Source: Hydrolagus colliei
Lineage: Eukaryota
Assembly (NCBI GenBank): GCA_035084275.1
Contig: CM068743.1
Location: forward strand, 89,466,001 to 89,530,000
Direction: 5' to 3'
DNA: 64,000 nt
The position numbers were made by a program, and so were the translations under genes. The notes below the pieces were generated by a model. That model saw only the letters and a program-made list of their open reading frames with translations, was not told the origin of the DNA and did no database searches. This document shows, one piece after another, positions 1-64,000 of this stretch. Each line of letters begins with the position of its first letter. Positions within the stretch are counted from its first letter, which is position 1.

Positions 1-59
1 CAGAAATGTACAGTTGCTGTATATTACAGAAAACTCTGTGAAGTACTTTTCTTGCGCTT

Positions 60-325
60 TTAGGGATCGCTGTCTACCGTGAGTGTTTTCTATTTGAATT
101 TGAGATGTCTAGAAGATGTGACAAGGCGCTGTATCAAATGCAAGGGTTATTATTATATATGGGGAGGGGGAAGATTACAGATGTGCCTAATTGTACTGAT
201 TTGCTGCTAGTTTTTGCCCACAAAATATGCAGTCAATTCACTTTACAGTATTTTCCATGAAGCACTTTGAGACGTCTCAAAGATGTGAAAAGGCACCGTA
301 TCAAATGCAAGGATTATTTTTTATT
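60..325 (+). mobile_element. Tandem 3' tail fragments of tRNA/DeuSINE-related SINE
   Basis: Repeated gaagcactttgagacgtc...gtgaaaaggc...atcaaatgcaaggattatt tail, shared with many copies in the window. Confidence 0.6.
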
Positions 326-479
326 GAATCATGTCTACGACCTATGACCACACGTGACCTACTAATAGTTGACGATTAAATGTGAGAACACTGACCAGAC
401 TCTTCCCACAGGTAGGGATACCAATTGTAATGCCTTTGCTATCTGGCTGTCATATTATGTCTGTATGTATCAGGAAGAA

Positions 480-1529
480 AACAGAGAGTAGGGATAAACA
501 GGTGCTTCTCAGCTTGGCAGGATGTGACCAGTGGACTGCCACAAGGATCAGTGATTGGGCCTCAACTATTTACAGTATCAATAATTTAGGTGAGAAATGC
601 AGCTTAACATATTTAAATTTGCAGATGATACGAAGCAAGGTGGTAGAGTAAGCTGTGAGGATGACACAAGAAGAATGCATAGGGATACAGACAGGCTAGG
701 TGAGTGGGCAAGAAGGTGGCATAGAGTATAATGTAGGGATGTGTGAAGTTATTCACCTAGGCAATAAAGATAGGACAGTGGATTATTTTCTAGAGTTTAA
801 GAGACTAGGTAGTGTTAGTGTTCAGAGGGATTTAAGTGTCCTTGCACACCAGTCACAAAAGGTTAGAATGTACTATGCAGGTACAGCAAGCAACTGGGGA
901 GGCTAATTCCATGTTGGCGTTCATTGCAAAAGGGTTAGAGTACAAAAGTAGGGAAGACTTGCTGCAATTGAATGGGTTCCTTGGTGAGACTGCACCTAGA
1001 ATATTGTGTGCAGTTTTGGTCTCCTTATTTAAGAAAATACATACTCGCTTTAGAGGGGGTGCAGCGTAGATTGGTTCCTGGGATAAGGGGGTTGAGCCAA
1101 CAATAACAACAACAAATTTGATTTATGTAGCACCCTCCATGCCGGACGGCATCTCAGAGCGCTTAAGGATAGGTTAAGTAATCTAGGCCTATATTCTCTA
1201 GAATATAGAAGAATTAGGGGTGATCTTATAGAAACCCATAAGATTCTTAAGGGGCTTGACAATGTGAGACTGTTTCCCCCAGTTGGAGAATCTAAAACTA
1301 GGGGTCATAGTCTCAAGATTAAGGATCGGCTTTTTCGAACAGATTTGAAGAAACATTTTTTCACTCAGAGGGTAGTGAATATGTGGAAGGATAGAGAGAT
1401 TAAGGGATATGGGATAGTGCAGTGTAAATGGAATTAGGTAAAAAGATCAGCCATGATCTTATTAAATGATGGGGTAGGCTTGAGGGGCCGAATGGTCTAC
1501 TCCTACTCCTATTTCTTATGTTCTTATGT
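480..1529 (+). mobile_element. CR1-clade LINE, 3' fragment (decayed RT and 3' UTR)
   Basis: Remnants of PQGSV.GP, KFADDT, CEVIHLG, QRDLSVL, ANSMLAFIAKGLEYKSRE. The tail ends tcctactcctatttcttatgttcttatg. Confidence 0.85.
1099..1166 (-). mobile_element. Ultra-short L2 3' tail inserted into the CR1
   Basis: (aac)n + atttatgtagcaccctccatgccggacggcatctcagagcgctt interrupts the CR1 sequence. The same motif occurs at about 31425-31480 and 32755-32800. Confidence 0.7.
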
Positions 1530-2109
1530 AGAACAATGCCATGTCAATTTCATGGGCAATTTCATGTGTACCACAGAAGGTGAAAGATGAAGCTTGAATA
1601 TACTTTAATTACCTTAAGTGGATTCAGCATTGATCCGATGTCATCGTGCTTAACCTTGTTGAGGTTTGTCACTATTTAGTCTAATTTTGTTGGTACAGGT
1701 ATTTGGTAAGCCATTCCACATTAAAATAGAATTGCAGCAAAATATTTTTATTTCAATAAATACTCAAGTAGAAAAATGAATACAATTAGAAATGCTGCGG
1801 TAGGAATGGCTTGTATGGTTTTCCAGGTACACAGTGATACAATTGTTTGCTGAACCAATGAATCTTGCAAAACATTCAAAGTTGTGCATTTTATTCTGTG
1901 CAATCATGTAATGTTACGGTTAAGAACCATACATTATTCATTTGGCTTATTGCAAGCTATTTCTGGGCATAGTGTACTCGAGTTGATAGTAATTTTCTGC
2001 CCTGCTTTTTGGTTGCCTTGTATTTAATTTTTTTTTTGAAATTAGGTGCTTGAAACATGAAGGAATGGAATGAAAATACTGTATTAAATGTCTATTGAAT
2101 TTGTTGCCA

Positions 2110-2765
2110 CCACAACAACAACACCCATGTAGCAGCCTCCACACAGGGTAGCACCTCAGAGCACTTAACAGTGGTAGAGCCTGACTCCTCGGGGTGCTGG
2201 GAGGGTGTTGGTGGCCATAAGCATGGTTGTAGAGGAAGGCTTTCAGGCGGGACTGGAGAAAGGGGCCAAGGCAAAGTGATTGGGGGAGAGTGTTCCAGAG
2301 TTTTGGAGGTGTAGTGGCTGAACACGCGACCTCCGATGGTAGGATTAAGTGTATGAGCGGGAGGCTAGTGATGGATTGGGGAGTGAAGATGTCAGAGAGG
2401 TTGGGAGGTGACAGAGAATGAAGGGAATTGAACATGTGTGAGGATCTTGAAGTGAATCCAGTAGAGGCTAGCCAGATTGGTGAAATGTGGGTAGAGGTTG
2501 ATCTGGGTCAGTATGTGAGTAGCAGAGTTCTGAATGAACTGGATCTTTCGAACAGTGGGGCTGGGGAGACCAGTGAGGAGTGCATTTGAGTAATCCAAGC
2601 AGGAGATGACAAACAGATGCACAAGGATTTTGGCTGCAATTGGGGTAAGGTATGGTTGGAGGTGAGCAATGTGGCGGAGGTGGAAAAAGGCTGACCTGGT
2701 CAGGGACTGATGTGGTGGAGGAAGGACAGCTGGGGGTCGAACTGCACGCCTCCATTGCACACTGG
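2110..2765 (-). mobile_element. L2-clade LINE 3' fragment
   Basis: SAFFHLRHIAHLQPYL...LVHLFVISCLDYSNALLTGLP...IQFIQNSA and a (TTG)n tail. Confidence 0.85.
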
Positions 2766-3502
2766 TTTGGTGGCTACAATAGCCAACATCTGCGTTTGTG
2801 ACTGCAAAGCTTTCTTAGCTACGTGCTTGCCTACATGCTCTGAGATGCTGCCCTGTGTTAGGGGCATTCTGTAAATGCAAGTTGTTGTTCATTATTCTCA
2901 AACTGCATAATCTATTTCAACCATCATAGTTTGTAATATAAAGCTTTGGATTGGGATTTCAGATACAAAATACTTTCAATTTATCTTTTGGGTATTGATA
3001 ATGAGCAGGCCAAATGTTTTGCCATCAGAAATATAGATTTTTTAAAAAATCTCCTAAATAAGAGATCATTTTCTTTCTGAAAGAGAGAGCAACATCGGGA
3101 AACAATGAGTGAGAAATCTGTCGGTGAGATGCAACAAAATTACATTTGTTGAGTGCCTTTCACATCGGGAGGATGTCCCAAGGCGCTCATGGTGGAGATA
3201 CAAGGATGATGGTTTTCACCTCATGTATACTTTGTCTTGTTTTGCTCACCCACAATGCTCAGAAATATCGTGGGTGCAGGGTTTTCAAGGTAAAAATAAA
3301 TTCTGTCTTGATTCACAACATACACTGTCACAGCACTTAATTTCTGCGAAGCGCTGAGACATCCTCCTGACTTAAAAGGCATCATATTGAATGCAATGAT
3401 TATTAGTGTATTCATCTCCACCACAAGATGATTGTGTAATCTTTTACATAGCTTCTTGTCTACCAGTTGAGGAAAATTTGTGAAAGATTTTGGCAAATTA
3501 GA

Positions 3503-3890
3503 CCATAGAAACAGGAGTAGGCCATTCAGCCCATCAAGTCTGTTCCTCCATTCTGTGAGATGATGGCTGATCTGTACTTCAAGTCTATTACCCGCCTTTG
3601 CCCTGTACTGTATCTCTTAATATCCTGACCTAACAAGTAACTACCGCAGTCTTGAAAATTGTGAATCAATCCAGCATCCACAGCCTTTTGAGGGAGCGAG
3701 TTTCAGATTTCCATTACCTTTGGGTCAAAAACTGCCTCCTAATTTCACTCCTAAATGGCCTAAGTCTTTTAAGATAATGCCCCCTTGTTATGGATAATCC
3801 TACCAAAGGAAATAATTTATTTGTATCTACCTTATCAAATTCCTTTATTATTAAAAAAAACGCAATCAGACCATCCCTCAAACTTTTAAA
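3503..3890 (-). mobile_element. CR1 LINE 3' fragment
   Basis: DKVDTNKLFPLVGLSITRGHYLK...RRQFLTQR and the CR1 tail ggagtaggccattcagccc. Confidence 0.8.
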
Positions 3891-4627
3891 TGCCTTACAT
3901 AACTGGATAGCATGTTTTACTCTTCGTGCTTCTGGTACAGCTCTGAAAAACAATAGACAGATCACCTCACTTGTTTTCTGTAGCATTTATCTGAGTATTG
4001 AAAGGTATATCACATCTGCTGCAGTTGCTTTATAGACATTTGAAGAGTGATGTTTTTCATGCTGCTATGTGCAACAGCTTGACAATAGCCTTTAAACTGG
4101 TTTTGATGGATGAACTCCAGAAGAAATTATCTTGTGATTGTGTATCTTGGATAGGATTTATTGTTTTGTGGCAATATTTGCTTCATGGGAATGTGAAAAG
4201 TGGTGTATAAATAGGGCATTAGAGTTGTTTTACATAGAAATAGTTCTGGAATAGAAAGATAGGAGTTTGCTTCACTTGAGATTTAAATTGATGTATTTAT
4301 AAGTCAATAACATTGCTGTGATTTCAAAGCCTTTGTTTGTAAAGTAATGCTTTTTGTAGTAAATGTTTGCAGGTCTTATTTAGTGCGATGATTGACCTGT
4401 CACTGAAAGTAAGGAAATAAATCAATTTTACAATTTTCTGTGCATTTGTTTGCACAGAAATTACAATTTTTTTCCAAAAGATTATAGATTAAGAGGATTG
4501 AGAAAATAGTAACAATCATAACAGCGGGATTAAAACTTGAAGAAAACCTCACATTTAATTTTGATTTTAGTGCACAAAAATGTAGAGGAATGTGATCAAA
4601 CACTTCAATCACTTGAAGGACGAGTTT

Positions 4628-4870
4628 GAGTTCCGTAGCTCAGTGACAAGTGAGAGATCTGGGTTTGTTTCCCAGCAGGGTAAAACAGTGGGCAATTTCC
4701 TTACTCCACACACCTGATAATAATCCCCCCACAAAAAACAGTCACTTCAATCCACGACTGTGTGTGGGACATGCTGTGTGCAATTGGCTACTGATTTTCA
4801 CCCACAAATTTACGGTCAATTCACTTCACGGTATATCTGCACTATATCAAATGCAAGAATTCTTATAATA
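4628..4870 (+). mobile_element. tRNA-derived SINE (short family)
   Basis: A-box-like head gtagctcagtg, B-box-like gggtttgtttccc, ggcaatttccttactccaca, and the shared tail. Confidence 0.7.
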
Positions 4871-4914
4871 TAGATGTAAACAGTTTGGCTATTGGGTTAA
4901 CTTTGTTTAATTGC

Positions 4915-6200
4915 TTCCTAGCCTGACCTCCTTGCCCCACTACTCACAGGCATCATTAATCTCTCCCTGTCCACTGGCACCGTTCCCACCTCTTTAAAAT
5001 CGATCGTCATCATTCCTTTCATTAAAAAACCCTCCCTGGACCCATCCCTCTCTTAAACCACTGGCCCGTCTCCAACCTCCCTTGCCTCTCCAAGGTCCTG
5101 GAACAACTTGTTGCTGTACACCTGCCATTCTCTTCACAAATCCCTCCAATTAGGTTTCCGTACCGCGCCCACAGCACAGAAGTGGCTCTGGTCAAAGCAA
5201 CAAATAACATTTTGTCCATCTGTGACACCTTGTTCTCCTTGACCTCTCTGCTGCCTTTGATACCATTGATCATTCTATCCTCCTCCACCACCTCTCCTCT
5301 CACCTCAACCTTCATGGTTCCGTCCTTGAATGGTTCAGATCCTCCTCACACCATCTCCATAAACAGTTTCTCCTCCAGCCTGTGCACTATCTCGTGCAGC
5401 GTTCCTCAGGGCTCTGTCCTTGATTCCCTCCTCCCCTTCAATATCTATGTGCTCACTCTTGGTGACATCATCTGCAGATGTAGGTCAAAGTTCACATTTA
5501 TACGGATGACACCCAACTATTTCTCTGTCTTCCCTTAACTCCAGAACCACTGCTGTCCTGACAGAATGTCTGTCAGAAATCAATTCTTGGATGAGAACTG
5601 ACTTACTTCAGTTGAATGTCAGCAGGACCAAGGCCCTCCTGATGGGCTCCCGTTAGTGCCTCAACACCTCGGGCTGACAACATCACCATCCAAGGATGCA
5701 CACTCGACCTTACTAAAACATCGCCTGTCTCTGTCACTGCCTCACACAGCAGGGCACCAAAACGCTCGCAAATGTATTCATAACATCTATGCTTGACTAT
5801 GCAAACTCCCTGCTTGTCACACTCCCCAACTCCTCTCTCTATAAGCTACAGATCCTCCAGAATTCTGCAGCCTGTGTCCTCTCCCACACCAGGCTCTGTG
5901 ACCCTATCACCTCCATCGCTCAACTCTACTGGTTTCCCATTACTTTGAGGATACAGTTCAAGATCATGATCCTCACCTTTAAAGCCCTCCATGGCCTTCT
6001 CTCCCCCTACCTCTGTGACTTCCTAAACCCCTACCAACTTACCCACTCCGTCCACTCAGCAAGCTCTGGCATGCTTCCCCCACATTGTCCACCCCACCAT
6101 TAGCATACGGGCCTTCAGCCACTTTGCCCCCACCTCATAGAACTTTCATTCTGCAGTCCCTCCACCTCTCTCCCTCATTGTCTTCGTCAAGATCTGTCTT
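4915..6200 (+). mobile_element. L2 LINE fragment (decayed RT)
   Basis: SVPQGSVL...FNIYVLTLGDII and LDYANSLLVTLPNSSLYKLQILQNSAA. Frameshifted. Confidence 0.85.
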
Positions 6201-6249
6201 TCACATTGTCAGGGTGTCCAAGATGCTGGACACAAAGTATTTCAGACCT

Positions 6250-6645
6250 CAGCTGGGGTTGAGATAGTGGAGGGTGGAGGGAAAGGGGGTGACCGACAGC
6301 ACGGTCGAAGAGGACGGTATTGAGACGGGACTTGAAGAGGAAAGAGAGGGGTGAGGCAGAGGGATTGCGGGATGGAATTCCAAAGGTTGGGGGTGGGGTG
6401 CCCGAAAGTTCATCCGTCGATGGTCGGAGGACATGGAGCAGGCCGAAGCCCACTGAGTGGATGGAATGGACAGGTTGGTAGGGGATTGGGTGGTTGCAGT
6501 GGCAGAAGAGGTTGCAAGGCCATGGGGGGCTTTGAAGGTGAAGACCGGCATCTTGAATTGAATCATTTGTGTGATGGGAAGCCGATAGAGTTGGGCGAGG
6601 ATGGGTGGGGTGGTGGAGGTAATAGGTTCATGGAGCTGTAGGAGA
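6250..6645 (-). mobile_element. L2 LINE 3' fragment (inverted relative to neighbour)
   Basis: LYRLPITQMIQFKMPVFTFKAPHGLA and FKSRLNTVLFDRA. Confidence 0.8.
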
Positions 6646-7240
6646 GGACCATACAAATGTAATTTGTAAAATGAAAGGTGCTATACAAATGTAATTTTTT
6701 GTTGTTTTAATTTAACTCGGTTGGTATCACAAAACTGAAGGATAAAAAGACATGATAAAAAATTCCTGAGAAAAAATTAGAGACTCAAATATTTTTCCTT
6801 CTAAATAATAGATACATGGAATCGAGTAAAAAGCAAATAATTGTAATATGTTGAGCTTCATTTTTTGAAACATGGACCTGTTTGCAGGGCTAACATTTAC
6901 AAATATGCCCTCAGTGTTGAAACCAATTCATGGAGTTAGGACCCGAGTGCAGCAAACAATTTCCCTGCTGGTGTATCTAAACTAATTCTAAAAATATTTG
7001 GGAATCCCACAGTTTATTGTTTTGTTTTAGGTCTTTCCCATTACAGTCATCTTATTTAACTATAAGGACCCGTTGAAAAGTCTCCCTCAGATTACCATAA
7101 CAATTTATCTGCAATTACAAATGGTCTTTGTCTTGCATTTTATATGTTAATTGTATTAAAGAATAATACAATTGTATACTTTACATTGTACACTTTTAAT
7201 TTCCGCACTGTATACTTTAATTGATTTTGTGTTGATCCAT

Positions 7241-7575
7241 ACAACAACAACAAAGTTGCCTTTCATGTTGGGAGGACGTCCCAAGCTGCTGAACAGTCAG
7301 GGATCGGGACCTGAGCATGGGGGAGGGGCAGGGTAGGGCAGAGCATAGGGAAAGAGGTGGGAGGGCGGCAGAAAGCACATTCGAAAAGGATGGTCTTGAG
7401 ACCGGCCGTGAAGGAAGCAAGGGTGGAAGGGAGGCGAAGGGATTGTGGGATGGAGTTCCAGAGTGTGGGAGCAGAGGGGCTGAAAGCCCGGCCACTGATG
7501 GTAGGGTAGGTCAGGTGGAGGACATGGACAGATCGGAGCCTGCTGAATGGAGGGTGCGGGCAGGTTGGTAGGGAG
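7241..7575 (-). mobile_element. L2 LINE 3' end
   Basis: GRAFSPSAPTLWNSIPQSLRL...LKTILF and a (TTG)n tail. Confidence 0.8.
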
Positions 7576-7782
7576 ACTCCAACATACAATTTTAAACTAG
7601 ATATTGGCCTTTTGAGGCTGGCTCATTGGCAGGATTTAGAAGGGCAGACTGGTCACTGAGGGCAGAGAATCTTCCCACTCAACATCGCTGGTTCAGCTTT
7701 AGGAAAGCTTGCTTCTTTGTTGGGCTTTCAATTGATGCTTTCTTACCTTGAAATAGTAACACATGTATAATTTTCTTATAAG

Positions 7783-7915
7783 TTCCGAATGAATGAGTTT
7801 GGGACCCTGGAGATTATTACTACTGAAGAGCAGAATGGAGAAGCCACTCCAGAAGTTGTTGCTGAGACATGTGTGAAAAATAAAGGCTGCCACATTGTTG
7901 CTACAGACCCTCAAG
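7783..7915 (+). CDS. l3mbtl4: L3MBTL4-like coding exon A (FRMNEFGTLEIITTEEQNGEATPEVVAETCVKNKGCHIVATDPQ)
   Basis: Acceptor ttttcttataag, donor AAG|gtaagg, 133 nt, phase 0->1. FRxNEFGxLEVI is the conserved N-terminal block of L3MBTL3-type proteins. Confidence 0.85.
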
Positions 7916-9277
7916 GTAAGGAAAACCCTGGCTAAAATTTATAATTGTTTTCTATTACATTCCTTGTGTTAATTTGACTGGAATGTTTCCTATACTTGTA
8001 ATGGAATTAGGGTGGGAGGAGGTTCAGATCTGTGGTTGTATTTTATCACTGATGAAAAAGGCCCTTGAAACCAATCCTTCCAGGATACCTGTTATAGCAT
8101 CAAACTGATTCTTAAATTGTCCTGGCCTCCACTGCACATGTTCATCAATGGGAGAGATTACTAAGAGTGTTAAAAGAATTTTAGCAACACTAAATATTTT
8201 TTAGGCCCAATAAGCCCATCCCTTTTAGATTGGCCGATCTTAACAACAACTTGCATTTATATAATGCCCACCACGCCAGACAGCTTCTATAATAATATAT
8301 AATATAATAATCCTTGCATTTGACAGGCCCGTACGAAGGGGGGGTGCGACGGGTGCGTACGCACCCCACCAAATTATAAAAGGTCCACATTTTCCGGGTT
8401 AGAGAATTGTATATTTTATCAAATTTAAATACCAAGTAAAGTAAATTTATTGAACATTTGTGTAACAATCAGTTCTTCAAAACTATGTATAAATTATAAA
8501 CACACATCTTTGAATGTTTTAGTATTAATATAAAATTATCGAGTCGCACACCAGAATCGGCGTCTACGCAAAACATACCGCGTCGATAGACGAGTCAATG
8601 ACGCGGCGAGTCTGTGACTCGTGACTGGATAAACATAGGCGCGCGCCAAGACTCAAATCCTCGTTTGGAAATCATCCCGTAAACAGCCACAAGTGACAGC
8701 ACCACTTCTGGAAGTTAAAATCATCTTGTCATCTGATCACCGTAAGTAAAAATGACTCAAGTTTTGAGAGGTGTGACTGTAATGCTAGCAAACAATGACA
8801 ACATATTTACAAGCTTCTGAGAAATTAAAGCTTTTGAGAACCCAACAAAAAAGTTATATGCTGGACGGGAATGCCTATCTTTAAAAAAAATACTCATGGA
8901 CGTAGACCTATGCTTTAGCGCCTATTCTACATGGTGTGTCAATCGGAAATCATCCCGTATACAGTCACTACATAAAAAGGTAGCACCACTTTGTGGAAGC
9001 TGAAATCGTATTTGAATCTGATAAATGTAAGTAAAAATGACTTAAGTTTTGATAGGCGTGTTTCTGAAATATCATGTTTCTTGTTTTGTCTTGATTATCA
9101 CATTTGATTTATATTATTAAAAATGTATTCCTGTAATTAAAAATTGCTTTTAGAGACGTCCACTGGCATGCAAAAAACATATGACCGCAAAGATAAACAG
9201 TGCTACTTTATTTCACATTCAGTTTTGTACCCAGTGAAAAAACATCAATGTCGCACGAATTTGGCATAAAAATAGTT

Positions 9278-9697
9278 TCACCATCATCTGATCGAGCGAA
9301 CTCGGGCATTGACAACCACACTTCTCCACTGATCCCTTCTCTCCATGCAGCCTGACAACTCCCGCCTGCCAATACCCGAATCGCGCTCCAGAGTATCGAT
9401 GTAGGTTAGGGTCAGTCTACCTCGTGTTCTGTGACAGTGCAATGGTTCCCATAGGATAGTAGGACTATGGACAGTTTCCTCCCGGCTTCTCCAGCTATGT
9501 CCGCTAAACCTAAGTCGCCTCTGCAGTAATGTCTGTGATACCAGTGTGGTAGTGTACCATATAGCTCACTATTTGTCAGATGCTGTCGCCAGTAAACGTT
9601 CAGGGCGTCTCTTTAAAGCCTGGTATATACCTCATGAGTCACCTAATCTCCTGGTCAAGGTTTGCGTAAGTGTCCAGCATTCTGCTCCATCTAGGAG
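9278..9697 (-). mobile_element. RTE-clade LINE 3' fragment inside the hAT element
   Basis: Minus-strand translation with frameshifts: LLDGAECWTLTQTLTRRL...YTRL*RDALNVYWRQHLTNSELYGTLP...QRRLRFSGHSWRSREE...LWEPLHCHRTRGRLTLTYIDTLERDSG...MERRDQWRSVVVNARVRSIR*, then a short TGATGGTGA tail. Confidence 0.8.
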
Positions 9698-9823
9698 CGA
9701 CTTTCAGCACTCGCGTTAATGCACATTCATTATAATATGGAAATCGATATTGGTAGAGTGGTTGACGTATTCGCTTCAAAGCAACCAAGGCGTCTCGAAT
9801 ATGGAACGCTATTAAAGAATTAA
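9695..9823 (+). pseudogene. hAT transposase C-terminal dimerisation-domain remnant (ERLSALALMHIHYNMEIDIGRVVDVFASKQPRRLEYGTLLKN*)
   Basis: Manual translation. It matches the ERLxxLALxxIH...IDxxxVIDxFAxxxPRRL ending of Tip100/PRKRIR/ZMYM1-type hAT transposases. Confidence 0.85.
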
Positions 9824-12315
9824 TTTCCCCTCCCTTATTTTTTCAAGTATTTTTTCTTCAGATCAGTATTGCTTGATGGGTCACTTCCTTTAATTTTGAT
9901 TCTAAATAAATAAACAAAAACTAACTACACTATTGCTCACAGTTCAACGATATTTTCAGGATAATGCTGATAACAGGCTTGTAACACGTGTGAATTAACT
10001 GTTTTACACTGATTTTCAGTTTCTGTATATTTTCTTGTCTTTTATAAAATTTACTTTGCTGGAATATCTGAGCACATAATTCAAACTTTACTCTTACATT
10101 ATTGTTCATTACAGTCCGAAAGAAATTGAGTCTTAGGATAACAATGCAAAACAACTTATTAATTACTGTCAATCTGTAGTTTATGATCATTTTCTCTTAT
10201 ACGCATACATTTATCAAGCATTCGTCATTGTACTGTTTTAATTGGATTGTAATTTACTTTATCGTTCACATTCCGTACATCATCGAGTCAACAATCGTGT
10301 TTGCTTTTATCGGCGAACACATTCGACCTTCCCAAAAATTTAGACACGGACTACCGGGGAAAATAAAAACACTGAATAAATAATGATGCTCTTAAACACC
10401 AAGGGCATGAAACATTTACCGTTCATATTGGATCTTCTGAACCGATTAAATAAGACCTCAAACTGTGTAAAACGTCGGAGCCTCGAGGGGGCTTCGGGGG
10501 CAGCCCGCAAACCCCCAGCCATTGTTGGTCCCATCACTAGCAATTCGCACCCCGCCATTAAAAATCCTGCGTACGGCCCTGTTTGATATAGCGCTTTTCA
10601 CATCTTATCGACGTCCCAAAGCGCTTCACAGAATATACTGTAAAGTGAATTGACTGTATATATTTGTGGGCGAATCGCAGCAGCCAATTGCGTATAGCAG
10701 TGTCCCACACACAATCATGGATTGAAATAACCAATTTAATTATTGTGATTTTTTTTAGAGGGATTATTATTAGGTGTGTGGAGTAAGGAAACTTGCCCAA
10801 GGTTTCGACCTGACCTGCCTGGATTCGAACACAGATCTCCCCAGCTTGGTCTCCCCAGCTTGTAAGACAAGTGCTCTAACCACTGAGCCACAGGAGCTTC
10901 TCAGAGCGCTTCACAATAGCGATGCCTGGGGCCGAGACAGCGGGAGGGGGAAGGTGACCATAGGCATAGTCGAACAGAAAAATCTTCAGATGCGACCTGA
11001 AAATCGAAAAGGACAGGATGAGGTGAAGGATTGAGAGAGGGAGTTCCAGAGTTTTGGGGCATAGTGGCTGAAGGCATGGCTGCCGATGGTGGAGCGGAAT
11101 GGTTCAGCATTTGTGAATGGTGGCGGAGGGGAGTCAGGAGAGGAGAGCGTTGGAGTAGACCAGCTGAGAGGTGACAAAGGCATGGACTAGGGTTTTGGCA
11201 GCTTTTGGGGTAAGATATTAGCAGAGACGGGAAATGTGGTGGGAATGGAAGAAGGGACCGGATGTGGGGGTGGAAGAATAATTGTGGGTCGAACCTGACG
11301 CCTAGGTTGCGTATGGGTTCGGAGAATTGTAGGGGCAGTTCGGGTAGGTGGAGGAAGTGAGAGCCATGGGACTGAAGATATCGACGAGAACCAAAGTGTA
11401 TGGCTTCCGTCTTGTCAATGTTTAGCTGCAGGAAGGTTGCGCTCATCTGGCTCTTGATGTCTTAACCGACAGGCTGACAGAACATCAGGGGAATGGAGGT
11501 CACAATTTAAGGTGGAAAAGTAGAGTTGTCGTCTGCATACATGTGGAAGTTTGCCCCATGTCTGCTTATGACACCACCTATAGTTTTGCATATTGTAGCA
11601 TACTTGTGGAACACTACCCTGTGAGGAGGGCGCAATATAAGTGCAAGGTGTTGTTGTACGTTGTGCTGATCTCAGCTCCAGTAGCATACACATTTTCTAT
11701 TTATTGCTCCAGTGGCTTTTCAGAACAGAAATACTGAATAACTACTAATCAGTGGGAACTTTAATCACAATGCTGTGTTTAATGAACATTGCAAACGAAC
11801 TTCTCTAAACTTCATTAGTTTGGAGTGTGATTGGAATGCTATAATGCTCTTCATTGCTTTATCTGGGATATTGCAATAGTTCTCAGAAAATGCTGCATTG
11901 ATGCAGGATAGTAACAGAATTCGCATTTATTTTGGAGCAAGAGTTGTACTGAAGATCATTGTTCATCAGAATTTAAACGTGACTGTCATTTTCTTGGTGA
12001 TCAATGCTAAATGTTGCTTCAGCCTCTCGAATGATTTGATCACTGCAACATTAACATTAACAGAAAATAGCATCTTGCCCACTTAATTAATCAATATGAT
12101 TGATCACGAATTATAGTAGTACACATCTGTAGAAGCTATCAGGCAAAGAAAATGTATTAGATTTGGTGAAGTGGACAGCTAAATCATTGCTGGAAATAAT
12201 TTAAATAGATAGTAATAATAATTTGGTTACTCAATCCATGACTGTTTGTAGGACACTGCTGTGCACGTTGTGCACGTTATGACCACAAAACACATACCCA
12301 CTACACTTTATAGTA

Positions 12316-12531
12316 CAGTAAAAGCCTGTTTATCCAGCACCCTTGGGAACTGGCCAATGCCAGTTAAAGCGCGTGCCGGATATTCGGCTGAAAACACACA
12401 CACACACAAAAAAAATAATGCATTGTGCCAGATAAATTCCAGTTAATAGAATGGGGACCGGGTTTTTGAGGTGCCAGTTATACAGAAGTTATGGTTGATT
12501 GGGTCACGGATAAATGGGCTTTTTTTTACTG
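12316..12531. mobile_element. Tc1/mariner (pogo/Tigger-like) MITE, TA TSD, inserted in a SINE tail
   Basis: ta|CAGTAAAAGCCTGTTTATCC ... GGATAAATGGGCTTTTTTTACTG|ta. The flanks rejoin as the SINE tail cactttatagtatattctgtgaagcac. Confidence 0.8.
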
Positions 12532-12746
12532 TATATTCTGTGAAGCACTGTCTCGATGACACAATAAGGTATTACATAAAACGCATGGATTATTTAATAT
12601 TATTATTCCAGTTTCTGACTTTGAACATGAGGCAACAACATAGGATTGGCTTTAGAGCAGACAGAGCTCTAGAGCTCACATTAGGACAATACAATGGGCC
12701 ACCCTCTGTGCTGTAAATTTTCTGCCCTTTTCTAATTAGGATCCAG

Positions 12747-13075
12747 ACAACAACAACAAATTACATTGGTGAAGCTTCTCTCAGGTTGGGGAGCATCCCA
12801 AGGTGTGGGACAGTCAGGGCTTTGGACCCGAGCAGGTGGTTGGGATCTGGGGGTATGGGAATGAGGTAGGGGGGTGGGGAAGGTGGAGGACAGGGAAGGA
12901 GGGTGACTGAATATGCGGCTGAAAATGTGGATCTTGAGATGTGCTTTGAAGGAGGTAAGGGAGCGAGCAATACAAGAGTTTGGTGGAGTTCCAAAGAGTG
13001 GGGACAAAGAGGATGAAGGCCCGACCATCAATAGTGAGATAGGCCATATGGGGGACATGAAGCAGGCTGGAGCCT
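12747..13075 (-). mobile_element. L2 LINE 3' end
   Basis: GRAFILFVPTLWNS, SFKAHLKIHIF and a (TTG)n tail. Confidence 0.75.
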
Positions 13076-13498
13076 GCTGAACAGAGGCAGCGAACCGAAC
13101 AATGAGAGGCAAGTGGGGTGCATAGTGCTTGAAAGAAATTATCTTTAGATTTTCCCTAAAATCATGATTTGCAGGATTACATACATTTCTAAATCCAATC
13201 CTTTGTCTGAAGCATAATTTTTGCATCAAAATAAATTGATTTTTTTTCCCAGTTTATTGAAAAAATATTAGTGATTAATGTTTCAGAAACTGCCAGAAAT
13301 GAGCTTTTCTTTATAGTTGTTATGTTGCTGAGTGTTGTCTATTACAAATAGATGAATGAAATAATGTTTTAAAAAATAAAATGTCCTCCAGTATTCCACC
13401 TAACTGCTGAAAATTCAAAGCTAATGAGGCATGTTCACTGTATTGTCATTACCATATTGATTTGCTCATTGTTTTCTCATTCTGCCTCACAACTGAAG

Positions 13499-13646
13499 AC
13501 ATTACTGAAGGTGATTGCACAAGCGACTTGTCTCACATGGAGGGCATCTGCTGCTGTGAAAACTGTGGACGGTATGGAACAGTGGAGGAGTTCAACCAAA
13601 GTGTCCGCTTTTGTAGCACTCGCTGTCAGCAGCAGTACAAAGAAAA
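13499..13646 (+). CDS. l3mbtl4: Exon B, FCS-type zinc finger (CCCENCGRYG...FCSTRC)
   Basis: Acceptor ...cacaactgaag, donor AAA|gtaagt, 148 nt, phase 1->2. CxxC...FCSxxC motif. An in-frame alternative AG at 13510 is possible. Confidence 0.85.
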
Positions 13647-13984
13647 GTAAGTGGGGGGTAAAAAAAAATCTCTTGAGAACCACGAGAAAATGTAATTTCA
13701 AAGCAAGAAAAAAAAATTGTTGCGTGAAAACAACCTGCCAGATTGAACATTGAAAGTGTTGTTGTCCATATGATTATACTGAGGTCTTGTGTGCCGATTC
13801 ATTTAGTTCTGCTGTTGACCTGTGCTTGCTGGAAATGCAGTGCACCTGGCTTTTTGTGCTGATGAGCCAACTTCCTGCAATAAAATATAACTAATGTCTG
13901 GGTTGCCAGGGACCTGAAATGTGATTGGTGACACTTTCTTGTGTGTTATATGCATATAGGACTATTATTCTCCAACTCTAGCAT

Positions 13985-14602
13985 ATTGCCCAACTCCAAC
14001 TGTACCTCATACCCAATGCATCCCAAACCCTCATTCACACATTCGTCAACTCCCACTTTGATTATCCAATGCCTTTCTTACCAGTTTCCCCAGCTCCACC
14101 ATTCATTAAATCCAGTTCATTCAAAATTCTGCTACCCGTATCCTTACCCACATCAAAATCCATAATTTGATGGATTATGGATCAATAATCCATATTCCTT
14201 GTCAGGTTCCACTGGTTCCCTATTATAGAATGGATCTATTTCAAGATAATCAAACTAGTGCATAAATTATTTTGTGTCATGCCCTGTTACCTACCTATCT
14301 CTCTGACCTGCTTTCACTGTATTCCACTAACCACTTTCTTTGCTCTGAGGTTTCCAGCCTCCTTCATATCTCTCACCCCCTCTACACCACCATCGGCAGC
14401 CGTACTTTCAGCCACTGTGCTATGGAACTCTGCCTCAATACCTCCGACTTGCCCTTTTTTAGATCAAGACTGAAGACCTAGTTCTTCGACCTTGCTGCAG
14501 TCACCTACCACCACTCCCTGGCTCAGTGACAAACTTTGCCACTATTAACTGTTCTGAGAGGCTAGCTTATTTGAAGGATACTTTATAAATGCAAATTGTT
14601 GA
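13985..14602 (+). mobile_element. Old L2 LINE 3' fragment
   Basis: YLSDLLSLY...TIGSRTFSHCA...FRSRLKT and the tail ataaatgcaaattgttg. Confidence 0.7.
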
Positions 14603-17021
14603 TGCAATATTTTCTTCCTCCTGAGCTCTTTTGATTTCAGAATCGGGTTCTAACATCTTCATTGACTGACATTAATCCTTAACAGTGTCCAATTTGCACA
14701 TATCTTTAATTATCCTAGGACTTGTCTGGCAGTGAAACCTAACACTGATCTAAAAAGAGTACAATGCCACTGGATGGCATTCCTTGCCCCAGGGCTTTGT
14801 TGAAGCTTGATTCCAAGCAAATGATTTCCAAACACCTGTGAAGCCATGGTTATCTGAAAATCTTTTGCTCAAAATAGTTACTTTGCTAATCCTGCTTTCT
14901 ACATGATGCAATAACAAGTTGACTGTTTTGCCACTGTAGTCAAAAGTAATTCTCTGGCCTAATTTGCTGTCATTGTCAGAAATAAGATACTGACATTTCA
15001 GTTGCCCCAGAAAACATAGTGGCACTCAAACGTAACAAGTACAAGAGCCAGAGACCTACAGAAATAGGGACATTTAAGTAACTGCCAGGAAATGTTCGAT
15101 CTGTAGCGACTCTTCAAAAGATTCTCTTTAAAAGAGCCAGCACAGATACAATGGGCTGAATGACCTTCTTCTGTACTGCAAAATTTCTGTGGATCTAAGG
15201 ACTCTTTTGAAGCCGCCTGTGAAACAGTGCCTGTGTGGTTTGCATGCTTCCACTCGCTTCACCGAGTATTATTTATTATTTTTGTATTATCTCTCTGTGA
15301 AAGCTGAGCACAATAAATGTTTTGCTGCAATAATGGTTCAGGCAGATGATTCCAAGTTGTACTTGGATATTGAACATATAAAGAATAATTTTCAGTAAGT
15401 GAACATAGGAACAGGAGTAGGCCATTCAGTCTGTCGAGCCCATTCTGCACTTAGAACAGTTATTCTGTTTAGCCCTCATGTTTGAGAACTGTTTGACAAA
15501 AGCTGCTGTGAAAGTGGAACCATGTTCATGTTGTTATGTATATTTGTGCCTTTTCTGTTGCCCTTGATTACCTGTACTAATTCAACAACAACAAAATTAC
15601 ATTTATATTGCGCCTTTCACGTCGGGAGGACGTCCCAAGGCGCTGGACAGATAGACAGTACAGGCAGACAGACAATAAGTCTACTCATGCCATAACAAAA
15701 TACATTTTCAGCACAAAACGAGGCCAGCCATACCATGTTAAGATGTTTTTTATTACAATATATATATATATGTCAGTGTCGCATAGCCAGAGATTGTGTG
15801 CAACTTTCTGGTGCTTTATATGCAAAGTATGAAACTTAGCACTGACTCAGATGGAAGCAACATGACAAGCTGAAAGGCGCTATATAAATGTAATTTGTTG
15901 TTGAATTTCTGTTCCGATGAACTAATTCATAAAATAGTGCTGTCACTAAAACAATCGGACTCTATTGTGGTAATCTAGCAAACTGTAAATTGAATCCCCC
16001 ACAGTCTACTTGCATTTTATAATCTACCAAACCCGCAATAATTGGGGCATCTCTGCCTCCTATAAATATATTGTTACAATTTTGTTGCTATGGTGTGGAC
16101 AAATCCAAAGTTGAATTGCTTTTGGGAATGCATTATTGAAAAAGGTCTGAGCACAGCAGTGATGGAATTATAGAGCCATGTTCACCTAGCGAGATGGCCT
16201 TGAGGAGACCAATATTTATGGATATGAGAAAAAAATGTTCCACACTTAAAAGGAACATACTTCCCTTTGTTAGTTCTTTTGAAACCCAAATGTCAGGAAC
16301 CTTCTAAGATAGAGCTTGTGGCTATTAGTACCAAATGTAACAGCAGTAAAAGAATGCTTGTTTAACACAGACCAAAAAGTAAGATTCCTAGTGTAAAGTT
16401 ATGCTGGGGCATAAATAAGCAGTTTGAAGAGGTGCAATTAAGGTTCCAATGGTGCTACTGCAGAGTTTTTTTTAATGTCAAAAGCCTAAAAACATTTCTT
16501 ACATTATGAAAAAAGTGACCACGCTGCTAAAATCTTAAATTATCACCATCAACGCCTCTGCCATCCTGGGGGAATTTGTGCCAGTGGTACAAGTGACCAA
16601 TTCAGGGGAATAAAATTCTATTCAGACTCCAACATTGAGCAAATATTCTGTGTTGAGTTCATTCATTGAAACTCAACAACAGCGTTTATTTATATAGCAC
16701 CATTCGTGCAGAAGAGCGTCTTGTTGCACTTTCAAAATGAGACCTGAGACACAAAATGCACGCAGGTAAATTTGGTGTATAAATCGTATGCCGTTTAAAT
16801 TGGCCACTTATATAACTGGGGATATGGATTTTTGCTGCCTGTTGTGTTCACCAGTTTCTATGCTGTGTTTACATTTTTAGCAATTTCAGTTGGGTAGTGT
16901 AATATCATTCCAATTGAAAATATCACTGACGTAACTGTGACAAACTATTTCAACTTGTACTTGATGTGTTTGAAGTGTGAGTGGTGGTCTTAGCTGCTTG
17001 TATTTTAATGTTCTGTGACAG

Positions 17022-17154
17022 GCAGCCTATAAAACACAGTGTGCCAGGAAAGCAAAATGCAGGACCAATACTGAAACGTATGAAGAAACGGAAGAGGAAA
17101 GCGAGTGTGAACCCCAAAGAAGATTCTGGGGAAGATTTTGAAAATGGCTATATG
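17022..17154 (+). CDS. l3mbtl4: Exon C, with basic NLS-like patch (LKRMKKRKRK)
   Basis: Acceptor ttctgtgacag, donor ATG|gtttgt, 133 nt, phase 2->0, frame-compatible with both neighbours. Confidence 0.78.
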
Positions 17155-18796
17155 GTTTGTTAATTTATGTGAATATTGATTTTGCTTCATTGTGCCCAGT
17201 GAAAAGTAATGAGTCCTGCCTCAAGTCTTCCATGGTTCAATGCAACTACACAATCAATACAAAGCAGTTTGTAAACTCTATTGAAATTGTGGACTTCCTC
17301 AAGGGGTCTTCCCTCTCCTCCCCCACCCCCCCACCCCCCACCCCCATACACACACACACACACACACCATTTTTAGTTTTTGTGTTTTACTCATTGATTC
17401 AATTTTCATAACAGACTGAAATAACATACTGCTTTAAATCACAAAGTAAAGCACAAACAATATTACACTCATCCAGTTTGTACTTGCATAATTATTTCAT
17501 CTAGCAGGTCATTTTCAACAGGACACAAACATGTACATTTCTACTACATTTGTCATCCTTCTTCCTAAATTAGCTGAATGCACAGATATTAAATATTTTT
17601 TGAGTTGATAAAGTTCAGGCTAACAGAGATCAATAAAATTTAATTGTACAGTTTTACGGGTCCAATATATAATTCATCAGATTTTAGTGGATTTATATAG
17701 AATTTATTCACATTTAAAGAGCATATGACACATCCAGGGGAAATCAGCAAATCAATTTAGGGAATATTGCAACTTTAAAAAGATTACATTAACAGTAAGA
17801 TGTTTGAAAATCTGTAAATAAAGGATTAAACATTGAACACGGTGTAAACAAATGGTGCAAAGTCCTGTAGTGGCCAATTTTAGGTTAAGCTTAATCTTCA
17901 GTGATAGGAAATTAATATTATGACCACGGCTAAAAGTGACACAGACCAACAATCATGTCTCCATACTGATATTGGCTCCTCATCGCATTAAAAAGTCATG
18001 GATGGTTCCATGGATGGCATCAGATGGAGTACAGGGTTGTGATCCCAGTGTGATGTGCAGCTACTACATTTGTACAGCAGCAGTTGCAAATTGCATTGCT
18101 CCTGGAACCTACAGGCAGTTTCAAGGGTAGAGCTCCATTGTCATTTGCATTGGCGCACTCCCAATTTATACTGCAGATTAGTGAAGAATTGGCTGCAAAA
18201 TACCGTGATTTTCCACCAAACTCACAGCATGAATGAAGCATTAGTAAACAATTAATAAGCTTGAGAAGGACCATTTTGTTCATTTGTTTGAGCTATGTCA
18301 CTAAGCTTTGCTCCCTGCTTAATATTGTGTGAGATGTGTGCATTGATTTATTATGTCATGTATTATTGATATCTAGTAGGAAAATGTTAACTGATTATTA
18401 CACTGATTGGTGGAACAGTATTATTAAATTGCCATGGTGGATCAATTTGATTTGGAACAAAATAAGTTATTCTGTAAGAATTTACCTACAAAAAACAGTC
18501 ACAACACGTCAGTAAATTTTATGAAGGGCTTTAACACGTTTTGATGATTGAATAAGGCACTGTAAGAACTGCAAGGATTGTTCTTATCATGGTCATTATG
18601 CGGTAACAAACACATTACAGTATTGCAAATAATTTGTTTATCCAGTTTAAAATGAGATTACCTCATGAGAATGCAGTAAAATGAAGTGGTATCACACCAT
18701 GTATTATCAGAAAAGCTTGAATTGTTTCATTTTAGAATGATGAATTGTAACACTTTTGAACTGGATGTACAGTCTTGATATTTTATTCTTTTGCAG

Positions 18797-18911
18797 GAGG
18801 AAATACAAAATGATTGGAAAATGAAGATTAAAACGCCTGGTGTGCTCAATAACTACGGCAACATCAAACATAGTCGACTTTCTGACCCAGATTCCAAGCT
18901 CCCCAAACAGG
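18797..18911 (+). CDS. l3mbtl4: Exon D, linker (EEIQNDWKMKIKTPGVLNNYGNIKHSRLSDPDSKLPKQ)
   Basis: Strong acceptor ttttattcttttgcag, donor AGG|gtattt, 115 nt, phase 0->1. It is needed to join the phases of exons C and E. Confidence 0.72.
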
Positions 18912-20336
18912 GTATTTAATATCCCTTGCTTGAAATTTATTACATCATGAATTTCCTATTGATTCTATCTAAAGCACAGTTTATTTTGAGATTTTTTTCA
19001 AAAAAAAGACACAAGATTTTTTTAAGCGGTCTTAAGTTGAAAAGCTAGCTGCAGCATGCAAATACTTTGGTTACCAGCTTCTGTAATTTTCTACTTGATT
19101 TTCTTTTTGTTTGAGTAGCGCCATGTTAGACTTGAGTCTTTGATGCATAAGCTGTAAGCAAATAGTCGTGAAAATTGCCATGCTTTTGAACAAATTTAAT
19201 TTGTTAATTAACAAATCAAATATTTTAAGGAACATCATAATTTTCAAAATAAGTACTTAAAGAGGAAACATTGTACATAAAAAGGAAACATTTGCAGGGC
19301 TATGGGGTATGAGCATGGGAGTGGGACTAGTTGGTTGCTCTTTCAAAGAGCTCGCACTGGCACAATGGCCTCCTGTGCTGTAATATTCTATGATTCTAAC
19401 TAAAAACTGTTTGTGGGTATTGTAAGTGGCTCCTGCCATACGTCTGATATTTTGCCAGTAACTTGCAGACATTCTCTGGTTTGTGTTGAGATGACGTGAG
19501 TGCTGATTTCCTTTCATGGAATGAAACGCATCCTTCATGTTTATTTCCATCTCTCAGGGTCTCTGTGCACATATGTACATCACTCTTGCTCTCAACTGTC
19601 TCTGTGGTTTACTGTATCTGGCCTTGTGTATCCATTCCTTCCGTTTGGGGTTTGGGGCTAGGATGTTTGTCTATTCCTCTACCAGTATGACACTTGTTCC
19701 CATTCATATTGGATGTGGGGAAAGGAGAGTAATTTTAAAGGTTTGTAAAAAATGTAACTCATGCCAACTTGTCAGAAATCCCCTCTGATTCTGATTTCCA
19801 TAAAGTTGGAATGCAATCGATAAGGGCTGGAGATCATTGTCTGAACAGAGTTTCTGCGAGTCAGCATGAGACAGAGCAGGTAGCTCAATGTGTTTGTAAT
19901 AATAATATTGATAATAATCCTTGCATTTGATATAGTGCTTTTCACATCTTCTAGATGTTTCAAAGACTTCACAGAATATACTGTAAAGTGAATTGACTGT
20001 ATGTTTGTGGATGATACAGTTAATTCATTTTGGTAATCCTCAATCCTTGTAAGAAACACGTAAATGACACCCATCTAGGTCTGCAGAGTTAAACCTTAAG
20101 TAACTTTCCTTACTCTACACTCCTTTGTTTGCTTAGCAGTAAATAGGAAACCAGTTGTTAATCGATTGGCAGATGGCTTTCCATGGGATATAATCACTGA
20201 ATCCATGACTGTTTGTAGGACAAGGCTTTGCACGATTGGCTACTGCGTTTGGCCAACAAAATACAGTCAATTCACTTTACAGTATATACTGTGAAGCACA
20301 TTGAGACTTCTCAAAGACGTGATAAGGCGCTATATC

Positions 20337-20687
20337 TCTGGATCTCCTAACCCCTTAGCAACCTACCTGCACTCTCTGCTCAGTAAATTTTGGCCTGCTT
20401 CATGTCCTTCACCCCACCATTGGCAGGCGGACCTTCAGCCATTCTGCTCCCACCCTCTGGAACTCTATCCCGCAATCCTTCTACCTCACCCATCCCTTGC
20501 CTCCTTCAAGATCCACCTCAAGGCCCTCCTCTTCGACTAACCTCCTTTCCCCCCCCCCCTGCCCTTCACTCTCCCCAATCCCTACCCTCAGCCTCCGCAT
20601 TCCCTATCCCCAGCTCAGATCCGGAATACTATTTGTCCAGTACCTTGGGATGCAATGTAAATTTGCAATGCAAATATAATGTTGTTG
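20337..20687 (+). mobile_element. L2 3' fragment inserted into a SINE tail, TSD TATATC
   Basis: The SINE tail gataaggcgcTATATC ... gttgttgTATATCaaatgcaagaatt is split, with TSD at 20331-20336 and 20688-20693. Confidence 0.75.
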
Positions 20688-20820
20688 TATATCAAATGCA
20701 AGAATTATCATTTTGAATAACTTTATTTTTGTGTGGTGTACCCTTTTTCCAGGTTGGTCTTAATTTTTCCGTATTTTTGGACCTTGTTGAATCTCAGTAT
20801 ATTTTCTTTTTATGTTTTAG

Positions 20821-20915
20821 CTGCAACACTCTCTGGAAATAAGAATGCTTGGTCCTGGATACAGTATCTAGAGGAAGAAAAGGCAATTGCGGCACCCACC
20901 AAACTGTTTAAAGAG
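20821..20915 (+). CDS. l3mbtl4: Exon E, start of MBT repeat 1 (AWSWIQYLEEEKAIAAPTKLFKE)
   Basis: Acceptor tatgttttag, donor GAG|gtagaa, 95 nt, phase 1->0. WxWxxYL...AAP..LF MBT arm motif. Confidence 0.93.
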
Positions 20916-23900
20916 GTAGAAATATTTGGGTTTCAGGTTCCTTAATAAATAGTCTTTTTGGAGATTATTTTAAAAGTCTACTTTTTGTTCTTGTGAACCA
21001 GAATATATTGTTCTACAGAAGCTGAGAATATTTTGAAGGGAGTTTCTCTGGGCTGCCCAACAATCTCCTAAACAAATCTGGCATTCACTTCATTGCTGTT
21101 TGTGAGACACTGCTGTGTTCAACCACAAAATATATGGTCACTACACTTTACAGGTACAACAAAAACAACAACACCAAAATTACATTTCTAGAGCGCCTTT
21201 CACGTCGGGAGGACGTCCCAAGGCACTTCACAGGCACAGTAAATCATGTGAAGCACTTTCAGACATCCTCCCAACCTGATGGGCTTTATAGCAAATGCAA
21301 AAATTATTATTCTCATCAATGCTACAGAGAAGGCTTCGGAAATCTTATTGAAAGATTCAAGATCCCAAAGGGTATAGATTAACTGGAACCTTTATAATTT
21401 TAGCATGGCCAAAATGGCTACAATAAAACCTAGTTTTGAAGCTAGAAGAAGCTAGGTTTAGGCTAAACTTAAGTTAAATAATTTAGACAAAGAGAAGGTA
21501 ATATCTTCACCAGAGAGTGGCCTCATTTTTGTTTAGAAAAAAAAACTAAAGTAGAAAATAAGTTACCATTTTCCAGAAGTCCGAGTGGGATGTTCTGTCC
21601 CAAACCGATTGAAGTACAGAACAAAATTGATCTGTGTGGAATCTAGTGGTATGAGAGAGGGGATCAGGAAGATGGAGGCTCATGTAGAATCTGAACACTG
21701 ACACAGAATAGTTGGTTTGTTCCTGTGCTGTTCAGTATATGTATTGTAATCTGACCTGGTGCTAATTATAATCAATGCTGGTTAGAAGATCACACCACTC
21801 TACCTACCCTCCTGCCCACTCCTCCAATTAGCCCTTTTAATAAATCCATGCACAGTATTTGAGTCAGGCTGAAAGTTCCTCCACATCACTTTGTGTAAAG
21901 CCTCTTTCTGGACTTTGAAGTTTGTTCTTATGCCAGAAGACCTCATCTTCACTGCTTGTTGGTTACCTTTGGGTCTGAGTCACATTGCATGGGCTTTCCT
22001 ACAGTCTGGTCAGTTCTGTCCCCAGATTATTTTTGAGTTGATACCTTGAATTATTTTTATATAAGGATGTGTGACCCTTGAGAGGTTTTCATTTTGATTC
22101 TCTAGTGTGTTATGTGGCCAGCAAAATTGTGTGTAGCAACCCATCAGATCTGGAGCTTCTTGTCAGGTGCATTCAATGGGACCTCACTGCATAGTTATGT
22201 TGTGAGTTTGGAAGTACAGTTATCAGGCTACATTAAATATTTTCATTCATCACTTATTTTTTAAGCTTGCAGTGAGCTTTACAAAGGTCTTCCTCACTAA
22301 ACAACTCCATCTAATCCTGGGTTTATTTTCACAGGAGTAATGTGGTAAGGATGATCCAACACTGTCATTTTACATTATTGTGATTGGAGGCTCACAGCTG
22401 AAACTTCTGTGCAGTTACGCATTCGCAGATGATTCTTGGATAATCATTCTCCAGGTTTCCATAGGAACCAGCAGTCATGTAGCAAATAAAGTCTAGGAGA
22501 GTATGCAGCATTGATTGAAATTCAAGTGCTGAGATGTAACCAGAATTGTTTTTGTATAGGCAATCCTATCTGCGTGGGCCTTATGAGGTTTCACGTACAA
22601 AAAAAAATCTTTTTTTTTTACTGTTTGCGGAAGAGTGGAAAATATGGAAATTTAATGTTATTTCAACCATTGGAAAATGTTCTGCACCTTTGATGTATAT
22701 TTAGACTGAAAGAGGCTCTCAGTAAAACTAACAGGAGCCAAATCAAATGCTGTAATGCAAAACATAGTCCATTTGATTAGTAGTTGGTTTGTTGCCAATA
22801 CGTGAATAGATTTGTTTCTTTTTTTTAAAACACAAGAAAGTTTGCATCCAGTGAAGGAAACAAAAAGAGTATATTCCCAGTCTTAGAATGGTAGGGCACA
22901 GGAATTTACAACAATAACTTGTATTTATACAGAGCTGTTCACATGAGGTTGTTGGGCTTTTACCTGCTGTTCTCCACACAGAGGTCCCAAACTCAACTAG
23001 GCAAGCAGTAGGGTGGATTAAGGCACTTCACAATTTGGAAGCAAGGTCACTGTTGAGCAGCTCAGAGTTTGTCATTCGACTCTTATGTCGAGTGACAAAT
23101 TATATATTGTATTATAACATGTATTTGAATCAACACAAGGTTCTTCAATGCAAAGTAATTACAAGTTGAAAAATATAATCTTGTACATGTGGAGAACATC
23201 ACCTCCAGCGCCTTCAGACATCCTCCCAACATGAAATGCGCTACACAAATGTTATTTTGTTGTTGTATGTGTTTCTGTGGAGTTCCTAAATGGTATAGGC
23301 TGCCCTGTAAACTGAGCAGTAGTGTGTGGTTCAGTCAACATAATATATACTTAGAACTTGCTCTTAAAGTAAGAACTTTTACTTTTTACAACTGTAGATT
23401 GAAACTATAGAATATGTTCTGAAGTACAGTACAGTATATTTGGATTGAAAAATGTCCCACACCAAAAATAACAATAGCTGATTCAAATACGGTCATGCTA
23501 TATATAATCATGTAATATATATAATTAATTGAACACAAAATGTATATCAGATGTATAATTAAATTTTTTGTACTTTAATCCTGATTATAACTGCACTGAA
23601 TTAATTCTAATATATTTAAATAGAGACGAGAAGGGCCCTATATAAATATCCTCACCAAGCTGTCACACAAATGTACAACTGATAGACGGAAGAGGAGTAG
23701 GAATCCTAGCTTGTTTTCCACTCTCTTACTTTGGGAAGATCAGAGCCAGCTTAGCCTTCTTACATGGGCACAGCTGAATGCACAAACAGCAAGTTCCTGG
23801 CCAGTAAGTTGCAGGCTATGTCCTTGCAGCCTCTTATTGGGGCTGTTTTGGCCATATTTCTATGAAAAAAAAGTAGAATCATAGAATTTTACAGCAATAA

Positions 23901-26900
23901 AGGAGGCCATTCGGCCCATCTAGTCTGCGCAGGCTCTTTGAAAAGAGCAATTCAATCCCATTGCCCAGCTCTCTCTCCATAACCTAACAGATGTGTCCTC
24001 CCTAAATAAAGATCTAATAGTAATGGATGGATGTTTGAACACAGCCAAGTTTATCGCATGTAATAAGCCTGATTTTGAAATTGTTAAAAAGAAAATCCAC
24101 AGAATGTATTTTTTTAAGTTTTTTTCTCTCTCTAATGTTCTATATAAAATAAGCTTGAACATTTGTTTTTAACATTCTTTGTCAGTCTGACAAGTCAAAA
24201 TAGCAGTGAACCAACACACTATATTTGAACCAGCACAAGGTTATTCAATGCAAAGTAGTTACACGTTGAAAAATATCCTCTTGTACAGATGGAGCAAATG
24301 GAGATCATCTAAATATACCTTTTCTGCTGAATGTTGGAAGCAACAGTGATTATGAATTCTTTACTTATTATTCATCAGAGGTTTTAGCATGCAACAATGT
24401 TGTCTAGGTGTGCTCTCTTACACATTGTGATCTCTCAGACAAATCTAGCAATTGAGATGGAACAATAAAAGTGCAGGGAAAAAAAACATTAAAAAAATCA
24501 ATTTCATAGAGGTGTGTAGATGAGTAAAATACTGGGATGTCTGACTGAAAGGGAGTGTGGGACAAATATTTCTGAAGCAGCTGAGTAGATTGAAGTACCG
24601 TATTTGACTGTTGGACCTATTCATATATAGTAATGCAGTTCTAAAGCTGTTCATAAAGCTGGATTCAGGCTCATTCTCACCTAAGTGGATTTTTGTGGGG
24701 GAATATTTACTTCATGCCCTGTTTATCAGTCCAGTCCAGAAAACCAGATAAAATGGTGACCAGTGCTTCAGATGGCAGCAAAGAGGACTGTTTACGTTGC
24801 TGTTTGGCGGCTACTGCAGAAAACAAGGCCCACACTCAATGCCAAATGCAAAGAGATTCACAAGATCACAACATTTATTTGGATGAAGAAGGCTCTTTGC
24901 CCCAATCATAGCTTCAGCTGATTTTTAAATGTGTCTGATGTATCCGGACTCAACCATCTTTTGTGGCTAACTGTTCCAATTATCGATTGCCCTCTAAGTG
25001 AAGAAAAATTTCTTGTTATCTGACATGAAACTGCCCTTTACAATTGCAAACCACAACCTCGCCTCCAAGAGGGCTGATATCCTGATCCATCAACATTTTA
25101 AATGGCATGCGTATTGATTTCCAGAGCCTCACTGCACAAGACCAGTCTTCATACCCTGCTGGATCAGACTCCAATGCATGTTACCCCTATGCTCGCGCAT
25201 CTCCACTGGCTCCCCAATTCCCAGCGGATCAACTTTCAGATCCTCAGACCTTACTTTCGAATGCCTGTTTCCTTGCCCCCCAGGCTATCTCTACAATCTC
25301 CTATAATCCAATTCCCCTGCCCCTTAATGATAACTGGCCTACTTTATGACCCTTGCCCGTTTGGCCACTTTTCATTGGCTTCCTCCCACTCAGCCTTTGA
25401 CTGCATCTTGTCCACCTCCCCTGACCCTATCCATCTCCCTCCATCTCTTCTAAAGCACTTTAAGATACTCTCCCTGTATGTAAGTGGACTATGGAAGTTG
25501 TTACCTAATGTTTTTACTGCATTGATTACTTCGGGTAATCTCATCATTGAATACGAGTTAACCAATCAGTGATGTTCAGAGCTCACTGGACTCTCACAGC
25601 ATCGCTTGAGGCAAAATACAAGAAGTTCCACATAGCACCTTCTCAAAAATAATTTGAATGCTTTGTTTGCTTTATTACCTTGGGTCAGAAAGACTTACCA
25701 CTCTCTGTCAGAAGAAGTGGGACTTCAGAGTCTCTCCAGTAATTTGTTTATTGTAGCCCTGTTTCTGTATGAAGGTTAAATGATTGAGAAAATTTTGCAG
25801 CACTCGCCATAGTAATCTTCATTCCTTGAAAGAATTGTAACCACCGCCAACAAATCTTTTTGTTGACCTCACACCTTTTTTGTCTTTCCACTATGTTCTG
25901 GCCTGAGGGTGTTTTCAATTTTTTACCACAGAGATTTCACTGCTATTGCTGAACACCGCAAGTTATTTTGTCAAAACTAATAACATACGGTAGGCAAGAA
26001 AGAAGCTTCTTATACAGTGGAATGGAGAAATTTCTATTACCTGGGAATAAGAAATAATGTTTCCTCATGGCATGTAGCCAATCTCTTATTTATAAATGGC
26101 AGGACAACTTCTTTCAAGTTTGAAAGGAACTACAAGTATAATATCCTTACCATCCTAGCCAAAAATCCCCCAAATAAAATTGGTCATTGTTGTTTTGGGG
26201 ACATTGATGTGCACAAATTTGTTTGCTATGTTTGCCCACAAAGTACACAGGTCACTACACTTTACAGTATATTCTGTGAAATGCTTTGAAAGACTTGCCT
26301 GACAAGAAACGCACTGTAATAAATACAACGATTTTTGTTGTTATAAGATCCTTTTGGATTATCTTGCAACAAATGACATACAGGAGAAACATTTAAGTGC
26401 CATAACAATGCTGTTGGTATAGACTAATGGGGCTAACAATTTTTTTTTTTTGATTGATTCATGCCTTAAATCAATAAATATTCAAAACACACTAAGGATC
26501 GCACAAGCCTTAACTACACTTTTCGCCCACAAATATACAGTCAATTCACTTTACAGTATATTCCGTGAAGCATTTTGAATGTCTAGAAGATGTGAAAAGT
26601 GCTATATCAAATACTGTACAAGGATTATTATTATTATTTTATACTGTAGATTTTTGGGCAAACCTTTCTAACAAAATTCCCTCATAGACGCATTCTATGT
26701 TTGAGGGCTGCTTCTTGCCAGCCCCATGGGCCACAGGTTGACCAACACTGATATAGCCTTTTTGATGTTGAAAAAGCCATAGCTGTGAAGTGATTTATGA
26801 TATAATTGATTGAATGCTTGCACTGAACGTGAAAGTCATTTATGAATTTCAGTATAAAGTACAGGAGATCTGATGACACATCAAAATATTGAATGGCAAT

Positions 26901-27814
26901 TTAAAATGCTGAGAATAACCTAGATTAATATCATTTGTTTCTATATATATTTTTAAAACTACAAATAATCAATTAAGTCAAATTTTAAAATGTGATCTTG
27001 AAGCCACCATTCTCATGTTGTATACTTGCGCTTATTCTGTGATTGGGAACCACCAGGGCTTCATTATCCCTCCTTATGGTACAAATAAAATTTGTATTCC
27101 AATCTGCAGAGTTCAATTCAGGTGTGATTATTGAAACATAGCAATTTTGTTATATGATACAAATTATATCAAGGGGGTACTACATGGTAATTCATCTTTT
27201 TGAATAATTATAGAATGCTTGCTAACTAAAAGAAATCCATGTCAAAATGCCACACACAATAGGGGCTGTTTTGCTTTCTTAATGGAGACAAAATCAAAGG
27301 AGAAAATTTGCACTCATTACAGGCACTTTATAAGGTATAGCTGAAAGCTGTGTCGAATTTGTTTTTGTGATCTTGTGGAAAAAATAGCTTTATTATGTGC
27401 AGCCATATTGTTTCAGGAGGAATTTCATATCACCCAGGAGGAATGCGGCTTTCATCAATGCTCCTCAGTACAAATTAACCAGCTTTTATTGTGCATTGGT
27501 GGCGTGATGCAGATGTTACAAAATTCAGTCAGTATCTGTGACACGGTACTGAGACTCTGCGCAACAACTATAGCCACTAATGTTTCACTAACCAAAAAAA
27601 TAGCTGTAGGCTTTGGCCAGACCATTGTAAAGTCAGGGGAGGGGATGTTCACTACCACGACTGACTGATGCTTTCAGTGAATTTTTAAAATTTTCAAGCA
27701 CTGACAAAGGCAGATGTACAATAAAGATGCTTAAACAACAACAAAATTACACTTGTATAGCGCCTTTCACGTCAGGAGGACGTCCCAAGGCACTGAAAAT
27801 CGCAAATATGACAC

Positions 27815-28228
27815 ATACATGTCCCTCAAGCCCTCTATTTCACCATCGGTGGCCACTCATTCAGCCACTACACCCCGAAACTGGAACATTCTTCTTCTAT
27901 CCCTCCACCTTACCTCCTCCTTACGCATCTTCACATTGAGTCTAAAGACCCTCTTCTTCGACTGTGCCTACGGTCACCTCCCTCTTCCCTGTGGCTCAGC
28001 GTCATGCTCTGTCACTGTCAAGTGTTCTGGGATGTTGCTCTGTCTGAAGGGAGCTATATAAATACAAAAATGCAAAACACTGCGGATGCTGGAAATCTGA
28101 ACCTAAAACAGAATCGCTGGGAACACTCAACGGGTCAGGCAGCATCTATGGAGAAAGGAAAAGTGAGTCAACGTTTCGGGTCCATGACCCTTCATCAGAA
28201 CTGACGAAGTCATATAAATGCAAGTTGT
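27815..28228 (+). mobile_element. L2 3' end interrupted by a Penelope-type fragment
   Basis: LKTLFFDCAYG. The tail gagctatataaat...gcaagttg is split by an insertion. Confidence 0.7.
28068..28211 (-). mobile_element. Penelope-like element terminus carrying a minimal hammerhead ribozyme motif
   Basis: Minus strand reads AGTT-CTGATGA-A-GGGTC-ATG-GACCC-GAAA-CGTT-GACT. TSD-like ATATAAAT(A/G)CAA at 28056 and 28212. Confidence 0.65.
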
Positions 28229-28476
28229 GTGACCTCCACATTGCGAGTTCTAGTATTGGTTACCAGCCTCCAGTTAATGAATATTGTACGATAGTACCAT
28301 TCAACAAAACTTGAATTGATGTAATGCCTTTATGCTCAAGGTAATAAAAAAAAATCATTTGTAAAGTCCCTTTCACATCGAGAGGACATAAGGGCAAGGA
28401 GGGAAGTTGCACTGTTGTCTTTAATATAGAATCTCTATTGCTCAGAAACACTAATGCTGCTTTTCTTTCATTTCAG

Positions 28477-28581
28477 TTCCAAACGGTTCCCCAGATCAAA
28501 AATGGTTTTAAAATAGGCATGAGATTAGAGGGTGTTGACCCACGCCACCCCTCCATGTTTTGTGTGGTATCAGTGTCAGAG
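28477..28581 (+). CDS. l3mbtl4: Exon F, MBT1 (FQTVPQIKNGFKIGMRLEGVDPRHPSMFCVVSVSE)
   Basis: Acceptor ttttctttcatttcag, donor GAG|gtaagg, 105 nt, phase 0->0. GFxxGMxLExVDP MBT signature. Confidence 0.95.
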
Positions 28582-30073
28582 GTAAGGTTTTGTTGATGAA
28601 TATCTTTGATTTGTTGGCTTTATATTTTGTTTGAAGGGTTGATGTATAACCTGGATTGTTGCTCCCTTTATCTGATCTTAGTATAACTGTGTTGACGCCA
28701 CAAAACAATATTGCAAAATTGGGAGAGTACAAGGGTCACGAAAAGAATTATTGAGAGGAGGATTAGAGGTGGACAGGAAGAAAGATGTCTTCAGAATTCA
28801 TGAGGGTTATTCTGCATGATTCCCTTAATTTAGAGAATTAGTTAAAGTGACTCTATTTGTAAATGTTGGTGAATTTGCTGATGTCGGCTAACGCAACTTC
28901 AAAGTTACTGAAATACCCATTGAAATAGTTATTGATTTGTGTTGCTGGAATCCTGAAATTCAAATAATTTTTCTGGGTGTTGGTGGCAGGGGTATAATTT
29001 TTAGGTCCCTTGTAAAAAAAAAACTCCTGGAAGTAGACATTTGTTAGTTATTAAGAAGTCACTGGAAATTAATTTTAAGAAAGTTGTTATTCCTCTGTAT
29101 GACTATTATGTCTTTGACTTTGAGAAAATAGCTAGCTGCAACATTCAAATAGCATTATAGCCATTATCCATTTTATAATAATAGAATGAAACTGTACTTG
29201 CATTTGGCAAGTCGCCTATCACGTCAGGAGGATATTTCAAAATGCTTCACAAGATTTACCATAAAATGTGACTGTGCATTTTTTAGATGAACATGGCAGC
29301 CAATTTGCACACAGCAATGTCCTACAAACAGCCATGAAGTAAATGACCAATTTTATTTCAGTGTCTTTGAAGTCTATTATGAAAATATATTTAGTCGATT
29401 TGCTGATCGCTTTCCCAGTGTAATACTTTGGTCACTCAATCCATGAATATAGGCGCAACATCAAATGCAACAATTATTTTCTTAGTTTTTACTAAAGTAA
29501 AAATAAATGGCAGCCAAATTCACAGTATGAAGCTTGAGGGGTGTCTCTACGATTTATTAAGGTGCTATATAAAATGCAAGGATTATTATTATTAAAATCT
29601 GACCTCCGCCCACCCTTGAAAAAATCAATTTAGGTTTTTTGAATACAGTATTAACTTGTGTTGAATACCTTGGTTCCCAAACAAGGAGGGGGAGGTGGGG
29701 GGTTTTGGCTGCAAGATGCTTTCAGGGGTCAAGATCTGGAACAAATGGTCCCAGCAGCTGGAATGCTAACTCTGTGGGGAGCAATTACAGCCCCCACTAT
29801 GGGAGTTATTTGGGGGTTAGATGGTGCATTAATATTGTAAGCAACACTTTTTAAAATTTATTTTCTTCAATTATTTTATAATGTTGTTAAAGTAAGATGA
29901 TCAATTTATACATTATGTGGAGGATCCTCAGTCAGATTGCCTAATGCCTTGAGCCCAGAAAGTTTGGTAACCTCCCTGGTTTAATATACAATAGAACAAA
30001 TTGCAAATGTCAGTGATTCCTTTCACATTGTTACTTTCCCATTAATTCACTGTGTCCTTTCTTTCCCCATGAG

Positions 30074-30209
30074 GTATGTGGCTATCGTTTGAGGCTTCAC
30101 TTTGATGGATATTCTGAGTGCTTTGACTTCTGGATCAACATTGACTCACCTGATATCCATCCTGTAGGATGGTGTGAGAAGACCAACCGGAAACTATACC
30201 CACCTAAAG
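30074..30209 (+). CDS. l3mbtl4: Exon G, MBT1 (VCGYRLRLHFDGYSECFDFWINIDSPDIHPVGWCEKTNRKLYPPK)
   Basis: Polypyrimidine tract plus an unusual GAG acceptor, donor AAG|gtctga, 136 nt, phase 0->1. HFDG...DFW...IHPVGWC signature. Confidence 0.94.
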
Positions 30210-30910
30210 GTCTGAAATATGTTAAATAGATATTGGAAGGATTGATAAAGTGATTAAATCCATGTTATCAGACACCAGAAAATACATTACAATATGCAGT
30301 TGTATGTATACATTTGTGTTTAAGACATAATACTGCTACTGCAAGTGATGAAGCTGCTTCTGCAAGTGATGAAGTGTTTACGTCTACAATGCTAGAATAA
30401 ATTTTAAATAAACGGGAAGCCCAGATGGTGGAAGGGTAGAGCTGCAGCTTATAGTAGTAGCTCACTGGTTCAAATCTGCTTGCTGATCACTGCTGGGTTT
30501 GCTGAGCTCAGTAGGGTTGCATAGGGCAGCTAAATTGACCTGGTCTTCCTTATGTTAGAGAAAACCAACAAAGCTTCTTGCTCTTGGGTCTCACTACATC
30601 ATTGTGTACTGGTGGTGTGCATGTGTGGTAGCCATATGGAAAGAGGTTAGGCTTGGCTATGACCACAGTCTATAGTTGAGTTGTTCAGCAATACACAGGG
30701 CCAATGGTCACTCATGAAAATTAGCTACTTTGCAAGTTACTGGACAGCAACCTGGATCCAGACAACCATAATCATTCATTGCTTAGTTGGCATTTATAGA
30801 AGAATATTCTGTTTTCACTTGTCAAAATACGACTTCTTGTGATGTGTGATATGAACAGTTAAATTGTCCATCTATGCTTAATATTGAATGCCTGCTGACT
30901 TCCTTCCCAG

Positions 30911-31002
30911 ACTGTAAAGAAGAAGAATTTAACTGGTCTAACTACCTGAAAGTGGGCAAGTTCCAGGCAGCCCCAAAGAATTTATTCAAACATCACAACA
31001 CA
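30911..31002 (+). CDS. l3mbtl4: Exon H, MBT2 arm (DCKEEEFNWSNYLKVGKFQAAPKNLFKHHNT)
   Basis: Acceptor tccttcccag, donor ACA|gtaagt, 92 nt, phase 1->0. Confidence 0.94.
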
Positions 31003-32477
31003 GTAAGTCTTATTGGCATCACATTATACGATGCCAGCATTTTAATTGAGCGAGTGATTATGTTAACAGATGGCATATTTAAAGGCATGAACCCAGGTCT
31101 TTGTTTTAATTATTAACACAATAGGAATATTGGTGAAATAATTGTGATAATTTTGCAAATCCATTACTGTTCAGCACCTTGGGACGTCATAACGATGTGA
31201 AAGATGCTACAAATATACAAATATAAACTGTTGTTGTTGATGAAATTATACAAAAGGTTGTAATTTGACCATGAATTGCAAAATATGCATGCGTGTAAGA
31301 TTGTAGAGAACTGGTACAGTTTCAATCAAGCAAACTTCAGCATCGGTAGCTTTGTACAAAAAATTTTTACTTTTGAAACGTAAATATATGTTTAATTGAG
31401 ATCCTGTCCCGGGATCAGTTGTTGTGAAACGCTCTGAGATGCCGTCCGGCATGGAGGGCGCTATATAAATCAAAGTTATTGTAATTGATATTCCAAGAGG
31501 TGGAGAAATATTAGTGAAGTAAATGTCAACCCTTAAAAAAGAGATAAGGTATTTACTTTACAGTTTGGAAGTGAGATACTAATGGTGAATTACTGTATTA
31601 TTATTTGATATAGTGCTTTATCACATTGATGAAACATCTCAAAGCGCTTCACAGGATTTACCAAAAGTGCATTTACTGTTTATTTGTAGGCAAACACGGC
31701 AGCTTATTTGCGGTATCCCACAAACAGCCGTGAATTGGGGGCATCTATAGAAGTAGTGGGTTCTTTGGGCCAAATGATCTGTTCTTATTTATACTTTTTT
31801 GTGTTATGAAATAAATATTTTCTTGAACAATGATCAAATCTTTAACTAGACATTCTAAATGTTCAGTATGTGAAATACCAAGTCACCTTTTGTATGCTAC
31901 AGCCTGGGGTCTTCAAGGATTTCTTAATAAAGACTCTTATGTGACAATTGGGGATTCTCTTAGAAACAAGAAGTACAGTAGATGAACTACATGTCTATAT
32001 GTGGTTACTTCTCTCTGCTGCAAACTACTTCTGGTATTATGTTCTTATGGGTTGGCTTCTAGTTTCTGGAGCGAATCGCTGATTGCTCCGCAAGAGCTAT
32101 TATTAATAAGGAATCACATTTAAATCTTCGTGGTTCAGACTTGGTACTGGGGAATAGTTTGCATATTAACAGGTGGATTGAAAACGTATCGAGTATATCA
32201 AAGAAAAACCAACGTGAATTATTTTTTCTTAGTCTACCTTGAAAACATTAAAAACCAAGAGTAAGCCTCACGTTTTGTTCACATTCACTCTCATACACAC
32301 ACCTTGGGGTTCTCATTCAGGTTTGTCAAGTGCTTTGAGAAAGCCACACCATATGAATGCTACATAAAATATATTATAGTTGTAGATTGTTACATAATGA
32401 AGTATTGGCAATGAAAGAGCAATTTGAATGAAGAAGGAACTGTTGGGGTCACAGGCCATGACTGTGTTAATGCTGAT

Positions 32478-32720
32478 ATAAAAATGTAAAATACTGCAGA
32501 TGCTGGAAATTTGAAACAAAAACAGAAATTGCTGGGAACACTCAGCAGGCCAGGCAGCATCTATGGAGAAAGGAAAATTGAGTCAACATTTCGGGTCCAT
32601 AACCTTTCATCAAAACTGGGACATGTTGGGAGGGAGAGGCTTTTAAGGATTAACAGAGAGGGGTAAGGCAGGGCAAGAAAGGACAAAAGAGAAAATGGGG
32701 TAGAAGGCAGGAGTTGATGG
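32478..32720 (-). mobile_element. Penelope-like terminus, decayed copy
   Basis: Same family as 28068 (atactgcagatgctggaaat...ctcagcaggccaggcagcatctatggagaaagg...tttcgggtccataacctttcatca). Confidence 0.6.
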
Positions 32721-32912
32721 GTTAAGGAGGTGTTAATGTTGTGAAAGAAAACTTCAATTTATATAGCGCCCTCCATGCCGGACGGCGACTAAGAGCGCTT
32801 AACAATAACACTGTATTACTCAAGTAATACACAGTGAGGACCATTATTGGTACATAATTTGTGTGGTATAACATTGCTGTACAATTATACTGTATTTATA
32901 TTCCTGGCAACG

Positions 32913-33310
32913 AGGTGTCAGCTTGGCTCAGTTGGTACACTCTCGCCTCTTAAATTAAGACTTGGATCTACTAATCATGATTGACAGCATAATGTCAACC
33001 ATAATCAGCACTGGGGGAACACTGGACTGTTGGAGGTGCTATATTTATGTCTCATTGTTGGGTGAGATATTAAACTGAAGTCGCGTCTCCCTATTTGAGT
33101 GGACATTAAAGTTCCCATTTGAAAAAACTTGTGGTTTCTCCCGGTGTCCAACACCAACAATCCTCCAGGTAAAATTGGTCATTCACTTCATGACTGTTTA
33201 TGGGACAATGACTGTCACATTCACCTACAAATACACATTCACTTTACGGTGAATAATTTGAGATGTTTCAATGACAATAATAAGGCGCTATTTCAAATGC
33301 AAGGATTGTG
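32913..33310 (+). mobile_element. DeuSINE-type SINE (tRNA head, Deu-like core, shared tail)
   Basis: ggtgtcagcttggctcagttggta head, actgttggaggtgc...gagatattaaactgaag...ggacattaaag core, and the tail aaggcgctatttcaaatgcaagg. Confidence 0.7.
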
Positions 33311-33708
33311 CAATGAAATTCTATCTAACAGTATAAGCACAAGAGGGCAAGCTCGGTTTATATTTTTTGCTGTACAACAAATTCAGGTTTTAAAAGTAGC
33401 AGCCTATTTTGGTGAGCTGCACATTCTTAATTTGGTTCTTTATTGCACTGCAGCTTAAACTTTTCTCTTGGTGAACTGAGGGGCAGGGCTCTAGTATCCT
33501 CCAATTATGGTAGCTCAATTTATGATCCATGGAGCTCTGCTGGCACACAATTATACACTCATAACAAAGTATAACCCACAGCCTTGAATTTTCCTCTTGC
33601 AGTGTGTTTCCATCCTCAGATTTCAAATTTTATTAAATTAATTTTTCTTTTTTTCGGTTTTGTGCCTTTTCATTGGGTGTAATGTACACCATTATCTATC
33701 TGTTTCAG

Positions 33709-33860
33709 ACTGTTACTCCTTCAGGATTTCGAGTTGGTATGAAGCTGGAGGCTGTTGACAGAAAGAATCCTTCCCTCGTCTGTGTTGCTACAGTGACCGA
33801 CATGGTAGAAAATCGCTTTTTGGTGCATTTTGATAACTGGGATGACACATACGATTACTG
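33709..33860 (+). CDS. l3mbtl4: Exon I, MBT2 core with methyl-lysine pocket (GFRVGMKLEAVDRKNPSLVCVAT...HFDNWDDTYDYW)
   Basis: Acceptor tgtttcag, donor CTG|gtgaga, 152 nt, phase 0->2. Confidence 0.96.
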
Positions 33861-34164
33861 GTGAGAAGCAATTCTCCAAAATCACTTCTTTGCGTTGAAT
33901 TCCTTAGTGGCCTGCATTGTACAAATACATTTTCTTGGCATGTACAAGAATAGTATTACATAAAATTAGAGTTCCAAAGAATTAAGCTAATAGCATGTTG
34001 AATCCTCTCTGTTCCTTGGAGAAGTGTGCTCCTATTATTAACCACACTAGGCAGTCTCTCATTAATTTTAAGTTAAGTTAATTTTGAGCCACGTTGCAAA
34101 CTAAAGTTAAAACTGAGAGGAAAAAAATGCATTGGAAATTTCCTGATTCAGCAGACAAATCTCT

Positions 34165-34508
34165 GCTAGTGTTTAAATCCCTCCATTCCTTGGCACTCCC
34201 CTATCTCTCTAACTTTCTCGATCCTCACAGCAGCACATGCTGCCTCAGCTCTACTGGGTCCACCCTCTTCCTTGTCCCCCAAATCCTCTGCTGCACCATC
34301 TTATAGTTCTATGTCCTAAAACTTTGGAACTCCCTCCCTCAAGTCTTATGCCTCGCCACACGTTCTGCATGTCCGGCTCGTGCCTGAAGACCTTCCTTTT
34401 CGACCACGCTTACGGTCACCTATCCCTCCCTTGGCTCCACCACTGTAAAGCGCTCCGAGGTGCCAACCAACATGGAGGGTGCTTTATAAACGCAAGTTGT
34501 TGTTGCTG
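34165..34508 (+). mobile_element. L2 3' end
   Basis: VFKSLHSLALPYLSNFL, LKTFLFDHAY and a (TTG)n tail. Confidence 0.75.
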
Positions 34509-34809
34509 CTGGCTTGTGTTATGAGCAAACCAGTTATTGTTTTCAACCAGTGAGTCATGTCTGGCACCTTCAACAACCTGCTGTGTTCCTACTATGCCAG
34601 GGATTATAACTATCTTTTAAATTTAAACATGCTTGGTAGAGGGAAAGGGTGATATGTTCTCAATCTTAATGTGGGAGCAGGTGCAATCTCTGGCTGGGCA
34701 ATGTTGTGCAAAGTGCATTGAACGTAAAGAGGAGAAAACTGATATTTTAAAATGAAGAACAGAATACAAAAAAAAACACGCTTTACAGCAAACTTACATA
34801 TCTTTCTAG

Positions 34810-35763
34810 TAGGGTCCGTCGATATGGAAATTTTCAGATTAAATATATCGATGGGCTCATATCGAGATATACCGAAATATCGATATTTTCGGGTTTTTCG
34901 TACTGCGCATGCATTCCGGGTGCGCGCGCATTCGGGGCCTATCTCCTCAGGAGGTAAATATCTTTCTCTCTCTGTGTCTCTCACTCTCTCCATCTTTGTG
35001 TTTTTCTGTCTGTGTGTCTCTCTCCCTTTCTCCTCTCTCACATTCCCCCCCATCTCTATCTATCTGTATATTATCACATCCACCCGTCTCTCCCCCCACC
35101 CCCCCGCCGTTCCTCTCTCGCACCCCCCACCCCCGTCGTCTCTCTCCCCCACCACCACCCCCGCCGTCTCTCTCTCACCCCCCCCCCCGCCGTCTCTCTC
35201 TCCCTCCCCCCCCCAGCCGTCTCTCTCCCCTCCCCAGCCGTCTCTCTCCCCCACCCCCTCCCCCTCCCTGTCTCTCTCCCCCTCCCCGCAGCCGTCTCTC
35301 TTCCTCTCCCCCCAGCCGTCTCTCTCCCCCTCTCCTCCCCCCCCAGCCGTCTCTCTCACCCCCCAGCCGTCTCTCTCCCCCCCCCCCCCAGCCGTCTCTC
35401 CTCCCCCCCCAGCCGTCTCTCTCCCCCTCCGCGCAGCCGTCTCTCCCCCCCCCCAGCCATCTCTCTCCCCCTCACCCCCCCCCCCCAGCCGTCTCTCTCA
35501 CCCCCCACCCCTTGCATACCTGTATATTGTATTCGAGAACTGTGAATACAATATGGTGGCTTTGCACCTCGGTCTGTGCATTGGCAATAGGATATAGAGA
35601 TGAGCATTCTGGGTCTTGTAGTTCAGTGTGCTCGCATCCCGATTTTTTACCTCGATATATCGATTTTTTCGATATATCGATTTTTTTGAAATGTCTATAT
35701 CAGCATATCGATATGAAAATTATACCGAGTTTTAGCGATATATTGATATATCGCTGGACCCTT
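34810..35763. mobile_element. Non-autonomous hAT (Ac-like TAGGG ends) with 8-bp TSD and internal minisatellite
   Basis: TIRs TAGGGTCCGTCGATAT / ATATCGCTGGACCCTT. TSD CTTTCTAG at 34802-34809 and 35764-35771. Subterminal ATCGAT/GATAT repeats at both ends. Confidence 0.88.
35075..35510. repeat. C-rich minisatellite, unit about CCCCCC(C/A)GCCGTCTCTCT
   Basis: Directly visible tandem units with variable C-run length. It explains the Pro-rich ORFs. Confidence 0.9.
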
Positions 35764-37036
35764 CTTTCTAGTATATCTTTTAAGTATACAGCCAGTTTGC
35801 TGCAGACAGACAAGGCAGCAGCTTGGACCAGTAAAATTAATGACAATAATCTAGAGATTTGCTGGGGGTTGGATTTCCCTCTGAATCCAACCGCCAGCTT
35901 GGTTGCAAACCCTTACGTGACATGAAAGGTGCTGTCTAAATACAATTTGTTGTTGTTACAGTGCCATGATATCTTTTACCATTCAACCGAATAAGCAGAC
36001 TGAAAATTTTGTGCATCTAAAAGTGATCCAAGAAACAAAGCTCAGCACCGTTCCTCCCAATATTATGTTGTATCGACATTACCTCAGCTCTCAGAATAGC
36101 ATTGTTTGGTACATCGCTCAAAGATCTTGCTTTGCTGCTGACTGGTCCTGGCTCCGCACTAATTAACACCCAACCCAGCTCAGCTACAAATCAGAAAATT
36201 ATTGACCCATTTTTATTGTGCCTGCCAAAAAGTTATAGAAATCATTAAGCTAATGTTTTGTTGATGAACTCATTCAAAGGAAGTAAATTTCATTCTTTCT
36301 CTTCAAGTAACTCAAATTCATAAGTGTTCTGTCCTACAGTGGTTCAAAATCTGCCCTTATAATTTAGGTGTTCAATCACCCCAACTGTTTTCTGTGAAAA
36401 GTTTGTCTCATCTGTTTTCTTTATTATCCAAGAAATGAAGAATGTTGGGTTAATCACCAAAGCTACAAATTTTCTCATTATTTGAATGAAGTTGTCCTTC
36501 TACAAACCTGCCTGCCCTCTCAATTTTTTAACTTAACCTTGTGATTATTAAACAGTCTACCTTTCAGTCTTTTTTTTAAAAAAAAGGTTTGCCTGCTTCC
36601 TCATTCACAGAACTAACGTTACATATTTCTGCTGGCTTTGCTACCAACCCTTGTGGTGTGCACTTATAATAAGATTCCTATCAAAGGCTAATATTTTAGT
36701 GACCAACAACAACAAATGACATATATGTCGGGTTTGTGATTTATCACTCCTTAGGGTACAATTTTGAGCCGAGGCATATGAAAAATGCTTGGGCAAAGAT
36801 TTTCTGTCCAAAATAACTCTTTAGTTTCTTAACAAGCAGTATCTTTTGGAGATGAATATTATTTCATAAGCAAATTGAAATTCATTAAAATAAGGAAACA
36901 TGTAACTGCAGTAGATAGTGCGCACAAAACACATGGTACAATGTTTATGGCAGTTGCATCATTTTTACAGATTCTCTGCATCAAATAGATTGTTTGTGTT
37001 TCTATTTATTAATGTGATATATTACCTGTTTGGTAG

Positions 37037-37113
37037 GTGTGATGCTGGCAGTCCGTCCATCCATCCAGTGGGTTGGTGTCAGGAACAGAGCAAACCACTT
37101 ACTGCTCCACAAG
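37037..37113 (+). CDS. l3mbtl4: Exon J, MBT2 end (CDAGSPSIHPVGWCQEQSKPLTAPQ)
   Basis: Acceptor tgtttggtag, donor AAG|gtgggt, 77 nt, phase 2->1. Confidence 0.94.
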
Positions 37114-37989
37114 GTGGGTCAGTCGATCATTGTTCACACATCTGTATGGTTTTCTAGAACCAGAAAGAATCCTTCCCTCATCTGTGTTGATTTAGAGCGA
37201 AGGCTCTAAACCCCCAATCCTGGGGACGTGAGATGCTCTCTTCCAAATCCTTAATATCTTTTATTTTACTCATTCCTGTATTCCCGCAGCACTTCCTGAC
37301 TTAAATGCCCAGCAATGGTGCGTACAGCAGTGGAGTGGACAACACATTCCATATAAATCCAGTATATGTCATGTGAGTGTTAGGACATTGTGCAGCAGAT
37401 AACCGTTCTTGATAGGCTCAAGGGATTGAAATCCAATAAATCCCCCCCGCCCCTTCCCCCTCCCCCCCCCCCCCCCGCTCCCCCCAACCCCTCTCCTGCT
37501 GTAACCGAGTGAATTTAAAGAATCAAGGGAGAATATTTGTGAAATAACAAGAGACATTTAGAGAGAAATGATCAACCATGGAAAGGTTCTGACAGACTGA
37601 GAAAATTTGGTTCTTGCCTTTAAGAAAGATGACTGAGCCGCAATTGGCAACTGCAGGTCACAGGCCAGCTCCACGCCAAATCATTGTCCAATGTTTAGTG
37701 GGTTTTTTTGTAGGGGGTGGTGAGCTAGGTCATGCACATGCAGAAACCCATCACCGTGTTTAAAAGTATCCAAATTAAACTGAGAGTTCCACAAATGTAT
37801 ACTACCTGTGCATGCAATTTTCTCTTGTTTGGAATGGAATGCTGCTTTCCCCCAGAGGGACATGTACTGCTAACCTAATCCAAGAAAGGATTAGTCACAG
37901 GTTGACAGGAGGCAAGGCTGAGGGATCCCAGAGTGTGCAATGGGGAACTGCTGGAGTCTAACCAGCTTAGACTGTAGCTTTCCATTTCA

Positions 37990-40523
37990 ATCACTGTCGA
38001 GCAAGCTTCCCGTTGCTTTTCCAGCCTTTTCCCTGCCCATTGATGCTTTGGTTTACAGGGTTAATAAAAGCAGAGTGGGAAGAATCCTATCCCTTCAATG
38101 ACTTGTATGCCCTTCAAAATCTTGCTGATCAATCAGCTTGGCTCGGCAATCATCAGCAGTATCGTGCATTACTGGAGACCTGTCTACACCTCCCATCAAA
38201 CCCTACGCCCTGTGGCGGTGGTGTGGCCATCATCTAAAGGACATTACTTGCTCTATCCCCCTACTCCTGTGGCTCATTCCTCTCATTTAAGCGCCTTGCT
38301 CTCTGCTATCTCTCCAATCTTTCCCTCAAAATTCTCCTGGTCTACCTCTCTATCCTCCTTGTCCCCCAAAATTTTCACCACCTTCATCTCTGATAATATC
38401 TCCACACTCCTAGCTTTCCTATGTCTCTGTTCTGATTGCTTCCTTATGTTCGGCGACTTCAAACTTCAGTTCACCCCTTCCTGCTTCATCTCCGCGGACT
38501 TCTCTCTCTTCTCTCAACCTGTCCCTCCACATCCATTCTACTCATGTTCATGCCCACCCACTCGATCTGGTAATCACCTGGGGCTTGAGTGTTTAGGATA
38601 TCACCGACAAGGCCATCTCTGACCACCACTTCATCTCCTTTAACTTCTCAATCCCTCTTCCCATCGCGATCTAACCCACCTCCAGCCTGTACTGTCCTTG
38701 GAAGAAAATCTCCATACAGTCCATCTCCACAGACCTAGAATCATCTGAACTCCTCCTCCTCTGGCCTACCTCCTGCACTGACCTATCCTTCTCGCTCACT
38801 GTCCTCCATTCTACCCTCTCTGCTACCATCGATGCCCTTGCCCCCCTCACCTCCTGAACCGTTTCCGACTCACAAACCTCACCTTGGTTCACCAGCCACC
38901 TCCTCTCCTTCAAGGATCAGGTACGGGTTGCCAAACGCATCTGGCTCAAATCTGGCCTAAAGGTACATCTGGTTGGACCACATCAAAATTTACTGCTCCG
39001 CTCTTGCCTCCACCAAATAATCCTTCTACTCCAAGATAATCTTGGTGGCACAGGTCAACCCCAGGCCTATTCTCCATAACAAACTGCTCCTACATCCACC
39101 CCTCCCCACTACCCTCTCCCCCCCATTTGTCACCTATTCTCTCCTCTAACTCTCACTGTGAGGAGATGCTTGATTTCCTCAAGTCCCAAATCAAGGTAAT
39201 CCATTCAGCTCCCCCTGCCCACACTCAAACCCCTAGCCACCCATCCTTACACGCTTTCGAGCCGGTCTTCCCCTCTTCTGTTATCACAATCTTATCCTTT
39301 ATGAGCCCATCACCTGTTCCCGTAAACCTATGCCCAACCACCTCCTTAAGTCCCAGATCTACCTCCTACCTCCCAGATCTACCCCCCTACTCTCCGTGAC
39401 CATCAATCTTTTCCTTTCATCCAGTTCTGTTCCCACCCACCCCTCAAAACAACCACAATAACCCCCATCCTCAGGAAACCTTCCCTGGATACATCTCTGC
39501 TCTCCAATCTAGCATTTCTTTCCAAGATCCTTGAAAGAGTCTTTGCCTCCCAGCTTCTCACTTTCCTCCCACTCCCTACATGAGCCTTTTCACTCGGGTT
39601 TCACTGTGCTGCTCACAGCACGGAAACTGCTCTGGTCAAGGTCACAAATGACATCTCGTACATCTGTGACCAGACTCTCTCTGCCTTCTCATACTTCTTG
39701 ACCTCTCTGCCGCCTTTGACACCATGGACCATTCAATCCTTCCACCATCTCTCCGCTCATATCGACCTTCAAGGTTGTGTCCTTGACTGGTTCAGGTCCT
39801 ACTTCTCTCCATTTTCCACCAACGGTTTCCTTTTCCAGCCCCCACACCATCTCGTGCTGTGTTCTTCAGGCCTCTCCTCTTCTACATGCACTCCTTGGTG
39901 GCATCATCTGCAGACATGGGGTAAATTTCCACATGTATGTGGATGAGCCCCAACTCTACCTCTCTACCTCACCCTCAATTCCAGGATAACAGGGGTCCTG
40001 ACAGAATGCCTGTCAGACATCAAGTCCTAGATGAAAGATAACTTTCTACAGCTGAACGTCAGCAAAACCGAGGCCCTCCTGATTGACTCACACCTCCGCC
40101 TCTGAATGGTCCTCCGCACCTCAGGCACTGGCAGCATCAGCACACTCCACCTACCAAGCCAGTCATGAACCTGGGTATCTTGTTTGACTCTGAATTGTCC
40201 TTTCTCCCCCATATCCGTGCCATGACCAGCCTTCCACCACCTCTGGAACGTCTCCATCACTGCCTCACCCCTCAGGCTGCTAAAACCTTTACACACTTGT
40301 TTTTTTACCTCAAGGCTCGTCTATGACTAGTTCCTCCTTATCGGCCTCCCCAACTCTTCCCTCCACAACCTGCAAACTATCCAAAACTCTGCAGCTCATG
40401 TCTTTTACCACACCAGGATCCTCGACTCCATCACCCCCACCATTGACCCCTGAATGTTTAGTGCCTTGGGATGCCCTCCTGACATGAAAGGAGCTCTACA
40501 AATGTAATTTTTTGTTGTTGTTG
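37990..40523 (+). mobile_element. Long decayed L2 LINE (endonuclease to RT to tail, with internal deletions)
   Basis: GGGVAII, MFGDF, ISDHH endonuclease remnants. [43 protein letters not shown] remnants. Tail aaatgtaattttttgttgttgttg. Confidence 0.85.
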
Positions 40524-41280
40524 CCTGCCTCCGGACCTAGACTACGGAGACGGTTACAGAGGTTTCTATTCCAATTACATCATTTTGTAACTAGCTCAGC
40601 CCCAAGGAAACACTTCTGCATATGCCTGATACTTGAAACGTGTGAAACTTGTTGAGTGTAATGATCTTTCCAAATCTCTGTGTGCAGTTCACTGAGTATG
40701 ATTTCCACAACAATTTCACAGCAAACAAATTGTTCCCATTTCCAATTAAATGAATGATGTAACTTTAAATTCAGAATGCTTCTACGAATGCCATTCTAAA
40801 ATTAATTAGCTTAATTTGATGCAAAAATATCCTCTCTCTTGATCTTCACAAATTTATTTTCATTTAAACTACAGCAGAAAATCGATTTATATTTAACCTG
40901 GAACAATAATAAGGATTCATGCTTGTTTCTAAAATTCAGTGCCCATAAAATGATCTGTAAATATTTTATGATTATTGGTTAATAAACTCTTGTACCTAAT
41001 TTATTTTAATACAACATGGATTTTGGCGGTTTGTTAACCTTTTCCAGTGTTTGTTGCAAACATTATTGGCGATTCAACAGTAATTCGCCTCCAGCACAAA
41101 CAGCAGCAGAATGGCTGGGTTGAGAACTAAATTTGCAGATTTGATACTGTTACTGCTGTTGAGGTTGGCCAAAGCATTGGGTTGCCTTACAAAGAATAAC
41201 AAAGAATGTATCTAATGGGAACAAGTAATTTGGCCCCACCAGTTCATACCGTTGTATATTCCACAAGTCGAGTTTATTTT

Positions 41281-41381
41281 CCCTTGTAAAAAAGTACCAT
41301 GGTAGTACCACAGTACTACCACCATTACCATGGAACTCCCATGGTACTACCACCATTACCATGGTACTTTTTTTATAAGGG
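41281..41381. mobile_element. 101-bp palindromic MITE (CCCTT...AAGGG ends)
   Basis: CCCTTGTAAAAAAGTACCATGGTA ... TACCATGGTACTTTTTTTATAAGGG, internal TACCATGG/TACTACCACCAT repeats, TT on both flanks. Confidence 0.75.
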
Positions 41382-41559
41382 TTGTTTTCTATACGTCTCT
41401 ACCCCTCTCCATATCACATCATGTTTCTTCCAATCCACTTCCATTCAGAGGAAATTTTGAACTGCCTAAGCTGTTCATCAACTTAATTTAGGATTCATAA
41501 TCTTTATCAAATGGAATCAGTAAGAATAGGTATTTGTTTTATGCCTCCAACTTTATATA

Positions 41560-41983
41560 AATAATATTTCTTACATTTGATATATAACTTTTTAGAAGGA
41601 TGTTTGAAAGATCTTCACAGTGTTTCACTGCGAAGTGTAGTGACTCTGTATTTTGAAAGTGATTGGAGTAGCCAGATTGTGCACAGCGATGTCCTATGAA
41701 CAGCAATGAAGTGAATGACCAATTTTTATCTTGAGAATGGATTGACCAGGACATCCAGAGAAACTCCCTTCTCTTTTCAAGTGGTGTCATTGGATCTTTA
41801 ATGTCCATTTGAACACGCAAACAGGACTTTAATATCTTGTCCAAAGGATGGCAACTCCCAACAGTGCGGTATTCCCCCAGTACTGTAGTGGAGTGTCAGC
41901 CTGAATTGTCCTTATGTGGAGTTTGAATCCACAGGCTTTTGACTCAGAAATATGAGTGCTACCAACTGAAGTAAGCTAACACC
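41560..41983 (-). mobile_element. DeuSINE-type SINE, near full length
   Basis: Reverse of head (gagtgctaccaactgaagtaagctaacacc), Deu-like core (ggatctttaatgtcca...tttaatatcttgtccaaaggatggcaactcccaacagtgc) and tail. Confidence 0.75.
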
Positions 41984-42892
41984 TGGCTGAGCCCAGATTT
42001 CAACAAATAATATCACACAAAAGAATGAACATATTATAACTGGCTTGCAGTTTACCTTTGAGCTTAATGATTCCCTTGTTTAAAAATATGTTCAAACAAA
42101 CAGCCTTTAACCAGAGCATGTCTTTGACTGAAGGGTCATTAACCTAATAAAAGCAGACTAATTTTAAGAACATTAATATATCATTGTAGGAAACTCACAA
42201 TTCCTTGAGGCTTGTGTGTATGGGAAATCTCATTACTACCTTATGCTTGCCAGGATGATTGAAAGAAAGCATTAGTTGTGCTTGTCCCCTAAGGAAGAGA
42301 TGCTTGCTTTATAAATGAGCAGGAGGTTTATAGAGTGCATTTATACTATACCATGGAGACTGCACATGTGTCAAGATTGAACATCCATGTATGGGTGATG
42401 TGCTTCATCACACACAAATAAGGGTATTTTTCTCGTTTGCAAAATCTCAAGTGTTCAGACAAAGGCGAAAGGCTTGCTTTGAAAACTTGTAGAACAGCAT
42501 TGGTTTTGACAAGGAATGAGATTAACATTAAAATCAACTGATCCTCCGCTCTGTGTTTTTTTTTATTTGCCATTTAGGATTCGGCATTCTGTTGAGATTA
42601 GGCTCAAACCACCAGCTACTACTCACACTTGATTGTTGTTACTTTTAACCTAAAAGTATTATTGAAATCTTAAGTCAGGTTGCTTGATCCCAGGTCTCCA
42701 AGTTGACCTAATTGAATCAGAATCATTTTGTTTGCATTCCAACAAGGATTTCAACCTTCCAAAAATTACAGAGCGTTCGTTACATCCTGTTAGATTTCCT
42801 CCAACGTCAGCAGAATTCCTATTGCATTCAATTAAATGTTAGTTTCATTTCTTGGACCCTAAGGATCAGAAAAACGTTCATGGGATGCTATA

Positions 42893-43035
42893 AGGGGGAG
42901 AGAGGACATTGTTCAAACTGTATATGGGGGGAGGAAACTGTATCATGTGTTTATGGTGGGGACATTGTATCATGTCTCTATTGGAGGGTGGACATTGTAC
43001 AAAGTGTATACAGTATTGGGGAGAGAGAATTGTAG
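42893..43035. repeat. Degenerate tandem repeat (unit about GGGGACATTGTATCATGTGTATAT)
   Basis: About five imperfect ggacattgta/aaactgta-gggg units are visible. Confidence 0.5.
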
Positions 43036-44156
43036 CACAACTTGCTTTTATAATTGCGGTTTTTCACACAGGGTCTTAGAGCCATGGAAAGTGCAGGTAA
43101 ATTGATTAAGAAATTTCACTTGTAATGTGATTTTTTAAAAATGTACTTCTTACCCAGTTCACAATCACTTACCGCAATCACAAACTTTTTGTCTATTCTT
43201 CTCCTAACATTCCTCAGTTTTGTGAAGTTGCCGAGTGTGCTGTGATGTGGTTCTGTAGGTGTTGGCAGTGCGCTTTAGTGTCTATTTTTCAAATGCGAGT
43301 TTTTCAGGAGAGTTTACTGTAATATGTGCACTCCTGCATTGCATTGGAGTGTCAGCTTGGCTTGGACATAGAATGTGATCATAGGAGGAACTTGGGATCA
43401 AGAATGGAAGACTGGAATCAATCACTGTAAGAAAAGATCTATCATTGCAAATAACCTAATGTTAGCAGCTACTCCTGTACAATAACCTTCACTCTAAAAT
43501 TGCCTAAATGCAAACTGTATTACAGTCCGATTGTTGTTCTATTACTAAGACACAACATTTCTGATTTTAAGTTAAGAATGTGACACAGATTTTATTACTT
43601 TGTCTTAATACTGCAACTACGCATTACAGTGTTCAGCCTATGTAGGTCAACGGAAAGTGGTCTGTAAGCTTTTAAAGTGATATCTCTATATACTGCCACT
43701 GATAATTCGATTGATATGTTAAACACTTAATTTTCAATGCTTTTGTGCAAAGGAGCATTGCAGCCCTGTCTAAAAATATAATTTCTCACTTTCTGTTTTG
43801 TACGTTGCAGTGTATCTGATGAAAGCACCATTTGTTTGACAGGAACCTATGAATATGTGGTATAATTGTACTGCCGAATAAGCAGAGGAAGGAAAAAAAG
43901 AATCCATTTGACTAAATTATTGATGAACCCAATAGAACATTCAGTTGGAAATTAAATTTGTGTTACTGTGGCTCAATTCCTACCTCTTTAGCAATTTAAA
44001 TAGCATAAAACATATTGTTGATGTAAATTTTGTCTTATTGATGCCAATCACGAGCTCTAACTTTTCATTGTGAGATGCCTGTTGTAAACATTTATCAAAA
44101 AAATTCCTAGTGTCAGAGATTGAGGTTTGTTGAGGTTTTAGAAAAATCATCGTGAG

Positions 44157-45450
44157 ACAACAACAAATGATAAAATTATACTTGTGTGGCTTCTTTCATG
44201 TCAGGAGGACGTCCCAAGGCGCTGGACAGACCCAAGCTGGGATTGGGGTTGGGGAGGGTGGAGTGAAAGGGGGGATTTGGGGTGACCGATGAAACCATCG
44301 AAGAGGAAGATCTTGAGGCGGGACTTGAAGGAGGCCAGAGAGGCAGCGTGGCTGAGGGACTCTGTGATGGCGTTCTAGAGATTGGGGACAGAGTGGTTGA
44401 AGACTTGCCTGCCAATGGTGGGGCAGATGGGTCGGGGGAGGTGGAGCCGGTCAGAGCCTGCTGAGCAGAGGGGGGCAGGCAGGTTGGTAGGGGGTTAGGA
44501 GGTCGCAGAGGTAAGGTGGGACAAGGCCGTGGAGGGCTTTGAATGTGAGGACCAAAATCTTGAATTGGATCCTCTGGGTGATGGGGAGCCATTGAAGTCG
44601 GGTGAGGATGGGGAAGATGGGGTCACAAAACCTGGAGTGGTAGAGGATACGTGCTGCAGAGTTCTGGATTATCTGCAACCTATGGAGGGAGGAATTGTGT
44701 AGGCCAACAAGCAGGGCATTCAAATAGTCGAGCTGGGATGCGATGAAGACATGAATGAGGGTTTCAGCGGCCTTGGGGGGGTGAGGTAATAGCGGAATTG
44801 GGCAGTATTGTGGAGGTGAGGGATGGCAGAGTGGATCATTGCTTGGATGTGGAGGAGGAAAATCAGTTGAGAATTGAACAAAACATCTAGGTTCCTGACT
44901 GGCTTGGTGAGGTTGAGGGTGAAACCATGGTGATTGACGCTGCCAGTGCCTATTGCGTGAAGGCACTGGCGCGAGCCAATCAGGAGGACCTCGGTCTTGT
45001 TGACATTCAACTGTCGAAAGTTAGTTCTCATCCAGGACTTGATGCCTGTCAGTCAGTCAGGACAGTAGTGGTCCTGGAATCAAGGATAGAGGCAGAAAGA
45101 TATTTGGGTGCCATCCACATACAAGTGGAAGATAACCCCATGTCTGCAGATGATGTCACCAAGAGGGAGTGTGTAGATGTTAAAAAGTAGGGTGTTAAGG
45201 ATAGAGCCCTGGGGGACTCCACAGCTGATAGTGCGGGGGCTGGAAGAGAAGCTGTTGGTGGTGACAAAGTGGAGACGGTGAGAAACGTAGGAGTCGAATA
45301 AGACGAAGGCAGATCTGTGAAGATTGAGCTGGGAGGAGAGGCAGTGGTCGACAGTGTCGAAGGCAGCAGAGAGCTCGAGGAGGACAACAAGGCAGAGAGA
45401 GCCCTGATCATAGATGTTTAGAATGTCATTAGAGACTTAGACCAGGCCTG
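44157..45450 (-). mobile_element. L2 LINE fragment (RT and 3' end), relatively well preserved
   Basis: MRTNFRQLNVNKTEVLLIG...VRNLDVLFNSQL, AETLIHVFIASQLDYLNALLVGL...LQIIQNSAARIL...LQWLPITQRIQFKILVLTFKALHGL. Confidence 0.9.
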
Positions 45451-45540
45451 TCAAAACGAAGAGACAAAGCAGGTTTTGGACAAATTTCCCAATAATTCTG
45501 TAGTTTTTTTAAAAACAGATTAAGGATTCAAAAAGTATTT

Positions 45541-45832
45541 ATAATAATAATAATCCTTGCATTTTGATAAAGCGCTTTTCACGTCTTCTAGACGTCTCAA
45601 AGCGCTTTACAAAATATGCTGTAAATTGAATTGACTATATATTTGTGGGCGAAACGCAGCAAGCAATTGCGCGCAGCAATGTCCCACAAGCAGTCGTGGA
45701 TTCAAATGACCAAGTTATTGTTTATTTTGAAGGATTATTATTAGGCGTGCGGAATAAGGAAACTTGTCTAATGTGAACCCAGGTCTTTTAACTTTTTAGG
45801 CGAGTGCTCTAACCACTGATCTATAGGACTCC
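45541..45832 (-). mobile_element. tRNA-derived SINE (short family)
   Basis: (taa)n tail through gagtgctctaaccactgatctataggactcc head. Confidence 0.8.
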
Positions 45833-48800
45833 ACTTTCTGAAACTCAAGAGATATTTTTAAAAATGTGATTGCAATCATTGATATGAACTAAAAATGTAA
45901 AATTTGAGGTTGTGCCAAGATGGTATTACAGGACCTGGCACTGAAATTAAGAGTATTATGTCTTGTTATCAGATTGAGTATCACATTTTTTCACACCAAT
46001 TTCATTTTAACAGCCAGTTGTGTTAATAACAATGCATGGGGGCTTTTTTTCTCTGAGTGGAAAATTCCTCTGAACAAATTTACATTTTACAAATTATATT
46101 TGTCCAGCTGCAAAATTAAAATATTAGATGATGAAACACGTGAAAACATGAAATTGTAGAAACATGTTTCCTGATTGTTTCCAAATATTGCAATACCGGG
46201 GGGACAAGTGACTATTGTTATGTGCTAGCCTTAAAAATTAGTTGCAACAGTATGTGTAATATTCTCCTTGCATTTGATGTAGTGCCTAGTCACGTCTCAA
46301 AGCGCTTCACAAAATATATTATAAAGTAGATTTACCGTGTATTTTGTGGGCGAAATAGTGCTTTTAACTACTGTGCTGAGGGACTATATTAGGTTAACGG
46401 TACCATAAGCTCTGGAATTTCCTCCCTCCACTGCTTAGTGGAGGGATTTGCCTCAAATCTGACTTCTTCACACGCCAGTAGCCTCTTTTCATTGGTTGGT
46501 GTCCAGTCTCAATAAAGCTCTCTAAGCCGTTACTGTTCACGAATGGTTGGTGCACATGCATGCTTTGCTACAGGGAAAGTGGAGTACGCGGTTCTGCCAC
46601 TTGAGCCTGCTCCGCCATTACATAAGATCATGGCTGATCTGAACCTCGACTACAATTTCAGTTCAGTTCACATTTGAAACATTCACAAAGATTATTATTA
46701 TTATTCTTATATAAGTTGCTAGGGCAGATCGTGTGTGGTGACTTGCTCCTTACTGTATCTGCACTAGTTTTCTTTTTGTGCTCAGTGTCTGTAAATGTAA
46801 GTATAAGTATATAGAGGGAATTATAGGTGCTCTTAAATATGTAATTAAACAATAAAAATAACTGTTCTTAACTTGATAATTATTAAATCCTTTTAAGTGG
46901 CTGTTAATTACATAACTAAGACCACCAACAATTCTCTTTGCAACATGCTAGAATAACGAACAAGTTACACCCCCCAATGATTGTTTAAAATAGAGTAAAA
47001 ACCTAGAAACAGACCACAATAAAATGTTTAAAGACGACGTGTCAAGTAAAGGATTAAGAAATAGAAATCTTTCATGAGCGAGGTTTTCGTATCACAGAGG
47101 TCTGATTGAATTCCTCTTGCGATATAAGAAAACTCTTGATGATCGTTCACTGGACTTGGTTTTACAAAACCTGATCCTTGCGATGTCAGTCTCGGTTCAT
47201 TCAAATGCTTGCCTTGTTCAGAATTTGTTGTTACTGTTCAGTTTCTCTGTGTATTCTGTAACTTTGTGCGAGTGGCATGAAGAGGATCTTTTATAATATT
47301 TGGTTGTTTGGGAGCATGCCAAGCCATTTTGGTGATATTTGTGAGAACATTGTAGTCTGCACCAAGTGTTTGTTTGACATAACTTTTTCTCTGCTGGAGA
47401 ATTTACTGCTGGATTTGAAAGACCCGAAGGAATTGTGTGGAGCAGGGGTTCAGGGCTGTGCAGCATTTGCAAGGAAATGGTTGTCAGTACCATGAATGCC
47501 TACAAGACTCTAGGAGTGGTAAGGCCTGTTGTGGTGCTGATGTCTTTTGGGCTCAACAGAGAAATTGTTAGTGGTATTAACAGAACTTACTGTGCACCAT
47601 GTTTCAGTCTAATAAGCAAATCATTGATTTTTCACATGCAGTTACTGTATATAGTAGATTTGGGGCATGAAATGCAGTGACCGAAATAGCGGGCAACTCT
47701 GGTTATTACAGTAAAGATGCACCCTGAGAATTGCAGTCTTATCGACAAAAATTCTTAAATGTTAGAATGATATAAATAGCACTCAAAAGGCCACATACAG
47801 TACTGTGAAACCAGTCGTGCAAACGACTATCGGGTTAGCTACTAACAACACAATTTGACAGAATAGAAGACTACTGTATTTAAAAGTGCTACTGTACCTA
47901 ATTGTAAATATTGTATTTATTTGGCAAATATATATTCCCAGTGCATTTCTATTTTAATTATTTAATAGCATGCTTGCAAGTCTCTTACCATTGAACAAAA
48001 AGGTGCAGTGATGGGTCTGTAAATGATTAACGTGAAACATGTTTGTAAATTGCACACTTAAATACTGTAATTGTTTACAAATGATGTTAGCACTGGTAAA
48101 TGCCCTCTGCTGGATCTAAAAGTAGTTTCATTACTTAAATCAGCATTAAGAAAATCCTGCCTCAAGTGATAATGTATCTGAATTCTGGATTAACTCTGAT
48201 GTATAACTATCTGCTTTGTGGTGCGTAGCATGTGCAATCAACCTGATAATATCCCATTTAATGTATTAATGCTTATCAAAGCATATAAACCAAATGTATT
48301 GATGTAGTCCTTTGGCCCAAAATTCACAAAGCAAATATATGAATGTTGTGAACTATTTATATCTCTTCCCTTCTATCTCTCTTTCACTGGGCAAGATGTG
48401 GAAGCATTAATACATAAACTGGCATTTTTATAAGACCTAACATTTCCACCAATAAACTGAATCTGTCTTGAATCAAACTCAAGATCTTCTTTGACTGGAT
48501 GCAAGGGGAACAGAGCAAATTACCATTTGGCATAACCTGAAGTAGTAGCTAATCCATTACTCGGTTTGACTATTGTACTTTCTTAAAATGGAATTCACTG
48601 TCAGGCTTTAGCAATAGATTATAAATTGCAATTCCTTTATATGAATTCAATAATATTTTCGCTAGCTAGCACACAGAATTTGTAAAGAAAAGTCATATTT
48701 TTCACCTCATTGTGTCCAATGAGAAGTGTTGCAAGTATTTTCTTTTACACAGCTGTAATTAATTACATTAAAAGCAAAATTGAGGAATTAAGCAGTGAAG

Positions 48801-50039
48801 GATTTTCCATATTAAATAACACCGAGGATAAAAGGTAGATTTAAATGAATTACAAGTGAATAATCCCAATGAGGTTTTGTTTATTCTGTGAACCACAAGG
48901 GTAAATCTTAAATTATTTAAAATTATCATCTGGACCTTGATGGTGTCCCAACACCATACATTAACTCAATTTATCTATTAATAATATTCATTGCATTTGG
49001 GAAGAAGTGCTTTTCATGTCTGGAAAACATCCCAGGATTTACTGTGAATTGAAGTGTATTTGTTGCGAATGCAACATACCAGTTGTGCATAACAATGTCC
49101 CATAAACAGCCATGAAACGAGTGATTACGTTTATTTGTGGTTTCTTGGCCAGATGCCGAGAGACACTCCCATTTCGTTGCTGTGCGCAATTGGCTATGGT
49201 CCGCAAAATATACAGTCAATTTACTTTACAGTATATCCTGTGAAGCACTTTCAGATATCTTGAAGACTTGATAAGGCACTATATCAAATGCAATAATTAT
49301 TATATTTAAGATCTTTAAATCTACTAGGATTTTTGTGGGGAGACCATTGCTGCTACTAAAGGAAGTCAACTTGCTATTTAAATTGGATCTCTTCTCATTG
49401 CGGTATGATCTGGCAGTCTGTTTGTTTGACATAGTGGATTTACAAGGCCGTTTGAAGATAAAAGTGGTGCCATATTGTAGCACAAACAATACAAAGTATT
49501 TTATCACTTCGGATCTGGAAGTGCATTAAATTATGATGTTTGACCCAAGTGAAGAACAAGCAATATTGCAATTATAGAAATGTATACTGCACAGTCCTTT
49601 GTGAGATTGACAAAAAAATTTCAGTATCAGAAAATACTGCTGGAATCACTTCATCTGCTTATAATGGAAACCTAATTATATATTTCAAGAGGATACTGTA
49701 GCTAGAAAGATAGTACTTATCTGTATTATGTTAGGAATATTTTAGCAATGATTCTCCATTTGATTGCAAATGTGTCAATCTACCCAAATGCCTGTGTTTG
49801 ATTGTCTAGTGGTTGGTAAATTTACCAATCATTGGCATTGTATGCTTGTGATTTAATCCAGCTGATATCTATTGGTATTTCCCAACAAGAGAACCTTTAT
49901 TTTCTAAAGAGATAATTACATTGTGCAGCGCATAGTTTTAGTACACGCTTGAATATACATATTTTTTGTTCTTTCTGAAAGGGAGACACATTTTTGAACC
50001 ATATTCTGGAGCTTATGGGTTCAGTCTGTTCTGTAGCAC

Positions 50040-50296
50040 GTTGGAACTCCATCCCGCAGCCCCACCGCCTTGCTTCCTCCCTTTCCTCCTTCAAGGCCAG
50101 TCTCAAGACCTTCCTCTTCGACCGCGCCTTCAGCTCCCCCACTAACTCTTCCCCCTCTCCCCCTTTCCTTCCCCCCACCACTCCTCCCCCCCTCTCCACC
50201 CCCCCCCGCTTGGGTGCTGAACAGACTGTTCAGCGCTTTGGGATGTCCTCTCGATGTGAAAGGCGCTATATAGGTGTGATGTTGTTGTTGTTGTTG
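50040..50296 (+). mobile_element. L2 3' end just upstream of exon K
   Basis: WNSIPQPHRLASSLSSFKASLKTFLFDRAF and (TTG)n. Confidence 0.8.
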
Positions 50297-50366
50297 TGGC
50301 CTTTTTTTTTAAATACATGTACCTTGTTACAAATTGTATTTTAATTTAAAGGTATCTTTATTTTAG

Positions 50367-50452
50367 GATATCCTGATCCAGAAAATTTCTCTTGGAAAAA
50401 ATATTTAGAAGAGACAGGTGCTACTCCGGCTGCAGCTCGCGCTTTCAAAACA
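50367..50452 (+). CDS. l3mbtl4: Exon K, MBT3 arm (GYPDPENFSWKKYLEETGATPAAARAFKT)
   Basis: Acceptor tctttattttag, donor ACA|gtaagt, 86 nt, phase 1->0. Confidence 0.94.
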
Positions 50453-51978
50453 GTAAGTTATTTCTTTCCACCATCTCCACCTCCCCCCTAAGCTAATCAT
50501 ACTTAAATGTTGTCAAGTAGCAATCAATAAGAATGTAGAATTTACCATAGCATCCTATTCAGGCTGAATGTGTGCTTCCTGAGAGTGTTTTCTGATCAGT
50601 AAAGTCTCATTAACATTGTTGCATGAAATAGTCCCTTATGCAGAAACTCATTTGATTACGAGTTGTCAAGTTTTCATTAGTTGTATGTGATAACTGGCTG
50701 GTATCACATGTGTATGTGTGTAACTATCACCTACAACCCTGCAGTAATAATAATCCTTGCACCTGACCTTTCACATCAGGAGGATGTCTCACAAGCACTT
50801 CACAGATGTAGTGACTGTATTTTTTAGTCAAGTACACAACTCAGGGATATATCCTGTATTATTCGGAATAAAGGAGGTTTTTCCCTAAATTATAGTATAA
50901 AAATTGCTACTGTACTTGCCTTGTATTCACAAGCGATTCTCCCCATTTAGTCAGGGCCTAATCACATGTATAATTTCACAGTTCTTCCACCGATAAATAA
51001 TTTTGGATGATAGTGTGAAGGCTGTAAACAGTTAGAGTGCGAGAGAATGAGTAGAAGAGGGAGGAGGAGGAGAGAAAGAAAGGTAAGTGTTAATTAACAG
51101 TGAGCCAATAGAGAGAAGAGAGTCAGAATAGGAAAATCATAGCAAAGGTTGTAAAGAGTAAGTTAACTCAGAGAGAGAGAGACGAGCTGACACAATGTGA
51201 TGCATCTTTGGAATACATTTATCAATTTTATTAGTATGGCTAATGTACTGTAACATTGTTCTCAAATTATCAAAAACATGCCTTTCTAATTACACTTCAT
51301 AGTTAATATATTACTTTTTTCACTTTTGTTTTACTCCCTTCAACAATATTAACTATGAAATTGGACAAGGGGTTGTAGGAGGTTGCCTTATAATTGGAAC
51401 AATGTGATTTAATTTTCATCTTCCCGACATGAAAGGCGCCTTACAAATGTAATTTTGTTGTTGTTGATAATTAAATTGGTTGGTTTTCTTAATTGTGCAT
51501 ACAAATGTCAAAGAATTCCTGTCTGCGGGAGAATCTTTCAAAATACAGTATTCTGCAACTGAGTATTGTGGTTAGCTAGCCCTCTATTAATAGATTCACA
51601 ATTATGACAAGCTGTATAGTAAATTACCCATAGGAATGGATGAGGAAAGCTCTTACCCTTCAAGGAGGTGCTCCTGCAGTTAAGATTTGACACTGACAAA
51701 ATATTTTGTTTCAAGATGGTCTTCTTGAATAAGACAGTGGTGACACATAATGCATTTGCAGATTTTAAAGGTAGAATAGGTAAGACAAATAAGTGCCATC
51801 TGTCCCCTTGTGTGTGCTCTATAATGGACTTCTCAAGCAGAAAGCTGCATACTGTCTGTTTACCCCTTACAGCAGTGTATATAACATCCTGTTTAAGGTT
51901 TCCAAAGCCACTAGCAGGTTGTACGTTAAATGCACCTTTACTGAACATAGGCAAGACTGTAGTTTAGATATTCTGGGC

Positions 51979-52116
51979 AAAAAACAAAACACAAAATACT
52001 ACAGATGCTGGGAATCTGAAACAAAAACAAAAGTTGCTGGGGAAACTCAGCAGGTCAAGCAGCATCCATGGAGAAAGGAAAAAGAGTCAACGTTTCGGGT
52101 CTACAACCCTTCATGA
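51979..52116 (-). mobile_element. Penelope-like terminus, decayed copy
   Basis: Same family as 28068, ending gagtcaacgtttcgggtctacaacccttcatga. Confidence 0.6.
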
Positions 52117-54540
52117 TCTTGAAAAGCTCCCTTCTTATTCTTCTCTGCTCTAGTGAGAATAATCCTAGTTTCTTGTTGGGATACAGTCCCATAAATATGC
52201 CTACCTGACTCCACGAGTGTTAAAGTCTGATATAATGCTGTTTATGCTGGAATTTGAACCTATGACTTTCTGTTCGGTGTAACTCACTTACTTGAACTTC
52301 ATGCTGCATTTATCAACTTAGCCGTTGGGAATTTGAATTGCTTTGTTTTTAATTAAAGTAGGATTTTATTATTAATACAGTAAAACTCACAAGTCATAAA
52401 TGTCGGGACCATAACATTTAATATGACTTGTGAGCAGTTCAGTTTGCATACAAACTAAGTTGTATCAAATTTTATTTAATCAATAATCTACACCGTGCAT
52501 GCGTAATTCAACACAGATGGTATGTGTGCTTGCTGTAGTTTGCCACTGCAATATGAGGTGACTGGTCAAGGCTACATTTTCCACAATTCAATCTGTCTTG
52601 ACCCATTGCCATATGTGCACTTACTGGTAAGCATTGGAATCGCATTGAATCGCAGGAAATAAAGTTGATCAAGCCTACGTTTCTTGCATTTCCATGCAGC
52701 CGTCCAGTAAATGCGCATGTCTTGACAGATCAGGACATTATTTCCTTATTTCAATGCAGCCAGTAAGTGCAGGAGTAAGAAGAGGAGTTTTGAGTTAGGA
52801 GTTGATGGATAAGATTGGTGCAACAAAATCTAAGTGGTTTTGATAGGTAACTAAACAGACCTTGGGTCAACGTACAACCTAGGCTATTATTTATAAAGAT
52901 AAGACTCATGCAAATTTGACTGTATATCCCTCTAATATATTTAGCCATTGTCTTGAGGAAAGAATTGTGAAGTGTTGGCAGTCAGTGGGATACAGCTTTA
53001 TTCCGTTGCAGGGAAACCTTGGAACTCTTTGCGGGTTCTTTAAATACATGACTAACTGGTTTGGGAATTATTGTAACAAAGTATATTAAGATTCCAAACC
53101 ATTAGAGATATTGACTGTTTAAATGTGGATTGGCAGTAGAGCATCAGTTTAAATTTTTCCAGGCACTTGTGGTATATTGAATATGCTTGCCCTTAAGTTG
53201 AGTTTTTTTTATTTGCCTTTTCCTGATTGTTGAAATGAAGCACAGCAGTTTTCATTTGCAGGCAGCCCCAGATAGTCTCAGCACACCAACAACAGCAGTG
53301 GCAGGGAATAACCTCTATCTCGTTTCCAGGGAAACGCAGTACTGCTACCCGCATTCTCTCTCTCTCTCTCTCTGTCTCCCTTTCTCTTGCTTGTTCCTTT
53401 ACACTGGAGAAATTGAGAAGTTTTTCTATAGGGCACAGCAAGGGGCAGGATGTCTCAGTGAACTAAGAGGAACACAAATTGAAAAATATATATAAATCTT
53501 CATTAAAATTGTATTTCTGAGTCTTTCCTTGCATACTTCCCAGGTATTAATATGAAATAATTTAAATTTGGTTATGCAATGGGCTTTTTCTTTTAATAAT
53601 CGGACAACCATCTAATTTTACATTTCCCCTGAAGTATTCCTTTCAAACTAGCTGAGCTGGAAGTGGAAGACACACTCGATCATCTAAATTCAAATGAGCA
53701 ACAGTGGTATAACTGGAATGTTTATAGTGACATTACTGATTGAGCAAAGTGACTTTGTATAATCTGTAATGTTCTGTGGAAACATTGGACTCAGTGTAAT
53801 TGAGATGTTCAAATTCCTCCAGAGTCTAGACCAGCTCCTTTACTGTCTCCGCTCCTTTTAATTAGAATTATATTTTCTCAATTCCTGTTAGTCTACAGCA
53901 GAAAAACAATACAGCACCATTTGTGAAGTCTATTGCTGAGGTTTGATGTGTATGTCTGGGGAATTGTGGATTGGAAGGTTACTGGGGCTACAGTGTGCAC
54001 GGTAATAGAAAGACACAGATAGCTATACAAAATAAAACCTCAATAAAATAGGAAAATGAATGAGTGCAAGAAGATATCTTGCAAAGGTTAAAAACCTAGT
54101 TTTTTGTTAATGAGTTTCTTTTTGTGGATTCAGAGCTTTAAATCTTGTTACAGTACTTGGAATCCCATAGTCAAAGCTGACAATCCAATGCAATGCTTGG
54201 GGGTTGTTGTATTGCCAGAGGTGCCAACCTTCGGATGAGACATTCTTATGTTTCTTAAACCAAGGTCCCATCTGCTTGTTCAGGTAAATGTTAAAGATCC
54301 CTTGGCCTTATTCAAAAAGAGCGGGGAGTTTCTCCTGGCCAAAGTGCCTACCTGAACTGGCAGACCGCATCTTGTCCAAAGTACAGAAATGCAACACTCC
54401 AGCATAATATTGGAGTACTAGTCTGGACTGTGGGTTCAACAGTCCCACCATGGCAATTCTGACATAGAGTTGAGAGTGCTACTAACTGAGCCAGGGTGGC
54501 ACCTGACAAATTATATTTTCTTTGATTTTACACTCTTCAG

Positions 54541-54651
54541 AGGGCACTGCACGGGTTCCATGTGAATATGAAACTTGAAGCTGTGGATAAGCGGAACCCA
54601 ATGTTGATTCGGGTCACCACAATTGTTGATGTTGACGAACAACGGATAAAG
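54541..54651 (+). CDS. l3mbtl4: Exon L, MBT3 (RALHGFHVNMKLEAVDKRNPMLIRVTTIVDVDEQRIK)
   Basis: Acceptor cactcttcag, donor AAG|gtaatg, 111 nt, phase 0->0. Confidence 0.95.
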
Positions 54652-57260
54652 GTAATGTTTCGATGTTTGAACACACTGCCAAAGTACAGAGTAAGCTATA
54701 AGGGAAAGCTTGACTAAAACGGTATTGGAAGTAGTAATTATTTGACATAACTAAGCTTCACTCATGTTTTCAGGCTTTCCCTTTTTGCAAACTTCGAAGC
54801 TGCTGTAAATCTTTTTTGTTCATTTTTTTTGCTGATCTGCAATAAATCATAGCTGTTAATTTAGATTTAATAGCCACTCTTAAAGCTTAGTTGCCATTTC
54901 CATCAATTAAATTCTAAATCTGAACATTAAATTTAATGGATGAGTGAAGTGGCATCTCCAGAACACAAGGGAACTCGTACATAATTATTAATTGGAGCTT
55001 TACGGAACTGAAATGTACAGACTAACAAATTTGTTAGAAAAATCGTAATTTAGCCTCGAAAGTGAGATTGCATTAGAGCGGTCCTCGCAGGTCAGAGTGA
55101 CACCCTGACAGTTACTGTAAGAAGTCCCCATTTGCCCATCTCAATTTCCTTATTATTAATACAATTTCATTTTTTATTTTCTCTAGTTTGGTAGGTAATT
55201 TAAATTCATAGGGATGGATGTAGGGTTAAGAAATATGACAGATGATAGTAATGGCGATCACATTTATAGACAGCCTCTACATTGCTTTCTGCATTTCTTG
55301 AGAGCTAGTTTGCTCAGATGACCTAGGGCAATGTGCTCAGAATCACCAGAGGCAAATAAGGTAAATGTGTTTGAAGGATGCTACTGTACATAAATGCAGG
55401 TTCTTTGGCTGAAACTTAGTGGAGACTTGTATTCAAATCCTCATCTAAACCTATCCTAAATAGAACGTGACTACAAACTAATGCACGACAGCTCTCTAGT
55501 TCAACTAATTTATTTTATTTTGAGAACGTATGACCACCGCAGAGGTCTCTTTTAAATGGCCCGCTCTTCACATTGCTCTTAAATGATTTGGAGATGACCA
55601 CTGCCACTTATCCTCCACATCTCTGTATCCTCCATGTATTTTCTGGCATTCTGTTTCAGTTTGCCATGATGTCTGATTCATTATTATCTCCAAATGTTAA
55701 CATCATATTTCCCATGCTCATATCCAAATCAGGTATTAATATGATAATTAAGGGAGAGGTCAGGGAACTGAGCCCCTGAGGCTTGTCGTTCGCTCTGTTT
55801 TGCCAACCTGAAACACATCCAATTGTTCCCACTTTCTGCTTGTCCTTCAGCCACATATACATTTATTCATACATTACATCTGCTGTCTTTGCTCTTTTTC
55901 TATGGTTGGTAATTTCCTCCATTTGACCAGATTGATCAATGTGCCCTTTACAAATCTGTGTTAACTCAGTTAATTTTCATTTTGTGGTACAAACCTCATC
56001 TGCTGGGAGATGTACACAGGGATAGAATTCCCACTGAGCCTTCTTCATAATGCCAGAGTGAGTTGGGTAGAGATGGGAAACTCATTGTGGCTAATTTGAA
56101 GCCCATAATCTATGATGCAATGTATTAATAGCTCACTGTGCAACTGTGCAGTTCCCTTGTAATTTGTTCCTATCCTGCTTATTTTCTACATTATTTTTAC
56201 AATCTTAGGGCAGTATTTCACATATGCTCATATGCTCCGTTATGTTCCAAGCATGGGAAGTTTTATTTTGGCAGTGCCTTGTTATCCTTAAATAAACTCT
56301 TTTTTTTTTATCACAGTTAGTTTTAAAAAGGTTCATTGGATTTTAACCAAATGCAGTAAACTATTTCCTGTGACCCAAACTCTTTCTATAGTAAAGTAGA
56401 TGTACTGTGAATGTGCTTGTCACTACATTCTAAAGCATTGGTTTCCCTACCAGCTTTTGCTTCAGTAAATCCTAGAGTGTCATCTTAATATTTCACAGAC
56501 TCTTCAGATGTTTAATATGAATTTTTAGTATTGTAATGACTATTTTATCTTCTGTAAAAAAAAATATTTACTGGTTTGGTTGGAACTATCTGTAATTCCT
56601 TTTCATAGTTTTAATAACTTTTTAACATAATTAGACCAATTAATTAAAAATGGGGTTACATCTGTTATACTTTTGCATTGGAGTATTCAAATTCCAGCCA
56701 CATGTGGACAAGCCCATCTCCCTGCTCAGAATTGTGGTTACTCACTATACAAGTGTTATTTTGTTGTTGTTGTACTCAACTTGAAATTCCATCCACACAT
56801 GGACATTTCCCATTGTCTAGAATGGAATGTGCACTCTCTTCCCACAGAGATGTATATTGCTTAATTAATCTTGGAAAATATTAAGCACATGTTGGCTAGA
56901 CCAAAGCTTGAGGCCCCAGAGTGGGCATTGCGGTACTGCTGCAGTGTAGCTTCCTTACACAATGCTCCTTGCCATTGCAAATACTATAGGACAAGCTCCC
57001 AACTGCTTGTCCAGCCAGTAGAGTTGCTTCCGATGAAATTTTTTTTTGTTTTCCTGGTGCCTCAATCATCTGGACTCGGTGAGAATGGGTTTAAAAAATA
57101 CATAGATTTAAAGTCCTCTGAAGATGACAGCTTACCTGATGTGAAACAAGTTGGATAGCTAAATCTTTATGGTTTCAAACAGAATAATAGCTCTTCATGC
57201 AGGGGACATTTTTATTTGCAGATGTATCTGGTGATAGTGCTTAACACAAGGAACGTATTT

Positions 57261-57572
57261 AATAATAATAATAATAATAATAATAATCCTTGCATTTGAT
57301 GTAGCTCTTTTCACATATTCTAGACATCTCAAAGCACTTCACAGAATATACTGTAAAGTGAATTGACAGTATATATGTGGGCAAAACCCGACAGCCAATT
57401 GTGCACAGCAATGTCCCACAAACAGTTGTGGATTGAAATGAGCGATTTTTTACGAGGGATTATTATCAGACATGTGGAGTAAGGAAACTTGCCCAAGGTT
57501 TTGCCCTGGTTGGAATTCAACCCAGGTCTCTCGCTTGCAAGGTGAGTGCTCTAACCACTGAGCTACAGGACT
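57261..57572 (-). mobile_element. tRNA-derived SINE, full length, (TAA)n tail
   Basis: Head reverse of gagtcctgtagctcagtggttagagcactc...ctgggttgaattcc. Shared tail. Confidence 0.85.
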
Positions 57573-58149
57573 CAAAATAAGTCAACAAGTTTTAATAATA
57601 ATAATTTGGTCACTCAATCCATGACTGTTTGTGGGACGTGGCTGTGCGCAATTGGCTGCCGTGTTTCACCCACAAAATACACAGTCACTACATTTCATTC
57701 TATATCTTGTGAAGCACTTGGAGAAATCTTGAAGACATGATAGGTCGCTATATGAAATGGAAGGATTATTATATTTTATTATTATTAAACAAGCTTCTGA
57801 TTGTCTCTGCCTAATGTAAAAAAAACCAACATTTTCTTATTTATCGTGGTTGCTTGGATTATGAGCATTTTACTAATCAATTCTTGACTTTAATTGGTTG
57901 CCACAGACTGTATGCGTTTATCACAAGCCTGACCCAGATTGCAGCTACCCAAACACTAGGTATCTGCTCCAATTAGCAGGTTCTTCCAGAGAGCAGAAAG
58001 AAAAATGTGTTGATAATGGCATGATTTTTTTTGAACACAGTCTGAGTTCGCTAACAATTTTTTCTGTTACTATCATAAAATCTGAACACTGAGGAAAAAT
58101 CATCAGTAATAAGTGCATTAAATGTGTGCATGAAGTTCTTGTAAATTGT

Positions 58150-58587
58150 TTTGGATCCCCATCCCCCAGAGGGTCAAATTCAAGATTGCCCTCACTTTCA
58201 AGGCCACTCACGGCTTTGCCCCCGCCTATCTCTCCGACCTGCTGTCTCTCTATCAGCCTGCCCATCCCCTCTATTTAGTGGGCTCTGGCCTGCTCCACGT
58301 CCCCGGCCCAAACCACCCCACCATCGGTGGCCAGGCTTCTAGCCTCTTTTCCCCCACACTCTGGAACTCCATCCCGTAATCCATTTCCCTCTCTTCCTTC
58401 AAGGCCGGTCTCAAGACTTGCCTCTTCGACCGTGCCGTCTGCTCTCCTCTTTCCCTCTCCTACTCTCCTTCCCCCTACCCCGACCACCCTCCCCCACCCT
58501 CGCACGGGTCCCGACCTAACTGTTCAGCACCCTGGGACGTCCTCCCGACGTGAAAGGCGCTCTATAAATGGAATTTTGTTGCTGTTA
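58150..58587 (+). mobile_element. L2 3' end
   Basis: WIPIPQRVKFKIALTFKATHGFAPAYLSDLL...PTLWNSIP and tail. Confidence 0.85.
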
Positions 58588-58919
58588 ACATCTGTAAAGT
58601 TCAGACTTTCAATTGCAAATCAGTCATCAAGGTCGATTAGTTAAGACCTACCTGGAAGAACAAGTTTAGGGAACATCTTTTGTGTAGACTTCAGATGACC
58701 CAGTTAGAATGGAATAGGTTACGCAATTGTTTTCCTGGCTTGTGTGCGGTGTGCATTTTAATCACAAAGTTGTGCATTAATTGAATGAAATTGTTCATGA
58801 CGTCTTACGAGAAAAAAGTAATTTTACTTCAGGTCGCATTGACATGCAGTTGCTAGTAAAAACTTTACACTTTACACATGAACTAACATGTTTAATGATA
58901 GCCACAAGCATTTGCTTTT

Positions 58920-59230
58920 GCAACAACAGCAAAATTATATTTGTATAACACCTTTCACGTCAGGAGGACATCCCAAGGCGCTGGAAAGTCATTATTTCAG
59001 ATCCAAACTGGGGTCAGGAACAGGGAAGGTGGAGGGAAAGTGGGGGATTTGGGGTGACCGATGGGACCGTCGAAGAGGAGGGTCTTGAGGCAGGACTTGA
59101 AGGAGGCTAGGGAGTGGGTAAGGCAGAAGGTCTGCAGGATGGAGTTCCAGAGGTTAGGGCAGAATAGCTGAAGGTTCGCCCACCAATGGTGGCGTGTGTT
59201 GGTCGGGGCCATGGAGCAGGCCGCAGCCTG
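58920..59230 (-). mobile_element. L2 3' end
   Basis: PNLWNSILQTFCL...SFKSCLKTLLFD and tail. Confidence 0.75.
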
Positions 59231-59689
59231 AATGAAAGATGCCATCTTTCATTGAAAAACTATGCATTAACTTATTTCACTTGTTCCAACCCAAATAATA
59301 CGTATAAAGTAACTAGCTGTTATTTGCAGTCACTGATGTATCAGAAATCCAGTTAAAATGTTAATTAGAAAAAGGCTAAACAGTAAGATACGATTTCAAT
59401 TAATTCATATATAAGGTTAACTTTTCTCAGAAACAGGAGTTATACATATGTAAAAGTGGTCTGGACATATAACACGTATGGTCAGGACAATGTACAACTG
59501 CTGGGAGCACTGGGTTCTTCAACTTTCTCAAACACTGGGAATATCACCATATTGTTTGCCATAGAGCGCACACAATTTTCTACAAAAGCAGTAGTGCTCC
59601 AAATCAAGAGGAGTACTAAGACACCATGGTCATTGCACTCCATGTGACATTGAGGTGCGTGATTTCATGATTGAGTAAAACATCTTAGA

Positions 59690-60265
59690 AATAAAAAATA
59701 AAACTTTCGATATAGCACTTTTCACGTCTTCTGGACATCTCAGGTGCTTCACTGAATACACAGTTAAGTGAATTGACTGCATGTTTGTAAGCGAAACACG
59801 GCAGCCAATTGCGCACAAACAGTCATGGATTATTTATTTATTATTATTTTTAACGTGAGGGATTATTATCAGACATGTGGAGTAAAAAAACTTGCTCAAG
59901 GTTTTGACCTGCCAGGAATCGAACCCAGGTCTCTCGCTTATGAGGCAAGTGCTCTAACCATTGAGCTACAGGACTCCACATAATCTTACATAATAATAAT
60001 AATCCTTGAATTTGATATAGCGCTTTTCACATCTTATCGATGTCTCAAAGCGCTTCACAGAATATACTGTAAAGTAAATTGACTGTGTATTTGTAGGCGA
60101 AACGCGGCAGCCAATTTTTATTATTGTGGTTTTTTGTGGACAGAGTATTATTAGGCGTGTGGAGTAAGGAAACTTGCCCAAAGTTTCACCCTGATCTGCC
60201 TGGATTCGAACACAGCTCTCACGCTGTAAGGCATGTGCTCTAACCACTGAGCTACAGGAGTTCCA
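59690..60265 (-). mobile_element. Two head-to-tail copies of the short tRNA-derived SINE
   Basis: Copies at about 59690-59978 and 59990-60265, each ending gtgctctaacca(t/c)tgagctacaggactccaca/gttccaca. Confidence 0.8.
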
Positions 60266-60672
60266 CATAAACAATGCATCCAAACCGTTAACTATGGATA
60301 ATTAGCAAAAAGCAGGAGAAATTCAGAGGTGCTTGAGGATATGTTTAATGAGTCAAATCATTGGGAGATTTTTAGAGAGACGGAGGACGGTGCCGTCATT
60401 TCATGGGTTTCCTTAATGAAGATTCCAAATTGCAAATAGGAATTCCATTCTGGTAACTGGGAGTAGGTCAAACAGACTGCTGTGAACGCTGGAACTAAAT
60501 TGCAGCCAAGGGGAATTCCGTGTATCCCAGTTATGAGAATGAGTTCCCATTTGCAACTCAGTGTCCTATTTGCGATTGGTATGTTTCAAACTCCTGCGCA
60601 TTTAAAATAACTTTAAAATTAACTGCTGATTTTGAAATATTCAATAATAATTGTTGTCCATGTTCATTTCAG

Positions 60673-60787
60673 ATCCAGTTTGATGGGTGGAGTCACGATT
60701 ATGACTATTGGCTTGATGCAGAGCACCCTGATCTTCACCCTGCGGGATGGTGTGCCAAAACAGGCCACTTGCTGCAGCCTCCACTCA
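60673..60787 (+). CDS. l3mbtl4: Exon M, MBT3 end (IQFDGWSHDYDYWLDAEHPDLHPAGWCAKTGHLLQPPL)
   Basis: Acceptor tgttcatttcag, donor TCA|gtaagg, 115 nt, phase 0->1. Confidence 0.95.
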
Positions 60788-60814
60788 GTAAGGACATATC
60801 TTCAGAATACAACT

Positions 60815-61045
60815 AAAAACAGAAGTCACTGGGAACAATCAGCAGGTCAGGCAGCATCTATGGAGAAAGGAAAGTGAGTTAACATTTCAGGTTGATGACC
60901 TTTCGTCAGAACCTAAAAGGTCATTGACCCAGAATGTTCACTCACTTTCCTTTCTTCATAGATGCTGTTTGACCTGTTGAGTGTTCCCAGAGACTTCTGT
61001 TTTTATTTAGATATCCATCACCTGCAGTATTTTACCTTTTTCTTT
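60815..61045. mobile_element. Penelope-type inverted-terminus insertion (about 95-bp arm hairpin) with degenerate TSD
   Basis: aaaaacagaagtcactgggaac...gacctttc is mirrored by aaaggtc...gttcccagagacttctgttttt. Flanks TCTTCAGAATACAACT (60799) and TCTTCAGAATGCAGTT (61046). Confidence 0.75.
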
Positions 61046-62459
61046 TCTTCAGAATGCAGTTCATTTTATATTCAGAAAAATTGCTCTAAACATACATGCT
61101 GTGGTATTCATTTTATCAACCTGTAAAAGCATTTCTGTTATCACTGCTTGTCTATTCACAAGCTCCCCTCAATATAACGTGTCAAATCAAAAGGTTCAAT
61201 ATCCCTCCTTGTCAGATTTCACAGTTCGAACTGTCTATCCTTTGCCATCATATGTCTGCTGGCAAAAACCTCCTGTAATCTAGTACAAATAACTGTTAAT
61301 TTCTTTGATGAAGTGATGAAGAAGAATAATGCATTCTGTGGTGTGTTTCAAGGCATTAACAAGACTTTGGATTAAAATGCCAATTCTGTTATTGTGGTTT
61401 ATAATGGCATTCAACCTTGATGCGGCACTGCCTGCTGAGATAACACAACACAAGCTATGTTGCGCCTCTCTTTTGCAAGAATTGATTACGTTGATATTAT
61501 CCATTATTTTGGGATTAATTCCAAGGTCTGTAAATGTGATCATCTCAGAGAATCACCCCCTTTTTAATTGTAGACCGGTAAAGGTGTTCATTGGGAATGT
61601 AACTGATAAATAATGACAGTGCAAATTTGGTGCTGCTGGGAAATACTGTGCCGGGTGTTCAAAGGTATCTGTGGAGTGGTTGGAGACGCAGAGTAACTTC
61701 CAATCCTGGAGTTGGTTTAGAAATCTCCATAAACCTCAAAGGATTAACAGGACAGTGATGAATGCATTAAAATTGCAACATTTTCATTTCTAAAGTCCCC
61801 CTTCTTATAATCTTCCACCAGGAATGAGCAATGCATCAAATGTGTTTGTAGATATGGAGGTGTTTTGTGCATGTGCTGAAAAACGATTTAGCAATTTCCT
61901 TTGATTTCTGAACGTCGTTTGAACCGTTCAGAATTTTTACGTATTTTCCATTATTACAGTATCTGGTAGCACGTCTTCTTAAATCTGTAGGATTTAATAT
62001 TCTCAAGTAAAATGGGTAACTGCAAAGAAGGCTTAATTCACCATGATCTTTGAATAAATATATATTGTCATTACGTTATGCTGTTTTTCAAACTTGCACA
62101 AGATTCAGCAGACCTGTTAATGGTGATATTAAACTCATGACCTTGTGCACTTCTAATCCTGCCAACGCTACACTAAACTAAGCACTAAAACACCCACAAA
62201 CATGAGAACCATTTGATATGCTATTAATAGTTGAGTTGTTTCTGAAAGTGTTATACTGTATGTAGCTTTTTTATCTCCTTTATGCAGTGCAAGAAATCTT
62301 TGCGTGCTCATAAATGTGAAGGTGGCAATCTTTGCTTTCAAAATATGCCTCTTGTTTCTAGCAAATAAATATAACTATCCCTCATCTCTGTTTCAGTATG
62401 TAAGGATGATGTTGATAACATTCTCAATTAGAAATTTAGCATAATTTCCATAGTCATTG

Positions 62460-62815
62460 CTATAATAATAATCCTCCTTGTATTTGGTGTAGCACCTGTC
62501 ACGTCAGAGGGCATCTCAAAGCACTTCACAAGATTCACTGGAAAGTGTAGTGACTGTGTATTGTGTAGACAACCACAGTAGCCTAATTGCGCACAGCAAC
62601 ATCCCCTCAAACAGTTGTGAAGTCAGCGAATAATTTTACTTGGGAGATTGTTGGGCAGGATAGTGGGAGACATTTCCTTCTCTTTTCGAATAGTGCCATG
62701 GGATTTTTGCGTCCACTTAAACAGTTTAATGTTTCATCCAAAGGACGGCATCTCTAACAATGCAGCACACCCCTAGTGCTGTATTGGAATGTCATCTAAG
62801 ACTGAGTTCAAAGTA
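62460..62815 (-). mobile_element. DeuSINE-type SINE fragment
   Basis: Tail plus Deu-like core aatagtgccatgggatttttgcgtccac...tttaatgtttcatccaaaggacggcatctctaacaatgcagcac. Confidence 0.75.
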
Positions 62816-63145
62816 CATATGGATGACAGCAGTCTGGCTGCCTCTTCCTCCTTCTATGACTGGAGCTCCCTCTGGCTTCTCGTTTTCCTGGACCTCTCCG
62901 CCGCATTCGACACAGTTCCGACATAGCCATTGTCTTCCTGCAGCTGACTGTGTATTGAGTTTATCGTATAAATTTAAATTGTATTGTTTGATAGTAGAGA
63001 GAAATTTCAGTAACTTAATCCAGAAGTTTAGATGACTGTCAAAAACTACTCCCAACTTCACTTCTTTTCTGATGTCAGGCAGAGGGCACAGTCTTTCTCA
63101 ACAAAGTTTATGTATTTTCCTATTTTGGTTGGTTCTTTTATTTAG

Positions 63146-63248
63146 CTTCGCAAGAACTTATGACTGCTCCGATTCCAGGAGGGTGTCCAACACCTGGATG
63201 TAAAGGAATGGGTCACATCAAAGGTGCTCGATACACCGGCCATCATAG
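63146..63248 (+). CDS. l3mbtl4: Exon N, C2HC-type zinc finger start (GGCPTPGCKGMGHIKGARYTGHH)
   Basis: Acceptor ttcttttatttag, donor TAG|gtgagt (split Ser codon AG|n), 103 nt, phase 1->2. CPTPGCxGxGH motif. Confidence 0.94.
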
Positions 63249-64000
63249 GTGAGTCGCGAAGGACCTGATCCATTCATATTGTATTTTTCAAGTGAGATTA
63301 ACCATGTCACATAACCTGCATTCGCACTCCAACCCACAAAGAAGAATGAGATGAGTGTCTGATCCATAGATTGGTTTATGCTGATAATGGGGTGAATTTA
63401 GCAAAATGTACTTTTTTTACCACACCAAATATTCCCTAATAAAATGCTTTCTCGTTGGTAATCTCTGAGAGACAAACAGGTCTGTGACGTACCTCTGATA
63501 CTGCAGCATTCAACCTCTGATTCATGAGATACCGGCTTTTCCAAAACAATAAAACTCAGAGTAGTCATTATCTTGCTAACACTGGTCACTTGTTGGGCCA
63601 ATCGTGTGCAAACTGCAGTGACAGCAAGTTCTGTGCAACCTGAATTGCACATCTTTAAATTTGATCCATGCCACACATGTGACAATGTGACAAAAGAACT
63701 AAAGCTAAATTCAACATGACTTTTCACATTTGGATATTGCAATTGTCTGAGGTTCCTGGTCTATTAAGATTATCGCTTAGGTACCCTGACGGAGATTCTG
63801 CTGCATTACTTGATTAGCAGCAAGTCTTCCTTTGATTGTAGTTTAATCACAAGATGCATTATTTAGTGGAGAATGTACTACAGTCTAATTTGAATTGGGA
63901 TGAATGTACGTACCCTGGTGAAATCCTGTTGTTTCAAAGCCTTTACACCATTAGCAGTATGTCATAGCAGCCCTAATCTCATTTATCTTTGTTATCTGTG

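Follow-up and report, generated by a model that had tools for sequence, protein, structure and literature searches.

An exon of the host gene and a mobile element in the intron that follows it lie near the start of a 64,000-nucleotide stretch of the Hydrolagus colliei genome, which as a whole we call the window (Table 1). We take the host gene to be of the L3MBTL type, from a motif and from the order of its domains: six MBT exon matches lie farther along the window on the + strand, and the downstream exon at 13481–13647 gives a weak zf-FCS match under the cut-off. At positions 8324–10581, a sequence-only reading of this DNA had proposed an element with 16-bp terminal inverted repeats (TIRs) and a 5-bp target-site duplication (TSD), TTTGA, across which the host SINE rejoins exactly, and both proposals were borne out. 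The TIRs agree at 14 of 16 bases in the window copy and at 15 of 16 in the consensus of its subfamily. Excising the element in silico together with one TSD copy restored the host SINE; the rejoined point is spanned by 73 BLAST matches to other SINE copies, the commonest form of which is identical to the rejoined site over 29 bases. The GGGTGCG/CGCACCC motifs next to the TIRs are, judging from their sequence, likely to be transposase-binding sites.

Table 1. The element, its parts and its host site, in window positions.
Feature	Positions	Strand	Basis or remark
Exon of host gene, upstream	7783..7915	+	Element sits in the next intron
Left TSD, TTTGA	8319..8323	+	Sequence, TSD census, rejoined SINE
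Left TIR, 16 bp	8324..8339	+	Sequence, comparison among copies
Sub-terminal GGGTGCG/CGCACCC motifs	8338..8366	+	Inverted pair (I17) with 10545–10556
Internal unit in 5' non-coding region, two diverged copies ~280 bases apart	8667..9060	+	Direct repeats D1, D3
Surviving target duplication of the RTE insertion, AAATAGTT	9270..9277	+	Partner present in long elements, deleted in window copy
3' end of RTE-type non-LTR retrotransposon (ORF C-terminus, frameshifted)	9278..9697	-	Stop at 9284–9286, short (GAT)n tail
Deletion junction of the 2.26-kb subfamily	9692..9707	+	Break at 9697/9698; ~2.63 kb of parent lost
Last 41 codons and stop of hAT transposase	9698..9823	+	Tail search, parent ORFs, Pfam
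Right sub-terminal CGCACCC motif	10545..10556	+	Inverted-repeat scan
Right TIR, 16 bp	10566..10581	+	Sequence, comparison among copies
Right TSD, TTTGA	10582..10586	+	Sequence, TSD census, rejoined SINE
Larger part of SINE-like host repeat split by the element	10587..10898	.	Remainder at ~8285–8318

The short duplication is a property of the whole family. Among the 30 closest loci, 21 have a perfect 5-bp TSD, one each has 6, 7 or 4 bp, and six have none. In 113 distinct two-ended elements drawn from 193 loci we counted 83 TSDs of 5 bp, three of 6 bp, four of 7 bp and one of 4 bp, with 22 elements lacking one, whereas random flank pairs used as a control matched over 5 bp in 36 of 20,000 cases. 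Thus 83 of the 91 perfect TSDs of any length are 5 bp and seven (~8%) are 6–7 bp, while the canonical 8-bp hAT duplication, which the earlier reading had named as the observation that would speak against it, occurs in none of the 113 two-ended family members. In other respects the family has the features of the hAT superfamily: parental open reading frames (ORFs) match PF05699 above the cut-off together with PF14291, the TIRs are short, sub-terminal repeats are present, and two copies (L157, L173) contain ADEV, GYDGA, CxxHC, TRW and CECERS, which we take to represent the D/D/E triad, CxxH and W motifs. A search of the PDB with the transposase sequence gave no match. The family therefore departs from the canonical hAT TSD and carries the one that defines the hAT5 group, an assignment based on TSD and transposase, with named hAT5 elements compared by description only.

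A search with the 42-residue transposase tail recovered copies with long open frames. These long elements, 4.65–5.3 kb in length, have the same ends as the window copy and ORFs with DUF4371 and Dimer_Tnp_hAT domains, and their consensus describes a parent of ~4.9 kb with an ORF of 846 codons. The window element corresponds to parental positions 1–1351 joined to 3985–4869 (L062 numbering), the two segments of the short subfamily matching the parent consensus at 97.6% and 99.4%; a 2.6-kb internal deletion turned the 4.9-kb parent into the 2.26-kb element, which is a non-autonomous derivative of it. In each of five long copies (L061–L064, L078), selected for their TIR spacing or transposase tail, the RTE piece is present upstream of the ORF. 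Because the break falls between two loosely similar parental sites, the RTE ORF and the transposase tail appear to overlap by a few bases, and what had been described as such an overlap is the deletion junction. The 'E' codon at 9695–9697 is RTE-side sequence, so that the tail, earlier given as the last 42 codons, is a genuine transposase C-terminus by its domains in the parent but begins at 9698 and has 41 codons. A Pfam search with the window's own short peptides returned nothing useful. We also considered a microhomology-mediated RTE insertion with target deletion, and rejected it on finding parents with both parts. Many other deletion derivatives, from 1.0 to 4.6 kb, exist, and a stop-free ORF of 845–846 aa is retained in 2 of 40 transposase-bearing copies, at 95–96% to the consensus, which could be explained by chance survival.

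The searched genome comprises 1.0 Gb in 532 contigs. Scoring the best 40 of 1,673 candidates from a DNA search with the element yielded 37 near-full-length copies at 95–100% identity, and the TIR 16-mer pattern has 1,672 exact matches genome-wide, against 0 for the reversed control. The 16-mer at the deletion junction has 612 exact matches, in agreement with the earlier claim that the element mobilises a piece of a LINE; since this 16-mer is intact in 24 of 28 aligned short copies, the 2.26-kb form should number ~700 copies, probably an underestimate. The undeleted 16-mer at the parental site has 19 exact matches. Matches to the transposase core are all 75–100% identical, with no old tail, among the best 150 of 342 candidates scored. 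Older hAT relatives could be hidden among the unscored transposase-core candidates.

Both forms are young. Ten long copies, five of them chosen via RTE matches, diverge from the consensus by 0.8–2.8%, as do 28 short copies (30 loci minus two truncated ones; mean 1.8%), figures that the choice of best matches biases downward. Together with the deleted interior, these values uphold the description of a young non-autonomous hAT. In the ten long copies the transposase evolves nearly neutrally (pN/pS 0.71) and has accumulated 16 stops. Cartilaginous fishes evolve more slowly than the vertebrate-wide rate would have it, and the burst may therefore be several times older than the ~6 million years obtained at 3.1e-9 per site per year. 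That rate is the vertebrate-wide value in an excerpt of PMC7070016. The conspicuous abundance of CpG was also confirmed, with an observed/expected ratio of 1.01 within the element versus 0.34 for the window outside it. As a sign of foreign origin we discarded CpG content, because resident R2-like LINE ORFs reach 0.74–0.83 and CpG sites in the copies were lost just 2.3 times faster than other C/G sites; the CpG richness shows youth, not foreign origin.

The cargo of the element is, as had been claimed, the antisense end of an RTE-type ORF, for which we take the clade label from motifs. Its translation is 82% identical over 93 aa to P0155, and P0165, a member of the same cluster, has Pfam matches to RVT_1 and, weakly, DUF6451. 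In the parent the piece measures 470 bp, lies antisense, lacks its 5' part and has a short GAT repeat as its tail, with a copy of the 8-bp AAATAGTT on either side; the deletion removes ~50 bp of it along with the second AAATAGTT copy. These flanks, the 5' truncation and the tail are the signature of a retro-insertion within the hAT, and the features of a non-LTR insertion are all present: 5' truncation, an intact 3' end with a short tandem tail, and a flanking TSD. The RTE consensus already contains two frameshifts and one stop, indicating that the piece had decayed ahead of the burst.

Outside the hAT, the source of this piece was not found in the genome. Residues 1–86 of P0155, the stretch immediately before the preserved piece, gave 0 matches in Hydrolagus colliei, and the reverse-transcriptase domain P0161 gave merely 24–34% matches to other LINEs (95 of 95 candidates scored). 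With the whole of P0165, a search that doubles as a positive control, all 117 scored matches (the best of 2,427 candidates) start at residue 193 or later, that is, from the truncation point onward. Short free RTE ends could stay hidden among the unscored P0165 candidates. All 38 RTE-bearing loci that we inspected, the window copy included, lie inside the hAT. Among 40 copies chosen by transposase core, 36 keep part of the RTE piece and four lost it through larger deletions. Copies without the RTE, which the sequence-only reading had named as a sign against its proposal, exist only through such larger deletions, such as the 1.0-kb L071 and L073, and no pre-insertion site was seen. Beyond this genome, a metagenome scan for the RTE DNA gave distant loci only (27–49%), a wider protein search gave relatives at 45–60% with one named match (Penaeus, 58%), and an Atlas search gave RVT_1 clusters whose taxa were too few to be of use.

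The closest named relatives of the transposase are invertebrate. Its consensus is 83% identical to P0001, 82% and 86% to two proteins of the vent snail Gigantopelta aegis (P0003 and P0002, respectively) and 65% to a Hydra cluster, while the three teleost matches among at least 120 listed reach 45–50%; a representative search added no full-length relative that was named or closer. We computed a quick tree from 50 rows (the top 40 matches, named matches and the consensus), without bootstrap; it joined Hydrolagus colliei, P0001 and Gigantopelta in one clade with an SH-aLRT of 100 and placed the Hydra cluster as its sister at 91, with teleosts elsewhere. This tree is incongruent with host relationships, the element grouping with snail and Hydra proteins and not with those of teleosts. 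An identity of 82–86% is probably too high for descent from the common ancestor of snails and vertebrates. Contamination was dismissed as a cause: the copies have TSDs inside repeats and genes of the host, and the two snail proteins, encoded on contigs of 42 and 82 Mb, are 14–18% different. P0001 and the RTE proteins, P0165 among them, are metagenome records whose hosts could be fishes.

The sequence comparisons thus suggest that the family likely arrived horizontally, probably from a marine invertebrate lineage, a route that the earlier reading had put forward as possible; that the RTE source family was not found in the genome is a further reason to think a foreign source likely. Gigantopelta has a relative of the element of the donor lineage and is not an established donor. 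In a comparison with sequencing runs (4 of 20 listed runs, the element occurring in organisms A–E), organisms B, C and D have the element together with its RTE portion, at 90–99% likeness in most cases: one contig of organism B runs from the RTE into the ORF, and organism D has deletions other than the junction of the window subfamily. That junction was absent among the 15 of 17 run joints listed, and none of the listed runs with the element was an RNA run. Since B, C and D also have the element, its invasion may be older than a recent split, or may have happened more than once.

Taken together, these data make us fairly confident that the window holds a non-autonomous, 5-bp-TSD hAT, derived by a 2.6-kb deletion from a 4.9-kb parent with a dead RTE fragment, and likely of horizontal origin. 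Its history would begin with a 5'-truncated RTE copy inserting antisense into the hAT 5' non-coding region, presumably in an earlier host; the RTE tail, the truncation and the 8-bp duplication of this step are observed. The RTE piece would then have decayed while the transposase stayed intact, as seen in the consensus, and the composite would have reached the Hydrolagus colliei lineage before the recent multiplication that we observe. A single deletion would have produced the 2.26-kb form. hAT transposases recognise TIRs and sub-terminal motifs in trans, and integration proceeds through a staggered cut. The 2.26-kb form was probably moved in this way by the transposase of long copies, with a stagger that, by the observed TSD lengths and what is known of hAT enzymes, would usually be 5 bases and sometimes 6–7. 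On the fuller account, in which a hAT5 element recently jumped from a marine invertebrate to a cartilaginous fish, carrying a piece of an RTE family never resident in the fish, we lean only slightly towards acceptance.

The strongest competitor, which we nevertheless hold to be unlikely, has the hAT arriving horizontally without the RTE, which would have inserted later in this host from a low-copy family since lost or missed. RTE families are present in other vertebrates according to excerpts of PMC9004415, the P0165 search scored a best fraction of its candidates, and organism E has a relative at ~90% without cover over the RTE bins, which we do not count as evidence because no contig spans those bins among 15 of the 17 joints shown. 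Yet in a rough frame-aware count ~125 of 151 residues of the piece still match the metagenome protein P0165, so that the source family should be easily found, and none was; the predicted RTE-free parental junction has not survived at any of 201 loci or, at up to 1 mismatch, anywhere in the genome; and the frameshifts and the stop were gained before the burst.

It is quite improbable that both parts are vertical, the element being an old cartilaginous-fish resident recently reawakened and its likeness to the snail element reflecting slow evolution and missing sampling. This would fit the presence of the element in runs of at least three organisms besides Hydrolagus colliei. In general, a vertical presence in vertebrates is made plausible by old relics of hAT5 and RTE elements, and the great age of hAT5 among vertebrates is evident from a conserved relic in tetrapods (excerpts of PMC9004415). 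Against it stand the far greater similarity to a mollusc than to teleost relatives, the near-neutral evolution within the host, and the transposase-core matches with no old tail among those scored.

We give marginally less credence still to the idea that the hAT has recruited the RTE piece to aid its spread, perhaps to serve the transposase as a promoter or as part of an untranslated region. The piece ends 172 bp ahead of the transposase ATG in the parent and is at least partly kept in most transposase-bearing copies, as counted above, but many subfamilies drop much or all of it, and both copies with stop-free ORFs come from a subfamily without its middle 300 bp. Most likely the RTE piece is inert cargo, since the 1.0-kb RTE-less derivatives multiplied too. 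That an RTE insertion displaced the transposase, forming the composite in one event, as the sequence-only reading had supposed from the abutment of RTE piece and transposase tail in the short element, is scarcely tenable, because the five long copies named above have a whole RTE piece in the 5' non-coding part, with its own duplication, as well as a whole ORF, and the junction shortens the RTE piece and takes away one of its two flanking duplications.

In claims of horizontal transfer, nothing is harder to establish than direction and route. The transposon described here contains a marker of its own: an inserted RTE piece with a separate target duplication, from a family for which no source was found in the host. 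If the horizontal reading is true, the fish has a LINE fragment in hundreds of copies but not the LINE that it came from, and this RTE 'passport stamp' would point to an intermediate host and give the sequence of events in a transfer between phyla; the route would be settled by an animal in which both the RTE family and the RTE-free hAT occur. With TSDs that range from 5 to 7 bases, this large set of young hAT5 insertions could also help in understanding how hAT enzymes set their stagger. Our literature search found no paper on this element, and Repbase or Dfam entries may already include it.

The hAT5 group is reportedly that of Kapitonov and Jurka (2007). With it the present family has in common a hAT transposase, short TIRs and a 5-bp TSD, as well as named nearest relatives that are invertebrate. 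Excerpts of PMC12730594 place hAT5 in a lineage with Blackjack and, like those of PMC9004415, record it in invertebrates, fish and one tetrapod relic; in the main text of PMC6004678, as excerpted, hAT5 is absent. Within the excerpts of PMC9004415, hAT-13_HM, with its Hydra suffix, is counted as hAT5, and a Hydra cluster is sister to the present clade. What sets this family apart from the hAT5 elements of those excerpts is its recent spread to several hundred copies, the ~8% of perfect TSDs with 6–7 bp, and a LINE fragment in its parent. PRKRIR/THAP12- and ZMYM1-like (DUF4371) hAT proteins, names that the matched database proteins bear, share Pfam domains with the parent transposase but are domesticated genes, whereas the present element is mobile and multicopy.

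Transferred DNA transposons of fishes, as treated in excerpts of PMC7070016, are conserved between hosts and decay neutrally within a host, as does the present family; that screen compared vertebrates with vertebrates, 93.7% of the transfers involving ray-finned fishes, whereas in the present case a mollusc is the nearest named partner and the host is a cartilaginous fish. For the cargo, the parallel is MER6/MER6A, a DNA transposon, itself non-autonomous, whose copies spread a stretch of retroelement with no source family found in the host genomes (PMC6887750, in excerpt). Like the present family, MER6 spread an orphan retroelement piece; it consists of a Mariner and a V-SINE, is old (39% diverged) and, in the same excerpt, has no matching parent found in its host, whereas here the cargo-bearing parent is present, the cargo has its own TSD and the copies are 1–3% diverged. 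Each ingredient of the present family has a precedent, whether in known hAT5 elements, in known transfers of transposons into fishes or in known DNA transposons with orphan retroelement pieces; the family makes a good case study and is not an element of a new kind.

Target-site duplications (TSDs) of 6 or 7 bp were found in 7 of the 91 perfect TSDs of hAT family copies and, because of this minority, the stagger of the hAT enzyme, as read from the insertion sites, seems to vary from 5 to 7 bp. Two copies, L157 and L173, retain a transposase ORF of 845–846 aa that is free of stops and includes every catalytic motif; both belong to a subfamily lacking the central portion of the RTE piece, the antisense retrotransposon fragment upstream of this ORF in the long parent.

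Some long copies (L134, L135, L136) contain additional segments of 142 bp and 92 bp that are missing from the subfamily of the window element, and the 142-bp segment is also present in a contig from organism B, whose sequencing runs contain the hAT element with its RTE part. Several long copies are grouped at G000:C3:104.1–104.9 Mb and on C111, both host contigs; since they are near-identical as well as clustered, this arrangement suggests segmental duplication rather than transposition. At L141, a 2.25-kb copy lies within a longer member of the same family, each with a separate 5-bp TSD.

The host gene in the window is presumably of L3MBTL type.

Host-gene features in the window and hAT copies with longer TSDs
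Feature	Position or locus	Strand	Basis
Exons of host gene	7783-60800	+	Motif and domain order
MBT match starts	~28519, 30053, 33739, 37038, 54568, 60661	+	Domain search of window
Copies with 6- or 7-bp TSD	L005, L007, L049, L078, L080, L140, L169

Also in the window, a GC-rich stretch at 34610-35925, with a simple-repeat interior, resembles sequence in L080, L153 and L183 and is possibly another mobile family. Elsewhere in the genome, loci L111-L125 comprise LINEs, which we take to be R2-like, with 1,058-aa open frames: some are spread over several small contigs, and others form a tandem array with a spacing of ~3.3 kb near 81.5 Mb on contig C6.
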